64,000 bases of DNA from Christensenellaceae bacterium. GTDB lineage: Bacteria; Bacillota; Clostridia; Christensenellales; CAG-138. This document shows positions 1 through 64,000 of this stretch, piece after piece. Made by a program: the position numbers and the translations under genes. The stretch spans positions 4,594 to 68,593 of the forward strand of contig JAFLSU010000009.1 in assembly GCA_022510765.1 (NCBI GenBank), written 5' to 3'. A model generated the notes under the pieces. The model was given only the letters and a program-made list of their open reading frames with translations, was not told the origin of the DNA and made no database searches. Within the stretch, counting starts at the first letter, position 1. Each line of letters opens with the position of its first letter.

Positions 1-1181
1 TGCGCGTACTTTTCGATATGGAGCAGACGGGCTTCATGATAGATAAGGAAGTATTGCTCGGACTCGGGGAGAGCATGGCGGAACAAACCTGCGAATTGTC
101 AAAGGAAATCTATGAGCAGGCAGGGGAGAAATTCAATATCCTTTCGCCGATGCAGCTTGGACATATCCTGTTTGAGAAGCTGGGGCTTCCTCCGCGCAAA
201 AAAACCAAAAGGGGATATTCCACCGACAGCGATGTGCTTGAGTCGTTAAAGGAGCTGCATCCCATTGTAGAACTCATAATCGAGTATCGCTTCTATACGA
301 AGCTAAAATCGACCTTCGTTGACGCAATGCTTGAAAAAATCGGCAGTGACGGCAGAATTCATACGACGCTCAATCAGAACGTGACCGCAACGGGGCGCAT
401 ATCCTCGCAGGAGCCGAATTTACAGAATATTCCCGTCAGAACCGAGCAGGGCAGGGAGATACGGCGGGCGTTCATCGCAAGCCCGGGCTGCACGCTCGTG
501 GGCGCGGACTACTCGCAGATAGAGCTGAGGGTGCTTGCGCATATGAGCAATGATGAAGCGCTGATCTCCGCGTTCATAGACGGAGATGATATTCATACCC
601 GAACGGCCGCCGAGGTCTTTGGCGTGAAGAAGGAGGATGTGACGCGCGAAATGCGTTCGGCCGCAAAAGCGGTAAATTTCGGCATAGTTTATGGAATAAG
701 CGCGTTCGGACTATCCGAGCAGCTCGGAATAACCGCCAAACAAGCGGGGGAATACATAAATAAATATCTTGACCGCTGCACAGGCGTTAAGGATTTCATG
801 CATTCCTCGGTCGAAATCGGCAAACGGCTTGGCTATGCGGAGACCATCATGGGCAGACGCAGGGAACTGCCGGAACTTCGCTCCTCAAATTACAATGTTC
901 GCTCGTTTGGAGAGCGCGTCGCGATGAATATGCCGATACAGGGCAGCGCCGCCGACATAATCAAGGTCGCGATGGTGCGGGTTCACGAGAGATTAAAGTC
1001 CGAGGGACTTCGCGCGAAGCTGGTTCTTCAAATTCATGACGAACTCATCATTGACACGCCCGAGGATGAGGTGGAGCGCGTTAAAACACTGCTTCACGAA
1101 TGCATGTGCGGGGTCGCAGATTTAAGAGTGCCGCTCAGAGCGGATGTGAGCTGCGGCAGAAGCTGGTTTGATACAAAGTGA
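1..1181 (+). CDS. polA: DNA polymerase I, C-terminal polymerase domain (5' end outside window)
   Basis: Family A motifs ADYSQIELR, AKAVNFGIVYG, LQIHDEL; frame open from window start. Confidence 0.97.
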   Translation, partial: RVLFDMEQTGFMIDKEVLLGLGESMAEQTCELSKEIYEQAGEKFNILSPMQLGHILFEKLGLPPRKKTKRGYSTDSDVLESLKELHPIVELIIEYRFYTKLKSTFVDAMLEKIGSDGRIHTTLNQNVTATGRISSQEPNLQNIPVRTEQGREIRRAFIASPGCTLVGADYSQIELRVLAHMSNDEALISAFIDGDDIHTRTAAEVFGVKKEDVTREMRSAAKAVNFGIVYGISAFGLSEQLGITAKQAGEYINKYLDRCTGVKDFMHSSVEIGKRLGYAETIMGRRRELPELRSSNYNVRSFGERVAMNMPIQGSAADIIKVAMVRVHERLKSEGLRAKLVLQIHDELIIDTPEDEVERVKTLLHECMCGVADLRVPLRADVSCGRSWFDTK

Positions 1182-1231
1182 TTTAATTTAAAAGTTTTCG
1201 GGGTGAGGCAGCACCCCAAGTAAACATAATC

Positions 1232-1852
1232 ATGATAATCGGGCTTACGGGCAGCATGGCGGCGGGGAAGTCCACCGTTTCAAAAATGCTGAAAGAAAAA
1301 GGTTTTTTTATAGTGGATGCGGACAGGATCGCGCATGAAGTGCTGCATGATCCCGCAATAATTTTGCTTCTTGCGTCCGCGTTCGGCGCAGAGATAATTG
1401 GTTCGGATGGGGAGATCGACCGCCGCGCACTCGCAGCAAAGGCGTTTTCCGTTGAGGGCGGTGTTAAAAGGCTGAATGGCATAACTCATCCTGCTATATA
1501 TAATTCGATGATTGAATCGGCACATGCCGCCGAAAGCGATTTCCCTGCGGTGGTGCTTGACGCACCGCTGCTCATAGAATCCGGTTTGCATCGGGAATGC
1601 GATACGGTTTGGCTAGTCTGCGCGAATATCGAGACACGCTACGCCCGTATAATGAACAGGGACGGTCTGACACGCGCGGAAGCAAGGCAAAGGCTTTCCA
1701 ATCAGATGCCGCAATGGCGCAAAAAACGCTATGCGGATGCGTTAATAGCCAATGATGGAGGCATCGATGAACTGCGCGTCAGCGTCGATGCGGCGATTGC
1801 TGAGTTGTCATTGCGTTCCCGAGGAAGCAGAATAGACACGAGCAATAATTAG
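1232..1852 (+). CDS. coaE: dephospho-CoA kinase
   Basis: IIGLTGSMAAGKST P-loop, DAPLLIE motif, polA-coaE synteny. Confidence 0.93.
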   Translation: MIIGLTGSMAAGKSTVSKMLKEKGFFIVDADRIAHEVLHDPAIILLLASAFGAEIIGSDGEIDRRALAAKAFSVEGGVKRLNGITHPAIYNSMIESAHAAESDFPAVVLDAPLLIESGLHRECDTVWLVCANIETRYARIMNRDGLTRAEARQRLSNQMPQWRKKRYADALIANDGGIDELRVSVDAAIAELSLRSRGSRIDTSNN

Positions 1853-1872
1853 GATTAAACCGGGGAGCCAGA

Positions 1873-2673
1873 ATGCCGAAAAGCAAGACTACAACCGTGC
1901 ATACCACGGCCTCACAGAGCACTGGTGCACAGAGTGCAGGCGCACAGAGTGCAGGCGCACAGAGTGCAGGCGCACAGTGTGCGCCTGCATATAGACGGAA
2001 GGCAAAACGAAAACGTTTTGCTGTAAAAAGAAAGCGTCCAAATGCAAAATCAAGTTGTTTTGCCGCAAAAACAAAGCGATGCAATGAGAGAAATAAACGT
2101 TCCACTGTCGGTTTTAAGCGGCGCATAGCTTTTATTGGCGGCGCTCTGATTATCGCTCTTATTGCGGTGATTCTACTGATGCGCCCCGTCGGACGAAAGG
2201 TATACCCGATACACTACGCCGAGGAAGTGTTCCATTATGCGACCGAATATGAGCTTGATCCCTGCCTTGTGTTTGCGGTGATAAAGGTCGAAAGCGATTT
2301 TACTCCCAACGCCGTATCCCGCGCGGGTGCGCAGGGATTGATGCAGATAATGCCCGATACCGCAGATTGGATCGCATGGCGGCAGGGTCGCGAGCATGAC
2401 GGCAGACGCATCCTCGAACCGGAATACAATATTGATATGGGGTGCTATCTGCTTAGCTATCTAATGGAGTACTATGGAGGCAATATCGACTATGCTCTTG
2501 CCGCCTATAACGCGGGCAAGGGCGCAGTGGACGGCTGGCTTGAAAGCAGTGAGTATTTCGACGGGTCGAAGCTCCGTATACCGTATGAGGAAACGGATAA
2601 TTATGTAAAGAAGGTAAATTTTGCTTACAAAAGCTATAAGGAATTGTACCATGAAGAATTCTGCGATAAATAA
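1873..2673 (+). CDS. lytic transglycosylase (SLT domain) with basic, repeat-containing N-terminal extension and TM anchor
   Basis: VIKVES, GAQGLMQIMP, ALAAYNAG motifs; GGGGAG RBS before ATG 1873. Confidence 0.88.
   Translation: MPKSKTTTVHTTASQSTGAQSAGAQSAGAQSAGAQCAPAYRRKAKRKRFAVKRKRPNAKSSCFAAKTKRCNERNKRSTVGFKRRIAFIGGALIIALIAVILLMRPVGRKVYPIHYAEEVFHYATEYELDPCLVFAVIKVESDFTPNAVSRAGAQGLMQIMPDTADWIAWRQGREHDGRRILEPEYNIDMGCYLLSYLMEYYGGNIDYALAAYNAGKGAVDGWLESSEYFDGSKLRIPYEETDNYVKKVNFAYKSYKELYHEEFCDK
1912..1986 (+). repeat. 15-bp in-frame tandem repeat (AQSAG), 3 exact + 2 degenerate units
   Basis: gcacagagtgcaggc at 1927, 1942, 1957; degenerate flanking units. Confidence 0.9.
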
Positions 2674-4267
2674 TTTACTGCGCACAGCTGCAATCATGCT
2701 AACGCTGTTTTCGCTCTTTTTGACAGCATGCGGCGGAAATACCACAGCCAACCCCGATGCAAGTGCGGAACCAACGGATATGCCCTCTGAAACGGCAATC
2801 CCGTCTCCCGCCTCGGGCGGAACGCTATCATTGCCCATGCCGGAAAACATTTCCGTAAACAATCCGGATTACAGTCCGCTGCTCGTGTACACCGAGGAGA
2901 TGCTTCAGTTGTTCTCACTCGTATACGATCCGCTCATTGCCGTGGATGAAAGCAATATGCTCGTTCCTTCCCTTGCGCAAAGCTGGACACAGGATCCGGA
3001 GAACGAAAACGCATGGCTTGTCACCCTGCGCAAGGAGGTAAGGTGGCATTCCGGAGAGCCGCTTACCGCTGACGACGTGGTGTATACATACAGCACCCTC
3101 TATATCCTCGGCAGCGAATCGTATTATGCGTCATCGTTAAACAATATCGAGAGAGTGGAAAAGGTTGATGATCTAACGCTGCGGTTCCATATGAATTCCG
3201 CAGGGTTGACTGCATTGTACGCGCTGAATTTTCCGGTAATCAAGGAAAACTCCGACAGGCTTGTCGGAACGGGCGCATATAAGGCAGGCTCCCTAAGCGA
3301 TGAAGTGATACGGCTCAATGTCAACAATGACTGGTGGGACAGGCCGCCCTATATCCAAACGATTGAATTCCTCGCAAGGCCTACAAACGATACCGCTCTT
3401 GCGTCCTACTCCGCAGGACAGCTCAATTTCGTGCCGACGGCACAGCTCGCCGTCGGAAAGTACAGTGAACCCGGCGTGACTGTAGTTAAGGATATGATGA
3501 CGCAGAACATGGAGGTGCTGCTCGTCAATCACCGCCGACTGGTTATGAATCAAACCAACTTGCGAAGGGCGATAATTCACGCGATCAATAGAAGCCAGAT
3601 CATTACTAATATATATATGAACAGGGCCCGTTCGAGCGATGTGCCGTTTCCGCCCGATTCATGGCTGTATGACAGCAACGCGACGCAGTTTAATTATAAT
3701 GTTCAGACTGCATCCACCCTCCTCGATGGCATGGGCTATGCATTGAACGGAGATGGAATGCGTTCCATCACGCTTACCCTGCTCACGAGCAGCACCACGG
3801 AGAACACCACTCGAGCTGAGGCCGCGCAGCTCATCGCATCGCAGCTTGAACAGGTGGGAATAACCGTAAATATCGTCACTGCGTCGCATACCTATGGCGA
3901 TACGCAGAGCGAATTCCTGCTCGCGCTGGAGGCGGGGGACTGGGATATAGCTCTCGCGGGCTTCAATCTCAACCAAAACAATGATCTTTCGCCATATCTT
4001 ACCCAGGACGGGAAGAATAATTATGGAAACTACCTCGGCGGAAGCATGAACAGGCTCATCGAGAACATGAGGGATGCTGCGGACGAGGAGAGCCTGCGCG
4101 AATGCGCAGACAAGTTTCAGCAGGCGTTTACTGAGGAACTGCCGTTCATAGTGCTGTATTTCAGGCTGAACAGCGTGGTCTATTCAGCCGATTTGAAGGG
4201 CGTGGATGTGATGCGCGAGCCGCTTTTGATGCGAAACATCAAAGGCTGGTACCTTCGCACGGAATAG
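2651..4267 (+). CDS. family 5 (peptide/nickel-type) ABC substrate-binding lipoprotein, no permease genes adjacent
   Basis: Lipobox LTAC; LVPSLAQSW, VRWHSGEPLTADDVVYT, LRRAIIHAINR motifs. Confidence 0.85.
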   Translation: MKNSAINNLLRTAAIMLTLFSLFLTACGGNTTANPDASAEPTDMPSETAIPSPASGGTLSLPMPENISVNNPDYSPLLVYTEEMLQLFSLVYDPLIAVDESNMLVPSLAQSWTQDPENENAWLVTLRKEVRWHSGEPLTADDVVYTYSTLYILGSESYYASSLNNIERVEKVDDLTLRFHMNSAGLTALYALNFPVIKENSDRLVGTGAYKAGSLSDEVIRLNVNNDWWDRPPYIQTIEFLARPTNDTALASYSAGQLNFVPTAQLAVGKYSEPGVTVVKDMMTQNMEVLLVNHRRLVMNQTNLRRAIIHAINRSQIITNIYMNRARSSDVPFPPDSWLYDSNATQFNYNVQTASTLLDGMGYALNGDGMRSITLTLLTSSTTENTTRAEAAQLIASQLEQVGITVNIVTASHTYGDTQSEFLLALEAGDWDIALAGFNLNQNNDLSPYLTQDGKNNYGNYLGGSMNRLIENMRDAADEESLRECADKFQQAFTEELPFIVLYFRLNSVVYSADLKGVDVMREPLLMRNIKGWYLRTE

Positions 4268-4309
4268 GGTGTTAAAAGCAAATTTCATTTTTTTCCAGAC
4301 GTTTTTTGC

Positions 4310-4339
4310 GGATACATTTGAAAAGCCAGGCACATAATA
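4310..4339 (+). promoter_or_regulatory. forespore sigmaG-like promoter
   Basis: GGATA-N18-CATAATA, close to the sigmaG consensus GHATR-N17/18-CATAHTA. Confidence 0.5.
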
Positions 4340-4368
4340 TGCCCATGAGGATAAGGGATAGGAAAAAA

Positions 4369-4563
4369 GTGAGGGAGCAAAACCGCACCAACGAGCAAAA
4401 AACGCTGAACGGCGAAAGCTCATTTGATACGTTCGATACAAGCATGCTTGCTTCGAGCCTGCCCGAAACGGGCAAAGGTGCAATCAAGTCCGACGTGCTT
4501 GGAAGCTATACGGGCACGGATGTTGACTACTCGGCTCCCGTACAGGATGCTGATGATCTTTAG
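4369..4563 (+). CDS. small acidic hypothetical protein (64 aa) ending DVLGSYTG...PVQDADDL
   Basis: GTG start after AAGGGATAGG; C-terminal motif recalled from small clostridial hypothetical proteins. Confidence 0.7.
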   Translation: MREQNRTNEQKTLNGESSFDTFDTSMLASSLPETGKGAIKSDVLGSYTGTDVDYSAPVQDADDL

Positions 4564-4830
4564 CCGGCTGAGTATGCGGAAGTCAGGCTGACGGTGCCTT
4601 TCCCACGGTCTAACCCTTCAACGGAGAGGAGACGGGCAAATGCCGTGAACGCCGCAGAAAACGATCCTATGAGGAATGAACCCATTGGCTTATGCTGCGG
4701 GCGAATCCGAATAGTTTCGCCTGCTCCATATAAGCCTACGCAGCAGCTACAGCCCAAACGTTTTGACGCGAGAGGGCGAAATCCTCTGTTCATCCAGCAG
4801 TACCGGATGCTGCCGCAAAAAAGGATCGTG
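4564..4830 (+). ncRNA. candidate multi-branched structured RNA, family unassigned
   Basis: Nested stems 4661-68/4822-29, 4673-81/4788-95, 4687-93/4730-36, 4697-705/4716-24, 4771-76/4782-87, 4797-802/4808-13; G-U pairs favour + strand. Confidence 0.4.
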
Positions 4831-4957
4831 TTCATGAATACAGAAATGCGTTTAAGAACATGAAAACTCGTTTATGAACAAAGAAATGCGTTTGTAGACA
4901 AAGGAATTTATTTACGGACAAAGAAATGCGTTTGTAAACAAAAGAATGAGTTTGCCA
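4818..4957. repeat. degenerate non-coding 20-bp tandem array, 7 units
   Basis: Consensus ACAAAGAAATGCGTTTGTAR, period exactly 20. Confidence 0.85.
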
Positions 4958-4980
4958 AGGTATGCATTTGGAGGCAAAAC

Positions 4981-5010
4981 AGCCGTCTTAAGAAATTAGG
5001 TCGGCTTTTT
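4981..5010 (+). terminator. putative intrinsic terminator
   Basis: AGCCG...CGGCT hairpin with GAAA loop followed by T-tract. Confidence 0.6.
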
Positions 5011-5229
5011 GCTTTTGTCGGAGAAAATGTTTTTATCAAGAATACAGAATTCATCACATGATAGATTCAATTTATCTGAGCGGCATAATAATGAATCGCA
5101 CGGCAAATACTATCCACATGCGGAACCATTCGTGTGCGGATTAAACCGTATGCGGAAACTTCGACTGCCGAGTTAGCTGAGAGATCGGTTCCGCGCAATA
5201 CGCCTATACAGGCTAATATTGGAGGCAAT

Positions 5230-5790
5230 ATGAAAAAACTATCAAAACATACGCTGACCGCTGCACTGCTCGCCGTAGTAATGCTCTTTGCGGTTGCGTG
5301 CACCAACGGAGGCAACATTAAAAATACCGCAGAGCCGAAGAATACTGCGGGTGTATCCGCCTCCCCGAACATCAACGGCGGCTCACCGTCGCCAGGGAAT
5401 ACAAGCGGCGCGGAAGGAAGCGGCAGCCCGATGGAATCGCCGTCAGGCTCCATGAATCCCAATAACTCGCCCGAAGGTTCCGAGGGACCTTTAGGCTCCG
5501 ATGAACCTTCCGGCTCACCCAATGGTTCAGCCGAACCCGGCAATACGGATGACGGAAACGGCGATATAACGGGCTTTGTCGAGGGCAAGGTAATCGACCA
5601 GGATGACGCGCAGGACGTGGTAGACATAGTGAAACGCGAGTTTGCGAATCGCAGCATCCAGTCAATCGTGTTCGAAGAAATACAGGGTCGTCAAGCGTAT
5701 AAAGTGACGCTTCAGGGCGAGGGCGAGCTTGCTAAGAATATCTACATACTTGGCGATGGCTCGGTCATCATCCCCAGCGCCGGGGACTGA
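5230..5790 (+). CDS. lipoprotein with S/P/G-rich linker and PepSY-like C-terminal domain
   Basis: GGAGG RBS, lipobox AVAC, low-complexity linker, short C-terminal alpha/beta domain. Confidence 0.75.
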   Translation: MKKLSKHTLTAALLAVVMLFAVACTNGGNIKNTAEPKNTAGVSASPNINGGSPSPGNTSGAEGSGSPMESPSGSMNPNNSPEGSEGPLGSDEPSGSPNGSAEPGNTDDGNGDITGFVEGKVIDQDDAQDVVDIVKREFANRSIQSIVFEEIQGRQAYKVTLQGEGELAKNIYILGDGSVIIPSAGD

Positions 5791-5836
5791 ATTGCCCTGC
5801 TCACCCCATAAGCGGACAATAATTTAAGCAATACGC

Positions 5837-5900
5837 AAAAAGCAGCCTTCTTCCTTCAAAAACTGCCGAACGGCTGAAACGAGAGGAAGAAAGCTGCTTT
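5837..5900. terminator. bidirectional terminator between convergent lipoprotein genes
   Basis: AAAAGCAGCCTTCTTCCT...AGGAAGAAAGCTGCTTT. Confidence 0.7.
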
Positions 5901-5910
5901 ATCTTAAAAA

Positions 5911-6552
5911 TTATTGAACTATATCGATGGAAACGATTCCCTCGGTGACGGAGGGGCGAGCCGCTTCATCGGCGGGTACCGACACAAAATATGCGCCATT
6001 TCCTTCGAGCGGCTTGTTGTTTACGGAGAAAGCTACGATGCATGCACCAAGATCGATTTCGGAAAGCCGATCTTCGAAATTATGCTCATGACCGTCCGAA
6101 CCAACGAGCACGAATGAGGACGGAGCGAAAGTGCCAAGATCGATATTGAGATCGGCAAAGAGCTTTTCAATCGTAATGCCAGAATAGCCTTTCATTTCTT
6201 TTGCGTCCGACATCGAATTGGCACTCGGTGCTTTGATGATGCTTGCGCCCATTGCAAACAGTTCGCCTGCGGTATACTCATGCGCTTCACCGGAAAGATT
6301 GATGGTGAAAACTACATTTTCGGCATCGATTCCCCAGTTTTCAAGCGGGACATCCTTTGAAGCCTCAGTGCCAGAGGATGGCTTGCTCGTGGACGAATCG
6401 GTCGAGAACGAACCGTTCGAGGTTGGATTATTGGTGATCTGAGGGGTGTTGGGGCTGTCAGGCTTCCTGCCGCAGCCCACGCCGCAAACGAGTATGCCCA
6501 CTATCATGACTGAAGCGAGGACGATGCTTAGGATTCGAACAAAACGGTTCAT
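5911..6552 (-). CDS. hypothetical lipoprotein
   Basis: Signal peptide with GVGC lipobox, S/T-rich linker; start at MNRFV. Confidence 0.75.
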   Translation of the reverse strand: MNRFVRILSIVLASVMIVGILVCGVGCGRKPDSPNTPQITNNPTSNGSFSTDSSTSKPSSGTEASKDVPLENWGIDAENVVFTINLSGEAHEYTAGELFAMGASIIKAPSANSMSDAKEMKGYSGITIEKLFADLNIDLGTFAPSSFVLVGSDGHEHNFEDRLSEIDLGACIVAFSVNNKPLEGNGAYFVSVPADEAARPSVTEGIVSIDIVQ

Positions 6553-6747
6553 AAAAATTCTCCTTTGTTGTAACTTTTTCGCAGTTTTACCGCGAATACC
6601 GATAGAGTATAGCATAGGGCGGTTCAAAATTCAACCTATTCATAAAACTTTCACATTTACCAGGTGACCTCTGCTTGAGGCATTCCGATGCCGCAATCCC
6701 GATTTTTTTGCAATCGGCATGAAAATGGAATTTCAAAAGCAAATCGA

Positions 6748-7506
6748 TCAGATGTCTATCTCGAGCCCGACGGGACAGTGGTCGCTGCCCGTAATAGAGG
6801 CGTATATTTTAGCCTCGAAAATTTTGCTTGCGATTCGATTGCTTACCACAAAGTAATCAATCCGCCATCCGGTATTCTTTTCACGTGCCTTGAACATATA
6901 GCTCCACCATGTGTATGCGTCGGTTTGATCGGGATAGAGATGACGAAAGCTGTCGGTAAAGCCTGAATCGAGCAACCGAGTAAACTTTTCGCGCTCCTCA
7001 TCAGTAAAACCTGCGTTGCCACGGTTCGACTTGGGGTTTTTTAAATCGATCTCCTTGTGGGCAACGTTTAGATCGCCGCAGAAAACGACGGGCTTTTTCG
7101 CGTCAAGCCCCATCAGGTATTCGCGGAAAGCGTTCTCCCAGCGGCAACGGAACTCAAGGCGGGTAAGCTCGCGCTGAGCGTTCGGAGTATAGACCGTCAC
7201 AAAATAAAAATCGGGAAATTCGAGCGTGATGACGCGTCCCTCGCCCTCGAATTCGGCATCCATGCCCATTCCGTAGGAGACGCAGAGCGGTTCTATCTTG
7301 GTAAACACGGCCGTGCCGGAATAGCCCTTCTTGTCCGCATAATGCCAATACGAATGATACCCATCGGGTGCAAAATCGATCTGCCCCTGCTGAAGCTTCG
7401 TCTCCTGTACGGCAAAGATGTCTGCGTTTTCCGCAGTGAAAAAATCGTTAAAGCCCTTGCCCATGCAGGCGCGTAGGCCGTTTACGTTCCATGAAATCAG
7501 TTTCAT
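6748..7506 (-). CDS. xth: exodeoxyribonuclease III
   Basis: MKLISWNVNGLRA, QETK, GDLNVAH, WRIDY, SDHCP motifs. Confidence 0.96.
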   Translation of the reverse strand: MKLISWNVNGLRACMGKGFNDFFTAENADIFAVQETKLQQGQIDFAPDGYHSYWHYADKKGYSGTAVFTKIEPLCVSYGMGMDAEFEGEGRVITLEFPDFYFVTVYTPNAQRELTRLEFRCRWENAFREYLMGLDAKKPVVFCGDLNVAHKEIDLKNPKSNRGNAGFTDEEREKFTRLLDSGFTDSFRHLYPDQTDAYTWWSYMFKAREKNTGWRIDYFVVSNRIASKIFEAKIYASITGSDHCPVGLEIDI

Positions 7507-7569
7507 TTTGCTTCCTTTCCGGAAAGGTAAAGAATCCCCAAAACCCTTGATTTAAAAGGGATTGCCCCG

Positions 7570-8202
7570 TCATCGGGTCGGTACACCCGTTTCAAGCTGC
7601 GATAGATCCGGGGTGTTAGCGGGGTCCGGCTCCGGGTCGCGCTCAAGAACGGTCAATCCGGTGATAAGCCATTTGCCGTCGACCTTCTCGGCCGAAATTT
7701 CGTACCGCACACTTTCCCAGACGGGTACGGGCTGATCGTTATTTGCGTCAAATGCCTCCGCAGAGATGGACGGTATGCGCTCCACGACCACGAGCTTCGC
7801 CTGCGTTGACCAAGGGTAAACCACGAATTTTTCGATGGCGATTCGGTAGTCATAGGATTCCACATGGAAACTGTCGTACTTTCCGGCATACAGATCGGTA
7901 TCCGCGCTCAGCCAATGCTCGTCAAAATAATTGGAAAGATCCATCGTGCCGCCACTCATCAGAATGCAGTCCGCGCGGGTCTCCATGCCCACGGTCACGA
8001 TTATATAAAGGTTGCTTGCGTACATTGCCTCCGTAAAGACGCCGTAGCAAAGCACGATTACTACAAAAATGATCAATATTGTGCGGAGGATGTACCAGAC
8101 TGAGCGCCGCGCAACGCTGACCGAATCTGCCTGCTTTTGCGCCTTGCTCCGCTCATCGCGTCTTGCGACCTTTCGTTTTTTTGACTTTATATTTTCGTCC
8201 AT
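7570..8202 (-). CDS. hypothetical membrane-anchored protein
   Basis: Basic N-terminus, single TM helix, 210-aa ORF. Confidence 0.75.
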   Translation of the reverse strand: MDENIKSKKRKVARRDERSKAQKQADSVSVARRSVWYILRTILIIFVVIVLCYGVFTEAMYASNLYIIVTVGMETRADCILMSGGTMDLSNYFDEHWLSADTDLYAGKYDSFHVESYDYRIAIEKFVVYPWSTQAKLVVVERIPSISAEAFDANNDQPVPVWESVRYEISAEKVDGKWLITGLTVLERDPEPDPANTPDLSQLETGVPTR

Positions 8203-8406
8203 TTCTTATAAAACCAAACCCTTCTGCGCCCAACAGGGGCCGCTTTTAAATAAGTATATCATGCTTTCCTCTCCATAGCAAGCAAGGGAGGAAGGCTAAC
8301 GAGTGTGGATTTTTCCAGATTCATGTGCTATACTCTCCACGTTACATAATAACAAACGGAGCCTTTCAGGCGAGCCGATACCAATCCCCAAGGAGGTCAG
8401 TTCCTT

Positions 8407-9273
8407 ATGACGGCCAATCAGGCGCAATTTGAACACCCGAAAAAGTGGCGTGAGACATGCGATCCGTTTAAGCTCGATTATCATTGCTTTCGTCCGACCG
8501 AGATATTGGGCTACCCTCATGCGGGGAACGATGTGTTTCATGTCAAAGGCATTCACGATGGAAAGGAGATGACAGCATACGTTAAGGCTGCCCGTCAGCA
8601 GAACGCAGCGATCCAAAACGAGGTTTCGATCCTGAGGCAAATTGATCTTCCATATGTTCCTCGGGTCATAGATTTTGGCTTTCAGGATACGCCGTTCTTG
8701 GTGACTGCCGAAATGCCCGGGAAACGTTTGTCGGTCATAGTTTCCGAAAATAAGGATTGCGAAGCACTTTCATACATGGAGGAATACGGAGAAACGCTAG
8801 GGCGCATTCATTCAATGAATATCAAATCTATTCCCGTTTCCGACCGAAAATTCTTTCATGCTCCGACCGATGAAATCTTGGAGAAATTGGGTCTGCAATA
8901 TTTAAAGGAATATTTCATGGATGCTCCAAAGGAGAGTACGACTGTCTTCTGCCACGGGGATTTTCATTACGCAAATATTCTTTGGGAGAACCATCATATA
9001 AGCGGCATACTGGACTTCGAATTGTCAGGCTATGGGAACAGGGATTTTGACATCGCCTGGGCCTTGCTGCTACGCCCGGGGCAGAATTTTTTAAAAACGG
9101 AAGAGGAGCGGCAGAGGTTCCTCGAGGGCTACGGTAAATTGGGCCTTTTCGATGAGCGCGCCGTAAAATACTACATGGCGCAGAGCTATGTCCATTTTAT
9201 GCTGTTCTCCAGCAACGATACCGATTATATGGAATATGCAAGAAACTGGCTTTTGAAGAACTGCAAGCGATAA
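8407..9273 (+). CDS. aminoglycoside-phosphotransferase-family (APH/choline kinase-like) kinase
   Basis: CHGDFHYANILW Brenner motif and GILDFE; AAGGAGG RBS. Confidence 0.85.
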   Translation: MTANQAQFEHPKKWRETCDPFKLDYHCFRPTEILGYPHAGNDVFHVKGIHDGKEMTAYVKAARQQNAAIQNEVSILRQIDLPYVPRVIDFGFQDTPFLVTAEMPGKRLSVIVSENKDCEALSYMEEYGETLGRIHSMNIKSIPVSDRKFFHAPTDEILEKLGLQYLKEYFMDAPKESTTVFCHGDFHYANILWENHHISGILDFELSGYGNRDFDIAWALLLRPGQNFLKTEEERQRFLEGYGKLGLFDERAVKYYMAQSYVHFMLFSSNDTDYMEYARNWLLKNCKR

Positions 9274-9289
9274 GGGAGAGGGATCAACC

Positions 9290-9372
9290 TCAGAGTTCCC
9301 CATTGAATTTCATTCCCATGCCCAGATTGAACCGTCGTCACGGACGACCACGCAGGAAAGCATCGCTGCGAA
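9290..9372 (-). pseudogene. relic of one RCC1-like repeat
   Basis: FAAMLSCVVVRDDGSIWAW then, with one base restored, GMKFNGEL*; resembles SDGTVWAWGxNxxGQLG. Confidence 0.35.
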
Positions 9373-9457
9373 GGTCAATATGGATAAACTCGGTTTAGTC
9401 GGCTTACATATTGCACATAATAATGCTATAATCATGTGAAAAAGGAGGTGGCGTACT

Positions 9458-9721
9458 ATGCCGCAGATAAGACCAATTACGGATTTGCGCAATACAACGG
9501 AGATCTCCGAGCTTTGCCACGCAAAAAAGGAACCGATTTTTATCACAAAGAACGGTTACGGAGATTTAGTGATAATGAGCATTGAAGCATACGAGGAAAT
9601 GACCGATGCCGCGCGGATCGATTCGGCGATCGGCGAAGCGGAAAGCGAGTTTGCTGCGGGGGGCGTCCTGCTTGATGCAAAAGAGGCTTTGACTTCTTTG
9701 CGGAGGAAGCATTTTGGATAA
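9458..9721 (+). CDS. Phd/YefM family type II antitoxin
   Basis: MPQIRPITDLRN...EPIFITKNGYGDLVIMSIE. Confidence 0.9.
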   Translation: MPQIRPITDLRNTTEISELCHAKKEPIFITKNGYGDLVIMSIEAYEEMTDAARIDSAIGEAESEFAAGGVLLDAKEALTSLRRKHFG

Positions 9722-10016
9722 ATATACCGTTAAGTTGTATGAACGTGCTTATCGTGATTTGAATGGGATATATGCACATATTTCGAAAATTCTTTTGTAG
9801 CCTGAAACGGCAGAAAGGATCGTGGATGTGCTGGAGAAAGCGATTTTAAGTCTGGAATCGTTTCCGGAGCGCGGTGCAGTTCGCCGTACAGGAATTTTCG
9901 CAAATCAGGGCTATCGTCAATTATTTGTGAAGAACTATATCATTATCTATCGTGTTCTGAAGGAGAAAAAAGAAGTGCGCGTTGTGACGATCAGCCATGC
10001 ACTTAGGCAATTCTAA
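9714..10016 (+). pseudogene. RelE/ParE family toxin with in-frame TAG at codon 29
   Basis: TTG 9714 overlaps antitoxin stop; KYTVKLYERAYRDLNGIYAHIS...LL*PETA...GYRQLFVKNYIIIYRV; TAG at 9798-9800. Confidence 0.8.
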
Positions 10017-10166
10017 TAAAGCAAATGTCGGGATATGAAGTTAAGGCCAACTCTTAACAAATAAAGCTTTTGATTCATAGCATGGGTTGATCCAATGCAC
10101 ATTTCATTAGAGCATATTTCATGAGGCACGCATTAAAATATATTTGCATTTTTGTGATTATTTCTC

Positions 10167-10195
10167 TTGACATGGAAATTCCACTGTTATACAAT
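10167..10195 (+). promoter_or_regulatory. sigmaA promoter of the S10 operon
   Basis: TTGACA-N17-TACAAT. Confidence 0.8.
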
Positions 10196-10199
10196 ACTC

Positions 10200-10521
10200 C
10201 TGTTCGCGTTCCGGGGGCGTATTATGTCCGCACAGGCATAATCTCCGTCCATCATGCTGACAGATGAGCGCGAAATCGCCGAAGAGTCTTTAAAAATCGG
10301 GCTCGGGCGAAAACTCCCTGCGAGAGGTTGCCGGTCGCCAATCCGGGTAATTCACGCAGGCGGCTCGACACGATCGGGCACCCTCGTCATTGGGTTCATT
10401 TGGCCTGACGGGGCTGGGGCATAGCGCCCCGCCGTAAGTTTTTATTATGAGAACGCACGGCAGGGTGTACAGCCACTATCGAGTGCGGCGATACCGCACG
10501 ATACATCGAGAGGAGATAAAA
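10200..10521 (+). promoter_or_regulatory. long structured rpsJ leader with possible attenuator
   Basis: GAGAGGTTGC element recalled from Firmicutes S10 leaders; terminator-like hairpin ~10408-10445; hairpin next to RBS. Confidence 0.55.
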
Positions 10522-10830
10522 ATGGCAAACTATCGTATCCGCATCAAGCTCAAGGCGTATGAGCATAACCTCATCGACCAGAGCGCAGCGAAAATTGTCG
10601 AAACGTCGAGGCGGACGGGCGCAAGGGTATCCGGTCCCATCCCCCTCCCCACAGAGAAGGAAATCGTTACGATCCTTCGTGCACCCCACAAGTATAAGGA
10701 CTCCAGGGAACAGTTCGAAATGCGCACGCACAAACGTTTGATCGACATTCTTCAGCCCTCGGCGAAAACCGTTGACGCGCTTATGAAGCTCGATCTTCCC
10801 GCTGGCGTCGACATCGAGATCAAGCTGTGA
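10522..10830 (+). CDS. rpsJ: 30S ribosomal protein S10
   Basis: [31 protein letters not shown]. Confidence 0.98.
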
Positions 10831-10849
10831 TTTCGGAGGTACAGACACA

Positions 10850-11476
10850 ATGAAACAAGCAATTTTGGGTAAAAAAATCGGCATGACTCAGCTTTTCCGC
10901 GAGGACGGCACGATGATCCCCGTAACCGTAGTGCTTGCAGGCCCCTGCCCGGTAACTCAGGTAAAGACCAATGAGCATGACGGCTATGAGGCAGTTCAGA
11001 TGGCATTCCAGCCCGTCCGCGAAAAGCTCATCACCAAGCCCCAACTCGGGCATCTCAAAAAGGCCGGCGTCGCGGCGCACCGCTATGTCAAGGAATTCAA
11101 ATTTGACGATTGCAGCAAGTTTTCCGTCGGCGACGTTATCAAGGCGGACACCTTCGCAAAGGGCGATCACGTTGACGTGACCGGCACCAGCAAGGGTAAG
11201 GGTTTCGAAGGCAACATCAAGCGTTGGAACCAGTCCCGCGGCCGCAAGACCCACGGTTCACATTCCTACCGCGTACCGGGCTCCATGGGTGCTTGCACCT
11301 ACCCCGGCGAGGTCTTCAAGACCAAGCGCCTCCCCGGTCACATGGGTCGTGAACGTGTGACCGTTCAGAACCTCGAGGTCGTCCGTGCCGACGCGGAGCG
11401 CAACCTGCTCCTCATCAAGGGCGCGATCCCCGGTGCAAACGGCGGGCTGGTGCTCGTGCGCAGCACTGTTAAATAA
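10850..11476 (+). CDS. rplC: 50S ribosomal protein L3
   Basis: [18 protein letters not shown]; operon order. Confidence 0.98.
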
Positions 11477-11490
11477 GAGGAGGAACTACC

Positions 11491-12111
11491 ATGCCTAATG
11501 TATCAGTTTTCAATATTCAGGGCAGCAAAGTAGGCGAGATCGAACTCTCCGAAAATATCTTTGGTCAGGAAGTCAATGTTCCCGCGATGCATGCCTACGT
11601 TAAGGCTTATCTCGCGAATCAGCGCCAGGGCACTCAGAAGGCTAAGACCCGCGCGGAAGTATCCGGCGGCGGCAAGAAGCCCTGGAGGCAGAAGGGCACC
11701 GGCCGTGCGCGTCAGGGTTCGACCCGTTCTCCCCAGTGGACCCACGGCGGCGTAGTATTCGCTCCGAGACCCCGCGATTATCGTCAGAGCCTCAACAAGA
11801 AGCTCAAGAGGGTTGCGCTTAAGTCCGCTCTCTCTTCCAAAGTCGCAAACGAGAAGCTGCTCGTTCTCGACAGCCTCGTTCTTGAAGCCGCAAAGACCAA
11901 GGAGATGGTCAAGGTTCTCGGCAACCTCAAGGTCAAGAACGCCCTCATCGTAATGCCCGAAGTCGACGAGACCGTCGTTCGCGCATCGAACAACATCCCC
12001 GGCGTTGCGTCCACTATAGTTGGCTCGCTCAACACCTATGATATTCTCAAGCACGACACCGTGATCCTTACCAAGGATTCGGTCGAAAAGGTCGAGGAGG
12101 TATACGCATAA
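11491..12111 (+). CDS. rplD: 50S ribosomal protein L4
   Basis: KPWRQKGTGRARQG. Confidence 0.98.
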   Translation: MPNVSVFNIQGSKVGEIELSENIFGQEVNVPAMHAYVKAYLANQRQGTQKAKTRAEVSGGGKKPWRQKGTGRARQGSTRSPQWTHGGVVFAPRPRDYRQSLNKKLKRVALKSALSSKVANEKLLVLDSLVLEAAKTKEMVKVLGNLKVKNALIVMPEVDETVVRASNNIPGVASTIVGSLNTYDILKHDTVILTKDSVEKVEEVYA

Positions 12112-12407
12112 TGAACGCATACGACATCATTATTAAGCCCGTTCTCACCGAAAAGAGCTACGAAGCGATATCCGAGAAGACCTATGTTTTCATCGTAGCC
12201 AAGAAGGCCGGCAAGACCGAGATCAAGCAGGCCATCGAGACGATCTTCGACGGCGTAAAGGTTGAAAGGGTCAACACCGTCAACCGCCTCGGCAAAGTAA
12301 AGAGGCAGGGCACCTCCCAGGGTCGCCGCCCCTCTACCAAGAAAGCCTATATCACCCTCACGAAGGATTCCAAGACCATCGAAGCCTTCGACAGCATGGC
12401 TCAGTAA
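12111..12407 (+). CDS. rplW: 50S ribosomal protein L23
   Basis: IIKPVLTEKS, KKAYITL. Confidence 0.97.
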   Translation: MNAYDIIIKPVLTEKSYEAISEKTYVFIVAKKAGKTEIKQAIETIFDGVKVERVNTVNRLGKVKRQGTSQGRRPSTKKAYITLTKDSKTIEAFDSMAQ

Positions 12408-12419
12408 GGAGGCAAGAAA

Positions 12420-13253
12420 ATGGCAATCAGAAAGATTAAGCCCAATACTCCCGGTCAACGCTTTATGACCGTCTCCACCTATGAGGAGATTACCTGCAAG
12501 ACCCCCGAGCGCTCCCTTATGGAAAGTCTCAACAGCAAGGCGGGTCGCAACAACAAGGGCAGGATCACCGTTCGCCATCGCGGCGGCGGAGCAAAGCGCC
12601 AGTATCGTATCATCGACTTCAAGCGCAACAAGGACGGAATTCCCGCGAAGGTTGCAACCATCGAATACGATCCCAACCGTACCGCCAACATCGCCCTTCT
12701 GCACTATGCGGACGGCGAAAAGCGTTACATCATCGCTCCTTACGGCCTGAAGGTCGGCGACAGCATCCTCTCCGGCGAAGGCGCGGATATCAAGGTCGGC
12801 AATTGTCTGCCTCTTAGGAACATCCCCGTCGGTACCATGATCCACAACATCGAGCTGCTCCCCGGCAAGGGCGCACAGCTCGTGCGCAGCGCGGGCAACG
12901 CGGCTCAGCTCCTCGCAAAGGAAAACAAGTACGCTCAGGTACGTCTTCCCAGCGGCGAGGTTCGCCTGATCCCCCTCGGCTGCAAGGCGACCATCGGTCA
13001 GGTCGGCAACATCGACTCCGTAAACATCAAGCTTGGTAAGGCCGGCCGTACCCGCCATATGGGCTTCCGTCCCACGGTTCGCGGTTCCGTTATGAACCCG
13101 AATGACCACCCCCACGGCGGTGGTGAGGGTAAGTCCCCGATCGGCCGTCCCGGCCCTGTGACCCCTTGGGGCAAGCCTGCTCTGGGTTATAAGACCAGGA
13201 AGACCAAGAACATCAACGATAAGTACATCGTCCGCCGTAGGGACGGTAAGTGA
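12420..13253 (+). CDS. rplB: 50S ribosomal protein L2
   Basis: [25 protein letters not shown]. Confidence 0.99.
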
Positions 13254-13275
13254 TCTAAGAAGGGAGAAATGAAAC

Positions 13276-13557
13276 ATGAGTAGGTCAGTTAAGAAGGGCC
13301 CGTTTGTCAGCGAAAGGCTGCTTGACAGGATCGTTGCAATGAACAACTCCGGCAAGAAGTCCGTCATCAAGACCTGGTCCAGGGCATCCACCATTTTCCC
13401 CGACATGATCGGTCACACCATCGCCGTTCACGACGGTAAGAAGCATGTCCCCGTATACATCACCGAGGATATGGTAGGACATAAGTTGGGCGAATTCGCA
13501 CCCACCCGTACTTTCCGCGGCCACAGAGGTTCGGAAAAGTCAACACGCGGTAAATAA
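13276..13557 (+). CDS. rpsS: 30S ribosomal protein S19
   Basis: [20 protein letters not shown]. Confidence 0.98.
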
Positions 13558-13569
13558 GGAGGCGCACAA

Positions 13570-13956
13570 ATGGCAACCAGATCTAACGAAAAGGCAGCAT
13601 TCCGCAGGGAACACGCAGACAGGCGTCCCCATGCTACCGCTAAATATATTCGCATCTCTTCCCGCAAGGTCAAGATCGTCATCGATCTTATCAGGGGCAA
13701 GAGCGTAGATGAAGCCGAAGCGATCCTGATGTACACCCCCAAGGCGGCATCGGAACCCACACTCAAGGTGCTGAGGAGCGCGATCGCCAACGCTGAGAAC
13801 AACCTCGATATGGATAAGGAGACCCTCTATGTAGCCGAGGTTTTCGCCAACCAGGGACCCACCCTCAGGCGTTACAGGCCCAGATCCAGGGGCAGCGCAA
13901 GCAGGATCCGCAAGCGTACCAGCCATATCACCATCATCCTGGACGAGAAGAAATAA
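13570..13956 (+). CDS. rplV: 50S ribosomal protein L22
   Basis: [23 protein letters not shown]. Confidence 0.97.
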
Positions 13957-13968
13957 GGAGGACATACA

Positions 13969-14619
13969 ATGGGACAGAAAGTTAATCCGAATGGCTTCCG
14001 CGTAGGCGTTATCAGGGATTGGAACACCCGCTGGTACGCAAATAAGAAGGATTTCGCAAACTACCTCGTTGAGGATAAGAAGATCAGGGATTTCCTGAAG
14101 AATAAATACTATGAGACCGGCATCGCCAAGATCGACATCGAGCGCGCTGCCAATAAGGTCACCGTAAGCATCCATACCGCTCGCCCCGGTATGCTCATCG
14201 GCAAGGGCGGCGTAGGCGTGGACGCGATCAAGGCTGAGCTTAACGCTCTTACCAAGCGCCCCGTCAACGTAAACATCATGGAGGTTCGCTCTCCCGATGC
14301 AAACGCACAGCTCGTTGCCGAAAATATCGCAACCGCACTCGAAAAGAGGACTTCCTTCCGCCGTGCGATGAAGCAGTCCCTGTCAAGGGCCATCAAGGCG
14401 GGCGCAAAGGGTATCAAGGTCAAGTGCAGCGGCCGTCTCGGCGGTGCGGAGATCGCAAGGACCGAAGGCTACAACGAAGGCTCCACTCCCCTTCAGACAA
14501 TCCGAGCGGACATCGAATACGGCTTTGCGGAGGCAAAGACGACCTATGGCCGCATCGGCGTCAAGGTCTGGATCTACAGGGGCGAAGTGCTTAACCGCAG
14601 CAAAGCCAGGAAAGCGTAA
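13969..14619 (+). CDS. rpsC: 30S ribosomal protein S3
   Basis: [21 protein letters not shown]. Confidence 0.98.
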
Positions 14620-14633
14620 GGAGGAAACGAACC

Positions 14634-15062
14634 ATGTTAATGCCTAAAAGAGTAAAACGCCGCAGGGTACACAGGGGCCGCATGAAGGGTACCGCCCAGC
14701 GCGGAAACAGGATCGCTTATGGTCAGTATGGTCTCGTTGCGCTCGAACCCGCATGGGTCACCAGCAATCAGATCGAGGCAGCGCGTGTTGCCATGACCCG
14801 TTACATGAAGCGTAACGGTAAGGTTTGGGTCGACATCTTCCCCGATAAGCCCGTAACCGAAAAGCCCGCCGAGACTCGTATGGGTTCCGGTAAAGGTTCC
14901 CCCGAATATTGGGTGGCAGTCGTCAAGCCCGGCAGAGTTCTCTTCGAGATCGCCGATGTTGACGAAGCGACCGCAAGGGAGGCACTCCGCCTCGCAATGC
15001 ACAAGCTGCCGCTCAAGTGCAAGTTCATGAAGAAACCCGTTGAAGAAAAGGTGGAGGGCTAA
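14634..15062 (+). CDS. rplP: 50S ribosomal protein L16
   Basis: [17 protein letters not shown]. Confidence 0.98.
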
Positions 15063-15065
15063 GCA

Positions 15066-15260
15066 ATGAATAAGAGAGAATGGGAAAAGCTGCAGCAGCT
15101 CACAGTTGAAGAGCTCCTCAAAAAGGAAGCCGATCTCAAGGCCGAGCTTTTCAACCTCCGTTTCCAGCATGCGACCGGACAGCTCACTAACCCCATGCGC
15201 ATGAAGGAATGCAAGCGTGACATCGCAAGGGTCAAGACCCTTATCAACGGACGTGCTTAG
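15066..15260 (+). CDS. rpmC: 50S ribosomal protein L29
   Basis: [19 protein letters not shown]. Confidence 0.96.
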
Positions 15261-15278
15261 TTAAGGGAGGATACATAA

Positions 15279-15551
15279 ATGGAAATGAACAATGCTCCCG
15301 TAAGGGGCTATCGTAAGACCCGCGTCGGCACCGTCGTCAGCGACAAAATGGATAAGACCATCGTTGTTGCAGTTAAGACCAAGGTACGCCATCCCCTCTA
15401 CGGCAAGATGGTAAACCGTACCCTCAAGGTCAAGGCGCATGATGAGGAAAACGCCTGCGGTATCGGCGATACCGTCAGGATCATGGAGACCCGTCCGCTT
15501 TCCAAGGATAAGCGTTGGCGCATGGTCGAGATTATAGAGAAGGCTAAGTAA
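15279..15551 (+). CDS. rpsQ: 30S ribosomal protein S17
   Basis: [20 protein letters not shown]. Confidence 0.98.
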
Positions 15552-15569
15552 CCTTAGAGGGAGGACAAA

Positions 15570-15938
15570 ATGATTCAACCGCAAACCAGGTTAAAGGTAG
15601 CCGATAACAGCGGCGCAAAGGAAATTATGTGCATCCGTGTACTCGGCGGCTCTTCCAGGAAGTTCGCAAGCATTGGTGATGTCATCGTGGCTTCCGTAAA
15701 GAGCGCATCCCCCGGCGGCGCAGTAAAGAAGAAAGACGTTGTAAAGGCAGTTGTAGTTCGCACCGTTACCGGCGTTCATCGTGAGGATGGCAGCCATATC
15801 CGCTTCGACGACAACGCAGCAGTCATCATCAACGACCAAAAACAGCCCCGTGGCACCCGTATCTTCGGGCCCGTCGCAAGGGAACTGCGTGAGAAGGACT
15901 ACATGAAGATCGTGTCCCTCGCACCCGAAGTGCTGTAA
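15570..15938 (+). CDS. rplN: 50S ribosomal protein L14
   Basis: [20 protein letters not shown]. Confidence 0.99.
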
Positions 15939-15949
15939 GGAGGTAGCTT

Positions 15950-16291
15950 ATGAGCAGCAAGCTTAACATCAGAACCGGCGATACCGTCATGGTTATGACC
16001 GGCGATAATATGAAGGATGTCGGCAAGACCGGCAAAGTGCTCAAGGTTTATCCCGACGCACAGCGCATCGTAGTTCAGGGCAGGAATATGGTCATTCGCC
16101 ATACCAAGCCCCGTACGCAGGGCGAGCAGGGCGGCAGGATCGAGCAGGAGGGTACCATCCATGTATCCAACGTAATGATCGTTTGCCCGAGCTGCAAGAA
16201 GCCCGTTCGCGTTGGCCATGCTTTCGAAGAGGCCGGCGGCAAGCAGAAGAAAGTTCGTGTATGCCGTAAGTGCGGCAAGCACATCGACTGA
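15950..16291 (+). CDS. rplX: 50S ribosomal protein L24
   Basis: GDTVMV KOW motif, IHVSNVM. Confidence 0.97.
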   Translation: MSSKLNIRTGDTVMVMTGDNMKDVGKTGKVLKVYPDAQRIVVQGRNMVIRHTKPRTQGEQGGRIEQEGTIHVSNVMIVCPSCKKPVRVGHAFEEAGGKQKKVRVCRKCGKHID

Positions 16292-16309
16292 GTGAGGAGG
16301 TAAATAATC

Positions 16310-16927
16310 GTGGCTAAGAAAGAAACAGCACAGGCTCCCGCCAAGAAGAAAAAGCAGCAGCAGGAAGCCGCAAATTTCACCGAGCCCGCTCGTCTCCGCC
16401 TGAAGTATAAGGAGATCGTACCTCAGCTCGTTGAAAAGTTCGGCTATGAGAACCCCATGCAGGTACCCAAGCTCGAGAAGATCGTTCTCAACATGGGTCT
16501 CGGTTCCGATAAGGACAACCCCAAAGGCATCGATGCGGCAGTTGAAGAACTCGGCATCATCGCGGGTCAGAAGCCCGTCATCACCAAGGCTAAGAAGTCC
16601 GTTGCGAACTTCAAAGTCCGTCAGGGCATGAATGTCGGCGCAAAGGTCACGCTCAGAGGCGACCGCATGTACTACTTTGCCGACAAGCTCATGAACATCG
16701 TTCTGCCTCGCGTTCGCGACTTCCGTGGCGTTTCCGACACCAGCTTCGACGGCCGCGGCAACTACGCCATGGGTCTTAAGGAACAGCTGATTTTCCCGGA
16801 AATCAACTATGACGATGTTGACAAGGTTCGCGGCATGGACGTTATCTTCGTAACGACCGCCAAGACCGACGAGGAAGCAAGGGAGCTTCTCAGGCTTCTG
16901 GGCATGCCGTTCGGCACCAACGCATAA
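16310..16927 (+). CDS. rplE: 50S ribosomal protein L5 with ~25-aa N-terminal extension
   Basis: [21 protein letters not shown]. Confidence 0.98.
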
Positions 16928-16941
16928 GGGAGGATACAATA

Positions 16942-17127
16942 ATGGCAAAGACATCATTAAAGAACAAGCAGCAAGCTACTCCCAAGTATTCCACCAGGGC
17001 ATACACCCGCTGCCGTCTCTGCGGCAGACCGCATTCCGTGCTTCGCAAGTACGGCATCTGCCGTGTATGCTTCCGTGAACTCGCTTATAAGGGCGAGATC
17101 CCCGGTGTTCGCAAGGCAAGCTGGTAA
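16942..17127 (+). CDS. rpsZ: 30S ribosomal protein S14, zinc-binding type Z
   Basis: RCRLCGR...CRVCFRE. Confidence 0.97.
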
Positions 17128-17144
17128 TTAAGGAGGATAATACA

Positions 17145-17543
17145 ATGCTCGTAACAGATCCCATTGCTGATATGCTGACAAGGATTCGCAACGCTCTCAT
17201 CGTGAAGCATGACACCGTAGACGTGCCCGTTTCCGTGATGAAGCTCGCGATCGCTGAGATTCTCCTTAACGAAGGTTACATCAAGGGCTATACCGTCAAT
17301 GAAGAAGGCGTTGAAAAGATGATGACCATAACCCTTAAGTACGGTCCGAACCGTCAGAGAGTCATCACTGGACTGCGGCGCATCTCAAAGCCCGGCCTGC
17401 GTGTATACACCCGTAAGGACAACATCCCCAAGGTTCTGAACGGCCTTGGAATCGCCATCATCTCCACCTCGAAGGGCATTATGACCGATCGCGAGGCAAG
17501 GAAGATGGGCGTTGGCGGCGAAGTTCTCGCGTACATCTGGTAA
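17145..17543 (+). CDS. rpsH: 30S ribosomal protein S8
   Basis: [21 protein letters not shown]. Confidence 0.98.
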
Positions 17544-17672
17544 GCTCCTAGCCCTCATGCAGGGCATTGAGCTGCAAATTTACATAACCTATATCCTCTG
17601 CCGCATTGGATTTCTCCGGTGCGGCGGCGGAAGGAAATAAATCTTTTTTAAAATTTTAATGGAGGTGCAGCA

Positions 17673-18212
17673 ATGTCTCGAATCGGAAAACATCCGATAA
17701 CTATTCCTGCCGGAGTGACAATCACGGTTTCTGACGATAACACCGTGACAGTCAAGGGTCCAAAAGGTCAGCTCTCCGAAAAAATCAGCCCCAGAATTAA
17801 GGTCGTCATCGACGCCGGCATTCTCAGGGTTGAAAGACCCAGCGACGCAAAAGAAGATCGTTCCCTTCACGGCCTGTCCCGTACCCTCATCAACAACATG
17901 GTCGTCGGTACGACCGCGGGCTTCGAAAAGAAGCTTGAGATCAACGGTACAGGTTACAGGGCGCAGAAGAACGGCAATAAACTCGTTCTCAACGTGGGTT
18001 ATTCCCATCCTGTAGAATTTGAAGACGGCAATGGCATAACCTTTGAAGTCCCCGCCCCCAACCGCATCTCGGTCAAGGGTATCGACAAGCAGAAGGTCGG
18101 TCAGATCGCCGCGGACGTCCGTGCGGTTCGTGAGCCTGAACCCTACAAGGGCAAGGGTATCAAGTATGACTACGAGGTCATCATCCGCAAGGAAGGCAAG
18201 ACCGGTAAGTAA
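17673..18212 (+). CDS. rplF: 50S ribosomal protein L6
   Basis: [17 protein letters not shown]. Confidence 0.98.
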
Positions 18213-18230
18213 CAGGAGGAGTATAGCAGT

Positions 18231-18599
18231 ATGATCAGTAAGCTTGATAAAAACGCCAAGCGCAAGGCACGTCATTATCGTACCCGCAGGCATATCATCG
18301 GCACACCCGCAAGGCCCCGCCTGAATGTTTACCGCAGCCTTAACCACATCTACGCTCAGGTCATTGACGACTCCGTCGGCAATACCATTGCGGCGGCTTC
18401 CACGGTTGAAGCATCCGTCAAGGCGCAGATTGAAGGTAAGAACAAGAAGGAAGCAGCTTTCATCGTCGGTCAGACCGTTGCAAAGCGCGCCATGCAGAAG
18501 GGTGTAAGCAAAGTTGTATTTGACCGTGGCGGTTATCTGTACACCGGTCGAGTTGCGGAACTCGCAGCAGGCGCCCGCAAAGCAGGCTTGGATTTCTAA
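18231..18599 (+). CDS. rplR: 50S ribosomal protein L18
   Basis: [21 protein letters not shown]. Confidence 0.98.
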
Positions 18600-18610
18600 G
18601 GAGGTATAGA

Positions 18611-19120
18611 ATGCAGAATAGGCGTAATTACACTCCGGAAGTACCGGAATTCAAAGAAAAGCTCGTTTCGGTCAACCGTGTTGCAAAGGTTGTTAAGGGT
18701 GGTAAGATCTTCCGTTTCTCCGCTCTCATCGTTGTCGGCGACGAAAAGGGTCGCGTAGGCGTCGGTATGGGCAAGGCGGCCGAGATCCCTGAAGCAGTAC
18801 GCAAGGGCGTTGAGGACGCAAAACGTCACCTCATCAATGTTCCCATCGTCGGCACCACCATCCCGCACGAGGTCGAGGGCAGGTTCTCCAAGGGTCATGT
18901 CCGCATGCTCCCCGCAGAACCCGGTACCGGCGTTATCGCAGGCGGTCCCGCCCGTTCGGTTCTCGAACTCGCAGGCATCAGGGATATCCGCACCAAGAGC
19001 TACGGTTCCAACAACCCCGCAAACTGCGTAAAGGCGACCATCGATGGACTTTCCCAGCTCCGCACCGCAGAGCAGGTTGCACGTCTTCGCGGCAAGACCG
19101 TTGCCGAGATCCTTGACTAA
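18611..19120 (+). CDS. rpsE: 30S ribosomal protein S5
   Basis: [17 protein letters not shown]. Confidence 0.98.
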
Positions 19121-19134
19121 GGGGGGAAAAGACC

Positions 19135-19320
19135 ATGGCAAACCTGAAAGTTACACTCGTAAAGAGCACCATCGGTGCGCTTAAGGATCAGCAGGCGACC
19201 GTTAAGGCACTGGGACTCCATAAGCTCAATCACACGGTCATCAAGCCCGACAACGCTTGCATCCGTGGCATGATTTTCAAAGTGAAGCACCTTGTTAAGG
19301 TGGAAGAAGTAGACGCATAA
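19135..19320 (+). CDS. rpmD: 50S ribosomal protein L30
   Basis: [23 protein letters not shown]. Confidence 0.96.
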
Positions 19321-19331
19321 GGAGGTACCGC

Positions 19332-19778
19332 ATGAATCTACATGAGTTAAGGCCCGCTGAAGGCTCCACAAGCGTTAAAAAGCGCGTGGGTCGCGGCTCC
19401 GGTTCCGGCATCGGCAAGACGTCCGGTTACGGTCATAAGGGTCAGAAGGCCCGCAGCGGAAGCAAAAAGAACGGTTTTGAAGGCGGTCAGATGCCTTTGC
19501 CCCGTCGTCTCCCTAAGAGAGGCTTCCACAACAACTTCATGAAAGTTTACTCCGTTATCAACATTGAGGATCTTAACAGATTCGATAACGGCACCGTTAT
19601 CACTGCTGAACTTCTCAAGGCAGAAGGCGTTATCAGCAAAATCGAGAAGGACGGCCTCAAGGTTCTTGGCCGTGGCGAGCTTACACAGCGCTTGACAGTC
19701 AAGGCGGCAAAGGTATCCAATTCAGCCCGTGAAGCTATCGTTGCGGTGGGCGGAACTGTAGAGGTGGCCAATGATTAA
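19332..19778 (+). CDS. rplO: 50S ribosomal protein L15
   Basis: [17 protein letters not shown]. Confidence 0.98.
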
Positions 19779-21132
19779 GACCATTTTCAACGCTTGGAAG
19801 ATAAAGGACATCCGCACCAAGATGCTCTATACGCTCATCCTCATCGTAGTGTATAGGCTCGGTTCTTTCATCCCCGTCCCCGGCGTGGACGCTGCCGCAC
19901 TCGGCAAGATGGTATCTCAGTATGACTTTTTGAGCTTCCTCGATCTGTTCTCCGGTGGCTCGCTCAGTCAGTTCTCGATATTCGCAATGGGTATCTCACC
20001 CTACATCACCGGCTCCATTATTATGCAGCTTCTCTCGATCGCGATCCCCGCACTCGAGAAGCTCTCCAAGGAGGATGATGGAAGGAAGAAGATCGAGAAG
20101 ATCACCCGCTATGTCGGCGTTGGTCTGGCTCTTATCCAGTCCGTCAGCATCGTTGTCGGTCTCAACAGCATGTCCGGCAACCTGCTTAAGAGCATCAGCT
20201 GGTTCGGCACCAGCGGCTTTGGCACCTTCATGAACGGCTTTATGCCTTACATTACCGTTGGCTTCACCTGTACCGCAGGTACCGCGTTCCTCATGTGGAT
20301 GGGCGAACGCATCACCGAAAAGGGTATTGGAAACGGCGTTTCGATGCTGATCTTCGCATCAATTGTATCGTCCGTTCCTCAGGTCGTTATCAACCTCATC
20401 AACGGTACCTTCCAGATCGCTCCCGTTGTTAACTCTTCGGGCACCGCTCTGGCGTTCAAGTGGTGGTATTCCATCGCCGTCATCGTCGTTGTGCTCATCC
20501 TCACCATGGGCGTAATCATGGTCGATAAGGCTGTTCGCCGCATTCCCGTTCAGTACGCGAAGCGCGTTGTCGGCAGGAAGCTCTACGGCGGCCAATCCAC
20601 CCATATCCCGCTCAAAGCGAACGCAAACGGTGTTATGCCGCTGATCTTCGCCATGACGATCCTTCAGGTTCCCGCAATGATCGGTCAGTTTTGGCCGAAC
20701 GGCGGATTCTACAAGTTCGTCTCCATCTACCTCAGCGCACGCACCAACAACGTAGCAGGTCTCGCAATTTACTATGTAATTTATGCACTCCTCATCGTTG
20801 GCTTTGCGTACTTCTATTCCTCCATCACCTTTAACCCGATCGAGATTTCTAAGAATCTCCAGCAGAACGGCGGATTCATCCCCGGTATCCGTCCGGGTCG
20901 TCCCACTTCGGAGTATCTCCAGAAGAAGTGCAGCAGATTAACCCTGTTCGGCGCTCTCTTCCTGATGGTTATCGCGATCGTTCCCACGGTACTGCTCAAG
21001 GTGTTGGATATCACAGTCCTCTCCGCCTTTGGCCCGACCAGCATCCTGATTATGATCAGCGTTTCGCTGGAGATCGCGGAGCAGCTGGATTCCCTGATGC
21101 TCATGAGGGCATACAAGGGCTTCCTCGGTTAA
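19771..21132 (+). CDS. secY: preprotein translocase subunit SecY
   Basis: [29 protein letters not shown]. Confidence 0.98.
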
Positions 21133-21244
21133 TTGAGTTTCCATCGGCTTCCGGGTCATACATGCTGGCCCGGAAGTCGATATGTCTGAATGACATCAGT
21201 GTGTTGATTGGGAAGTCATTATCCCTGAATGGAGAAATATAAAT

Positions 21245-21880
21245 ATGAAGCTAATCCTTTTAGGACCGCCCGCTGCCGGAAAGGGCACGCAGGCGGAGGG
21301 TATAGCGGAAAGGTACTCGCTCGCACATATATCCACCGGAGATATGCTGCGGGCTGAAATTGCCTTAAAGACCCCGCTCGGATTGCAGGCAAAGGCGCTG
21401 ATAGACGACGGGAACCTTGTCCCGGACGACATCATCAATGCCATGGTCGCGTCGAGGATCACGCAGGAGGACTGCAAAATAGGTTTTCTGCTCGATGGTT
21501 ACCCTCGAACAATCGCGCAGGCGGAGGCTTTGGCCGGAGAAGTCGACATTGATGCCGTGCTCGATATCGATGTCGATGCCGACATTCTCATAAAACGAGT
21601 CGCCGCGCGGCGTGTCTGTACGCAATGCCATCATTCTCAGACGATACATGAGGGTGAAGCGGAGATATGCGCTAAATGCGGTGCGGCGCTCGAGCGTCGC
21701 ACGGATGACAATCCCGAAAGCATGCGTCACAGGCTTGATGTCTATTATCAGCGCACGCATCCGCTGATCAAGTTCTATCGTGACAGGCAACTGCTTGTGC
21801 CGATAGACGGTTCCAAGAGCATTGAAGAAGTATCCGCGCAGATTTTTGGCTATTTGGATACGAAGTTTGGAAGGGCATAG
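21245..21880 (+). CDS. adk: adenylate kinase
   Basis: GPPAAGKGTQA, LDGYPRT, zinc lid. Confidence 0.96.
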   Translation: MKLILLGPPAAGKGTQAEGIAERYSLAHISTGDMLRAEIALKTPLGLQAKALIDDGNLVPDDIINAMVASRITQEDCKIGFLLDGYPRTIAQAEALAGEVDIDAVLDIDVDADILIKRVAARRVCTQCHHSQTIHEGEAEICAKCGAALERRTDDNPESMRHRLDVYYQRTHPLIKFYRDRQLLVPIDGSKSIEEVSAQIFGYLDTKFGRA

Positions 21881-21882
21881 CA

Positions 21883-22656
21883 GTGTCGGACGGAAAGATT
21901 ACTATTAAGACAGAATTCCAGATGGAGCTGATGCGCGTTGCCGGCGAATTGGTAGGAAAGACCCTCAAAATGCTCGAGGGGATGGTCAAGGTCGGGGTAA
22001 CGACAAAGGAACTTGACGAGGCGGCGGAGGAATTCATCCGAAGTCACGGCGGTGTCCCATCGTTTCTTAACTACGACGGCTTCCCCGCCAGCATCTGCAC
22101 CTCCGTCAACGAACAGGTGGTGCATGGCATCCCAAGCAAAAAGGTTCGCCTTAAGGATGGCGATATAATCAGCATCGACTGCGGCGCGATAGTTGACGGG
22201 TTCCATGGTGACGCCGCCCGCACCTTCCTTGTGGGCAATGTCGCTCCCGAGGTTCGAGAGCTTGTAGAAGTTACGAAGGAGTGCTTCTTTAAGGGCTTTG
22301 AGCAGGCACAGCCGGGCAACCATATCAGGGACATCGCGCGGGCAGTCCAGACCCATGCAGAGTCGCATGGTTACGGTGTGGTGCGCGAGCTTGTCGGGCA
22401 TGGCATAGGAACAAACATGCATGAAGCACCAGAGGTTCCGAACTTCGTTGACGTCCGCATGGGACGCGGCGCAAAGTTGATTCCCGGGATGGCCATTGCG
22501 GTCGAGCCCATGATAAACCTCGGTTCAAGGCGCGTACAGGTACTTTCTGATGGGTGGACTTGCGTGGCTTTTGACGGAAAACCGAGTGCGCATTATGAAA
22601 ACACAATATTTATAACAAAAAATGGCCCTGAGATATTGACAAACCCAATTGAGTAG
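21883..22656 (+). CDS. map: type I methionyl aminopeptidase
   Basis: VVHGIP, GHGIG, SAHYENT. Confidence 0.97.
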   Translation: MSDGKITIKTEFQMELMRVAGELVGKTLKMLEGMVKVGVTTKELDEAAEEFIRSHGGVPSFLNYDGFPASICTSVNEQVVHGIPSKKVRLKDGDIISIDCGAIVDGFHGDAARTFLVGNVAPEVRELVEVTKECFFKGFEQAQPGNHIRDIARAVQTHAESHGYGVVRELVGHGIGTNMHEAPEVPNFVDVRMGRGAKLIPGMAIAVEPMINLGSRRVQVLSDGWTCVAFDGKPSAHYENTIFITKNGPEILTNPIE

Positions 22657-22664
22657 GTTATAAT
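22636..22664 (+). promoter_or_regulatory. consensus sigmaA promoter overlapping the map 3' end
   Basis: TTGACA-N17-TATAAT. Confidence 0.8.
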
Positions 22665-22703
22665 CATAAGGTTGCGACTTATGGATTGGAAAAGGGTGAA
22701 ATA

Positions 22704-23030
22704 ATGCGGAAAAAACCCGAAAATTTCTGTAAAATCGCCATTATGGGCAGCGAGAATGCCTTGGGGCGCATAGTGCGCTCGACCGCGGGCAGGGACTGTG
22801 GTAAACTGCTTCTTGTGGTGGGAGTAGAGGATGAAAACCATCTTCTTCTCGCCGACGGGAAGCTCAGGACTATCGAAAAGCCCAAAAAGAAAAAGCTGCG
22901 CCATGTTAAGGTTCTGCCGGGCGGCTCGCAGCAGCTGCAAGAAGAGTTGCTTGGCGGAAAAACCGTTCTGAATGCGGAGCTGCGAAAAATCATCGCCGAA
23001 TATGATGGAACGTGCTGCGAAAACGTGTGA
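22704..23030 (+). CDS. KOW-domain (L14e-like) RNA-binding protein
   Basis: VRSTAGRD...LADGKLRTIEKPKKKKLRH; typical position between map and infA. Confidence 0.85.
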   Translation: MRKKPENFCKIAIMGSENALGRIVRSTAGRDCGKLLLVVGVEDENHLLLADGKLRTIEKPKKKKLRHVKVLPGGSQQLQEELLGGKTVLNAELRKIIAEYDGTCCENV

Positions 23031-23105
23031 CGTGATAAAGTGTATCACGAAAACGTGTACAGCGGACGATCGTGCGGCGAAAGGAATTGAGCAAGGAGGA
23101 TTTGC

Positions 23106-23327
23106 GTGTCTAAACAGGATGTGATCGAAGTTGAAGGAATCGTTACCGATTCGTATCCCAATGCGATGTTCGAGGTAACGCTCCAAAATGGACATAAAAT
23201 ACTGGCTACCATATCGGGTAAGCTGCGTATGAATTTCATCCGAATCCTTACGGGTGACAGGGTGACGGTAGAACTTTCGCCCTATGACCTGACGAGGGGC
23301 CGCATAACATGGCGTGCTAAGAGCTGA
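23106..23327 (+). CDS. infA: translation initiation factor IF-1
   Basis: [23 protein letters not shown]. Confidence 0.98.
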
Positions 23328-23380
23328 TTTGTTCCGCCGAACAGCTGTTAACTACCAAATAATCATAGGAGGAAGCAACA

Positions 23381-23494
23381 ATGAAAGTCAGGCCTTCGGT
23401 TAAGCCGATGTGCGAGAAGTGCAAGATAATCAAGCGCAAGGGGCGTGTCATGGTTATCTGTGAAAATCCTCGCCATAAGCAGAAGCAGGGCTAA
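23381..23494 (+). CDS. rpmJ: 50S ribosomal protein L36 (not in ORF track)
   Basis: [37 protein letters not shown] read from DNA. Confidence 0.98.
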
Positions 23495-23870
23495 GTCTCC
23501 TGCTGAGCCTGCAAAGGACCGCAGACAACAATTTGAGTCTGCGGACAACCCAGCCGATCTTGAGGAAGGAGTTAACCTTCTGAGTGTCGGAAAAATCTCG
23601 GCGCAGCTTGATAATGTGGACTTGACCCAGCCACAGAAATTGAGAAAAAACGCCGAAAAGATGCCGCATAGGGAACTAACCCATCCCGAAGCGCGATGGC
23701 AAGGGATAACCCCGAGCCGAAACTATGGTGGGGCGAAAGCCCGTACCCGCATGGTGCCTGCCTTATATTCAGCTCTAAGGCGGACCGTCACTAATAAACT
23801 CAAGCCGGTGCGGCTGCCCGATCTCAATTGCTGCCATGTTGCGATGGCAATAGTTGAGATTGGGAACCGG
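23495..23870 (+). ncRNA. large structured intergenic RNA candidate between rpmJ and rpsM
   Basis: At least 7 stems paired by eye, incl. a GAAA tetraloop hairpin and a ~20-bp hairpin. Confidence 0.45.
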
Positions 23871-23922
23871 CAATATATTCACTAAATTAAAAAACCCAAA
23901 ACTATGGAGGTAATCATTCTTT

Positions 23923-24291
23923 ATGGCGCGTATTAGCGGCGTAGACCTGCCCAGGGACAAAAGAGTTGAAATCGGCCTTACCTACATCTACGGTATCGGC
24001 CGCAAAACCGCTCAGAACATCCTCGAAGCAACCGGCGTAAACCCCGACATCAGGGTTCGCGACCTGTCAGAAACGGATGTTAATAAGTTGAGAGAGTATA
24101 TTGACCACAATTGCAAGGTAGAAGGTGACCTCAGGCGTGAAGTCTCCATGAACATCAAGAGGCTCATCGAAGTCGGCTGCTACCGTGGCGTTCGCCACCG
24201 TAAGGGACTGCCCGTTCGCGGACAGAGCACCAAGCAGAACGCACGTACCCGCAAGGGACCCAAGCGTTCCGCAGGTAAAGCAAAGAAGTAA
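23923..24291 (+). CDS. rpsM: 30S ribosomal protein S13
   Basis: [16 protein letters not shown]. Confidence 0.98.
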
Positions 24292-24306
24292 GGAGGAATC
24301 TGAGCA

Positions 24307-24714
24307 ATGGCAAAGTCGACAAAGACCACAAAAAGGCTTGCAACTCGTAAGCGTCGTGAACGTAAGAACATTGAACGTGGCCAGGTTCACATTCGTTCTT
24401 CCTTCAACAACACCCTCGTTACCGTTACCGATATGAACGGCAACGCGATCTCTTGGGCATCCGCAGGCGGCCTTGGCTACCGTGGCTCCCGTAAGAGCAC
24501 TCCCTTCGCGGCACAGATGGCGGCGGAAGCTGCGGCAAAGGCATCCATGGAACACGGAATGCGTTTTGTCGAAGTTTATGTCAAGGGACCCGGCGCGGGT
24601 CGTGAATCCGCAATCCGTGCGCTCCAAGCTGCCGGCCTCGAAGTTAACATGATTAAGGACGTAACTCCCATCCCCCACAATGGCTGCCGTCCTCCCAAGC
24701 GTAGAAGAGTATAA
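24307..24714 (+). CDS. rpsK: 30S ribosomal protein S11
   Basis: [25 protein letters not shown]. Confidence 0.98.
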
Positions 24715-24728
24715 GGAGGCAAACGATT

Positions 24729-25364
24729 ATGGCAAGATATACAGATTCCGTTTGCAGACAGTGCCGCAGGGAAGGCACAAGGCTATTTCTTAAGGGCGAC
24801 CGCTGCTACAATGAAGCAAAGTGTGCGGTCATGAAGCGCCACACCCCTCCGGGACAGCATGGTCAGGCGCGCGCCCGTAAGGCATCCGAATACGGCACCC
24901 AGCTTCGTGAGAAGCAGAAGTGCCGCAGGGCATATGGCGTTTTGGAATCACAGTTCCACAAGTACTATGAAATGGCCTCCAATATGCGCGATGGTATGAC
25001 CGGCGAAAACATGCTCTGCCTCCTCGAGCGCAGGCTTGACAACGTTGCCTATCGTCTCTGCTTCGGCGCAAGCCGTGCGCAGGCTCGCCAGTGGATCACC
25101 CACGGGCATATCCTCGTCGACGGTAAGAAGGTCGATATTCCCTCCTACCTTGTAAAGCCCGGTCAGAAGATCAGTGTCCGCACCAAGAGCTTCGACATCG
25201 ACTATTTCAAGGGTCTGAGGGAGCAGGGCGCTGATAAGCCGATTCCCAAGTGGCTCGAGCTTGACTCAGCAAACCTCAGCGGTACCGTGGCAGCAATGCC
25301 TCAGCGCGATGATATCGATCTCACCATTGAGGAACATCTCATTGTTGAGTTCTATTCAAGGTAA
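24729..25364 (+). CDS. rpsD: 30S ribosomal protein S4
   Basis: [23 protein letters not shown]. Confidence 0.98.
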
Positions 25365-25418
25365 TCATCACGGCTACCCTGATCTACCAGTTATATTTTA
25401 TCCAGAGAGGGGAGAGAT

Positions 25419-26363
25419 TTGATGTTAGAAATTGAAAGACCGAAAATCGAGTGCAGAGAGCTGAAAGATAATTACGGTGTGTTCGTGGTTGAACCGCTTG
25501 AACGCGGTTTCGGAACGACGCTCGGAAATTGTCTGCGCCGTGTACTCCTGAGCTCCCTGCCCGGTGCGGCAGCGTCATCGGTAAAGATCGACGGCGTACT
25601 TCATGAGTTTTCCACGATCGAAGGCGTTAAGGAAGATGTTACCGAAATCATACTGAACCTCAAAGAGCTGCGTGTCAAAATGCACGGCGATGAGCCCATC
25701 CATGTACTCATCGACGCGAACGGCGAGTGTGAAGTCACTGCTGCCGATATAATTCATGATGCTGATATCGAGATCGCCAATCCCGGTCTGCACATCGCAA
25801 CTCTTGCTGAGGGCGCAAGGCTTAATATGGACATCGTTCTTGAAAAGGGCCGCGGTTACGTTTCGGCCGACAAGAACAAGAAGCCCAACATGCCCATTGG
25901 GGTAATCGCGGTCGATTCCATCTTCACGCCCATTACCAAGGTCAACTTCCGCGTCGAGGACACGCGCGTCGGACAGGTAACCGACTACGATAAGCTCACG
26001 CTCGAAGTTTGGACGGGTGGAACGATTCGTCCCGAAGAGGCGGTCAGCCTTGCCGCAAGGATCATGTATGATCACTTGTCACTGTTTACTAACCTGACGG
26101 ATGGTACCCAGGTGATTGAAGTTGTCAGCAACGCTGAGCCGGACAACAGCGATAAGTCATTTGATATGGCTATCGAAGAGCTTGATTTGTCCGTGCGTTC
26201 CTACAACTGCCTCAAGAGAGCGGGTATCAACACCGTTGCGGAGCTTATCGAACGTGACGAGGAAGAAATGATGAAAGTGCGTAACCTCGGCAGAAAGTCT
26301 CTCGAGGAGGTGCAGCTTAAATTGACTGCACTGGGTCTCTCCCTGCGCGAAAGCGAAGAATAA
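25419..26363 (+). CDS. rpoA: RNA polymerase subunit alpha
   Basis: [27 protein letters not shown]. Confidence 0.99.
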
Positions 26364-26407
26364 CTCGCAGGCTGATAGTATCAGCGATTTATATAGGAGG
26401 AATAATT

Positions 26408-26899
26408 ATGCCTAACCGTAAGCTTAATAAAGCTACAGATCAGCGTGACGCAATGCTCCGCAATATGGTTACAGCATTCCTTTGGAACGGCAAGCTCGTT
26501 ACCACCGAGACCCGCGCGAAGGAAGTTCGGCCGATCGCGGAAAAGCTTATCACACTGGCCGTGTCTGAATATAAAAACACAGAAACCGTGACCAAGACCA
26601 CCTACAATGACAAGCAGCAGGCTGTTGAGGTTGAAAAGGTTATCGACAAGCCCTCGAAGCTCCATGCCCGCAGGCAGATGATGGCTTATCTTTACGATCT
26701 TCCCCTCCCCCGTGAAGAGAAGGAAGGCGCAAAGGCCTATCGCGCCCGTGTCAGGGAGACCCCACATCCCGTCATCGAGAAGCTCTTCCGTGAGCTTGCT
26801 CCCAAGTATGACGGCACAGCAGGCGGCTATGTCCGCATCTATAAGCTTGGGCCCCGTCGCGGCGATGGCGCTGAAGTTTGCATGCTTGAGCTCAAATAA
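26408..26899 (+). CDS. rplQ: 50S ribosomal protein L17, long form with internal insertions
   Basis: [24 protein letters not shown]. Confidence 0.96.
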
Positions 26900-26964
26900 G
26901 GGGACGTTCGCAGCAATGAATCATTGCCGCAAGAACCATTGATAGGGTTCATTGTATTTGATAT

Positions 26965-26997
26965 AAACGGGTCGGTGCCATGCATCGACTCGTTTTT
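26965..26997 (+). terminator. terminator of the ribosomal protein cluster
   Basis: AAACGGGTCGGTGC...GCATCGACTCGTTTTT. Confidence 0.8.
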
Positions 26998-27167
26998 ATA
27001 GCTCAATGTTAATGGTTGGGGTTGAGCATGTAGAAGGAATTACGAATTTTGTCCATGCGGGGCGAGATTTGACAAAGCAATTTTAAATACTGTATAATTG
27101 CTTCACATAAGGTACATGCGCTGAAGTTTGGCCATGTGCTACGAGTTTTCGAAAGGACAAAATACAC

Positions 27168-27917
27168 ATGCGTTCTTCAAGATTCCGTGTAAGTAAGCCG
27201 ATTGCTGTGTTCGTTATGATAATTGCACTGATCGTACTCGTCTGCGGGGCTGCATCGCTTATCAAGAATGCTAAAGAGTATAAGGAATACAACTCCTCCG
27301 AGGTGCAGAATTTTAAAATGCTTTCGGATTACGGAATAAGCCAAAAGCCATATGTTGAAGGGCAGATAAGCTTTGTAATCGACGCATATTCGGATGATCA
27401 AGCCTCTAACCTCGGCATTAGATTGTTTAGCGGGAGCAAGGTGTTTTACTGGCTCATTCCGCTCTTTGACGACCATGGTATGATAGAGAGCTTTATCACT
27501 TTGGAGGCTCCCGCGAAGTATTGGGACACGCTTGCGCAGATCTGCCAAGAGACATGGTCGGTCGACGCGCCGTCAAAACCGACAACGCTGTATATTACCG
27601 ATGCAAAAATTGACGATCTGCACCCGGTTACCCGTGGCATGCTTGAGTATTGGTGTGAGCAAACCGAATTTTATGAAAACGGAGACTTTATCGATTGGTG
27701 CATAGAATCCGATCTGTTTGGTACGAGCGAACGGGATGTTATTCTATCAAAGCTGCTGCCTTACATGATCGTTATGGAAGCTAAGCCGTCGCTCACGGGC
27801 AGCGCAATCGCCACATTGGTCGGAATCATGTTGTGCGTTGCCGGAATAATCCTTCTGCATACCGCCAAGGTGCAGGAAAAAGCGGCTATGGAGCAGCTCA
27901 TGCAGGAGTGGGGCTGA
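27168..27917 (+). CDS. hypothetical membrane protein (N- and C-terminal TM helices)
   Basis: 249-aa ORF; upstream TTGACA-N18-TATAAT at ~27069. Confidence 0.75.
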   Translation: MRSSRFRVSKPIAVFVMIIALIVLVCGAASLIKNAKEYKEYNSSEVQNFKMLSDYGISQKPYVEGQISFVIDAYSDDQASNLGIRLFSGSKVFYWLIPLFDDHGMIESFITLEAPAKYWDTLAQICQETWSVDAPSKPTTLYITDAKIDDLHPVTRGMLEYWCEQTEFYENGDFIDWCIESDLFGTSERDVILSKLLPYMIVMEAKPSLTGSAIATLVGIMLCVAGIILLHTAKVQEKAAMEQLMQEWG

Positions 27918-28373
27918 TGCGGCGGAGCTTGAGCTATTTGGCAGCTTAATAACATTTACTTTTTTAGCATCCATGCGACATTGGTGCAGGTAATACTAAC
28001 ATACGTCTAAATCATTTATTGCACGTGACGATACTGTGCAATTTGGTTGCACATGCCGTTCAAGGTTTTAGCGGTATGTTAGTATTAAAAACATCACGCA
28101 ATCCGATATTTTGATCAAACGGAGTGGCGCACAAACAAGCAAGAACAGCTGTGACCTCGAAATTAAGAATATGCCTTTTCGCATTTATGATGTTAAAAAC
28201 TCCGATGAGATGATGGCATATATGCAGGAGAATATACCAATGTAATCAGCTTAATGCAATAGTTAATATCGAACTAATAAATAGTATTTTTATAGCTTTT
28301 CAAATGCAACAAGAACACTCGCCATGCAGGTAGTAATCAACTTCGATACGAAATGCACACCCAACCACTTTTG

Positions 28374-29168
28374 TTAAGAAGTACACCCCATATCAAAGGA
28401 AGAGGTTTTCAATTCATTTTCAAGTACGGTTGCATACTGTTGTATGACATTTCCTAATGCCTCCGACAGATCCTGCAATTCAGCACTTTCCATATATTTC
28501 TGAGGATTTTTTCTGAGCTCTAATGTAGTTTCAAGCGCAGCAATGTTATGAAACAAGCGATTTTGTAATGCCCACTCTCCGGCAGCTGTTTTGGAAATGA
28601 TATTGCCTGTGCGAAGTGTGTAAATGCAGCGGCAAATATCTAAAATCCAACCAAAAGAATAGATACTGCGCTCGGGTTTGGTTGCAAATTTTCGAATCGT
28701 ATCGTAATGAAATTGTATGCTTTTTCTTATCTCATCAAAAGAAGGCGGAGTCAGTTGTTCCCGCACATCCTTTCCATATATGAGACGACCGTGGTCAAGC
28801 AGTTCTTTCATGCAGCATGAATCAAAATGAAAGCTGTTCGTGACCCTTTGTCCGCTCGTTCCCCAATATACAACTCTGTCGGGAAGATGGTGTTCAAACG
28901 CATTCAGCGTCAACATACCACCTTCAAAGTAACGATAAAACGGATTGTCAGGTTCGGAGACAGTCAACTTCTGTCGTAAACAAACGAGCTCGTCAGCCTG
29001 CTGTTCTGAAATGGGCTTTCCGGTCAAAACGAGAATATCTATATCGCTCCACCCGAATTGAAAATCATCTAACACATACGAGCCATAAATGTAAACAGAG
29101 GGATTGTTGAGTGAAAGAATATCGGCGATTCGTCCGGTCATTTTATTGATAACAGCAGTTAATTCCAT
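28374..29168 (-). CDS. nucleotidyltransferase with aminoglycoside-adenylyltransferase-like (DUF4111-type) C-terminal domain
   Basis: YIYGSYVLDDF...SDIDIL signature; LDICRCIYTLRTG...SKTAAGEWA. Confidence 0.8.
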   Translation of the reverse strand: MELTAVINKMTGRIADILSLNNPSVYIYGSYVLDDFQFGWSDIDILVLTGKPISEQQADELVCLRQKLTVSEPDNPFYRYFEGGMLTLNAFEHHLPDRVVYWGTSGQRVTNSFHFDSCCMKELLDHGRLIYGKDVREQLTPPSFDEIRKSIQFHYDTIRKFATKPERSIYSFGWILDICRCIYTLRTGNIISKTAAGEWALQNRLFHNIAALETTLELRKNPQKYMESAELQDLSEALGNVIQQYATVLENELKTSSFDMGCTS

Positions 29169-29372
29169 TTGGTTTTCCCCGTCAATACATTATTAAATGA
29201 AAAACGGACACCAACATTGATAAGGGTTTGTATAAAGATTGGTGTCCGATTATTGCTGCAAGCGCAATTTTTGATACAATTTGCGCTCGGTTGCGTTAGG
29301 GTTGCATCGGCTGTTTTGGGTTGCATGGGGTTGCAACCGCTGAAAAATGCAACCATACCGGCAAATTGGAAT

Positions 29373-29846
29373 TTAAGAATTCTCCCAAACTACACCATTG
29401 TCAAAGTCATCCGGGCAACTGACATACAAGTCAATGTCTATTTCGGTTCCTGTATCACAGCAGAATTGCATAACCTGAATAGACGGTGCTAAACATGGGG
29501 CTAATTCATCAAATCTAACCGTAGGTACCACTTCTAAGGTAAATACAACATCAAATTTTTCTTTGATTTCTCTTAAAATATTTACTTTTGAAAGCAGCGG
29601 AGTAATAGTTTTAAGCATTTGATTTACAACAAGAACATCATATTCTTTGCAAGTTCCAAAATGCCAGCAGGCGAAATCGTATTTCGATTTTCCATCCTTT
29701 CCTGTATCACCAATTTTCCAAGATTTATCCGGCGTAAGCCCTAACAATTCAGATATTGTATCCGGATCAAAATCACCACTTATGCGAAAATATGTATAGC
29801 AACTCGTATGCTCACAGTGACTATATATCATTTCAAGATTGTTCAT
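29373..29846 (-). CDS. DUF4279-like hypothetical protein
   Basis: YTYFRISGDFDPDTISELLGLTP...EIDIDLY pattern; GGAG RBS. Confidence 0.75.
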   Translation of the reverse strand: MNNLEMIYSHCEHTSCYTYFRISGDFDPDTISELLGLTPDKSWKIGDTGKDGKSKYDFACWHFGTCKEYDVLVVNQMLKTITPLLSKVNILREIKEKFDVVFTLEVVPTVRFDELAPCLAPSIQVMQFCCDTGTEIDIDLYVSCPDDFDNGVVWENS

Positions 29847-30000
29847 GATTGCTCCTTTAACTTCCGTTTTATCAAGCCGATTATAACACATAAATGTAAA
29901 CTTTTCTACCCAAACAAAAAGGCGGGGTTTATTCAACCTCAACCTCGGTCTCCGTTCCACTCTTAAATCGGAGGGTGATTCCGTTGTCCGGAAGATATTC

Positions 30001-30150
30001 AATGAAATTGCGCTGCGCACAATGAAATCTTCAGCCTCCGGCTTCAGATGAAATTAAATCCGTCCTTTACTCCCGATGAAGTCGGATTTCATCACGAAGC
30101 GATTTCATCCACCGAAGGTGGGTTTATTTCGGACGAAGGGCGGATTTAGT
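30001..30150. repeat. REP-like palindromic element with repeated GATGAAAT/GATTTCATC units
   Basis: 13-bp outer stem 30055-67/30136-48 enclosing two short hairpins and a GATTTCATC direct repeat. Confidence 0.6.
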
Positions 30151-30154
30151 TGCA

Positions 30155-30183
30155 AAAAGCACTTGCTTTCGCAAATGCTTTTT
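30155..30183 (-). terminator. tRNA terminator (bidirectional)
   Basis: AAAAAGCACTTGC-TTTC-GCAAATGCTTTTT. Confidence 0.75.
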
Positions 30184-30185
30184 GC

Positions 30186-30262
30186 TGGTGGGGATGAAGG
30201 GACTCGAACCCCCGACCTCTTCGATGTGAGCGAAGCGCGCTAACCAGCTGAGCCACATCCCC
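30186..30262 (-). tRNA. tRNA-Val(CAC)
   Basis: GGGGATGTGGCTCAGCTGG...CTTCG-CT-CAC-AT-CGAAG...GGTTCGAGTCC...CCA, 77 nt; promoter TTGCAA-N17-TATAAT at 30272-30300. Confidence 0.97.
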
Positions 30263-30428
30263 ATAGCATGAATTATAACACTGCTGAATACCGTTTGCAA
30301 GTAAAAAATTTATTTATTTTTAGTGATACATGTTTCGGTTTTCAATGTCCGATTTATATTGGTTAGGACATAAACAAGCGGCCGGTGAAACACCGACCGC
30401 CGTTTGCTGAATCAACCTATTGTTTGAC

Positions 30429-30629
30429 TTATTTGATGCCGTAGCGCTTCTTGAACTTATCTACGCGTCCACCGCTGTCGACCAGCTTCTGACGGCCGGT
30501 GTAAAACGGATGGCACTTGGAGCAAATTTCAACCTTGAGTTCGCCCTTTACGGAGCCGCTCTTGAAGGTCTCACCGCATGCGCAGCGGACGATGCTCTCA
30601 CCGTAAGAAGGATGGATGTCCTTTTTCAT
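30429..30629 (-). CDS. rpmE: 50S ribosomal protein L31 (zinc-binding type)
   Basis: MKKDIHP...CACG...[10 protein letters not shown]. Confidence 0.98.
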
Positions 30630-30648
30630 AGCTTTCTCCTGAATATGT

Positions 30649-30748
30649 CGGTCGGGCGACACTGCACCCGCGCACCGAAAACTCTCGGCAATGTAACAGC
30701 ATTGCCGATGTAAAAGTCATTATACTACGAACGGGACATGGAATGCAA
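30649..30748 (-). promoter_or_regulatory. rpmE promoter and two-hairpin leader (candidate L31 leader)
   Basis: TTGCAT-N18-TATAAT; hairpins 30685-30708 and 30649-30677. Confidence 0.55.
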
Positions 30749-30950
30749 GTGTTTTTTTACAATTATTCCGATATATTTTACGGCGTATGAATGCTTATAA
30801 TCTTGCTGTGGTGATTTCAATGCTGTTAACTTTCAAAGTTTTAAGCCGGAGTTTTCCCGGTCAATACAATGTTCATATTTTGTTAACAAATTTCCCCGCC
30901 GAAAGTGCTATAATCAATTTAAATAAGAAGAATTTTCGGAGGAAATACTA

Positions 30951-32146
30951 ATGAAAACCAAGTCCCTTGTGCGTATCACCGCGGCAGCCGCTGCATTGAT
31001 GCTCGTTTTCGCGGCTCTCCCATTCTCGGTGATCGCAGCGGAGGTGTACCCTGTAAATACACCAAATGGCTATAACGAGAACGACTATCAGAAGGTCAGG
31101 GTGTTCCTCGAAATCACCGATCCCGACGGCGTGAAGAACGGTAAAAATTGAGCGATGACTATGACCCCGATGATCCCTTGACATGGGGAGGAATCGAATG
31201 GACGCACAGCAATGGTGGCTATAGGGTTGAGCATATATATTGGAATGACTTTGCTCTTTATGGAGAGCTTAATTTGAGCGACTGCACTCAACTCGTAGGC
31301 CTGTTCTGTGAGGATAACTTTTTGACTGCCATAGATGTCAGCCATAATACTGAGCTTAAATCTCTTGAGTTTGCGTGCAATAGGCTGACAGAGATCGATG
31401 TCAGTAATAATTTAAATCTAAAAACACTAACTTGTTATTACAATCGTCTGACCGCTCTTGATGTCACTGCCAATACGCAGCTTGAGCATTTGAGTTGCAG
31501 CCTCAACGAGCTAACCGGTCTTGACGTTTCCAATAACATTTATCTTGAGCATTTGAGCTTCGATGAAAATCAGATCTCAGAGATCAATCTAAGCAACAAT
31601 CCTGCTCTTGAAGAACTGTTCTGCTACAAGAATCAGCTTACTGGGCTTGATTTGAGCAACAATACTTTGCTAATGAATTTTTCCTGTTGGGGAAATTTGC
31701 TGACCGAGCTTGATCTAAGAAATTGTCCCAACCTTCTTGCCGACAGCATCGTTGCGGAGGGCAATGGCTTCATCGGATGCAGCTTTTATTATGATTACGA
31801 TACTTATCTTGTGTCACCCACACTTGGTGAAAATGGAAGTTTCCTCGGCTGGTATGACACGGATGGAAATCTGCTTTCGACAGATTGGTCTTTTGATATT
31901 TTGGATTGCCCCGTTACCGACTTTGTCGCAAAATTTACTTCAAACGGCGATGCCCCTCAGAACGACGGAGACGTTGACGGCGACGGCGTCGCAACGATTG
32001 CCGATGCTATCTTAGTTGCCCGCAATGTGCTCGGCCTTATGGAGTTAAGTGAAACGCAGATAATTCACGGCGATATCGACGGCAACGGCGAGACTTCGGT
32101 TGCCGATGCGATCCTCATTGCACGCATGGCTCTCGGAGTGATATAG
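30951..32146 (+). pseudogene. secreted LRR protein with C-terminal dockerin, frameshifted in an A5 tract
   Basis: Signal peptide; 21-aa LRRs; duplicated GDVDGDG/GDIDGNG dockerin; frames join if A5 at 31143-47 were A6 (paralogue reads KNGEKLSDDYDPDD). Confidence 0.85.
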
Positions 32147-32375
32147 TGATCGATCAGGACTTCCTTTAAGTCGGTTTCCTATTTATCAGCCTTGAAGAAA
32201 AACTCATTTTAGCTAACTACCGTGCGCTCCCGTGGATAGGATACCTCCACCGAGGTGCGCACGCTTTTTGTTTTGGAGTCGATACCCTGAATATACTTGC
32301 GTTCAATGGAGAAAAAAACTATAATTGCCAATATGAACTGATTAGTTCTGTTTCTGCTACGGAAGGAGTATAGCA

Positions 32376-33458
32376 ATGTCAAAGGTTTATCGTGTACTTG
32401 CAATCAACCCCGGCTCCACCTCCACCAAGGTCGGCGTTTATGAGGGTGAAACCATGGTTTATGAGGGCGTTGTGCGCCACAGTGCGGAGGAGCTTAAAAA
32501 GTGCGGCAGCATCATAGCGCAGGCTCCAATGCGTATGGAGCTAATTAAGCGTTTGCTTTCAGAGGAAAATATCGACCTTGCTTCGATAGATGCCTTTGTC
32601 GGCAGGGGCGGCATCGTCAGACCCATGCGCAGCGGCGTATATACCATCAATGACAAGCTGCTCGATGACCTTAAGAACCTCCCGTCGGCACAGCGTCACG
32701 CGTCCGCTCTCGGAGGCATATTCGCGCGTGAACTCGGGGATGAGTACGGTAAACCTTCATTCATTGCCGACCCCGTCGTTGTAGACGAGCGCGCGGACAT
32801 AGCCAAGGTCACGGGTCTTCCAGGCGTGGAGCGAACCTGCGTTTTCCATTGCCTCAACCAGAAGGCTTCCGCAAGGCAGTATTGCGCCGAGCATGGCAAA
32901 AAGTACGATGAGGTCAGCCTTATCGTTGCGCACATGGGCGGCGGCATAAGCGTCGGCGCACACGAAAACGGCGTTGTCATCGACGTAAACGACGGCATCG
33001 CGGGCGAAGGTCCCTTCAGCCCCGAACGTATCGGCAGCCTCCCTGTGAAGCTCGTACTCGATATGTGCTTCAGCGGTGAATATACCAAGGAACAGCTCTA
33101 CGGCTTCTGCTCCAAGGCGGGCGGATTCGTTGCGCACCTCGGCACAAATTCCGCGCTCGATGTTGAAAACGCAATGCTTGCGGGCGACGAAAAGGCGAAG
33201 ATGGTCTTTGAAGCCCTCGGATACAATGTCGCAAAGACGATAGGCGAGATGGCAGCGGTGCTCAAGGGCAAGGCCGAGGCGATTATCCTCACTGGCGGTC
33301 TTGCGTACAGCAAGCCCCTTTGCAATTACATCGCCGAGATGGTCTCGTTCATGGCTCCCGTCGTGGTCTACCCCGGCGAAAGCGAGCTTGGTGCGCTTGC
33401 CGGAAGTGTCATCAGAGTGCTTTCGGGCGAGGAGAACGCAAAGGAATACCTCGGCTGA
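32376..33458 (+). CDS. buk: butyrate kinase
   Basis: INPGSTSTK, ADPVVVDE, AHMGGGISVGAH, GEGPFSPER. Confidence 0.96.
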   Translation: MSKVYRVLAINPGSTSTKVGVYEGETMVYEGVVRHSAEELKKCGSIIAQAPMRMELIKRLLSEENIDLASIDAFVGRGGIVRPMRSGVYTINDKLLDDLKNLPSAQRHASALGGIFARELGDEYGKPSFIADPVVVDERADIAKVTGLPGVERTCVFHCLNQKASARQYCAEHGKKYDEVSLIVAHMGGGISVGAHENGVVIDVNDGIAGEGPFSPERIGSLPVKLVLDMCFSGEYTKEQLYGFCSKAGGFVAHLGTNSALDVENAMLAGDEKAKMVFEALGYNVAKTIGEMAAVLKGKAEAIILTGGLAYSKPLCNYIAEMVSFMAPVVVYPGESELGALAGSVIRVLSGEENAKEYLG

Positions 33459-33648
33459 GGGAAAACCCAAAATAATAATCATGTGTAGATTTTGCGCCGC
33501 AGGCATTAAGCCCTGCGGCGTGTTTCATGCTGAATACCTGAAAGAGTTTTAATATTTTTAAAAACTTGTGGAATAACTCCATCAAAATCTTGTCCTTATT
33601 GGTGAAGGCCTTCAAACCCACAGATTTTATAGAAAGGAGGCACCCGAA

Positions 33649-34206
33649 ATGGAGGACTCGCAGATAATCGGTCTGTACTTCGCCCGCGATGAAGCAGCGA
33701 TTTCCGAAACCGCAAAGAAATACGGCGCATTCTGTCGTGGTATCGCTGTGAACATCCTGTCCGTTGAGGCGGACGCGGAGGAATGCGTAAATGATGCGTA
33801 CCTTCAGGCATGGAATTCGATACCGCCGCAGCGGCCGAACCGGCTTGGCGCGTGGCTCGGCAGGGTCGTTCGGAACAATGCCATCAACCTCTGGAATAAA
33901 AAGCACCGAAAGAAGCGTTACGCGGGAATGGAACAGCTAATTATGGAGCTTTCGGACTGCATTCCGTCTCCCATGACCGTGGAACGCGAAATCGAGGAAA
34001 AGGAGCTGACCGAAGCACTAAACGCTTGGCTTGCATCGCTCCCGCAGGATGACCGGATCCTTTTCATGCGCAGATATTGGAATGGTGAAATGGTGAAGGA
34101 GCTTGCAATGGAGTACGGTGTTTCTCCAAACAAGCTCGCAAAACGGATGTACATGCTGCGTCAAAATTTAAGAACTATGCTCGTGAAGGAGGGCTATTCA
34201 CTATGA
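33649..34206 (+). CDS. ECF-type RNA polymerase sigma factor
   Basis: DAEECVNDAYLQAW region 2; region 4 HTH; overlaps next gene by 4 bp. Confidence 0.92.
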   Translation: MEDSQIIGLYFARDEAAISETAKKYGAFCRGIAVNILSVEADAEECVNDAYLQAWNSIPPQRPNRLGAWLGRVVRNNAINLWNKKHRKKRYAGMEQLIMELSDCIPSPMTVEREIEEKELTEALNAWLASLPQDDRILFMRRYWNGEMVKELAMEYGVSPNKLAKRMYMLRQNLRTMLVKEGYSL

Positions 34207-35693
34207 GGGAAAAGGAAAAAATGAAGCTGTTTAACAGCGTCACCAACGTTGACGAAAGGTTCATCGAAGAAGCGCAGGAAGCATATGAGATGCGGCAAAA
34301 TGCGCAGAGCAACGCAAAGAGGACAACCCCCGCATGGCTAAAATGGGGACTGGCGGCAGCGGCGAGCCTCTGCCTTATCGCGGCGGGAATATTTGCGTTA
34401 AAGAGTGCATCAAAGTCGCCGGTTGACGCGCAGAATCCCGAGCCGTCACCTGCCGGTTCTAAGGTCACTATTTCATCAAAGGGTGTGACGATACCATCAT
34501 TATATGAATATTTATCGTTTGACGAAAACGATGGATCCGAGTGGATGTACGAAATAATGCCATTTTTCTGCTATCAGGGACGTTATTATGTGCCGCACGA
34601 TACCCTTAACAACATGCAAATAGTAGGCGAAAGATTGGGAACGGCGAGCGGTAATCTCAGCGTCGGACATATTTTTTTTGATATATGTCTTGCCGATTTT
34701 GAAGGTACCGTAGAAGGCGATGTTTATACGGTCAAAGGCTACGATCCCGAATTCATGCTCTGCTTTAAAGATGCCGATGGCGGTAAGTTTCATGTATATA
34801 TCTGCAACAACGGCATCACCATGAAGAATGGCTCCGAGCTGTTTGAGGACAGGCTGCATCTCGCAGGAAACTATTGCGAAGTTCAATATCAGACCGGACT
34901 ATCCGTTTGGGCGATGAGAGATGAGCGTTACCGTCTTAACGATAAGAACGACAGCGTAATCAAAAGCTTTATTAATACCCTGAACGCAAGTGAGTTCATG
35001 CTCTCCGAAAGCATTCCTATGGAGGATGATCAACTAGGCTATGACGAAAAAACGCTATATATCTTGCGTTTTCAAATGGAAAACGGTCTTGAGTTCCGCA
35101 TTCGCCTTGTTGACGGCGGATATGTGTGCTTCGATGGAATGTACTTGGCAGATGTCTGCATACGGATGCCGGAAAAACAGTTTAATGAGCTTCTTAATTG
35201 TATCAATGATCCGACCGCTTGGACAAAGCTCGAACAGACCGAACATGTCACAACGCTTGAGGATTGCGCGAATGCAGATACCCTTGGTTTATACATTCCA
35301 AGCTATGTCCCTGACGGTTTGGTGTTTGCATACGCTAATATATGGTACGAACCGGAACCGGACACGTTAGCCGATACGGATAAAGTGCTGTCTGTTTTTC
35401 TGAAGTATAGTAGTCCAACGTATTCTCAACACTGGTACCGGGTCCAAATAGTCAACGCGGATGACTATGAAGATTTTTGGGCAATCCCCATAATGGATGC
35501 TTCCGAATTAAGCGTTGAAGCTGTTAAAGAGTATGCGGAAGAGTTCAGTTCGTTTCCAATTGAGGAAACGAGATGCATGAATGTATGCGTCAGGTATGAT
35601 GATGTTTTAGTGTGGTTATCGAGTCAAAGGCTGAGTTTTGAGGATGTGTACCTAATACTCGCATCCATCACGGAGGTCAGATCGGAAATGTGA
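34203..35693 (+). CDS. membrane-anchored protein, probable anti-sigma factor or ECF partner
   Basis: N-terminal VDERFIEEA motif, TM helix AAAASLCLI, large extracellular part. Confidence 0.75.
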   Translation: MREKEKMKLFNSVTNVDERFIEEAQEAYEMRQNAQSNAKRTTPAWLKWGLAAAASLCLIAAGIFALKSASKSPVDAQNPEPSPAGSKVTISSKGVTIPSLYEYLSFDENDGSEWMYEIMPFFCYQGRYYVPHDTLNNMQIVGERLGTASGNLSVGHIFFDICLADFEGTVEGDVYTVKGYDPEFMLCFKDADGGKFHVYICNNGITMKNGSELFEDRLHLAGNYCEVQYQTGLSVWAMRDERYRLNDKNDSVIKSFINTLNASEFMLSESIPMEDDQLGYDEKTLYILRFQMENGLEFRIRLVDGGYVCFDGMYLADVCIRMPEKQFNELLNCINDPTAWTKLEQTEHVTTLEDCANADTLGLYIPSYVPDGLVFAYANIWYEPEPDTLADTDKVLSVFLKYSSPTYSQHWYRVQIVNADDYEDFWAIPIMDASELSVEAVKEYAEEFSSFPIEETRCMNVCVRYDDVLVWLSSQRLSFEDVYLILASITEVRSEM

Positions 35694-35715
35694 TAATGTA
35701 ATTGTTGAAATTACG

Positions 35716-35748
35716 AAAACGGTATGGCTTGCGGCTATACCGTTTTTT
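35716..35748. terminator. bidirectional terminator
   Basis: AAAACGGTATGGC...GCTATACCGTTTTTT. Confidence 0.75.
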
Positions 35749-35799
35749 CTTCGCTATAAAATATTTTCCTGTTTGACTGTGATTATCCCGTAAGCATGC

Positions 35800-36789
35800 T
35801 TACTTCGTAAGCTCTCCGATAAGGTTCGTCTGCATCAGCTTCCTTACCTCCTCAAGCTCCTTGGTATGCCCAAGTACCCACATGAGCTTGGTTATGGCAG
35901 CTTCGGTCGTCATATCGCCTGCCGAAATTATGCCGATGTCCTTGAGCGGACGGCTGACCTCGTAAATATCGGGCGTGCTCTGCTCATACAGGCATTGGGA
36001 GGTAAGCACGACCGGGATGCCTCTTTCCATGAGCCGCTGAATGGACTCAAGATGGTTCCTGCGGATGCTGTGCATTCCTCCGAGACCGAACGCTTCAACG
36101 ACAACGCCCTTGATGTCGCAGTCGATGAGACAGTCGAGCAGCTTGGGACTCATGCCGGGGATGAGCTTTATGAGGGCGACCCTTGAATCAAGCTCCACGG
36201 AGAAGCTGAATTCATTGCGGTGCGGCGGGTTGTAAAGCGCAAGCATACGCCCATCGTTGACAGTGCCGATATAAGGATAATTTATGGATTCAAAAGCATT
36301 CAGAGAGGTCGTGCGCGTCTTGACAGCGCGGCAGCCGAGCATGAGCGAGTTGCCGAAGCAGATATATACGCCGCCCGTCAAAGAGGTTGCGGCGATTATC
36401 GCATTTTCGAGGTTGCGCCTGCCGTCCGAGTCGGGGTATACCGCAGGATATTGCGCTCCCGTAAGCACAACAGGTATCTTGATGCCCGCAAGCATGAAGC
36501 TCAACATACTTGCCGTATACGCCATCGTATCCGTGCCATGGGTAAGCACGATCCCGTCGCAGTCCGCATTGTCTCTGATCGCCTCGGCGATGGTTATCCA
36601 CTCCTCGGGCTGAATATTGGATGAATCCATGCTGAAAAGGTCGATACATTCTATATTTGAATGATTGCCGCCTATTAAATCTATGAGTTGGCGGGCGTTA
36701 AGCTCGGGTTTAAGCCCATTTTCGGTGGGTACGCACGCGATCGTGCCGCCGGTTGAGATAAGCCTAATAGTCTTCACGCGGATCACCAT
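35800..36789 (-). CDS. ansA: type I L-asparaginase
   Basis: STGGTIA, HGTDTMAYTA, VLTGAQ, DMTTEAAITKL. Confidence 0.92.
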   Translation of the reverse strand: MVIRVKTIRLISTGGTIACVPTENGLKPELNARQLIDLIGGNHSNIECIDLFSMDSSNIQPEEWITIAEAIRDNADCDGIVLTHGTDTMAYTASMLSFMLAGIKIPVVLTGAQYPAVYPDSDGRRNLENAIIAATSLTGGVYICFGNSLMLGCRAVKTRTTSLNAFESINYPYIGTVNDGRMLALYNPPHRNEFSFSVELDSRVALIKLIPGMSPKLLDCLIDCDIKGVVVEAFGLGGMHSIRRNHLESIQRLMERGIPVVLTSQCLYEQSTPDIYEVSRPLKDIGIISAGDMTTEAAITKLMWVLGHTKELEEVRKLMQTNLIGELTK

Positions 36790-37120
36790 ACCCCCGCCGA
36801 AGCAAGGGCTTCCTTTCTTCCCCCCAAATGATACCGCTTTTTGGCGTAATATTCAAGTGGGGGCGGGCTTTGAATTCATATAAATATGTTCTGTTAGGTA
36901 AGACGGCATAGTTGACCCCTCCGGCACCCCTCGCAAACCAATTGACAATCAGTTTGTCGAAAAATGAACGCTTCTGACATAATAAGTACACCGCCTTGCG
37001 ATGCAATTGTAAAATAATATGTTTGCGGTAAACTATATCCTATGGTATCATTATAAGGATAAACATGACCATGCGCACTGCGCCCAATTTGGCGTCGTGC
37101 GCTGCATACAGGAGGAGACA

Positions 37121-39103
37121 TTGAAGAACAAAAAGGGCAATTTCCTTACCGTAGTATTGTACCTTGTGATCCTCGGCGCGCTCGTTTTATTCGTGACGAC
37201 GGGGAACGATGCGTTCAATAAGAATCCAGACAAGCTTGAATACACCGCTTTTTTTAAGCTTGTTCAGGATGGCTTCGGTGAGAATTACGGCGATGAAAAC
37301 ACTAAGATCGCCGCCGTCCAGATCACCGAGGAGACGCTCTACGGTCTTTACAATGATGAGACACTTACAGAAGATGAGATGAACAGCTTTCTAAAGGGCA
37401 AGACCTATGACTTTTATGTTACGGTTCGCTCATCCACCACCTTTCAGGATGAAATGGCAAGGCTGATCTCAAGCCATTACGGAGATGAGGTCGCAGCCGA
37501 TGATGTATCCGTACTAAGATACGGTTTTGAATGCCAGCTCAATCCCCCGAGAACGACGCCTTGGTATTTGTACGTTTTACCCTATGCGCTCGTCATAGGA
37601 TCGCTTATCTTCATATTCGTAATGTTCAACCGCACACAGGGCGGCAAGCAGGCCATGAGCTTCGGCAAAAGCAGAGCAAGAACCGCTGATGAGCTTGGCA
37701 ACACAGTCACCTTTGACGATGTAGCGGGTGCGGATGAAGAAAAGCAGGAACTGCGTGAAATAGTCGATTTTCTGCGTGCACCCAAGGCTTTCGTCGACAT
37801 GGGCGCAAGGATACCCAAGGGCGTACTGCTCGTTGGCCCTCCGGGCACGGGTAAGACCCTGCTTGCTAAGGCCGTCGCGGGCGAAGCGAAGGTTCCGTTC
37901 TTCTCAATCAGCAGCTCCGAATTCGTTGAGCTTTATGTTGGTGTCGGCGCAAGCCGTGTTCGTGATCTGTTCACCACCGCAAAGCGCTGCGCTCCGGCAA
38001 TCATCTTCATCGACGAGATCGACGCGGTCGGTCGTCAAAGGGGTACGGGTCTCGGCGGAGGACACGATGAACGTGAACAGACGCTGAACCAGCTCCTTGT
38101 CGAGATGGATGGCTTTACAAACAGCCAGGGAATAATCGTCATCGCTGCCACCAACAGAGCCGACGTGCTCGACCCCGCGCTTCTTCGTCCTGGCAGGTTC
38201 GACAGGCGCGTCACCGTCAACTATCCCGATGTAAAGGGCAGGGAGGAAGTCCTCAAGGTTCATGCAAGGTCAAAGCATTTTGAAAGCAATGTAAATTTTG
38301 AAAAGATCGCGAAACTTACACCCGGCTGCACGGGAGCGGATCTTGAAAACATCCTTAACGAAGCGGCGATACTCGCCGTCCGCGATAAGCGCAACGCGAT
38401 AAGTGAGTCGGATATCGATGAAGCCATTAAGCGCGTGCTTTACGGCCCCGAAAAGAAGAGCAGGGTCGTAACCAAGGATGACCTGCGCATCACAGCGTAC
38501 CACGAGGTGGGTCATGCCGTGGTCGCCCATTGTCTGCCCAACGCCGACCCCGTTCACGAGCTGTCGATAATCCCGAGGGGCAAGGCCGCAGGCTACACCC
38601 GCATGCTGCCTTCCGATACCTACGAACACATGACTAAGAATAAGCTGCTCGATTCAATTGCCGTCCTGCTCGGCGGCCGCGCAGCCGAAAGGATCATGCT
38701 GGACGATGTAAGCACCGGCGCGCAGAATGACCTCATGAACGCGACGAATGTTGCCCGCAGCATCATCACCGAATACGGCATGAGCGATGCGATAGGCCCC
38801 GTATACCTTGCGGGTGGTCAGGAGGTCTTCATTGGAAAGAGCTTTGCCCAGCAGCCCAATTATTCCGAGGATGTTGCCGCAAAGATAGATGCCGAAATTC
38901 GCGCCATAATGGAAACGCAGGGCGAACGTGCCGAAGCCGTGCTCAGGGAGAATCTCACGGCCGTGGAGCGCGTTGCAGCCGTCCTTCTCGAGCGCGAGCA
39001 GATAACCGGTGAGGAATTCGTCAGGGTGTTCAATGGCGATGCGGAAGCTTCCGTAGCAAAGCTGTCCAACGAATTTGCAATGCCCACTGCTTCCGAGAAG
39101 TAA
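37121..39103 (+). CDS. ftsH: ATP-dependent zinc metalloprotease FtsH
   Basis: GGAGG RBS + TTG; two TMs; GPPGTGKT; DEIDA; HEVGH. Confidence 0.97.
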
Positions 39104-39207
39104 GCAGGTCTGTTAATGAATCATATTAAGGCGGGGGAGTTGAAACTCAGCAAGCCGTGCTTTAACCTCCATCTCCTTAAAAAACTCTTCAAAAAATCTC
39201 CTTAAAG

Positions 39208-39250
39208 AAAAGCTCGCTCGGGCGCTCTGCCCGGGCGAGTTTGCTTTCTT
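39208..39250. terminator. bidirectional terminator
   Basis: AGCTCGCTCGGGC...GCCCGGGCGAGTT. Confidence 0.75.
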
Positions 39251-39301
39251 ATTTTCTATCTGACCGCATGCTTCTCTTGCAAATCAGCGGCTGCGCTTGA
39301 A

Positions 39302-39949
39302 CTATTTTTCGGTGCTGGAAGAACCGTTTTCATTTATGAGCGAATTGTTAAGATAGACCTCAAATCCCACGGCTTCGCCAAACACGGAATTATCAAGCGA
39401 AATGATACCGTAGAAGGTTGCCATATCCGTAGTTCCGACTTTATACAAATCGGAGGTAATATAAATTTTAACCGTGCCATCGTCAAGGTCAACCGCCTTA
39501 AGTACGCTCTTGGTCGAACCGCTCGAATAAGGCAGCGCGACCATGATCACGGTATGAGTGCTAAAGAACTCCTCATTGTAGATGCCGCCCTTCTTCGAAC
39601 TGCTTTCGAGGGTTATGCTCTTTGAGGTGATCTGTTCCTGAAAGTCTTCCAAATTGTCCACAAAAAAGTACGCCGGGCTTTTAATGCTCGCGTCGTAGGT
39701 GGCGTGCGCAAACTCCGCAATGCACAACTTCTCCCCGTTGTCATTGGTTTTACCGACATATCCCGCATTGGGCTCCTGCGTCTTGAAGTCTCCTGATGCA
39801 TCAGTAAATGGATTTTTGGTGCTTAGTGAAGGTTGAATAGTGGGGCTATTGTTGTCATCCGTCGATGGGCTTTTGGGCTGGCAACCGCCTGCGAGAGCCG
39901 TCATCATGACGATTCCAGCAAGAACTGCAGCCATTGAGGTCTTTTTCAT
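39302..39949 (-). CDS. hypothetical lipoprotein (PrcB C-terminal-like domain possible)
   Basis: AAAGGAG RBS, lipobox AGGC; YNEEFFSTH...GTTDMAT pattern. Confidence 0.75.
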   Translation of the reverse strand: MKKTSMAAVLAGIVMMTALAGGCQPKSPSTDDNNSPTIQPSLSTKNPFTDASGDFKTQEPNAGYVGKTNDNGEKLCIAEFAHATYDASIKSPAYFFVDNLEDFQEQITSKSITLESSSKKGGIYNEEFFSTHTVIMVALPYSSGSTKSVLKAVDLDDGTVKIYITSDLYKVGTTDMATFYGIISLDNSVFGEAVGFEVYLNNSLINENGSSSTEK

Positions 39950-40147
39950 AGTGTTTCTCCTTTCAGGACTAAATGTCTCGCACCGAACGGGATTAACCCA
40001 ACGGTGTTTCCATGAATTATAACGCATGAACATGCGTTTTGGTTGACGACGCGCACTACTTTTTTGCAAGCCAATAAATATATATCGTAGAAAATTGAAC
40101 ACGGATGCCTTATAGCATATATTTAGAAATTTAAATACGAAATAACT

Positions 40148-40849
40148 TCATTTCAACATATCGGCAATCTCCTCCTCGCTTAGGAATCGCCATTGCCCAG
40201 GTTTAAGCCCGCCAAGGGTCAGCCTGCCGATGCTGACGCGCCTTAGTCGCAGCGTTTCGTGTCCAAGCGCGGCAAGCATCCTTCGAACCTGCCTGTTCTT
40301 GCCCTCGTGGATGGTGAGCAGTAGCTCCGTAGTTCCGTCCGCGCGTTCGGAGATGATGCGCAGCTTCGCCGGGGAAGTAATGCCGTCTTCAAGCTCCACG
40401 CCATGCATGAGCGCGTACCCATCCTCCCGGGTTATCGCGCCAGTGCAAAGTACCTTGTAGGTCTTGCTTGTGCCGTAGCGCGGATGCATCAGGCGGTTGG
40501 CCACTTCGCCGTCATTCGTAACCAGAATAAGCCCTTCGGAATCGTAATCCAGCCTGCCGACGGTGTACAGCCTGTACGGAAGGTCTTTAAAATAGTCCGA
40601 TACCTTTACCCTATCCTCATCCTCCGCGTTGGAGCAGATGACGTTTTTCGGCTTGTAGAAAGCTATGACGACCCTTTCGGGATCAACCCGCACCTCTTTG
40701 CCATAAAAAAGAACGACGTCACCCGGCTCCACAGACATGCCTATGGACGCCACAACGCCGTTCACCTTGACCCTGCCCGATGAGATAAGCTCCTCGCATT
40801 TTCTGCGCGAAGCAATGCCCGCGTCGGCAAGGTATTTTTGAAGCCTCAT
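40148..40849 (-). CDS. rluB: RsuA/RluB-family pseudouridine synthase
   Basis: MRLQKYLA S4 domain, VGRLDYDSEGL, EGKNRQVRRM. Confidence 0.9.
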   Translation of the reverse strand: MRLQKYLADAGIASRRKCEELISSGRVKVNGVVASIGMSVEPGDVVLFYGKEVRVDPERVVIAFYKPKNVICSNAEDEDRVKVSDYFKDLPYRLYTVGRLDYDSEGLILVTNDGEVANRLMHPRYGTSKTYKVLCTGAITREDGYALMHGVELEDGITSPAKLRIISERADGTTELLLTIHEGKNRQVRRMLAALGHETLRLRRVSIGRLTLGGLKPGQWRFLSEEEIADMLK

Positions 40850-40926
40850 ACGTTTCCCCCATATCGCGCCAAACGAGGGAACATACATAGGCTGAGTTTC
40901 ATGCGAGGGATATTGCCCTCGCTTTT

Positions 40927-42201
40927 TCAGCCGTCCTTCATGGCGCGAATCAACAAATCAAGATAGAATCGGAAGCTGCGTGAGGCAATGCTTTCGGTGG
41001 CAAGCAGCGTGGTCTCTCCGATCTTCTCGCCGCCCGAGTAGAATTCAGCCGTGCCAAGCTCCTCTCCGCCGATTATGGGCGCGGTGATGTCACCCTTTAA
41101 GCTGACCCTTACCTCAATTTGCAGTTCCGTACCCTTTCGTACAGGTATGATTATATCCTGTTTTGCCGATAATGCCAAGATGCTTTTTTCGCCGTTCGGC
41201 ACGAGACAGCGGGCTATCTCCGCGCCCGCCTCCACCGCTTTGCACATAGAGTAGTTCGCAAAGCCGTAATCGAGCATCTCGGAAGCGACATCAAACATCG
41301 GGCGGCAGTTCAGCACCGCCCCTACGAGCATCATTCCGTCGCGCTCCGCCGCGAACAGCAGGCAGCGTCCTGCCGCCATGGTGTAGCCCGTTTTTACGCC
41401 GACAGCACCATCATAATCCCAAAGCAGGGCATTCTTGTTTTTCATCGTGCGTGAGGTCGATCCCGTCGATGAGGTATGATACTGCGTGGATACGATGGTT
41501 CGAAAATTCTCATTTTTCAATGCCTCCGCACCGATAAGCGCAAGCTCGTATGCGGTCGTATAATGTTCATCGTCATGCAGTCCATTCGGCGTGACAAAAT
41601 GGGTATCCTGAAGGCCCAATAGCTCCGCGCGCTCGTTCATCATCTCCACGAAGCCTTCAACGCTGCCGCCCACATGAATAGCGAGCGCGACAGCCGCGTC
41701 ATTGCCCGACAGAAGCATCAGTCCGTACAACAAATCCTCCACCGAGACCTTCTCTCCGGCTTTAAGATACATGCTCGAACCTTCCACGCCCTGCGCTTCA
41801 CGTGGAATCTCAACGATTTCGTTCATTGAGCAATTTTCAAGCACTACGAGTGCCGTCATCGTCTTTGTGGTGCTCGCCATTGGCAGGTGCGAGTCGCAGT
41901 TGCCCTTCAAAAGCAATTTGCCCGTGCTCGCCTCGATAAGCGCGGAGGCGGAGGCGGAACTCATGCCTGGTACGCTGTTTGACAAGCTTAACCTCGAAGC
42001 GGATGCCGCGACGCTTTCATCAAGACTTGGCACGCCAGTGCAAACCGTGCGCACGCCCACACAAACCGTGGGCGCGCCCGTGCGAACTGTTCGCGCATCA
42101 AAGGCGTTTTCGCCCAACGCGCCCGTACAAACGCCGAAAAGCACCGCCGCAGCAACGAGCGCGGTGGTGCATATGCGTATTAGCCTATGCAAGGATTTCA
42201 A
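40927..42201 (-). CDS. dacB: D-alanyl-D-alanine carboxypeptidase (DacB/DacF-like)
   Basis: ASTTK (SxxK), SGNDAA (SxN), KTG; ytfJ synteny. Confidence 0.85.
   Translation of the reverse strand: MKSLHRLIRICTTALVAAAVLFGVCTGALGENAFDARTVRTGAPTVCVGVRTVCTGVPSLDESVAASASRLSLSNSVPGMSSASASALIEASTGKLLLKGNCDSHLPMASTTKTMTALVVLENCSMNEIVEIPREAQGVEGSSMYLKAGEKVSVEDLLYGLMLLSGNDAAVALAIHVGGSVEGFVEMMNERAELLGLQDTHFVTPNGLHDDEHYTTAYELALIGAEALKNENFRTIVSTQYHTSSTGSTSRTMKNKNALLWDYDGAVGVKTGYTMAAGRCLLFAAERDGMMLVGAVLNCRPMFDVASEMLDYGFANYSMCKAVEAGAEIARCLVPNGEKSILALSAKQDIIIPVRKGTELQIEVRVSLKGDITAPIIGGEELGTAEFYSGGEKIGETTLLATESIASRSFRFYLDLLIRAMKDG
42030..42092 (-). repeat. 21-bp in-frame tandem repeat x3 after the DacB signal peptide
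   Basis: gcacgccagtgcaaaccgtgc / gcacgcccacacaaaccgtgg / gcgcgcccgtgcgaactgttc. Confidence 0.7.
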
Positions 42202-42725
42202 GCTTCCATCCCTCCGTCTTGCGCTTCATTCGAGTCATCCTGTTCATCACCACAGCAGCAACCCGCCATGCCGCCATTGCCGGAGGATGAATTTGAGCTA
42301 TTCTCGCTGCACTCGCATTTACGGCACAGGCAGTCGATCCCGGCGTTCACGAGCTTTTCGATTCCCTTTAGCGCATGAGGTATCATATCCACCAATCTAT
42401 CCGTTACGCATTTTTGATTTGCGGGCAGAACCCTTACATTTCCTTCCTCAACGGTCAGGAAAGCGAGCGGGGATATGCTCATTCCGACCGCCGAAGCGCC
42501 CGCGAAGGGATAGTTACTGCCGTTTGCCTCATCCGCCGCTTTCTTTGCGGTTGACATGTTGCCATATTCACCGCCGCCGACCAGAAAACCCAGGGATACT
42601 TTGGAAACGGGCAGGATCATGGTCTGGTTGGCCGTGACAACGGGATCCCCTATGACGGTATTCACATCGACCATTCCCTTAATTTGCTCCATTGAGGTGT
42701 GCATTATGTTTTCGATAGGATGCAT
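42198..42725 (-). CDS. ytfJ: GerW/YtfJ family sporulation protein
   Basis: MVDVNTVIGDP, PVSKVSLGF, PFAGASAVG. Confidence 0.92.
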   Translation of the reverse strand: MHPIENIMHTSMEQIKGMVDVNTVIGDPVVTANQTMILPVSKVSLGFLVGGGEYGNMSTAKKAADEANGSNYPFAGASAVGMSISPLAFLTVEEGNVRVLPANQKCVTDRLVDMIPHALKGIEKLVNAGIDCLCRKCECSENSSNSSSGNGGMAGCCCGDEQDDSNEAQDGGMEA

Positions 42726-42729
42726 ACTC

Positions 42730-43374
42730 TTACTTTTCTCCTTTATGTTTTTTTACAGAGACGGCTTTTGACGCTGCTGTTGCAGCCTTCTCCGCTGCTG
42801 CAGCCGCCACTGCGTTTTTGATTAGCTTTAGCGGTATTGCGCTGAGTATTCCTTCCAATTTCAGGTTAAAAGTGCGTCTTGTAAGACAAGGGAAGAAGTT
42901 CACTATCAACCGTTCGGGCTGCTTTTTATCGAGCGCAAGCGGAAGCCCTAATCTTATAGCGGTATCGATGACTATGCGTATGACACCTGCCCAGATAACG
43001 CTTACGAACGCATCGGACGGTATGCCGATCTCACCCGTGACTTCAACGGCTTCGACCGTCATGCCGGAGCGTATTGCCCTAATGACAGCCTTATCAACGG
43101 TCGTATTTTTTTTCTTTTTTTCACCAATTATTTTTAAAACGCGAAGCCCTCCGCCGCGTTCGTAACGCATGACGCGAATGCCGTCACACGGCTCATATTC
43201 AATCCGGTAGCGGAGGTTAATCGGTATTAGATTAAAGAACAGGCGGAAGCAAAGCCCGATCTCGACAAAATATCTGCCGAGATGCAGCTTGATGCAAAGC
43301 CGTATTTTGCTTAGCAAGAGGATAGCGATGATGCCCGCCACCGCTGCCACGATCGCCCACGCCAAACGTCCCAC
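42730..43374 (-). CDS. DUF2953 (YtfI-like) protein
   Basis: N-terminal TM, position upstream of ytfJ; sigmaF-like TCATA-N14-TGGAATAAT upstream. Confidence 0.75.
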   Translation of the reverse strand: MGRLAWAIVAAVAGIIAILLLSKIRLCIKLHLGRYFVEIGLCFRLFFNLIPINLRYRIEYEPCDGIRVMRYERGGGLRVLKIIGEKKKKNTTVDKAVIRAIRSGMTVEAVEVTGEIGIPSDAFVSVIWAGVIRIVIDTAIRLGLPLALDKKQPERLIVNFFPCLTRRTFNLKLEGILSAIPLKLIKNAVAAAAAEKAATAASKAVSVKKHKGEK

Positions 43375-43603
43375 CGCCTTTCCGATTGATTCGTTCGCCG
43401 TGATTAGCGTTTGCCGTGAAAAAGAAAATTATTCCATGAATGAAGAAAGCTATGAATTGCTTTGAATAATAAAAAGAGCGCACCATAAACGATTGCATGG
43501 CACACTCTTTCGGTGAAAGTGAAAGTAAATGCTATATTTTTGCCCAAAGCGGCTTTATTTTGACCACTTGAGCGGGTTTGTTGTTATTTGCTGCATGAAT
43601 CCA

Positions 43604-44890
43604 CTATGGCTGAATCAATCCCAATGCTATGCGCAGGATGATTAAAGCGTCAGCCGCAGTGACAACGCCGTCACCATTGACATCGGCTCGAGTTAGTTGC
43701 TCATCGGTAAGTGTATCAAGGCCAAGAGCACTGCGTAGAGCAATAAGTGCGTCAATTGTAGTGATCTCACCGTCACCGTCAACGTCGCCGGTTGGCGTCG
43801 GTGTCGGGGTTGGCGTCGGGGCAGAGGTAGGATCGGGATCATTGCCTTCGAGCGTGAATTTAGCGACAAAATCTGTAACCGAGCAATTCCTAAGGTTAAA
43901 AACCAAGTCCATTGAGAGCAGGTTTCCATCCGTGTCATACCAGCCAAGGAAAAAGCTTCCTTTAGCGGGCACTGCGACAGTATACCATCCCGAACCCGAA
44001 GTACCCCAACCATAGCAACTAATGAAGCCATTGCCCTCTGCGATTATGCTGTTAATTAAAAGGTAAGGGTTATTACTTAAATCCAGTTCTGTAAGCTGGT
44101 TGTATTCGCACCACAGATTCTTAAGTTTGGTATTGCTGCTGACATCCAGCTCTGTGAGTTGGTTGTTATTACAAGCCAGACCCCAAAGTGCGGTACAGTT
44201 GCTGACATCCAGTTTTGTAAGCTGATTGTGTCCGCAACTCAGAGAATAAAGTGTGGTATTGCTGCTGAAATCCAGCTCTGTGAGTTGGTTGAAATCACAA
44301 TACAGAGTCCTAAGTGCGGTACAGCCGCTGACATCCAGCTCTGTAAGTCGGTTATCGGAGCAAACCAGCTCTTCGAGTGCAGTACAGCCGCTGACATCCA
44401 GCTCTGTAAGTCGGTTGTTGTAGCAATATAGCTGGCTAAGTCTGGTACAGCCGCTTAGGTCAAGCTGCCCGTAGAGAGCTTGATCGGACAAACTTACATT
44501 CTTTATCCTTTTGCCGTCATCGCTGTCTATCCAAGCGATTCCTCTCCAAGTCGATGGATCATCTGGGTCATAATCATCGCTCAACTTTTCTCCGTTCTTT
44601 ACGCCGTCCGGGTCTGTGGTTTCAAGAAACGCTCTCAATTTTTGATATTCGTGCTCGTTATAGCCTTCGGGGGTCTTGACCGGGTAATCCGCAGGTTCGT
44701 TTGATGTGCTGTTTGTTGGAACAGCTGCATGGTTTTTCGCCAATCCGGCTATAGAATTGGCTATTGAGTTGGCTGCAGTCTTAATTAACGGATAGGTTCC
44801 TTCCGCGAGTGCCGCGAAGGGGATTGCCGCGAACAAAAGCATCAACGCAAGAGCGGACGCTATGACGCGCAGAGTTGTTTTGCTTTTCAT
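43604..44890 (-). CDS. secreted LRR protein with PT linker and C-terminal dockerin
   Basis: Signal peptide, 21-aa LRRs, PTPTPT linker, GDVDGDG...ADVNGDG dockerin; paralogue of 30951-32146. Confidence 0.9.
   Translation of the reverse strand: MKSKTTLRVIASALALMLLFAAIPFAALAEGTYPLIKTAANSIANSIAGLAKNHAAVPTNSTSNEPADYPVKTPEGYNEHEYQKLRAFLETTDPDGVKNGEKLSDDYDPDDPSTWRGIAWIDSDDGKRIKNVSLSDQALYGQLDLSGCTRLSQLYCYNNRLTELDVSGCTALEELVCSDNRLTELDVSGCTALRTLYCDFNQLTELDFSSNTTLYSLSCGHNQLTKLDVSNCTALWGLACNNNQLTELDVSSNTKLKNLWCEYNQLTELDLSNNPYLLINSIIAEGNGFISCYGWGTSGSGWYTVAVPAKGSFFLGWYDTDGNLLSMDLVFNLRNCSVTDFVAKFTLEGNDPDPTSAPTPTPTPTPTGDVDGDGEITTIDALIALRSALGLDTLTDEQLTRADVNGDGVVTAADALIILRIALGLIQP
44073..44460 (-). repeat. 63-bp tandem repeats encoding LRR units
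   Basis: gctgacatccagctctgt core recurring every 63 bp at ~44136, 44199, 44262, 44325, 44388. Confidence 0.85.
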
Positions 44891-44899
44891 CTGTTTTTC

Positions 44900-45298
44900 C
44901 TCCGAAAAAATTATTCTTTTGGGTGCAACTCGAAAGCTACAGCGCAAAACAACTGAAGCTCCCGTGTGAGTCGATCCCCGGCGGAATCGTAGGGCAGGAC
45001 AATGCCTGCCAGCAAATAGACCGGAGCGGCAATCCTTTTATGAATCGTCCCTCCGCGCTGTCCTGCGCCTACATATCCTTAGGAGAAACAAAACGCCTAC
45101 CGTGTAACAACATACACAATAGGCGAAAACCCTCTCACACGGGAGCCATGGCCTTCGCAAAAAACTTGAAAAGCTAATAACTCTACCGTATAATAGACTA
45201 AGCGTGCGCGGAATAAACCGCTGTGTATGTGCGTGTTCCACATATGCAGGTCGATGGGTGCGGCAACACCCTTCGACTGCCGCGTTTATTTGTTTCTA
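44900..45298 (-). ncRNA. ~410-nt structured 5' leader candidate of the LRR-dockerin gene
   Basis: 13-bp perfect long-range stem 44958-70/45134-46 enclosing several stems; G-U pairs favour - strand. Confidence 0.5.
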
Positions 45299-45304
45299 TG
45301 GTTG

Positions 45305-45333
45305 AGTATAATTCCAATTTTGGCGTTTGTCAA
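45305..45333 (-). promoter_or_regulatory. sigmaA promoter
   Basis: TTGACA-N17-TATACT. Confidence 0.8.
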
Positions 45334-45763
45334 CACCTATTTGGGATAATTTGGAAGAATAAAAGAAGTGAACGCCATTGACCTATAATAATATTGAAAT
45401 CAGTTTATAAGATGTATGCCCAAGAATCAGACCCGCAAGAATTAAGTCGGTTTGGGGTATTATAAGGTGCATGGGAAAGGATATGATGCAAAATCGGTTC
45501 GGAAAAGCAGCAGTTCAACAGCCGGGGAACCAAGAGAGATTCCGGCGGCAAAAATTTTTAAAACAACGCATGAACCAAGCAGGAAAAAAGGAAATGATGG
45601 AGAATAATGATAAATTGGGCAAGGATGGAAAACTTTTGTGTCTTGTACTCAGGTTCATCCTTCATTACCATATTTTGGTTGTGGTGAATAACGCATTTAT
45701 ACGTACATTTATGCGCGCATGTGTGCGGCATGAGTTGCCGCATAGTGCGAAAAGGAGGGCTTT

Positions 45764-46123
45764 ATGGATCCAATTGTAGTGCTTATTACAGGCATGTGCG
45801 TCGTGTTTTTAGGCATTGTTGTGTTGATATGCATAGTCAAGCTTATGAGCCTTGGCTGTGCTGTTTTTAAGCACAAGGATAAGAACGCTGGAGCGGTCTC
45901 GGGCAACCGAGTTGGCGCGGCTCAATCAAGGTCAAATAGGACGGAGTTGAACAGGCCCAGCGCGGCCGGAGCGCATACCGCCGTTGCTACCGCAGGAGCA
46001 GCAAGCGTCGCGATGCCTGCCGAAAAGCGCAGGGAGCTGATCGCAGTCATCTCCGCATCGATCGCGGAAACCATGGGTACGAATGCCGCTGGTATCCGCA
46101 TTAAGTCAATAAAAAAATTGTAA
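45764..46123 (+). CDS. oadG: Na+-pumping decarboxylase gamma subunit (OadG family)
   Basis: N-terminal TM GMCVVFLGIVVLI, C-terminal ELIAVISASIA...IRIKSIKK. Confidence 0.85.
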   Translation: MDPIVVLITGMCVVFLGIVVLICIVKLMSLGCAVFKHKDKNAGAVSGNRVGAAQSRSNRTELNRPSAAGAHTAVATAGAASVAMPAEKRRELIAVISASIAETMGTNAAGIRIKSIKKL

Positions 46124-46239
46124 TTTTCTCAAAACTATAGTTTCTTAAAAGCTTTAATTCGGACGGGAGCAAAGGCTTTCCGAACGAAATCGGTATAGAA
46201 AATCATCATTATTAAGGCGAATGCCAAAGGAGAATCATC

Positions 46240-46593
46240 ATGCGTAAGTTCATTGTAAACGTCAACGGTACTTCCTATGAGGTCGAAGTTGAGGAGCTCA
46301 GCGGACAAGAGGCGGAGAAGGCTTCAAAACCTGCCGCTGCGGCTAAACCCGCCTCTGCAGCTCCATCGCTTTCGGGCAGCGAAAAGACCATAAATGCGCC
46401 CATGCCCGGCAATATCCTGTCGGTAAACGTTAAGCCCGGCGATAGCTTCAGAAGCGGTCAGGTGCTTCTCGTGCTTGAAGCGATGAAGATGGAGAACGAG
46501 ATAATGGCTCCGCACGATGGCAAGGTGGTTGCTGTAAACGTGCAGAAGGGCGCCTCCGTCAATACCGGGGATATGCTTATCGCATATAATTAA
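46240..46593 (+). CDS. biotin carboxyl carrier protein
   Basis: APMPGNI, EAMKMENE biotinylation motif. Confidence 0.95.
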   Translation: MRKFIVNVNGTSYEVEVEELSGQEAEKASKPAAAAKPASAAPSLSGSEKTINAPMPGNILSVNVKPGDSFRSGQVLLVLEAMKMENEIMAPHDGKVVAVNVQKGASVNTGDMLIAYN

Positions 46594-46653
46594 TGAAGCG
46601 ATTGAAGATAAACTTACCTGCAAGAAATAAAAACAGGGAAAATCTGATGTGTT

Positions 46654-47841
46654 ATGGGATCGATAATTGATGTTTTTTCGGACTTCTGGAGCGAAACGGG
46701 CTTTGCGGCGCTGTTCAACGCACCCGGCTCATGGAAGTATATCGTAATGATCGGCGTCGCCTGCGTGCTTCTGTACCTTGCGATCGTCCATAAGTTTGAA
46801 CCTCTGCTGCTGATACCGATCGCGTTCGGTATGCTGCTTACGAACCTTCCTAACTCCGGTATGTTCCACGAGGAATTATTCGCGGGCGGACATATCGATT
46901 GGGGAGCTCTGTCGCATTCGGGCGGTCTTATAGACTACCTCTATCTTGGCGTAAAGCTCGGCATCTATCCGTCACTTATATTCCTTGGCGTTGGCGCGAT
47001 GACCGACTTTGGCCCGTTGATCGCAAACCCCAAGAGCCTGCTGCTTGGCGCGGCGGCACAGCTTGGAATCTTTGTAGCCTTCATCGGTGCGGCTAAGATT
47101 CTTGGTTACTCAAACGAACTCGCAGCCTCCATCGGCATCATCGGCGGTGCGGACGGCCCCACGGCGATTTTCGTCACCTCAAGGCTTGCACCGCAATACC
47201 TTGGGCCAATTGCGATCGCGGCGTACTCCTATATGGCACTCATCGGCCCAATCCAGAGGCCGATAATGCGCGCGCTGACGACTAAAAAGGAACGCTCCAT
47301 CGTCATGAAGCAGCTCCGTCCCGTAAGCAAGACCGAGCGCATCATGTTCCCGATCGTCGTCACCATCGCGGTAGCTTTGCTCGTTCCCTCGGCGGCTTCC
47401 CTCGTTGGCATGCTCATGCTCGGCAATCTCGTGCGTGAGAGCGGCGTTACCGAACGCCTCTCAAGGACAGCGCAGAACGAGCTTTGTAATATCGTTACCA
47501 TCTTCCTCGGCATCAGCGTCGGCGCGACGGCGACCGCCGCAACCTTCATATCTTGGACTACGCTGGGCATCATAGGCATGGGTATATTCGCGTTCGTGTT
47601 CGGAACGATGGGTGGACTGCTGCTTGCAAAGCTTATGAACCTGCTTTCGGGCGGCAAAATTAACCCCCTCATCGGTTCTGCAGGCGTGTCGGCGGTGCCC
47701 ATGGCGGCGCGTATCTCCCAGATGGAGGGACAGCGCGAGAATCCCGGTAATTTCCTGCTCATGCACGCAATGGGCCCCAATGTGGCAGGCGTTATCGGCT
47801 CCGCGATCGCGGCCGGCGTGTTCCTTTCCCTGTTTGGCTGA
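46654..47841 (+). CDS. oadB: Na+-translocating decarboxylase beta subunit
   Basis: [33 protein letters not shown]. Confidence 0.95.
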
Positions 47842-47882
47842 TAAGTCCAAACGGGTACTTGAAATATTTTTAGGAGTTAATT

Positions 47883-49349
47883 ATGGGTAAACTTTTCATT
47901 ACGGATACGATTTTGCGCGATGCGCACCAATCCCAGGCTGCGACCCGAATGAGGACGGATGAAATGCTCCCCGCTTGTGAGATACTCGACAGCATAGGCT
48001 ATTGGTCGCTCGAATGCTGGGGCGGCGCAACCTTTGATTCGTGCCTGCGCTTCCTCAACGAGGATCCGTGGGATAGGCTGCGCACATTGAAGAAGGCGCT
48101 GCCGCATACGAGGCTCCAAATGCTGTTCAGGGGGCAGAACATCCTTGGCTATAAGCATTACGCCGATGACGTTGTTGAACAGTTCTGCCGTAAGGCGATC
48201 GAAAACGGCATAGATGTAATTCGCATATTCGATGCGTTGAACGATGTAAGAAACCTTGAATCGGCGATCAAATTTACAAAGAAATACGGCGGGCATTGCG
48301 AACCCGCGCTGAGCTACACGATCAGCCCCGTTCATAATGAAGATTATTTCGTGAAGCTTGCAAAGGAGCTTGTCCAGATGGGCGCGGATTCGATTTGCAT
48401 CAAGGACATGGCGAACCTGTTGCTGCCGATACCAGCATACAATCTTATAAAGAGGCTCAAATCCGAGGTGAACGTCCCCATCCATCTGCATACTCACAAC
48501 ACCACGGGTACGGGCGATATGACTTTGCTCATGGCAGCCTATGCGGGTGTGGATATAGTGGATACCGCGCTCTCGCCCCTTGGCAACGGTACGAGCCAGC
48601 CTGCGACCGAAAGCCTTGTCGCGACGCTGCAGGGTACTAAATACGATACCGGTCTTGATCTTGGAAAGCTGAGTGAGGCGGCGAAGCTCTTCCGCCCCGT
48701 TGCCGCAAGGCTCAAGGAGGACGGTTTCCTCGATCCGAAGGTGCTTTCGGTGGATACGAATACCCTCATATATCAGGTGCCGGGCGGAATGCTGTCCAAC
48801 CTGATCTCGCAGCTCAAGCAGGCAAATGCGGAGGACAAATATTATGACGTGCTTCAAGAGGTTCCGCGCGTTCGCAAGGATTTTGGCTATCCTCCCCTCG
48901 TAACGCCCACGAGCCAGATCGTAGGCTCCCAGGCGGTGCTGAATGTTATCGCGGGTGAGCGTTATAAGATGTTCACAAAGGAATCAAAGGGTTTGCTCAG
49001 GGGTGAGTACGGCAGGCTTCCCGGAACGGTCAATGAATCCGTCCGCAAAAAGGCAATAGGGGATGCTAAGGTCATAGAATGCCGTCCTGCGGACTTGCTC
49101 GAGCCCGAGCTTGAAAAGTATAAGGCCGAGCTTGGTGACATTGCCGAAAAGGATGAGGACGTGCTTAGCTACGCGCTTTTCCCGCAGGTCGCGATGAAGT
49201 TCTTTGAAAACAGGCATAATCCTGCTTCCACGGCCGATAAGGCGGTCAATGCATCGGTAAATAAGCCTGACAATAAACAGGCTGCTCCGGAGCGCAGTGC
49301 GGTTATAAATTTATATGTTGAAGATTTGACGGAGGATACGCCGCTGTAG
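47883..49349 (+). CDS. oadA: oxaloacetate decarboxylase alpha / pyruvate carboxylase B carboxyltransferase (no biotin domain)
   Basis: LRDAHQS, WGGATFD, HLHTH, PPLVTPTSQIVG. Confidence 0.92.
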   Translation: MGKLFITDTILRDAHQSQAATRMRTDEMLPACEILDSIGYWSLECWGGATFDSCLRFLNEDPWDRLRTLKKALPHTRLQMLFRGQNILGYKHYADDVVEQFCRKAIENGIDVIRIFDALNDVRNLESAIKFTKKYGGHCEPALSYTISPVHNEDYFVKLAKELVQMGADSICIKDMANLLLPIPAYNLIKRLKSEVNVPIHLHTHNTTGTGDMTLLMAAYAGVDIVDTALSPLGNGTSQPATESLVATLQGTKYDTGLDLGKLSEAAKLFRPVAARLKEDGFLDPKVLSVDTNTLIYQVPGGMLSNLISQLKQANAEDKYYDVLQEVPRVRKDFGYPPLVTPTSQIVGSQAVLNVIAGERYKMFTKESKGLLRGEYGRLPGTVNESVRKKAIGDAKVIECRPADLLEPELEKYKAELGDIAEKDEDVLSYALFPQVAMKFFENRHNPASTADKAVNASVNKPDNKQAAPERSAVINLYVEDLTEDTPL

Positions 49350-49512
49350 TGCTTGATTGGTTATTGTTTTGAAAGTTTCGGCGTGAGACTGCAATATATA
49401 AGACCAATAGCTATGGCATATTGAATCTTTCATTTAATAAATCAGATTTTTGTTTGAAAAGTGGTTCCTTTCTTGCTATAATACCCTCATGACATTGTAT
49501 CATGGGGGTATT

Positions 49513-50286
49513 ATGCGTATCCTTATTGTAAATGATGATGGTTTTTTGGCGGCGGGCATCGAAGCGTTAGTTAAGGCTCTAATCGGAGAGCATGAACTTC
49601 TCGTCTGTGCGCCGAAGAACAACCAAAGTGCCGTAGGACACGGCATTACGCTGCATCGTACGCTGCATGTGGAGCAGGTGACGCTTCCGGGCTGCACGCA
49701 TGTCAATGCATACTGTGTTGACGGAACTCCTGCCGACTGCACGAGGGTTGCTGTGGGAAACCTTGGTTTTGAGCCGGAACTCGTGATCTCAGGTATAAAT
49801 CAGGCTCCCAATCTTGGCACGGATGTGCTGTACTCGGGTACGGTCGCTGCCGCAGAGGAGGCGGCGATGCTTGGCTATCGTTCGATAGCTGTATCGAAGG
49901 ACGGCTTTGATACGGAGTATTTTGACGATGTAGCTAAGGTATTTTGTGAGCAGCTCCCGCTGTTTTTTGGCCTTCTTAACGATGAACACAGGCTGCTCAA
50001 CGTGAATTTTCCGAACCTCCCGAGAGCCGAGTATAGGGGAATCCGCGCGGGTCATCTCGCCGAACAATGCTATCCGGTCAAGTATGACGAAGTCGATGCG
50101 CAGGATGGCCGGATGGAGCTTAAAATAGTAAGTCTTAAGCTTACCGAATGCTATGAAAGCGATACGACCGATGAAAAACTGGTACGTGACGGATTTATCT
50201 CCGTTACGCCGCTCAAATATGATATTACCGACTATGCGCGTCTTGAAATGATGAAGCGCGTGATCGAGAAGGATTTTCGCGCATGA
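49513..50286 (+). CDS. surE: 5'/3'-nucleotidase SurE
   Basis: ILIVNDDG, GTPADC, SGTVAAAEE. Confidence 0.93.
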   Translation: MRILIVNDDGFLAAGIEALVKALIGEHELLVCAPKNNQSAVGHGITLHRTLHVEQVTLPGCTHVNAYCVDGTPADCTRVAVGNLGFEPELVISGINQAPNLGTDVLYSGTVAAAEEAAMLGYRSIAVSKDGFDTEYFDDVAKVFCEQLPLFFGLLNDEHRLLNVNFPNLPRAEYRGIRAGHLAEQCYPVKYDEVDAQDGRMELKIVSLKLTECYESDTTDEKLVRDGFISVTPLKYDITDYARLEMMKRVIEKDFRA

Positions 50287-50365
50287 CCGAGATGGGTTTC
50301 AATGCGCGACCAAAGGGATTTAGCGCATAACAAAGGGATTCTGTGCGGAACCGAAAGGAATTTAA

Positions 50366-51637
50366 ATGAGTAAAACCGTTGGCGTAATAGGAGCGGGGGC
50401 GTCGGGGCTGATCGCGGGTGCATTTGCAGCCGCAAATGGATGTCAAGTCGACATAATCGACGGGAACGAAAAGGCGGGCAAGAAGCTCTTTCTTACCGGA
50501 AAGGGAAGATGTAATATAACTAATTCTTCCGATTTGGATGAGTTTTTAAGGCAAGTTCCGCATAACGGACGCTTTCTATACGGTGCGTTCGGACGTTTTT
50601 TCAATAACGATATTATTAAAATCATCAATGCCTACGGCGTTCCCACAAAACTCGAACGCGGAGGCAGGTACTTCCCGGAAAGCGATAAATCGAGCGATGT
50701 TATCAAGGCTTTGACGAGCTTCTGCGCAAGGAAGGGCGCAAGGTTTGTGCTGGGTTCGCTCGTTACAGGCATAGACAGGCTCGATAATGGCTTCATAGTA
50801 CACATAAGGGGACAGCAGAGCCGCCGATACGATAGAATCATCCTAGCGACTGGCGGAATGAGCTATTCTTCGACCGGTTCCACGGGGGATGGATTCCGTT
50901 TCGCAAGGGAGTTCGGGCATACGGTTACGGAGCTGGTGCCTTCATTGATTCCACTCGTTACCGTGGAAAGCTGGCCATGTGAGCTGATGGGGCTTTCACT
51001 CAAGAACGTTACCCTTAAAGCGTATAAGGAACAGTCCGCAAACGCAAAGAAGCGAAAGCCAGTATACGAGGAGCTTGGCGAGCTGTTGTTCACACATTTT
51101 GGCGTGAGCGGTCCGCTCGTGCTAAGCGCAAGCAGCTTCATTGCCGATAAGCCAGAGGGATCGGAGCTTGAAATAGACCTTAAGCCTGCGCTTTCGCACG
51201 AGGTGTTGGACGCAAGGGTGCTGCGCGATTTTGATAAGTATAAGCACAAGCAGGTTCGCAATGCCATGACCCTGCTGCTTCCTCAAAGATTGATAGAAAC
51301 CGTTCTTATGCTTGCGGGAGTTGAACCCGAAACAATGGTAGATTGCCTGACGAGGGAGCAGAGGCTGTCGATCGTAGGCACGATGAAATGTCTGAAGCTG
51401 ACCGTAAAACGCACCCGCCCGATGGATGAAGCTATAATAACAAGGGGCGGAATCTCTATAAAGGAAGTAAATCCCTCCACAATGGAATCGAAGCTCGTAC
51501 ACGGCCTGTTCTTTGCGGGGGAGATGCTGGATGTGGATGCCTGCACGGGAGGATATAACCTCCAGATAGCCTGGTCAACGGGCGCGGTCGCGGGAGAGGC
51601 TGCGGCAAATGAGACTCAAAAAGAAATAGATTATTGA
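50366..51637 (+). CDS. HI0933/YhiN-family flavoprotein
   Basis: GAGASG, TGKGRCNITN, TGGYNLQIAWSTG. Confidence 0.92.
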   Translation: MSKTVGVIGAGASGLIAGAFAAANGCQVDIIDGNEKAGKKLFLTGKGRCNITNSSDLDEFLRQVPHNGRFLYGAFGRFFNNDIIKIINAYGVPTKLERGGRYFPESDKSSDVIKALTSFCARKGARFVLGSLVTGIDRLDNGFIVHIRGQQSRRYDRIILATGGMSYSSTGSTGDGFRFAREFGHTVTELVPSLIPLVTVESWPCELMGLSLKNVTLKAYKEQSANAKKRKPVYEELGELLFTHFGVSGPLVLSASSFIADKPEGSELEIDLKPALSHEVLDARVLRDFDKYKHKQVRNAMTLLLPQRLIETVLMLAGVEPETMVDCLTREQRLSIVGTMKCLKLTVKRTRPMDEAIITRGGISIKEVNPSTMESKLVHGLFFAGEMLDVDACTGGYNLQIAWSTGAVAGEAAANETQKEIDY

Positions 51638-51676
51638 TAATTTTTATGGATGAAGAGGATGGAAAGGATGGAGCAT

Positions 51677-52345
51677 ATGGCTATAATAAACATTGCGATC
51701 GATGGCCCTGCGGGAGCGGGCAAAAGCACGATAGCAAAGCGAATTTCCAAGGAAAGGTCAATAGTGTATGTGGATACCGGAGCGATGTACCGTGCGCTGG
51801 GGCTTAAGGCGGTGCGTTCGGGCTTTGATCCAGGTGACGCAGCGCGGGTCGTGCCGATGCTTCCCGATACAGATGTCACGATAGAATACCGTGATGGTGC
51901 GCAGCATATCATCCTCGACGGCGAGGACGTAAACGGATTTATACGCACGGAGGAAATATCACAGGCCGCATCGGTGATAAGCACCATACCGGAGGTTCGC
52001 GTGAAGCTCGTCGAATTGCAGCGTGCGCTTGCAAAAAATCAGAGCATCGTAATGGATGGGCGCGATATAGGTACTTACGTGCTGCCCGATGCGCCCTACA
52101 AGTTTTATATCACTGCTTCGCCGGAGGTGCGTGCGCGCAGACGCTATCTTGAGTATGAGGAAAAGGGCACGCTTGACGGAAGGAGCTTCGAGCAGATACT
52201 TGAAGAGATCAGGGAGCGGGACTATAGGGACTCAAACCGCGAATTTGCGCCTTTGCGCCCTGCGGAGGATGCGGTGTATATCGATACGAGCGAAATGGAT
52301 ATAGATACCGCAGTAAATATCGTTCTTGAAAGGTTAAAAGTGTGA
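51677..52345 (+). CDS. cmk: cytidylate kinase
   Basis: IAIDGPAGAGKST, DTGAMYR, DGRDIGT. Confidence 0.96.
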   Translation: MAIINIAIDGPAGAGKSTIAKRISKERSIVYVDTGAMYRALGLKAVRSGFDPGDAARVVPMLPDTDVTIEYRDGAQHIILDGEDVNGFIRTEEISQAASVISTIPEVRVKLVELQRALAKNQSIVMDGRDIGTYVLPDAPYKFYITASPEVRARRRYLEYEEKGTLDGRSFEQILEEIRERDYRDSNREFAPLRPAEDAVYIDTSEMDIDTAVNIVLERLKV

Positions 52346-52476
52346 AAAATAAAATTTTCACACCTCGTTTTTGAACCTTTGTCGCCAAGAGGGCGGCGAC
52401 AATTCCGGCAAAGCCGGAACCGGCTCAAATTCCGGAAGAAAGGAAGCCTTTGCCACGCAAAGGCATGGAGATTTAA

Positions 52477-53079
52477 ATGCTTTATGCTCTGCTTGCCATA
52501 ATTCTTAAGCTGCCTATCCACCTGCTCATGAGGCCTAAGATATATGGAAACAAGGGGGCGCTTCGCATGAAGGGCGGCGTCATATTCATTGCGAATCATC
52601 GTACACTGTTCGACCCTGTGATGCTTGCTGTTTGTACGCCAAGAATGATACATTTCATGGCCAAGAAAGAGCTGTTTGAAACCAAGATCGGGAATTTCTT
52701 TTTTAAACAGCTTCTTGTTTTTCCGGTAAGCAGAAAGTCGGCGGACATTAAGTCGCTTCGGCAGGCATTAAAGCTGCTCGAAGAGGGCAAGGCCTTCGGA
52801 ATATTTCCGGAGGGTACGCGCTCGATAACCGAGGGCATGGACGAGTTCGAAAAGGGAACCGCTTTCATTGCGATAAAATCGGGCGCACCGATAGTGCCTG
52901 TCTACATAAGCCCAAAGAGCTACAGCGGTTTTCGCCTTAAGATTATGGTGGGAGATCCGATACTTGCGGATGAGATTGCGGAGTACTGCGATAAAAAGCA
53001 GTTAATGAATGTATTGTCAAACGTAATGCAGAATACTATGGAGGGGCTGCGCTGTCAGCTTGATGGAATATGCAGATAA
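52477..53079 (+). CDS. plsC: 1-acyl-sn-glycerol-3-phosphate acyltransferase
   Basis: NHRTLFD (HX4D), FPEGTR. Confidence 0.92.
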   Translation: MLYALLAIILKLPIHLLMRPKIYGNKGALRMKGGVIFIANHRTLFDPVMLAVCTPRMIHFMAKKELFETKIGNFFFKQLLVFPVSRKSADIKSLRQALKLLEEGKAFGIFPEGTRSITEGMDEFEKGTAFIAIKSGAPIVPVYISPKSYSGFRLKIMVGDPILADEIAEYCDKKQLMNVLSNVMQNTMEGLRCQLDGICR

Positions 53080-55361
53080 TACTCGCGAAAAATGCCGGCT
53101 TTTGCTTTGGCGTGAGGCGTGCGGTCGAGCTTGCGAAAAGCACCGCCTACAAGCTCCGGGAGACAAGCTCGGATGCAGTCGTATACACCTACGGAGAGCT
53201 TATCCATAACCGCACCGTCGTTGATGAGCTAAGAAGCGAGGGTATTATCCCGATCCAATCGCTTTGTGAGGCGAAGGAGGGGGATTATGTAATAATCAGA
53301 TCCCATGGCGTGAGCATGGCGGCATATGATGAGCTGCGCGAGCGCGGAATTAATTATGTGGACGCCACATGCCCGTTCGTAGAGAGCATACACAGAATTG
53401 TTGCCGCCGCGCACGAAAGGGGTGAAAGGGTCTATATCGTGGGCGATCCGAACCATCCCGAAACGATAGGCATCAACGGTTTTTGCGATAACAAAGCGGT
53501 GTTCATTCGCTCGGTCAAGGATGTTGACTTGATAGCGGATGACGGAGGATGTATGGTGGTACAGACCACCTACGATTCCGAAGCTTTTGCCGAAATAGAG
53601 AACATGGTAAAAACCAATCACCCGGAAATTAAGGTTCATAATACGATATGCAATACTACTCTGGAGCGGCAGCGCGAGGCTGAGGAATTGAGCCGAAAAT
53701 GTGATATAATGCTTGTTTTAGGCGATTCTCACAGCTCAAATACCGCTAAACTTCGAGAAATTTGCAAAAAAAACTGCCGTAATACCGTCGCTGCGGCAAA
53801 GAATTGCGAAATTTCTCTTGATATATTAGAAAATCCTGATATAATAATGGGAGTTGTTGCCGGTGCATCAACGCCGGATTCAATAATCAGGGAGGTTATT
53901 ACCATAATGAGCGAACAGGATAAGGCTAAGGTAGATTGCTGCGAAGCCGAAAACAAAGAGACCGTGACCAAAAAGGTCGCAACAGATGCTGCCAACGCAG
54001 TGCAGACCATCGAGGAAAATGCCGTTTTTGACGAAGACGCTATCACTAAGACGATAGTGCGTATCCGCAGCGGACAGATTCTGACAGGAACCGTAATTCA
54101 GATAGTTGACGGCGAAGTCAGTGTAAGCATCGGATATAAGTCCGACGGTTATATTCCCCGTAATGAGTTCTCCAATGATCCCGAGTTGGATCCCGCTTCC
54201 GTCTGCAAGGTTGGTGACACGATCGATGTTGAGGTACTCAAAGTGAACGACGGCGAAGGCAATGTACTGCTCTCTCGCAAGAATGTCGAGAGCCAGAAGG
54301 CATGGGAGAAATTCTCTGCCGATGCCGAATCCGAAGGTAAGATTCTCGAAGGTACCTGCAAGGAAGTCGTAAAGGGCGGCGTTATCGCGATCCTTAACAA
54401 CGGCGCAAGGGCATTCATCCCAGCGTCCCAGCTTTCCACAAAGTATGTTGAAAACTTGAACGATTACGTTAACAAGCCCATGAAGGTGAAGGTTCTTGAA
54501 GTGGACACAAAGCGTAAGCGTATCGTCGCGTCCCAGAAGGCCGTCCTTCTTATGGAGGCGGAGGCAGCCAAGAAAGCTATCTGGGAAAGCCTTGTTGTCG
54601 GAACCAAGTGCAAGGGCATCGTCCGCAGACTTACCGATTTCGGTGCGTTTGTGGATATCGGCGGTGTTGACGGTCTCGTACACATTACTCAGTGCTCGTA
54701 CAGCAGGGGCAAGAAGCCCGCAGAGGTATTCACCGTAGGTCAGGAGATCGATGTCATAATCCGCGAAGTTGATATCGCAAACAAGAGGGTTTCTCTCGGT
54801 TACAAGGAACTTCTGCCCAAGCCGTGGACGACCGCAGGTGAGAGGTATCCCGTCGGCGCCATTGTCGAGGGCAAGGTAGTACGCATCGTTTCCTTCGGCG
54901 CGTTCGTATCACTCGAACCCACGATCGACGGTCTCGTACACATCTCTCAGCTCGGATTGAAGCGCGTTGCCAATGTTGAAGACGAGGTCAAGATCGGAGA
55001 CACCATTCGCTGCAAGGTCACCGACATCGACACGTCAAGAAGACGCATCAGCCTGAGCCGCAGGGAAGCGATCCTTGAGGAGAATCCCGAGGAAGCTGCT
55101 GCATTCTTTGCACAGGAGAAGGCGGAGCGCGACCGTGTACGTCAGGAGCGTCAGGAGAAGCGCGAACAGGAAGATCAGGCTCGTAAGGAAGCTGCTGCGG
55201 CACGCGAGGAGCGTCGTCGTGAGCGTGAGGAGCGTCGTGCGGCGCGTGAAGAACGCCGTCGCCGCGAGGAACCGGATTATGAGCTTCCGCCCGTAGAGTC
55301 CGCAACGACCTCGCTTGCATCCCTTCTCGGCAACTTTGTTCCCATGGAGGACAACGAGTAA
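53070..55361 (+). CDS. ispH: bifunctional IspH (LytB) / 30S ribosomal protein S1 fusion
   Basis: AGFCFGVRRA, DATCPFV, ICNTT, AGASTP, then four S1 repeats. Confidence 0.96.
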   Translation: MQIILAKNAGFCFGVRRAVELAKSTAYKLRETSSDAVVYTYGELIHNRTVVDELRSEGIIPIQSLCEAKEGDYVIIRSHGVSMAAYDELRERGINYVDATCPFVESIHRIVAAAHERGERVYIVGDPNHPETIGINGFCDNKAVFIRSVKDVDLIADDGGCMVVQTTYDSEAFAEIENMVKTNHPEIKVHNTICNTTLERQREAEELSRKCDIMLVLGDSHSSNTAKLREICKKNCRNTVAAAKNCEISLDILENPDIIMGVVAGASTPDSIIREVITIMSEQDKAKVDCCEAENKETVTKKVATDAANAVQTIEENAVFDEDAITKTIVRIRSGQILTGTVIQIVDGEVSVSIGYKSDGYIPRNEFSNDPELDPASVCKVGDTIDVEVLKVNDGEGNVLLSRKNVESQKAWEKFSADAESEGKILEGTCKEVVKGGVIAILNNGARAFIPASQLSTKYVENLNDYVNKPMKVKVLEVDTKRKRIVASQKAVLLMEAEAAKKAIWESLVVGTKCKGIVRRLTDFGAFVDIGGVDGLVHITQCSYSRGKKPAEVFTVGQEIDVIIREVDIANKRVSLGYKELLPKPWTTAGERYPVGAIVEGKVVRIVSFGAFVSLEPTIDGLVHISQLGLKRVANVEDEVKIGDTIRCKVTDIDTSRRRISLSRREAILEENPEEAAAFFAQEKAERDRVRQERQEKREQEDQARKEAAAAREERRREREERRAAREERRRREEPDYELPPVESATTSLASLLGNFVPMEDNE
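53818..53909 (+). promoter_or_regulatory. putative internal promoter + RBS + ATG for the S1 half
   Basis: TTGATA-N16-TATAAT with TG extension (53818-53845); GGAGG 53891-95; in-frame ATG 53907. Confidence 0.55.
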
Positions 55362-55757
55362 TCTATCTCATTTGTTAATATAAAGGGGCTGTTTCATGGC
55401 TGACGCTTTTAATGCAGAGGCGATGAAGTAACCCCTTGATTTCCTATATTTCAAGATTCTTCTTTAAACTTCGTTTAGGTAAGGTTTTCACACGTTTTGC
55501 ATATAAAACTTTGCTTGGGAACGGTTCACCACGTCTTGCACATATTTGTTTTTAAAGAATTGTACTGAAAAAGCATCCAATATTAAATTGGCTTACCGAG
55601 TTGGAATGGAAGTCACTTAAAGAATGGCACAATTTATATTTGCGTGCAGAATAAAACCGCCGCAGGATAAGGTTTCCTCGCGGCGGTCGCTGTTATGGTT
55701 CAATGTCGGCAGTTGTGGTTGAACCAGAAATCCCTTTTTTAGAAGCCAAAAGGCTCC

Positions 55758-58220
55758 TTAGTTCGCATCCACCCTATAGAGGTAAATACCATTTTCCGAA
55801 TACACGCACTCAAGATTGCTCTCAAACCATTTTTGGTCAACATGATAGGTATGCCTTTCAACGCTCGATATGAGAACATAATCTATATCGTACTTAGCTG
55901 CGGTCTGGTAAAGGGTGTTTGCAGGATTTTCGTACAGGGATGAGAGCATTTCCTGCCTCGGCTGATAATTCACGCCGTGGTAATACAGGAATGTACCCGA
56001 CCCACAGAAAATATTGCGCCCGGTCAGCATTGCGACCGCATTGTTGTGATTGTTATGCGTCAGTATGGTCGCGTCGCGCTCGGTATTCTCCTTGATGAAC
56101 TCCGTAAGCTTTACAAGCGGTGCGGACACCACCTCGTAACCGCTTTCGATGTACCCGAATGCTGCCCCGCCATCGGATGAAGTGTAAACACCAAGATGAT
56201 CGCCAGATATGTATTCGCGCACGAGCGTAAGCGTGCCGGACAGGAACAACGCGATAATCACGAACAGTGCTACCAAACGCGGAGCTATCCATTTGCCCCA
56301 GGGGATGTCGTTCGAAGGTTCTTTATTAATCTCAATAGCAATCAACTCTCGGTCACAATCAATCTCATTACGTTCTGCTTTCGTTAATTTATCAAATAGC
56401 ATAACAAGGTATTCCGCCACGATGCCGCAGGTGAACGCAAACCATATGAACAGCAGCTTATTATTATCATACGGATTCGGCTGGAACAGCACGAATTCGC
56501 AGATGAGCCAGATAAGCAGGCTGCCGCCATAGAACGCCTTCGTGCGCTTGCTTGCCGAAAGGAAAGCTGGCAGCATGAATATGAAGATTAGACCAAGGTT
56601 TTTAATATAGAACCAAAGCCATCCGTCGCTTTCATTAGCCCAGTTGAAGCTCCAGCGCATGAACTGTTCGCCGACGGACTGCTTGAAGGTGAAGCCCAGA
56701 AGCTGCGGCGCGGCAAGCACGACTGCGATGACGCCAAAGAGCGCAAACATGCCAAGATGCTTCCCAGCTTTGGGGTCATGCTTAAGGTTGATGCCGCCAC
56801 GGAGCATCAGAATTGCCATGATTATGGCGAGTGCTGCAGCGGCCACTATGCCGAGCAGACCGCCGCCTTCAAGCGAGTAGAGAAGGATGGTCGATAGAAT
56901 TACACCGAGCGCACCGACGATTCCGGTAAAGAGGACGTGGGTGGAATCATTCCCTTTTGCGTATGCTCGTGCGGTACAAATGGCGATAATTGCTGTGAAC
57001 ACGATGCCAATGAATACTATTATCAACGACGGGATAATGGCAGTATCATCACTTACCATGATGAGGCTCGTTTTTCCTGCAATTATCCCGAAAAGCGCAA
57101 GCGCAATCGCCATTCCGAAAATCGGTACGGCAAGCTTTGCGGATTGGGTCTTGACCGCTTTTCTAAGATAGCTTCCAACAAAGCCTATCATGAGAAAAAT
57201 AGAGATTATGCCGAGCGCAAGGAAGCTGTGCGTATGCACGAGGGGCAGGCAGCCTGCAAGCACGCCGAGCGGGATGAAAAGCCTGTTTTCGCGCTCCATC
57301 ACGGCGCGGTACAGAAGCTGCAAGCAGGGGAAAAGCAGCGCCCAGCCGAACAGCGTTGCACGCTGCGGCACAAGCATGTCGGCGATCGTGTTTACCCAGC
57401 GCAAGCCCTGCGCCGGAATATTGGTGGGGGTCAGATAGAAGCCCTCAAGCATCTCCTTCCAGCGGTCGATGCCTTCCGCGGCGAGCAGCTTTTCATTATT
57501 GAAGATATAAGCAAACCCAAGGCCGCCGCCGATGAAGAACAAGTAGGTCGCAAACGAGGTGATAGAGCTGCGCTTGAACCAGCTTTCAAAGAAGAAATAC
57601 ACTCCGAAAACGGTTATCAGATACGCATACATCGCGGGAAGCAGCGCGGCAAACCTGAGCGAGGAGCCGAGGGTATAGAATGTCGAACTCACGCTGTCGC
57701 AGAGGAACGGATAGCCAAGGGGCGTACCAGGAAGGATCGAATAATCCGGAGGGAATGTTTGCTGCACGCTGATGCTTGAGATGAAACCAAGGTGCATACA
57801 AAGGTCGCCATAGGTGCATTGCCCGACGTGAAGCGAGCCGTTTGAAGCCGATACGATCGTATGATTCAAAAGCAGAACCCAACCGATGATGAGGAGGGGT
57901 ATCGTCGTCCAAAGCATGGTCCTGATGTTTTCGGGTTTTGCCTTGTTTTCGATGATTTTACCCGCATTCAGGCGTTTATTTTTTATTACGCAGCATATGA
58001 TGCCCAAGACCACAGCCGTGAAAAGCGCAAGAAGCTGGGCAAGCAGCGTAAAATTGATAAGGAACGCAAAAAGCGTTGGCAGCCAAAGCAGCATTGCAAG
58101 CCCGAACACTAAACCGAAGAAGATGCGGCGAAGCGGCTTGTCCTTTGAAAAGACGAGGTCGGAAATCAGCACTCCCGAGAACGCAAACGCCAGAAGGTAG
58201 ATTACTGACAGAATCTCCAT
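55758..58220 (-). CDS. large polytopic membrane protein, possible GT-C-fold glycosyltransferase
   Basis: 820 aa, many TMs, YGDLCMH loop, PQRATLFG, C-terminal soluble domain ending YDIDYVLIS. Confidence 0.7.
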   Translation of the reverse strand: MEILSVIYLLAFAFSGVLISDLVFSKDKPLRRIFFGLVFGLAMLLWLPTLFAFLINFTLLAQLLALFTAVVLGIICCVIKNKRLNAGKIIENKAKPENIRTMLWTTIPLLIIGWVLLLNHTIVSASNGSLHVGQCTYGDLCMHLGFISSISVQQTFPPDYSILPGTPLGYPFLCDSVSSTFYTLGSSLRFAALLPAMYAYLITVFGVYFFFESWFKRSSITSFATYLFFIGGGLGFAYIFNNEKLLAAEGIDRWKEMLEGFYLTPTNIPAQGLRWVNTIADMLVPQRATLFGWALLFPCLQLLYRAVMERENRLFIPLGVLAGCLPLVHTHSFLALGIISIFLMIGFVGSYLRKAVKTQSAKLAVPIFGMAIALALFGIIAGKTSLIMVSDDTAIIPSLIIVFIGIVFTAIIAICTARAYAKGNDSTHVLFTGIVGALGVILSTILLYSLEGGGLLGIVAAAALAIIMAILMLRGGINLKHDPKAGKHLGMFALFGVIAVVLAAPQLLGFTFKQSVGEQFMRWSFNWANESDGWLWFYIKNLGLIFIFMLPAFLSASKRTKAFYGGSLLIWLICEFVLFQPNPYDNNKLLFIWFAFTCGIVAEYLVMLFDKLTKAERNEIDCDRELIAIEINKEPSNDIPWGKWIAPRLVALFVIIALFLSGTLTLVREYISGDHLGVYTSSDGGAAFGYIESGYEVVSAPLVKLTEFIKENTERDATILTHNNHNNAVAMLTGRNIFCGSGTFLYYHGVNYQPRQEMLSSLYENPANTLYQTAAKYDIDYVLISSVERHTYHVDQKWFESNLECVYSENGIYLYRVDAN

Positions 58221-58346
58221 GTTTCCTCCAATTCATATTACAGCATAAGATTGCAGGCTAATTATACCATAACAGCGTCAAAATGAACAGGGCAGCGCGC
58301 AAAAGCTACATGGATACTGCGTATCATGAAAAACTTATTTTGGCTC

Positions 58347-58586
58347 TTGACTTATCGAGAACCTATGATATAATCAAATTGATAGTTCAAGGAGGTTCCC
58401 GTCGGGGATGTACATAGTTCGCTGAATTCATGAATAATGATGCCGTATTGTGCGGGCGGTCGGGCATTGCACCCGATCCTTTGTGCATTGCGGCGAAACG
58501 GCGAATGCGTCATACGGAACGGAAATAGGTCTTAGGGCTTTTAAAGCGGCTGTGAGGATGCTTCACGGTCGCTTTTCATATTTTTA
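58347..58586 (+). promoter_or_regulatory. promoter, uORF and terminator leader (ribosome-dependent attenuator) of the ABC-F gene
   Basis: TTGACT-N16-TATAAT; AAGGAGG; uORF MYIVR* 58408-25; 13-bp terminator 58543-86. Confidence 0.7.
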
Positions 58587-58604
58587 CAGATTTAGGAGGA
58601 AACT

Positions 58605-60080
58605 ATGGCACTTATAACGATAAAAAATTTGACCTTCCACTACGAGGGAAGCTACGATCATGTCTTTGAAAATGCGAGTTTTTCGATAGATACCGATTGG
58701 AAACTCGGCTTCATCGGTCGAAACGGCAGGGGTAAGACTACGCTTTTGAAACTACTCATGGGAAAATACCCGTACAGCGGCAGCATATCAAGCAGCGTGG
58801 AATTTGACTATTTCCCATTTGAGATAGAGGACGATACCGAGCTTGCCGTAGATATTGCCGAGCGTGTTTCGGGCGTGGATGAAAAATGGCGGCTGCTGCG
58901 CGAAATAAACCTGCTTGAAATGGATGAAAGCGTTTTGTACCGCCCATTTTGTACGCTCTCGGGCGGCGAAAAAACGAGGATATTGCTTGCGGCGTTGTTC
59001 CTCAAGGAGGGAAATTTTCTGTTGATAGACGAGCCTACAAACCATCTTGACATGGATGCAAGAAGGGCGGTGGCGAAATATTTGAACGGCAAACGTGGCT
59101 TTATACTCGTTTCGCACGACCGTGCCTTTCTCGATGAGTGCATCGACCATGTGCTTTCGATAAACCGAGCTACAATCGAGGTGATGAGGGGCAATTACTC
59201 ATCGTGGCAGCGCGAGAAGGACAGGAGGGATAACTACGAAATTTCCGAAAATGCAAGGCTTACTTCGGAAATCGAGCGGCTCAGGGAGGCTGCACGGCGC
59301 ACGGCCTCATGGTCTGACAGGCTCGAATCGACCAAGATCGGCAGCGGTGCGGGCGACAGGGGGTATATAGGCGCGAAGTCCGCAAAGATGATGCGGCATT
59401 CAAAGGCTCAGCAGAGCAGAATAAATCGCGAGATCGAAAAGAAGGAGGGGCTGCTCCATGATGTCGAATACGATGAAAAGCTCAAACTCCATCCCGAGGA
59501 GTATTTTAAGGAAACGCTCATTCACGCTTCCGAGCTTGCGCTCTATTATAATGAAAGGCAAATCTGCAATGGAATAGACTTTACGCTGAAGCGAGGGGAG
59601 CGAATCGCGCTCATCGGCTCCAATGGCTGCGGAAAATCGAGCGTGCTCAAGCTCATCCTGGGACAGGATATAGAATATACCGGCATTCTCAACATAGGTA
59701 GTAGGCTCAAAATCTCCTATGTGCCGCAGGATATGTCGTTTCTTAAGGGGAGCCTTGACGCATTCGCTAATGAATGCGAAATTGACATGACCCTGTTTAA
59801 GACCATATTGCGCAAGCTCGATTTCAAGCGCGTTCAGTTTGAAAAGGATATGGGCGAATTATCCATGGGGCAGAAGAAAAAAGTGTTGATAGCAAGGAGC
59901 CTTTGCGAACAAGCGCACCTGTATATTTGGGATGAACCGCTCAACTATGTCGATGTTATCTCACGCTTGCAGATTGAAGCATTGATACTCGAATACCGTC
60001 CGACGATGCTTTTTGTCGAGCATGACAGGGCGTTCGTTTCGGAAATCGCAACGCGCAGTATCGAGTTGCAAGGACGCTGA
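58605..60080 (+). CDS. lsa: Lsa-family ABC-F ribosomal protection protein
   Basis: FSIDTDWKLGFIGRNGRGKTT, LSGGEK, IDEPTNHLD, second NBD YIWDEPLNYVD; no TMs. Confidence 0.85.
   Translation: MALITIKNLTFHYEGSYDHVFENASFSIDTDWKLGFIGRNGRGKTTLLKLLMGKYPYSGSISSSVEFDYFPFEIEDDTELAVDIAERVSGVDEKWRLLREINLLEMDESVLYRPFCTLSGGEKTRILLAALFLKEGNFLLIDEPTNHLDMDARRAVAKYLNGKRGFILVSHDRAFLDECIDHVLSINRATIEVMRGNYSSWQREKDRRDNYEISENARLTSEIERLREAARRTASWSDRLESTKIGSGAGDRGYIGAKSAKMMRHSKAQQSRINREIEKKEGLLHDVEYDEKLKLHPEEYFKETLIHASELALYYNERQICNGIDFTLKRGERIALIGSNGCGKSSVLKLILGQDIEYTGILNIGSRLKISYVPQDMSFLKGSLDAFANECEIDMTLFKTILRKLDFKRVQFEKDMGELSMGQKKKVLIARSLCEQAHLYIWDEPLNYVDVISRLQIEALILEYRPTMLFVEHDRAFVSEIATRSIELQGR
59944..60068 (+). 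repeat. direct repeat copy 1 (functional lsa 3' end)
   Basis: Aligns without gaps to 62149-62273. Confidence 0.9.
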
Positions 60081-60159
60081 GGGGGGATTTTCCCCCTTTC
60101 CAATCCGCATTCTAATTCTTTTTATTGGTGAATAGTATAAGATAAACGTTTCTGTGGAG

Positions 60160-60197
60160 AAAAACGTTCAGCATCGCTGAATCCAGCGATGCTGAAC
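60160..60197 (-). terminator. terminator of the NACHT gene
   Basis: Perfect 14-bp stem GTTCAGCATCGCTG/CAGCGATGCTGAAC with T-tract on - strand. Confidence 0.8.
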
Positions 60198-60223
60198 TAA
60201 TAAAAGCATACAACTATAATTGC

Positions 60224-62065
60224 TTATAGCTCATCAATAAAATTATAACGTTTAAGAGATTCACTTTTTGCATCTATCTCGGAAAGCCAATCCGATATCT
60301 CCTGATATGCGTTGTCCAGTCCTAAGCAGCTAATAATCGCAGAATATAGGCGTTCACGTTCAGCTTCCGTGCAATCTGAGGTATCGATTTTGCTAAAATT
60401 AAGTATGTGCGAAATACTACTATGTACTGTCGCTTCGGCGTAACCACGAATAACATCTATGCTATCATTTTTAATAGCAAAGTTTCTCGACATAGAATGT
60501 ATTATGTCAATAAAAAATATTTCAACAATAAAGCTGTGCGGTTGAGGTATTATGCCTATCCGATCTTTTGACAAATACACTCCTGGACATAAGCTTTTTA
60601 GTATAAATTCATTTCTATTATTGCTGCGCGTTGCGGCTTCTACCAGTTTACGTAGATCATCCGCCAACGCATTTATAGCAAAACGCTCAGGTTCAATCTG
60701 TACCAATAAGGTATAATAGTCTCGTTTCCAATAAGCCTGTGGCATACTTAGAAGAGAGGAAAACAATTTCTTTTGCTGCTCATCCGTCAATACGTGAGCT
60801 GTATAATAAGCGGCAAAATAGGTTTGAAATGATCGATGAGAAAATCGGAACATGTCGCCATCTTTTATAATCATACAAACCGAATTACGCAAATCCGTAA
60901 GATAATCTTTATCTATGATTTCAAGGTTAAGTTTATTAATGCTATTTTGTAATCGTTTAAGAATGTCATCTTTAGTAAACTCATAGGCCTCATCCATATA
61001 AGAATGAAAGCAAAAATGAGCAAAAAGGCGCTTGAAGCTTTCCTCGTTCAGAGCCTTACAACGAAAATCACGCCTATAACTGCCTTTGTCAGTGCTATCG
61101 TGTATACTGTAAAGTGCATCAAATGCCTTTTGATAGAAATCGGAAAGGTGATCTGGTATGGACGAGTTACGCATAAATGTGAGAAACATCATGGAAAGCA
61201 ACAGTGGGTTTTCTGCAAAACTTTTATGAGTATCATAGAGAAATTCCTCAAGCTGACGACAAAACTCTTGTGCTTTTTCGTCTTCGGGGCGAATTTTTTC
61301 TGCCAACCGGACCGCTTGTTCCTTTCGGAGAGTCATAGGCTCCATGGTGGTATAGGTCTCAAGCGGGGAAAACCCTTCGTACGGCCGTGAAGTAATGATA
61401 CAGGGATTTTTGGGATATTTCGCGCTAAATTTCTGAAGTGCTTCAGCCGTTTCAGCAGATAACGAAGTATTGACCTCATCCAGCCCATCAAACAAAAACA
61501 GATATTTTCCTGATACAAGGCTATATTCAAACTGCTCCCTCGGTAACTTCACATTAAAATCTTCCATACAGGTATAAATCAGCTCCAGAATTGATAGCTG
61601 ATCCGAGGGTTGCTTGTTTATACGTCGAAGCTCGACCAATACCGGAACATGCTCCCCAAGTTCGGCAGTTACAAGAAACAGATAACGCATGAGCATAGAT
61701 TTGCCTATGCCACCGGTACCGACAATCAGGATATTCTTGCTGATGTTCAGCATAGGCTCAACTGTCGAGGTGTCAATTTCTTGATTCTCGTATGATAGAC
61801 CAATATTGACATAAATGCTGTCAGGGCCAATTATTTCCCTAGAAGTTTGACCCGTGGCAAGCGTCTTAACTTTATTATATCGTTCAGTCGCATTTTTTAA
61901 ATAACGTTGAAAAACTGTTCCAAGCTCAATCTTGGCTTTACCATATTTGTCCTTTACAAAATCTACAATTGCACCTAATGCGCGGTCTACAACGCTTGCT
62001 CCAACTTTTTGCGCACCGCTGACCATTGCAGCACCTAATAGAGAGGTGTTATCAGATTCATCCAT
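60224..62065 (-). CDS. NACHT (STAND) NTPase, putative anti-phage protein
   Basis: Walker A GTGGIGKS, Walker B LFLFDGLDE, IITSRP, NPLLLSM, FSHRSFQTYFAA; AT-rich; GGAGG RBS before MDESD. Confidence 0.9.
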   Translation of the reverse strand: MDESDNTSLLGAAMVSGAQKVGASVVDRALGAIVDFVKDKYGKAKIELGTVFQRYLKNATERYNKVKTLATGQTSREIIGPDSIYVNIGLSYENQEIDTSTVEPMLNISKNILIVGTGGIGKSMLMRYLFLVTAELGEHVPVLVELRRINKQPSDQLSILELIYTCMEDFNVKLPREQFEYSLVSGKYLFLFDGLDEVNTSLSAETAEALQKFSAKYPKNPCIITSRPYEGFSPLETYTTMEPMTLRKEQAVRLAEKIRPEDEKAQEFCRQLEEFLYDTHKSFAENPLLLSMMFLTFMRNSSIPDHLSDFYQKAFDALYSIHDSTDKGSYRRDFRCKALNEESFKRLFAHFCFHSYMDEAYEFTKDDILKRLQNSINKLNLEIIDKDYLTDLRNSVCMIIKDGDMFRFSHRSFQTYFAAYYTAHVLTDEQQKKLFSSLLSMPQAYWKRDYYTLLVQIEPERFAINALADDLRKLVEAATRSNNRNEFILKSLCPGVYLSKDRIGIIPQPHSFIVEIFFIDIIHSMSRNFAIKNDSIDVIRGYAEATVHSSISHILNFSKIDTSDCTEAERERLYSAIISCLGLDNAYQEISDWLSEIDAKSESLKRYNFIDEL

Positions 62066-62148
62066 TTTACAATCCTCCATGTTTTTCCATATCGTATCAA
62101 AATTCGAGGAATTATGCAAGGGTTAATTGAGTGGTTTTCTTCAAAACT

Positions 62149-62285
62149 ACTATGTCGATGTGATTTCCCGCTTGTAGATTGAAGCCTTGATACTCGAATA
62201 CCGCCCGACGATGCTGTTCGTCGAGCATGATAGATTATTCGTTTCGAAGATAGCAACGCGCAGAATTGAGCTGAGCGAAACACGG
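62149..62285 (+). pseudogene. displaced second lsa 3' end (direct repeat copy 2) with CAG>TAG nonsense change
   Basis: YVDVISRL*IEALILEYRPTMLFVEHDRLFVSKIATRRIELSETR*. Confidence 0.85.
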
Positions 62286-62346
62286 TAAATGCCTTAGATT
62301 TGGGATTCAACCACTTATATTCGACGTTAAAAGCTGTTTTTCGCAC

Positions 62347-62375
62347 TTGACAGGTGAATCTATGCTGTGTACAAT
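62347..62375 (+). promoter_or_regulatory. sigmaA promoter of the rib operon
   Basis: TTGACA-N17-TACAAT with TG extension. Confidence 0.8.
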
Positions 62376-62382
62376 GTACTTG

Positions 62383-62500
62383 AATATCTTCGGGGCGGGG
62401 TGCGATTCCCCACCGGCGGTAAAGCCCGCGAGCAATCAACTTTGATTCGCAGATCTGGTGAAATTCCGGAGCCGACAGTATAGTCTGGATGAAAGAAGAT
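62383..62500 (+). ncRNA. FMN riboswitch (RFN element)
   Basis: TATCTTCGGGGCGGGGTGCGATTCCCCACCGGCGGTAAAGCCCGCGAGC...AGATCTGGTGAAATTCCGGAGCCGACAGTATAGTCTGGATGAAAGAAG. Confidence 0.97.
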
Positions 62501-62520
62501 GGCATCTTTTTGAGATAATG

Positions 62521-62555
62521 CCCTGAAATGAGAGATCGTTTCAGGGATTTTTTGG
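62521..62555 (+). terminator. riboswitch expression-platform terminator
   Basis: CCCTGAAAT...GTTTCAGGG followed by ATTTTTT. Confidence 0.75.
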
Positions 62556-62618
62556 ATGCAAATGCCCTGTGGAGTATTTCCGCAGGGTATTTTGTTGTTA
62601 AATAGGAAGGAACGGAGT

Positions 62619-63737
62619 ATGCAGAACGATTCGGATTATATGCGCCGTGCGATCGCCTTGGCAAGGCAGGGTGTCGGTTGGACATCGCCCAATCCCATGG
62701 TCGGTGCAGTAATTGTAAAAAACGGCAGGGTCATCGGAGAAGGCTATCATAAAAAATGCGGGGAACCCCATGCGGAAAGGAATGCTCTTGCGTCCCTCAC
62801 GGAATCGGCGCAGGGGGCAACGATGTATGTAACGCTCGAACCCTGCTGTCACCACGGCAGAACGCCGCCATGCACCGAGGCCATCGCCCAACATGGGATA
62901 AGCCGGGTGGTCATCGGCTCAAGGGATCCGAATCCGCTGGTCGCCGGCAAGGGCGTGAGTTTTCTTAGGCAGCAGGGCATAATTGTGGAGGAGGACTTTC
63001 TAAAGACCGAATGTGACGCGCTTAATCCCGTGTTTTTTCACTACATCACCACAGGTTACTCCTATGTCGTCATGAAATACGCGATGACGCTGGATGGGAA
63101 GATTGCAACGCATTTGGGAAAATCAAAGTGGATAACAGGGGAGACAGCCAGGCAGCATGTGCATCAGCTTCGAGGTCATTACAGTGCCATTCTCGTGGGT
63201 ATCGGGACGGTTCTCGCGGACGATCCCATGCTGAACTGTCGAATTCCAGGCGGGCATCAGCCCGTGCGGATCGTTGCCGACAGCCATCTGCGGCTTCCGC
63301 TTCATAGCAGGTTGGCGCAGAGCGCAGGGGAATTCCGAACCATCGTGGCATGTGCGGAAAACGACCCTGCGAAAGCTGCAGCATTGCGCTCGGCAGGAAT
63401 CGAGGTGCTGCATATTCCGGGTTCGGATGGAAGAGTTGATCTTATGGAATTGATTGAATATCTCGGCAGGGAGCGGTTGGACAGCGTTCTAATCGAGGGC
63501 GGCGGACAGCTCCATGAAGCTGCGCTGCGGGCAGGTATAGTAAACCATGTCTGCGCATACATCGCACCAAAGCTCTTTGGCGGAGCCGAGGCTAAAACGC
63601 CCGTGGAGGGGAAGGGAGTAAATCTGCCTGACGAGGGTGCGAAGCTAAACAATATGCGTTTGACGCAGTTGGGTGAGGATATTTTACTTGAATACGATGT
63701 GAAGGAGGGCATGAACGGTGTTTACTGGAATCATTGA
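62619..63737 (+). CDS. ribD: riboflavin biosynthesis deaminase/reductase RibD
   Basis: SPNPMVGAV, HAERNA, TLEPCCHHGRTPPC, AMTLDGKIA, IEGGGQL. Confidence 0.97.
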   Translation: MQNDSDYMRRAIALARQGVGWTSPNPMVGAVIVKNGRVIGEGYHKKCGEPHAERNALASLTESAQGATMYVTLEPCCHHGRTPPCTEAIAQHGISRVVIGSRDPNPLVAGKGVSFLRQQGIIVEEDFLKTECDALNPVFFHYITTGYSYVVMKYAMTLDGKIATHLGKSKWITGETARQHVHQLRGHYSAILVGIGTVLADDPMLNCRIPGGHQPVRIVADSHLRLPLHSRLAQSAGEFRTIVACAENDPAKAAALRSAGIEVLHIPGSDGRVDLMELIEYLGRERLDSVLIEGGGQLHEAALRAGIVNHVCAYIAPKLFGGAEAKTPVEGKGVNLPDEGAKLNNMRLTQLGEDILLEYDVKEGMNGVYWNH

Positions 63738-64000
63738 AGAAATTGGTTCGGTGCAAAATGTTTCCTCGGGTCAAAACGATGGCAGCATCGGCATAAAGGC
63801 AGGGCTTGTTTTAGAGGGAACAAAGATCGGGGACTCCATCGCGGTAAATGGCGTGTGTCTCACGGTGACGAGCCTGAAAAGCGACGGTTTTACGGCGGAT
63901 ATTATGCCGGAAACCCTTAGAAGAAGCAATCTTGGCGCATTGCATAGCGGCGATCCGGTAAACTTGGAACGTGCTATGTCGGCGGACGGCAGGTTTGGCG
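63718..64000 (+). CDS. ribE: riboflavin synthase alpha chain (3' end outside window; not in ORF track)
   Basis: GTG start after AAGGAGG; MFTGIIEEIG...GDSIAVNGVCLTV read from DNA. Confidence 0.95.
   Translation, partial: MFTGIIEEIGSVQNVSSGQNDGSIGIKAGLVLEGTKIGDSIAVNGVCLTVTSLKSDGFTADIMPETLRRSNLGALHSGDPVNLERAMSADGRFG

Follow-up and report, generated by a model that had tools for sequence, protein, structure and literature searches.

The leader locus

The minus strand of the window, i.e., the complete stretch of 64,000 nucleotides of Christensenellaceae DNA that was analyzed, contains an LRR-dockerin gene (Pfam LRR_4, 2.5e-17; Dockerin_1, a type I dockerin, 9.5e-13) that is preceded by a long structured leader (Table 1). 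The promoter of this leader, P_S, places the inferred sense transcription start near 45298, and the spacer of its homologues is 17 nt long in all family members except one (16 nt). Downstream of a 5' domain with three hairpins, the sense RNA contains T1, a hairpin followed by UUUUGUUUCUCC that is terminator-like according to a terminator scan and is present in every complete family member. A perfect 13-bp long-range stem, the arms of which are separated by 163 nt, encloses T1 together with a branched region (domain 3), and is followed by a second hairpin, T2. The latter is a weak terminator at best; a U-run behind it is found only in the copies of the leader in this genome and is missing in relatives. 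The preliminary description of the locus, which was made from the letters alone, had listed the promoter, a hairpin at 45246-80 (P1), the long-range stem, the 13-bp hairpin and a TAGG...CCTA stem with a further arm. All five were recovered, the last one as the TAGGCGCAGGACA/TGTCCTGCCCTA stem of domain 3, in which 45071-45059 pairs with 45001-44990 (minus strand) and the inner arm is present.

The predicted folding energy of the 421-nt sense RNA is -163.5 kcal/mol compared with -124.8 +/- 6.0 kcal/mol for dinucleotide shuffles (z = -6.45; none of the 100 shuffles equaled it). The opposite strand of the leader yields z = -5.22, and the sense 5' domain alone, z = -3.79. The leader matches no Rfam 15 family, whether the window is scanned in full at the gathering score or the region 44800-45500 at E <= 10. 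The preliminary description had found no T-box, SAM-I, cobalamin, lysine or c-di-GMP consensus; gathering-score and E-value searches with the copies in this genome and with distant relatives likewise produced no relevant match. Elsewhere in the window, there is an FMN riboswitch of the ordinary annotated type (RF00050, 119.4 bits, 62382-62504, plus strand).

Table 1. Features of the leader and of the predicted antisense RNA gene (window coordinates)
Feature	Position	Strand	Description
Sense promoter P_S	45305..45333	-	TTGACA-N17-TATACT, 11/12 consensus matches
5'-terminal A-rich tract	45289..45297	-	AGAAACAAA; 9/9 inverted repeat relative to the U-tract behind T1
Sense 5' domain	45206..45284	-	Four-way junction P0/P1/P2/P3, complementary to the predicted antisense RNA
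Hairpin P1	45280-45246	-	
Hairpin P2	45244-45226	-	
Hairpin P3	45221-45208	-	
Segment B	45231-45222	-	CACAUACACA, inside the sense 5' domain
Antisense promoter P_AS	45166..45194	+	TTGAAA-N17-TATAAT, 11/12
Predicted antisense RNA	45201..45296	+	~95-100 nt; three hairpins, closing G+C helix and tract GUUUAUUUGUUUCU (fold)
Long-range stem, left arm	45146-45134	-	GCTCCCGTGTGAG / GCUCCCGUGUGAG; inverted repeat, 13/13
Terminator T1	45084..45125	-	13-bp hairpin 45125-45094 and U-tract; terminator scan
Domain 3	44978..45072	-	Branched and sense-specific; UAGGCGCAGGACA / UGUCCUGCCCUA plus inner arms
Long-range stem, right arm	44970-44958	-	CTCACACGGGAGC / CUCACACGGGAGC; inverted repeat, 13/13
Second hairpin T2	44929..44960	-	Followed by UUUCGAG; 3-4 nt in common with the long-range right arm
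RBS and LRR-dockerin gene	43604..44903	-	GGAGG 44903-44899; ATG 44890, 428 aa, signal peptide

A dispersed cassette

The leader had been described as belonging to a single gene, but it is not unique: a DNA-level search of the assembly from which the window comes (58 contigs, 1.87 Mb) identified at least 10 copies of what we hereafter call the cassette. One other full-length copy, on contig C34 (76% identity), precedes another LRR-dockerin gene, a paralogue whose signal peptide is the same; four more copies are complete or nearly so and are located in other contexts; five 5' halves enter contig ends, and two 3' halves are found at contig starts (C2:13-127 and C56:4-173). Including the two latter cases, seven contig ends lie within the element (the other five are C16:1-182, C35:5-210, C7:6-219, C18:20729-20936, C50:4652-4782). 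Given that contig ends lie inside the copies, the repeat itself fragmented the assembly, so the copy number is a lower bound and some of the cargo genes are cut off. The five copies that point into contig ends raised the possibility of an rRNA-operon leader, which was rejected given that protein genes follow the complete copies and that the breaks are inside the element itself.

Similarity between copies sets in precisely at the -35 box of P_S and stops after the leader, and the upstream flanks are unrelated. The cargo detected in this genome consists of two LRR-dockerin genes and two YpsA/SLOG-family genes (PF06908; C2:62600-63100 and C56:221-754). Two copies have no co-oriented gene and end with a terminator; the existence of copies that lack a downstream gene implies that gene control is not the sole role of the cassette. 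One copy is located between murF/ddl and ORFs that, by visual inspection, resemble a phage terminase large subunit and a portal protein (C10:21000-25700), and may mark the edge of a prophage. In three copies (C2a, C2b and C10; e.g., C2:52397-52500), domain 3 has a second hairpin with UUUUUGUUUC behind it, a duplicate of the T1 tail motif, which suggests an internal duplication of the terminator module. In the window itself, the LRR-dockerin paralogue at approximately 31148-32146 (plus strand) lacks the cassette, with no match to R1, a covariance model of the 5' domain; a tRNA gene (30189-30262, minus strand) lies near the second LRR-dockerin paralogue of the window.

Outside this genome, R1 identified the cassette in 10 of the 240 genomes of the same family, which represent 5 genera and carry 1-4 copies each, and R2, a model of the predicted antisense RNA described below, has matches in four further families of the class. 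In a pattern scan of the GTDB species representatives, the close carriers are ruminant-gut MAGs, namely RGIG and RUG 'Clostridia bacterium' genomes. In most of the relatives, the cassette precedes genes for secreted LRR proteins that share the N-terminal motif PEGYNxxDYxKL, and the additional cargo includes a CHAP-domain protein, a lipoprotein, an SF1-helicase-like protein and small unknown proteins. In the distant members, the RBS directly follows T1; the long-range stem, domain 3 and the second hairpin are an elaboration of this genus and one other. A plasmid or phage origin of the cassette was considered and rejected because blastn detected no match to it among plasmids (PLSDB) or phages (INPHARED). 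In one relative, tandem short hairpins with UGAUG spacers are inserted in the leader, outside the core (L049:1311-1382, minus strand; contig C39 of genome G009); a local search gives a sub-threshold match of this insertion to Rfam Gut-1 (30.2 bits against a gathering score of 50, E = 0.0007), and a second sub-threshold Gut-1 match is found approximately 1 kb from the first (L049 2352-2421).

A predicted antisense RNA gene inside the leader

Alignment of the copies reveals two invariant blocks, ATTATA and TTTCAAG, that are 17 nt apart in 29 of the 30 elements and are separated by a freely varying spacer; read on the plus strand, these blocks constitute a promoter, P_AS, that faces P_S, such that the inferred start sites of the two are approximately 100 nt apart. 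P_AS is present in all 30 scorable elements, from at least nine genera (24 of these score 11/12, and 29 have the 17-nt spacer, which is variable in sequence). The predicted antisense RNA that would start from this promoter has a folding energy of -39.9 kcal/mol. Its 3' end looks like an intrinsic terminator: the complement of P1 and the G+C helix precedes that of the A-rich sense 5' end, which reads GUUUAUUUGUUUCU. The A-rich tract AGAAACAAA is also the template for the U-tail of the antisense RNA.

The antisense consensus derived from 24 sequences includes 26 base pairs, 11 of which changed on both sides, with 95.8% of the cells paired. None of the 500 shuffles performed as well, in terms of either the pairing percentage or the covariation score, and sliding the partners by 1-3 columns reduces the pairing to 31-54%. 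Among the non-Watson-Crick cells in these helices, 94 are G-U on the antisense strand compared with 5 A-C. Because the sequences are phylogenetically related, these and the other counts given here overstate the independent support; in addition, each consensus was derived on the strand that it favours. Two near-invariant G-U pairs of the antisense RNA extend P2 to 10 bp, where the sense RNA has A-C mismatches. The folding energies point in the same direction: over the first ~100 nt, the antisense fold is the more stable one in 18 of 18 representatives (-45.7 vs -35.8 kcal/mol for the sense strand), whereas over the remainder of the leader, it is the sense fold that is better in all 18 (-100.7 vs -81.3 kcal/mol), with 9-23 G-U pairs in the sense folds against 1-8 in the antisense folds. 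The asymmetry between the strands flips sign at P_AS. The preliminary observation that G-U pairs favour the transcribed strand accordingly holds downstream of approximately 45165 but not in the first ~100 nt, where the opposite strand is favoured.

The two promoters, the two RNA structures, the strand asymmetry, the conservation and the covariation are all features of the sequence itself. The arrangement is that of a countertranscript attenuator: the opposite strand carries a predicted promoter within the leader and a predicted antisense RNA with stem-loops and a terminator of its own, and an intrinsic terminator, T1, is located downstream of the overlap and upstream of the gene. We conclude that the opposite strand of the leader carries a complete predicted gene for an antisense RNA of ~100 nt that most likely gates T1. 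The suggestion of an independent non-coding RNA that was made at the outset thus holds as far as a separate RNA gene is predicted inside the leader, but this gene is on the opposite strand.

Pairings in the sense RNA

The 5' arm of T1, segment C (UUGUGUAUG), has segment B as an alternative partner. Segment B comprises the 3' strand of P2 and the junction, and the strand behind P3 often joins the pairing with the T1 arm. When the sense transcripts of 18 representatives were folded after truncation in the T1 loop, i.e., before the 3' arm exists, the 5' arm of T1 paired with segment B in 15 of them and preferred another partner in the remaining 3. The B:C pairs differ by subfamily (AUACACA:UGUGUAU, CCUACAC:GUGUAGG, ACCCUC:GAGGGU, CCAUGCA:UGCGUGG and CCUACAUAUGUA:UACAUGUGUAGG), and their duplex energies are hardly discriminating (-11.7 kcal/mol for the own partners vs -10.4 kcal/mol for mismatched ones). 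In the minimum-energy fold of the full-length leader, T1 is already formed alongside the folded 5' domain, so that the case for read-through in the absence of the antisense RNA is a kinetic argument.

The hairpin loops of the 5' domain are hypervariable. Among nine copies in this genome, there are 9 distinct P1 loop sequences with a mean pairwise identity of 0.28 and 7 distinct P2 loop sequences with an identity of 0.37; by comparison, the strands of the P1 stem come in 5-6 distinct sequences with an identity of 0.86-0.88. Such loops fit the specificity-setting kissing loops of antisense systems, in which a cis-encoded pair always matches itself, and they argue against an aptamer. The diversity of the loops could be selected, insulating the copies from each other, or neutral. 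The junction nucleotides (GCGGCAG, CCUGCAUAUGUG and CACAUACACAACGG) are almost invariant across genera, which is more conservation than a cis-encoded antisense pair needs, and could be a site for a protein or a ligand.

In every subfamily, the sense RNA begins with 9-16 nt that are the complement of the U-tract behind T1, even as the sequences differ; the longest case is a perfect 16-bp duplex (GGGGAAAAAUUAAAAA / UUUUUAAUUUUUCCCC). Here, the own pairs average -10.9 kcal/mol, compared with -6.0 kcal/mol for mismatched ones. The A-rich 5' tract is paired in the minimum-energy fold and covaries across the subfamilies, and the resulting helix could clamp together the two ends of the RNA, whether terminated or read through.

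The long-range stem was tested with per-sequence duplexes, since the register of the arms varies in the alignment (A2) and makes column-wise counts unreliable. Pairing is kept among subfamilies with different arms (CCGUGUGAG / CUCACACGG; CCCGAAUGUGUG / CACAUUCGGG; CCGAAGUGCGCG / GUGCGCUUCGG), and all arm mismatches examined by eye are G-U on the sense strand, which indicates that this stem is an RNA helix rather than a recombination site. Domain 3 varies in length from copy to copy and contains a compensatory change between copies (AGGACA/UGUCCU to GGGGCG/CGCCCC). The overlap between the right arm of the long-range stem and T2 may provide a second, weaker checkpoint.

Two further candidate features of the 5' region were rejected. 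A leader peptide that would start from the invariant AUG in CAUAUG has 48 codons here, but in the C34 paralogue a 1-nt indel in a loop brings a stop after 14 codons (manual translation), and there is no Shine-Dalgarno sequence before the CAUAUG start. The half-sites of a CRP-like operator, TATGTG-N7-CACATA, covary across genera as an RNA stem (AGGTG/CACCT).

A model of attenuation and its alternatives

We propose that the cassette is a portable, multi-copy chromosomal module that consists of two convergent transcription units and functions through countertranscript-driven transcription attenuation, a model for which we estimate a somewhat better than even chance. Under this model, P_S, a promoter of the sigma-70 type, would start a leader of ~408 nt that runs into the LRR-dockerin gene, and P_AS, approximately 100 nt downstream, would fire backwards to yield an antisense RNA of ~95-100 nt that ends at about the sense start. 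T1 would be the next element made in the sense RNA. During its synthesis, the 5' arm of T1 would pair with segment B to form an antiterminator, so that a naked nascent leader would read through; support for this B:C step is moderate. We further infer that the antisense RNA is made, binds the leader and shifts the choice to T1: starting from loop-loop contacts, it would pair with the first 100 nt and occupy segment B, whereupon T1 would form and transcription would end short of the gene. The opposed orientation of the promoters may bring about collisions that deepen the repression. In this genus, the basic layout would be extended by a sense-specific module, i.e., a long-range stem of 13-20 bp around T1 and the branched domain, followed by the second hairpin.

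An alternative that we consider unlikely, albeit not negligibly so, is that the antisense RNA acts by another route, namely promoter interference, cutting of the 100-bp duplex by RNase III, or action in trans as a family of sRNAs with targets elsewhere, with T1 being a constitutive partial terminator. The proximity of two strong convergent promoters (~100 bp apart), the weak covariation of the B:C antiterminator and the stand-alone copies without cargo genes are all compatible with such a route, and in the case of RnaG, the two effects, interference and attenuation, occur together (PMC2879508). Nevertheless, every subfamily retains T1 and, with differing sequences, its complementarity to the segment that the antisense RNA covers, and the loop sets are unique to each copy, which points to private targets in cis rather than to a common target in trans.

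A sense-strand riboswitch or a protein-dependent attenuator is, in our assessment, quite improbable. Here, the 5' four-way junction would be a sensor of a metabolite, a second messenger or a protein, occupancy would lock P0-P3, withhold segment B and let T1 form, and the promoter on the other strand would play an incidental or secondary part. The near-invariance of the junction nucleotides across genera, the excess stability of the sense domain (z = -3.79), the terminator/antiterminator logic, which is that of a riboswitch expression platform, and the coherent set of surface and accessory genes in the cargo all speak for such a reading. However, the G-U pairs of the 5' domain favour the antisense strand by 94 to 5 and the antisense fold is the more stable one in 18 of 18 representatives; all the hairpin loops are hypervariable, even among copies in the same genome; ATTATA-N17-TTTCAA, with its fixed spacing and free spacer, is the signature of a promoter rather than an RNA motif; and no Rfam aptamer matches the element. 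Neither conservation of a sense-strand aptamer nor a known riboswitch class was found. Thus, of the riboswitch-like regulator envisaged in the preliminary description, there remains a structured leader that is conserved and uncatalogued and that includes a promoter and a terminator of its own, but an aptamer for a small molecule in the 5' domain is unsupported given the invariant opposite-strand promoter, the antisense bias of the G-U pairs and the hypervariable loops.

It is highly unlikely that the cassette acts as a DNA-level element, i.e., an inverton in which a recombinase flips a repeat-bounded promoter/terminator segment or a MITE-like insertion. Inverted repeats do occur in two sets (the long-range arms, of 13 bp, and a 9-16-bp repeat made up of an A-tract and a T-tract on either side of P_AS and T1), the ten copies are dispersed, and six contigs are broken inside the element. 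However, all copies found (34 by our count, in 15 carrier genomes) have the same internal orientation; the arm mismatches of the long-range stem that were read by eye are G-U on the strand that is transcribed, which fits RNA pairing rather than recombination sites; inversion of the segment between the A- and T-tracts would keep a terminator (that of the antisense RNA) in front of the gene; and no recombinase is linked to the cassette. The contig breaks that fall just after the left long-range arm and the repeats that bracket the promoter had made an inverton worth considering, and the constant orientation, the sense G-U bias and the retained terminator led us to reject it. As for the MITE-like insertion that had been suggested initially, the cassette is a dispersed repeat, but its homology begins at the -35 box in one fixed orientation and the unit ends without terminal inverted repeats or target-site duplications, the flanks being unrelated.

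Comparison with known antisense systems

To our knowledge, transcription attenuation by antisense RNA has been known almost exclusively from plasmid copy control, pCF10 conjugation and the single icsA/RnaG case. The rep leaders of the plasmids pT181 (RNAI/II), pIP501 (RNAIII) and pAMbeta1 harbour the gene of a small, constitutively made antisense RNA, which has several stem-loops and a terminator of its own. Such a leader folds either into a pre-emptor or into an intrinsic terminator situated just past the overlap, and pairing with the antisense RNA favours the terminator. The cassette would share with these systems the leader-internal antisense RNA and the choice between antiterminator and terminator, both of which are predictions in our case. 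Unlike the plasmid attenuators, it is chromosomal, occurs in at least 10 copies per genome and has surface and accessory genes as its cargo in place of a gene for replication; furthermore, its antisense RNA covers the leader from the first nucleotide, and it adds the covarying helix between the 5' end and the U-tract as well as, in this genus, a structured module of ~190 nt. No sequence similarity to plasmids is detectable (PLSDB blastn).

RNA I of ColE1, which is ~100 nt long and forms three stem-loops, is the complement of the very 5' end of RNA II; kissing contacts between loops set the specificity, and binding redirects the folding of RNA II downstream. The predicted geometry of the cassette is similar to that of the RNA I/II pair with respect to the size of RNA I, the three stem-loops and the coverage of the 5' end, but the output of ColE1 is primer formation at an origin, whereas that of the cassette would be termination before a gene, with no origin or replication context. 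In the prgQ/Anti-Q system of the Enterococcus plasmid pCF10, convergent promoters reportedly yield an antisense RNA of ~100 nt that favours the terminator IRS1 in the nascent transcript. All three of these features, i.e., convergent promoters, an antisense RNA of this size and a favoured terminator, are predicted for the cassette. In contrast to the cassette, Anti-Q is cut from a longer transcript, and pCF10 is a single-copy plasmid system tied to pheromone signaling and a repressor.

In RnaG-icsA of Shigella flexneri, the convergent promoters are 120 bp apart, the antisense RNA induces an intrinsic terminator on the nascent mRNA, and transcriptional interference adds to the antisense effect (PMC2879508, in which pT181, pIP501 and pAMbeta1 attenuation is cited as the precedent mechanism). 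Like this system, the cassette has convergent promoters within a range of ~100-120 bp and an antisense RNA that would pair with the leader of a surface-protein gene. RnaG differs in that it is 450 nt long and is encoded in a single copy on the virulence plasmid of a Gram-negative bacterium, whereas the antisense RNA of the cassette is ~100 nt long and belongs to a multi-copy family; in addition, the terminator of RnaG-icsA arises only upon pairing, whereas T1 is a pre-formed, very stable hairpin.

Implications

The most far-reaching version of these predictions, to which we assign a low probability, is that the promoter, the private antisense RNA and the attenuator jointly comprise a widespread, previously undescribed plug-in cassette of rumen and gut Clostridia that acts as a bistable, RNA-based analogue of phase variation. 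The absence of both the antisense RNA and the leader from Rfam implies that the cassette is missed by annotation pipelines. Among orphan structured leaders that have been read as switches with unknown ligands, some may be resolved by checking for an opposite-strand promoter and for G-U pairs on the antisense strand. If the cassette does use antisense attenuation, this mechanism would be a general, portable wiring for accessory genes, such as those of LRR-dockerin and YpsA-family proteins, in uncultured rumen Clostridia. In the far-reaching version, the hypervariable kissing loops would insulate each of the at least 10 copies in a cell as a channel of its own, the face-to-face promoters combined with attenuation would make every copy bistable, and the covarying clamp between the 5' end and the U-tract would belong to the bistable switch. 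Clonal cells would thereby express differing subsets of LRR-dockerin and other surface or accessory proteins without DNA rearrangement.

Follow-up and report, generated by a model that had tools for sequence, protein, structure and literature searches.

Insertion at the 3′ end of a gene has been described for genetic elements of several kinds. At icd of Escherichia coli, the target of e14 and phage 21, the gene reads into the insert and gains an alternative 3′ end that differs mostly by synonymous changes, while the native C-terminal piece lies at the far end as the pseudogene icdC, according to the passages of PMC13626634 that cite Hill, Gray and Brody 1989. Cis-mobilizable elements (CIMEs) carry no integration or transfer genes, have attL and attR as their borders at a target gene end and feature in tandem accretion at 3′ ends in Firmicutes (PMC5704250). 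Restriction-modification units occur within long target duplications, with repeats of 30 to over 400 bp that often lie at a gene 3′ end, no other mobility gene and empty sites in relatives (Nobusato 2000; Furuta 2010, PMC2853133). The locus described here adds a Clostridia case, with a new target and a new cargo, to the footprint known from these systems.

The locus lies in a 64,000-nt stretch of DNA (the window) and centers on an lsa-type ARE ABC-F gene (58605–60080, plus strand; 491 aa). Its product contains two ABC_tran domains (Pfam) and scored 479.5 against the NCBIfam model ribo_prot_ABC_F, over the cut-off of 380, and 703.7 bits against ABCF_Lsa_all (NF000167), under the curated cut-off of 750. 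The host is an uncultured gut Clostridia bacterium, and the gene was called antibiotic-resistance-like. The final 45 codons of lsa contain the first of two related tails, copy A (59944–60068, plus strand), the working, cassette-linked 3′ end, which continues into QGR and a TGA stop at 60078–60080; the resulting end, ...IELQGR, is similar to the natural homologue ends ...ELPG and ...ELLG. A hairpin after the lsa stop (60079–60099, plus strand; GGGGGGA-UUU-UCCCCC, G6/C5, followed by a short T tract; −13.7 kcal/mol), which the terminator scan did not pick up, is supplied along with copy A. The second tail, copy B (62149–62288, plus strand), is the relic of the displaced native lsa 3′ end, with an in-frame TAG at 62175–62177 and a terminal SETR followed by TAA at 62286–62288. 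Together, 59944–60068 and 62149–62273 form an ungapped 125-bp direct repeat with an offset of 2,205 and 106/125 identical positions (84.8%), detected by whole-genome blastn (E = 3e-33) and also listed by the repeat search as family D1. The same whole-genome blastn revealed no other lsa fragment or 5′ stump elsewhere in the genome.

This arrangement resembles e14/icd in that lsa continues into the insert with an allelic 3′ end and the native fragment now lies beyond the insert. However, e14 is a 15-kb element that has integrase and excisionase genes of its own and undergoes SOS-induced excision, whereas the lsa insert spans 2.2 kb, has one cargo gene and no recombinase and targets an ABC-F gene. 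Set against a CIME, the lsa cassette has bounding repeats that are only 85% identical, and it carries no mobility genes. As in restriction-modification insertions, the repeats exceed 30 bp and surround a defence-type gene, with no mobility gene seen; in those insertions, however, both repeats derive from one target copy and are nearly identical, whereas the lsa repeats represent two alleles.

The allelic origin of the tails is evident from how they differ. The original prediction had described an ungapped alignment of about 125 bp with 12 synonymous, three missense and one CAG>TAG change, and exactly these counts were recovered among the 16 codons that differ in the lsa frame between copies A and B. 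The missense differences are A>L, E>K and S>R, and the CAG>TAG change accounts for the internal stop of copy B. Estimated dS and dN were 0.82 and 0.055, respectively, giving an omega of 0.07. Beyond codon 488, the tails are unrelated, and each resembles a natural gene end. In simulations in which the copies were identical at birth and the far copy alone decayed afterwards, 11.8 non-synonymous changes were expected, compared to the observed five of 19, and a count this low arose in 0.025% of runs (P = 0.00025). In-situ duplication is, therefore, rejected, and copies A and B are different lsa alleles, consistent with the earlier claim that both had evolved as coding ends. Because their dS is about three times the lsa dS between the window genome and the related L037 lineage (0.27), the tails represent alleles older than the split of these lineages. 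At the same time, the copies are mutual nearest relatives (38/41 amino acids; no other lsa exceeds 32), which identifies the donor of copy A as a near relative. The substitution pattern shows that an incoming defence-type gene can bring along a replacement tail for its target, leaving a resistance-type ABC-F gene working.

These data also bear on an insertion with long target duplication, in which 125 bp of lsa would have been doubled on insertion and the copies would have diverged in place. Such an event would match the defence-type gene flanked by long direct repeats, overlapping a gene 3′ end, without a mobility gene, as in PMC2853133. The low omega, the deficit of non-synonymous changes, a dS three times that between two lineages and the unrelated but natural-looking gene ends past codon 488 make it very improbable.

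The block between the copies comprises about 2.2 kb with a NACHT promoter, a NACHT gene and a terminator. Its GC content is 35–45%, compared to about 46–56% in the flanks. On the minus strand, a promoter (62092–62119; TTGCAT-N17-TACGAT) belonging to a sequence block conserved before the homologues in L026 and L028 precedes a gene for a 613-aa NACHT STAND NTPase (60224–62065; ATG start at 62065 behind GGAGGA; Pfam NACHT, 2.7e-10), which is followed by an intrinsic terminator (60166–60197; 14-bp perfect stem, then GTTTTT; −26 kcal/mol, z = −8.6). Just 29 nt separate the −35 box from copy B. On the right flank and outside the insertion lie the rib promoter (62347–62375) and an FMN riboswitch (62382–62504; RF00050, 119 bits), both on the plus strand (62347–62504), and sequence shared with sister species begins at about 62365. 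The NACHT gene is the sole open reading frame in the block, which holds no recombinase gene, and the tyrosine-integrase profile PF00589, the one recombinase profile searched, had no match on the 78.9-kb contig. The NACHT cassettes showed neither terminal inverted repeats nor a shared motif at their ends. The composition and tight bounds of the block support a compact foreign cassette with which the gene-proximal lsa tail moves. The predicted cassette with a replacement lsa end is, thus, borne out by the compact, AT-richer foreign block and the allelic tails; as to its proposed integration without an integrase, the data establish the current absence of an integrase gene and not a mechanism.

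An AlphaFold2 model of the NACHT protein (pLDDT 81) had NLRC4, NOD2 and NLRP3 as its best folds, with Foldseek E values of 1e-10 for NLRC4 and NOD2. We found 769 homologues, in contexts that included adjacency to Wadjet, recombinases and mobile-element settings; beyond the clade, identity to the closest relative is 65%, and the L026 and L028 proteins are 62–65% identical. With bNACHT antiphage proteins (bioRxiv 10.1101/2022.07.19.500537), the window protein shares the central NACHT NTPase module and the NLRC4/NOD2/NLRP3-like fold, but it is short, has no recognizable effector or repeat sensor domain and matched no PADLOC model. We infer a putative role in anti-phage defence. The protein was also considered as the cassette’s own recombinase or nuclease, which was rejected: it is a plain NACHT module, and a whole-model search returned no such fold among the best matches.

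The locus is probably what an old single-crossover (Campbell-type) insertion of a small circular cassette has left behind, now fixed. The circle would have contained the promoter–NACHT–terminator unit, a terminator hairpin and a foreign lsa allele’s final ~135 bp. Its crossover with the resident lsa would have fallen close to or at the 5′ boundary of the common segment, where the D-loop (LNYVD) that comes after Walker B is encoded. The resident gene would then end in the imported tail, copy A, and the native tail, copy B, would have moved 2.2 kb downstream to a position before the rib leader, where it would decay. As the cassette has no recombinase gene, the crossover may go back to an integrase that worked in trans or has since been lost, as in a CIME-like state, or to homologous recombination by the host. 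The 12-mer ACTATGTCGATG opens both copies (59944–59955 and 62149–62160), but it does not stand out as a crossover core because other identical runs within the repeat are at least as long (up to 17 nt).

Several lines of evidence point to the single-crossover insertion: the 125-bp repeat, the dS/dN pattern, the AT-richer and tightly bounded block, its sharing with L037, sibling cassettes with a common polarity and the e14 and CIME precedents. As in Campbell-type integration of a circle carrying a 3′ gene fragment, a direct repeat surrounds the insert and the target gene is kept whole. Most known cases of such integration involve suicide vectors used in the laboratory, and we know of no natural circular NACHT cassette that has been observed. 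Other points weigh against a single crossover, namely the lack of a PF00589 match on the contig, of an integrase element with an lsa fragment and of any known empty site, circle or alternative cargo at the locus. The longest identical run in the repeat, 17 nt, is also a poor RecA substrate.

Import of a linear block would dispense with a circle and an att site. Here, a fragment with a whole or partial A-type lsa and the NACHT gene would have come from a related bacterium and been joined by homologous recombination on the left and illegitimately on the right inside a B-type lsa, or two lsa genes would have been stacked and the second would have lost its 5′ 1.3 kb; in either case, copy B would be a deletion stump. 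The 62148/62149 junction has a 4-nt microhomology (AACT), consistent with such a join, and the lsa genes of the window genome and L037 form a mosaic (87–99% identity per 150 nt), which indicates that recombination within lsa occurs. Synteny around lsa is also fluid, as the upstream neighbor of lsa in L037 is unlike that in the window genome and lsa is absent ahead of rib in sister species, and one genome holds an orphan lsa tail but no intact gene. Nevertheless, we regard block import as unlikely: homology-facilitated illegitimate recombination normally deletes recipient DNA and normally leaves no direct repeat, the right boundary would fall a mere 29 nt from the promoter and the same-polarity direct repeats around NACHT homologues at unrelated loci would be left unexplained.

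Comparison with related contigs bears on the age of the insertion. A single further contig encodes the exact lsa protein, in an identical layout, and a 97% variant with the same layout is found in L037, whose DNA is 93.3% identical and collinear and carries both copies. Because the same insertion is present in a lineage at 93% identity, it is old. Copy B of L037 is without the TAG but has lost its stop codon, which, together with the TAG in the window genome, agrees with the predicted decay of the downstream copy; the L037 NACHT gene itself carries a stop. Empty sites and alternative cargo, expected from the original prediction, were not found at lsa-rib among the three clade contigs, and in these few contigs the duplication is fixed across the clade, an outcome that counts against that prediction. 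This differs from restriction-modification insertions, which have empty sites, as does one sibling cassette (L068). RibD relatives were at most 84% identical, and none had lsa upstream. At sites 13 and 37, the copies show a criss-cross pattern in which window copy A matches L037 copy B and L037 copy A matches window copy B. A simple segment swap between the copies of the two genomes was ruled out by site 19.

From this locus, it does not follow that lsa genes draw in cargo. Lsa-type tails were detected in 121 genomes in an order-level scan and in 60 in a class-level scan, with a second tail solely in the window genome; its absence from about 180 other sampled lsa-bearing species speaks against the proposed role of lsa as a hotspot where defence cargo integrates. 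Those apparent doublets and short frames that were followed up proved not to be duplications: one second tail was a 119-nt contig overlap (G489), two genes were frame-broken (G528 and G395), one was a truncated C-terminal half (G065), one was cut by a contig end (G476) and one was a lone orphan tail fragment lacking an intact gene (G437). Phage records, IMG/VR and about 800 genomes contained no instance of the suggested element combining an lsa fragment with an integrase, and the same search yielded no lsa-tail fragment beside an integrase that would represent a cognate ICE or IME for CIME status. In IMG/VR, all lsa loci were full-length genes and none was a tail fragment; matches in phage records were at most 63% identical, and the annotated ones lay within ABC-F genes. 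Searches for A-type or B-type tail peptides in genome contigs and JGI metagenomes gave 0 matches each.

Other loci lend support to the single-crossover insertion by analogy. NACHT homologues were also found between diverged direct repeats in L026 (58 bp, spacing 2,130), L068 (42 bp, spacing 2,067) and L028 (96 bp, spacing 2,795), and repeats within 600 bp occurred at 2/25 homologue loci, compared to 1/590 shifted control positions. These sibling modules span 2.1–2.8 kb, are integrase-less and lie between diverged repeats of the 3′ region of a neighboring gene. The window, L026 and L068 share a polarity, with a relic before the NACHT promoter and a working copy beside a convergent target gene. 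The target sequences of the different cassettes are mutually unrelated; thus, no single integrase specificity explains all of them, which counts against the proposed insertion. Tentatively, this family of short NACHT genes from gut Clostridia could move as minimal, recombinase-less cassettes of 2.1–2.8 kb that use a surrogate target 3′ end or terminator as address and repair patch, entering through a borrowed integrase or host recombination, with the lsa case as an old, frozen landing. Together, the sibling cassettes hint that single-gene units spread without their own recombinase, which bears on the growth of defence islands.

In L068, the repeat corresponds to the distal half of the gpmI terminator, for which related species offer an empty site (sister species G817) and alternative cargo. 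Of the two copies, the one far from the gene is nearer to the sequence of the empty site. The gpmI hairpin was considered as a genome-wide repeat and rejected, as it is limited to that locus. For the L026 cassette, no variant contig with an empty site was found. The gpmI site, the minimal modules of 2,067, 2,130 and 2,205 bp at different targets and the many homologues on contigs of about 2.1–2.5 kb could suggest a solo-NACHT unit that is still moving, with the carried gene tail as a RecA homology address or with a borrowed integrase, and for which lsa is one landing site. We consider ongoing mobility quite improbable, given that the insertion is common to lineages 7% apart in DNA, that the relic is decaying and the L037 NACHT gene has a stop, that about 180 other lsa-bearing species lack a second tail and that the cassette has no near-identical counterpart elsewhere, 65% being the highest identity of a NACHT relative from beyond the clade. 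The L028 repeats, by comparison, resemble a tRNA 3′ end, occur three times and adjoin an element with a tyrosine integrase, Rep and FtsK, a setting at a tRNA-like site that fits a CIME.

At the end of the window, a minus-strand gene for an 820-aa membrane protein precedes a plus-strand lsa-type ABC-F gene (58605-60080) with its own promoter and leader, followed by a minus-strand NACHT gene (60224-62065; 613 aa), a 140-bp lsa-end fragment (copy B, 62149-62288), the rib promoter, an FMN riboswitch (62382-62504; 119 bits) and ribD. The ABC-F protein passed the NCBI ribosomal-protection ABC-F model (479.5 bits; cut-off 380) and scored slightly under the cut-off of the curated Lsa model (703.7 bits; cut-off 750). 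The region upstream of lsa (58347-58604) has a strong promoter, TTGACT-N16-TG-TATAAT, together with a leader containing a terminator hairpin (58543-58575), consistent with attenuation control of ARE ABC-F genes. A 216-aa minus-strand ORF (62035-62685) covering copy B, the rib promoter and the riboswitch was taken up by the gene caller, displacing the ribD start to 62697; this ORF is very likely spurious.

The working lsa tail (copy A, 59944-60068) and 62149-62273 in copy B form an ungapped alignment at an offset of exactly 2205 bp, sharing 106 of 125 bases (E = 3e-33 against the entire 1.87-Mb assembly, which contains no further lsa-like piece besides copy B). Alignment in the lsa frame reproduced exactly the pattern first described for this ~125-bp repeat: 12 of the 16 differing codons are synonymous, three are missense, and one is a CAG>TAG change downstream, in copy B. 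Copy A terminates in QGR-stop followed by a G6/C5 hairpin, and copy B in SETR-stop with no hairpin after it. The block between the copies, with 35-45% GC versus about 46-56% in the flanks, contains nothing but the NACHT gene, its terminator (14-bp stem, -26 kcal/mol) and its promoter, TTGCAT-N17-TACGAT, a sequence kept ahead of homologues with only 62-65% protein identity.

Substitutions between the tails (Nei-Gojobori dS 0.82, dN 0.055, ratio 0.07) give a synonymous distance three times the whole-gene lsa value (0.27) separating this genome from its nearest relative. We simulated an in-place origin from identical copies, allowing only synonymous changes in the working copy and all changes in the far copy, and stopping at 19 differences. 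Runs yielded on average 11.8 non-synonymous changes versus the five observed, and five or fewer in just 0.025% of cases. Among the best 120 lsa homologues, the tails are mutually nearest, sharing 38 of 41 residues versus at most 32 for others, and the ending of copy A is similar to natural lsa endings such as ...ELPG. On these values, both tails are genuine lsa ends from two related alleles, and the tail adjoining the cassette arrived together with it, in agreement with the original prediction of an imported end. The allele test is useful in that it distinguishes a replacement tail from a target duplication. The closest printed account of integrase-less defence-gene insertion is the long target duplication that accompanies insertion of restriction-modification units (PMC2853133, Furuta); the substitution pattern between the tails argues against it, and it is very improbable here.

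The exact lsa protein was found on one other contig, identical across 11.4 kb, and a 97% variant on a 4.3-kb Logan contig (L037) that is collinear with the window and 93.3% identical from the lsa promoter through the rib leader. L037 carries both tails and the NACHT gene; the insertion therefore predates a 7% DNA split. Its far tail lacks the TAG and has lost the stop codon. The relic, already suspected of decaying, decays independently in each lineage; the L037 NACHT gene (2069-3910) has a single Q>stop. Comparison of lsa-rib loci for empty sites, as originally proposed, revealed none, both contigs carrying the same arrangement; public data on the organism are very sparse. No RibD relative exceeds 84% identity, and two that were checked (79-80%) have other genes ahead of rib. 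Both tail peptides were absent from the species-representative genome collection and JGI metagenomes. Between the window (58605-60080) and L037, lsa identity varies between 87% and 99% across 150-nt segments, which suggests recombination mosaicism inside the gene. Third codon positions at repeat sites 13 and 37 (59957 and 59981; 62162 and 62186) show a criss-cross pattern, copy A here matching copy B of L037 and conversely; this hints at exchange among copies or alleles, with a simple segment swap ruled out by intervening site 19. Ahead of the lsa promoter, L037 carries a gene (1-161) that differs from the one for the 820-aa membrane protein and, judging by its N-terminus, may encode an ISAs1-type transposase.

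The NACHT protein is one of a large gut-Clostridia family (769 matches, best 65%). Its predicted model (pLDDT 81) matches NACHT modules of NLRC4, NOD2 and NLRP3, with no nuclease or recombinase fold among the best structural matches and no match to PADLOC models. Homologues adjoin either Wadjet plus a serine recombinase or a tyrosine-integrase/Rep/FtsK element. Searching 29 homologue loci for direct repeats bracketing the NACHT gene yielded L026 (58 bp, 84% identity, spacing 2130), L068 (42 bp, 86%, 2067) and L028 (96 bp, 86%, 2795), besides three looser cases. With 600-bp flanks, bracketing repeats occurred at two of 25 homologue loci, compared with one of 590 controls at shifted positions within these loci. 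The L028 repeat, which includes the tRNA-3'-end-like GGTTCGAGTCCCGTCTCGCGCC, occurs three times (7095-7190, 9890-9985 and 12322-12351), is att-like with GTAGACA arm repeats, and sets apart three units: a tyrosine-integrase/Rep/FtsK element, the NACHT module and a YhcG/DUF4258 module. This arrangement matches the tandem accretion described for CIMEs (PMC5704250). The 17.9 kb analysed contain no tRNA gene.

In L068, where the NACHT gene is convergent with gpmI, the distal half of the hairpin terminating gpmI forms the repeat. A sister species (G817; gpmI 98% identical) has gpmI, terminator and next gene without NACHT, representing an empty site, to which the far copy in L068 is nearer than the gene-proximal copy. 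Two further species carry a 0.8-kb unit encoding HTH(XRE) and an 87-92-aa protein between two full copies of the hairpin, which occurs nowhere else in those genomes. The gpmI terminator of this Acutalibacteraceae genus is a small hotspot, covering 7832-9940 in L068, 3000-3480 in L091 and the stretch downstream of gpmI in L092 and L093. The empty-site species also has at gpmI a ~190-nt insert with terminal inverted repeats at its ends. These sibling loci agree with a cassette that is still mobile, a doubtful reading at odds with the old, decaying copy in the window. The lead emerging from them is the recurrence of solo-NACHT cassettes flanked by surrogate gene ends.

The window, L026 and L068 share one polarity, with the relic ahead of the NACHT promoter and the working copy beside the convergent target gene. 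Taken as a whole, we consider the insertion a probable single-crossover relic. Such a crossover, joining a circle to the chromosome, would leave a direct target repeat around the insert, its gene-proximal copy being foreign. Recombination might have come from an integrase acting in trans or since lost, or from the host across the 125-bp homology, whose identical runs, none longer than 17 nt, would make it a poor substrate. The classic example, e14 at icd, left icdC as relic (PMC13626634); e14 has a recombinase, whereas the window insert contains none and its contig has no PF00589 match. We regard as rather unlikely the alternative that linear DNA entered with an illegitimate join on its right side, or that two lsa genes were stacked before a deletion. 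It would account for the microhomology (AACT) and the fluid synteny but leaves the recurrence of repeats around NACHT homologues unexplained.

While the observation and the allelic replacement tail of the original prediction stood, its view of lsa as a landing pad for defence cargo found no support beyond this single event. A 46-residue lsa tail, searched in 401 genomes each from the order and the class, matched in 121 and 60, respectively, with two tails on one contig in this genome only. Apparent second tails, where checked, proved to be a contig overlap of 119 nt, a fragment truncated by a contig end, frame-broken or truncated genes, and one orphan tail. Every lsa-like tail in IMG/VR was part of a full-length gene, and annotated matches in phage records fall in ABC-F genes. 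The orphan tail belongs to G437, a genome in which no intact lsa was detected; this lsa 3' fragment (L085, G437:C4, 5988-7497; residues 414-488, 61% identical) immediately follows a DUF6036/AbiEii-like nucleotidyltransferase pair.
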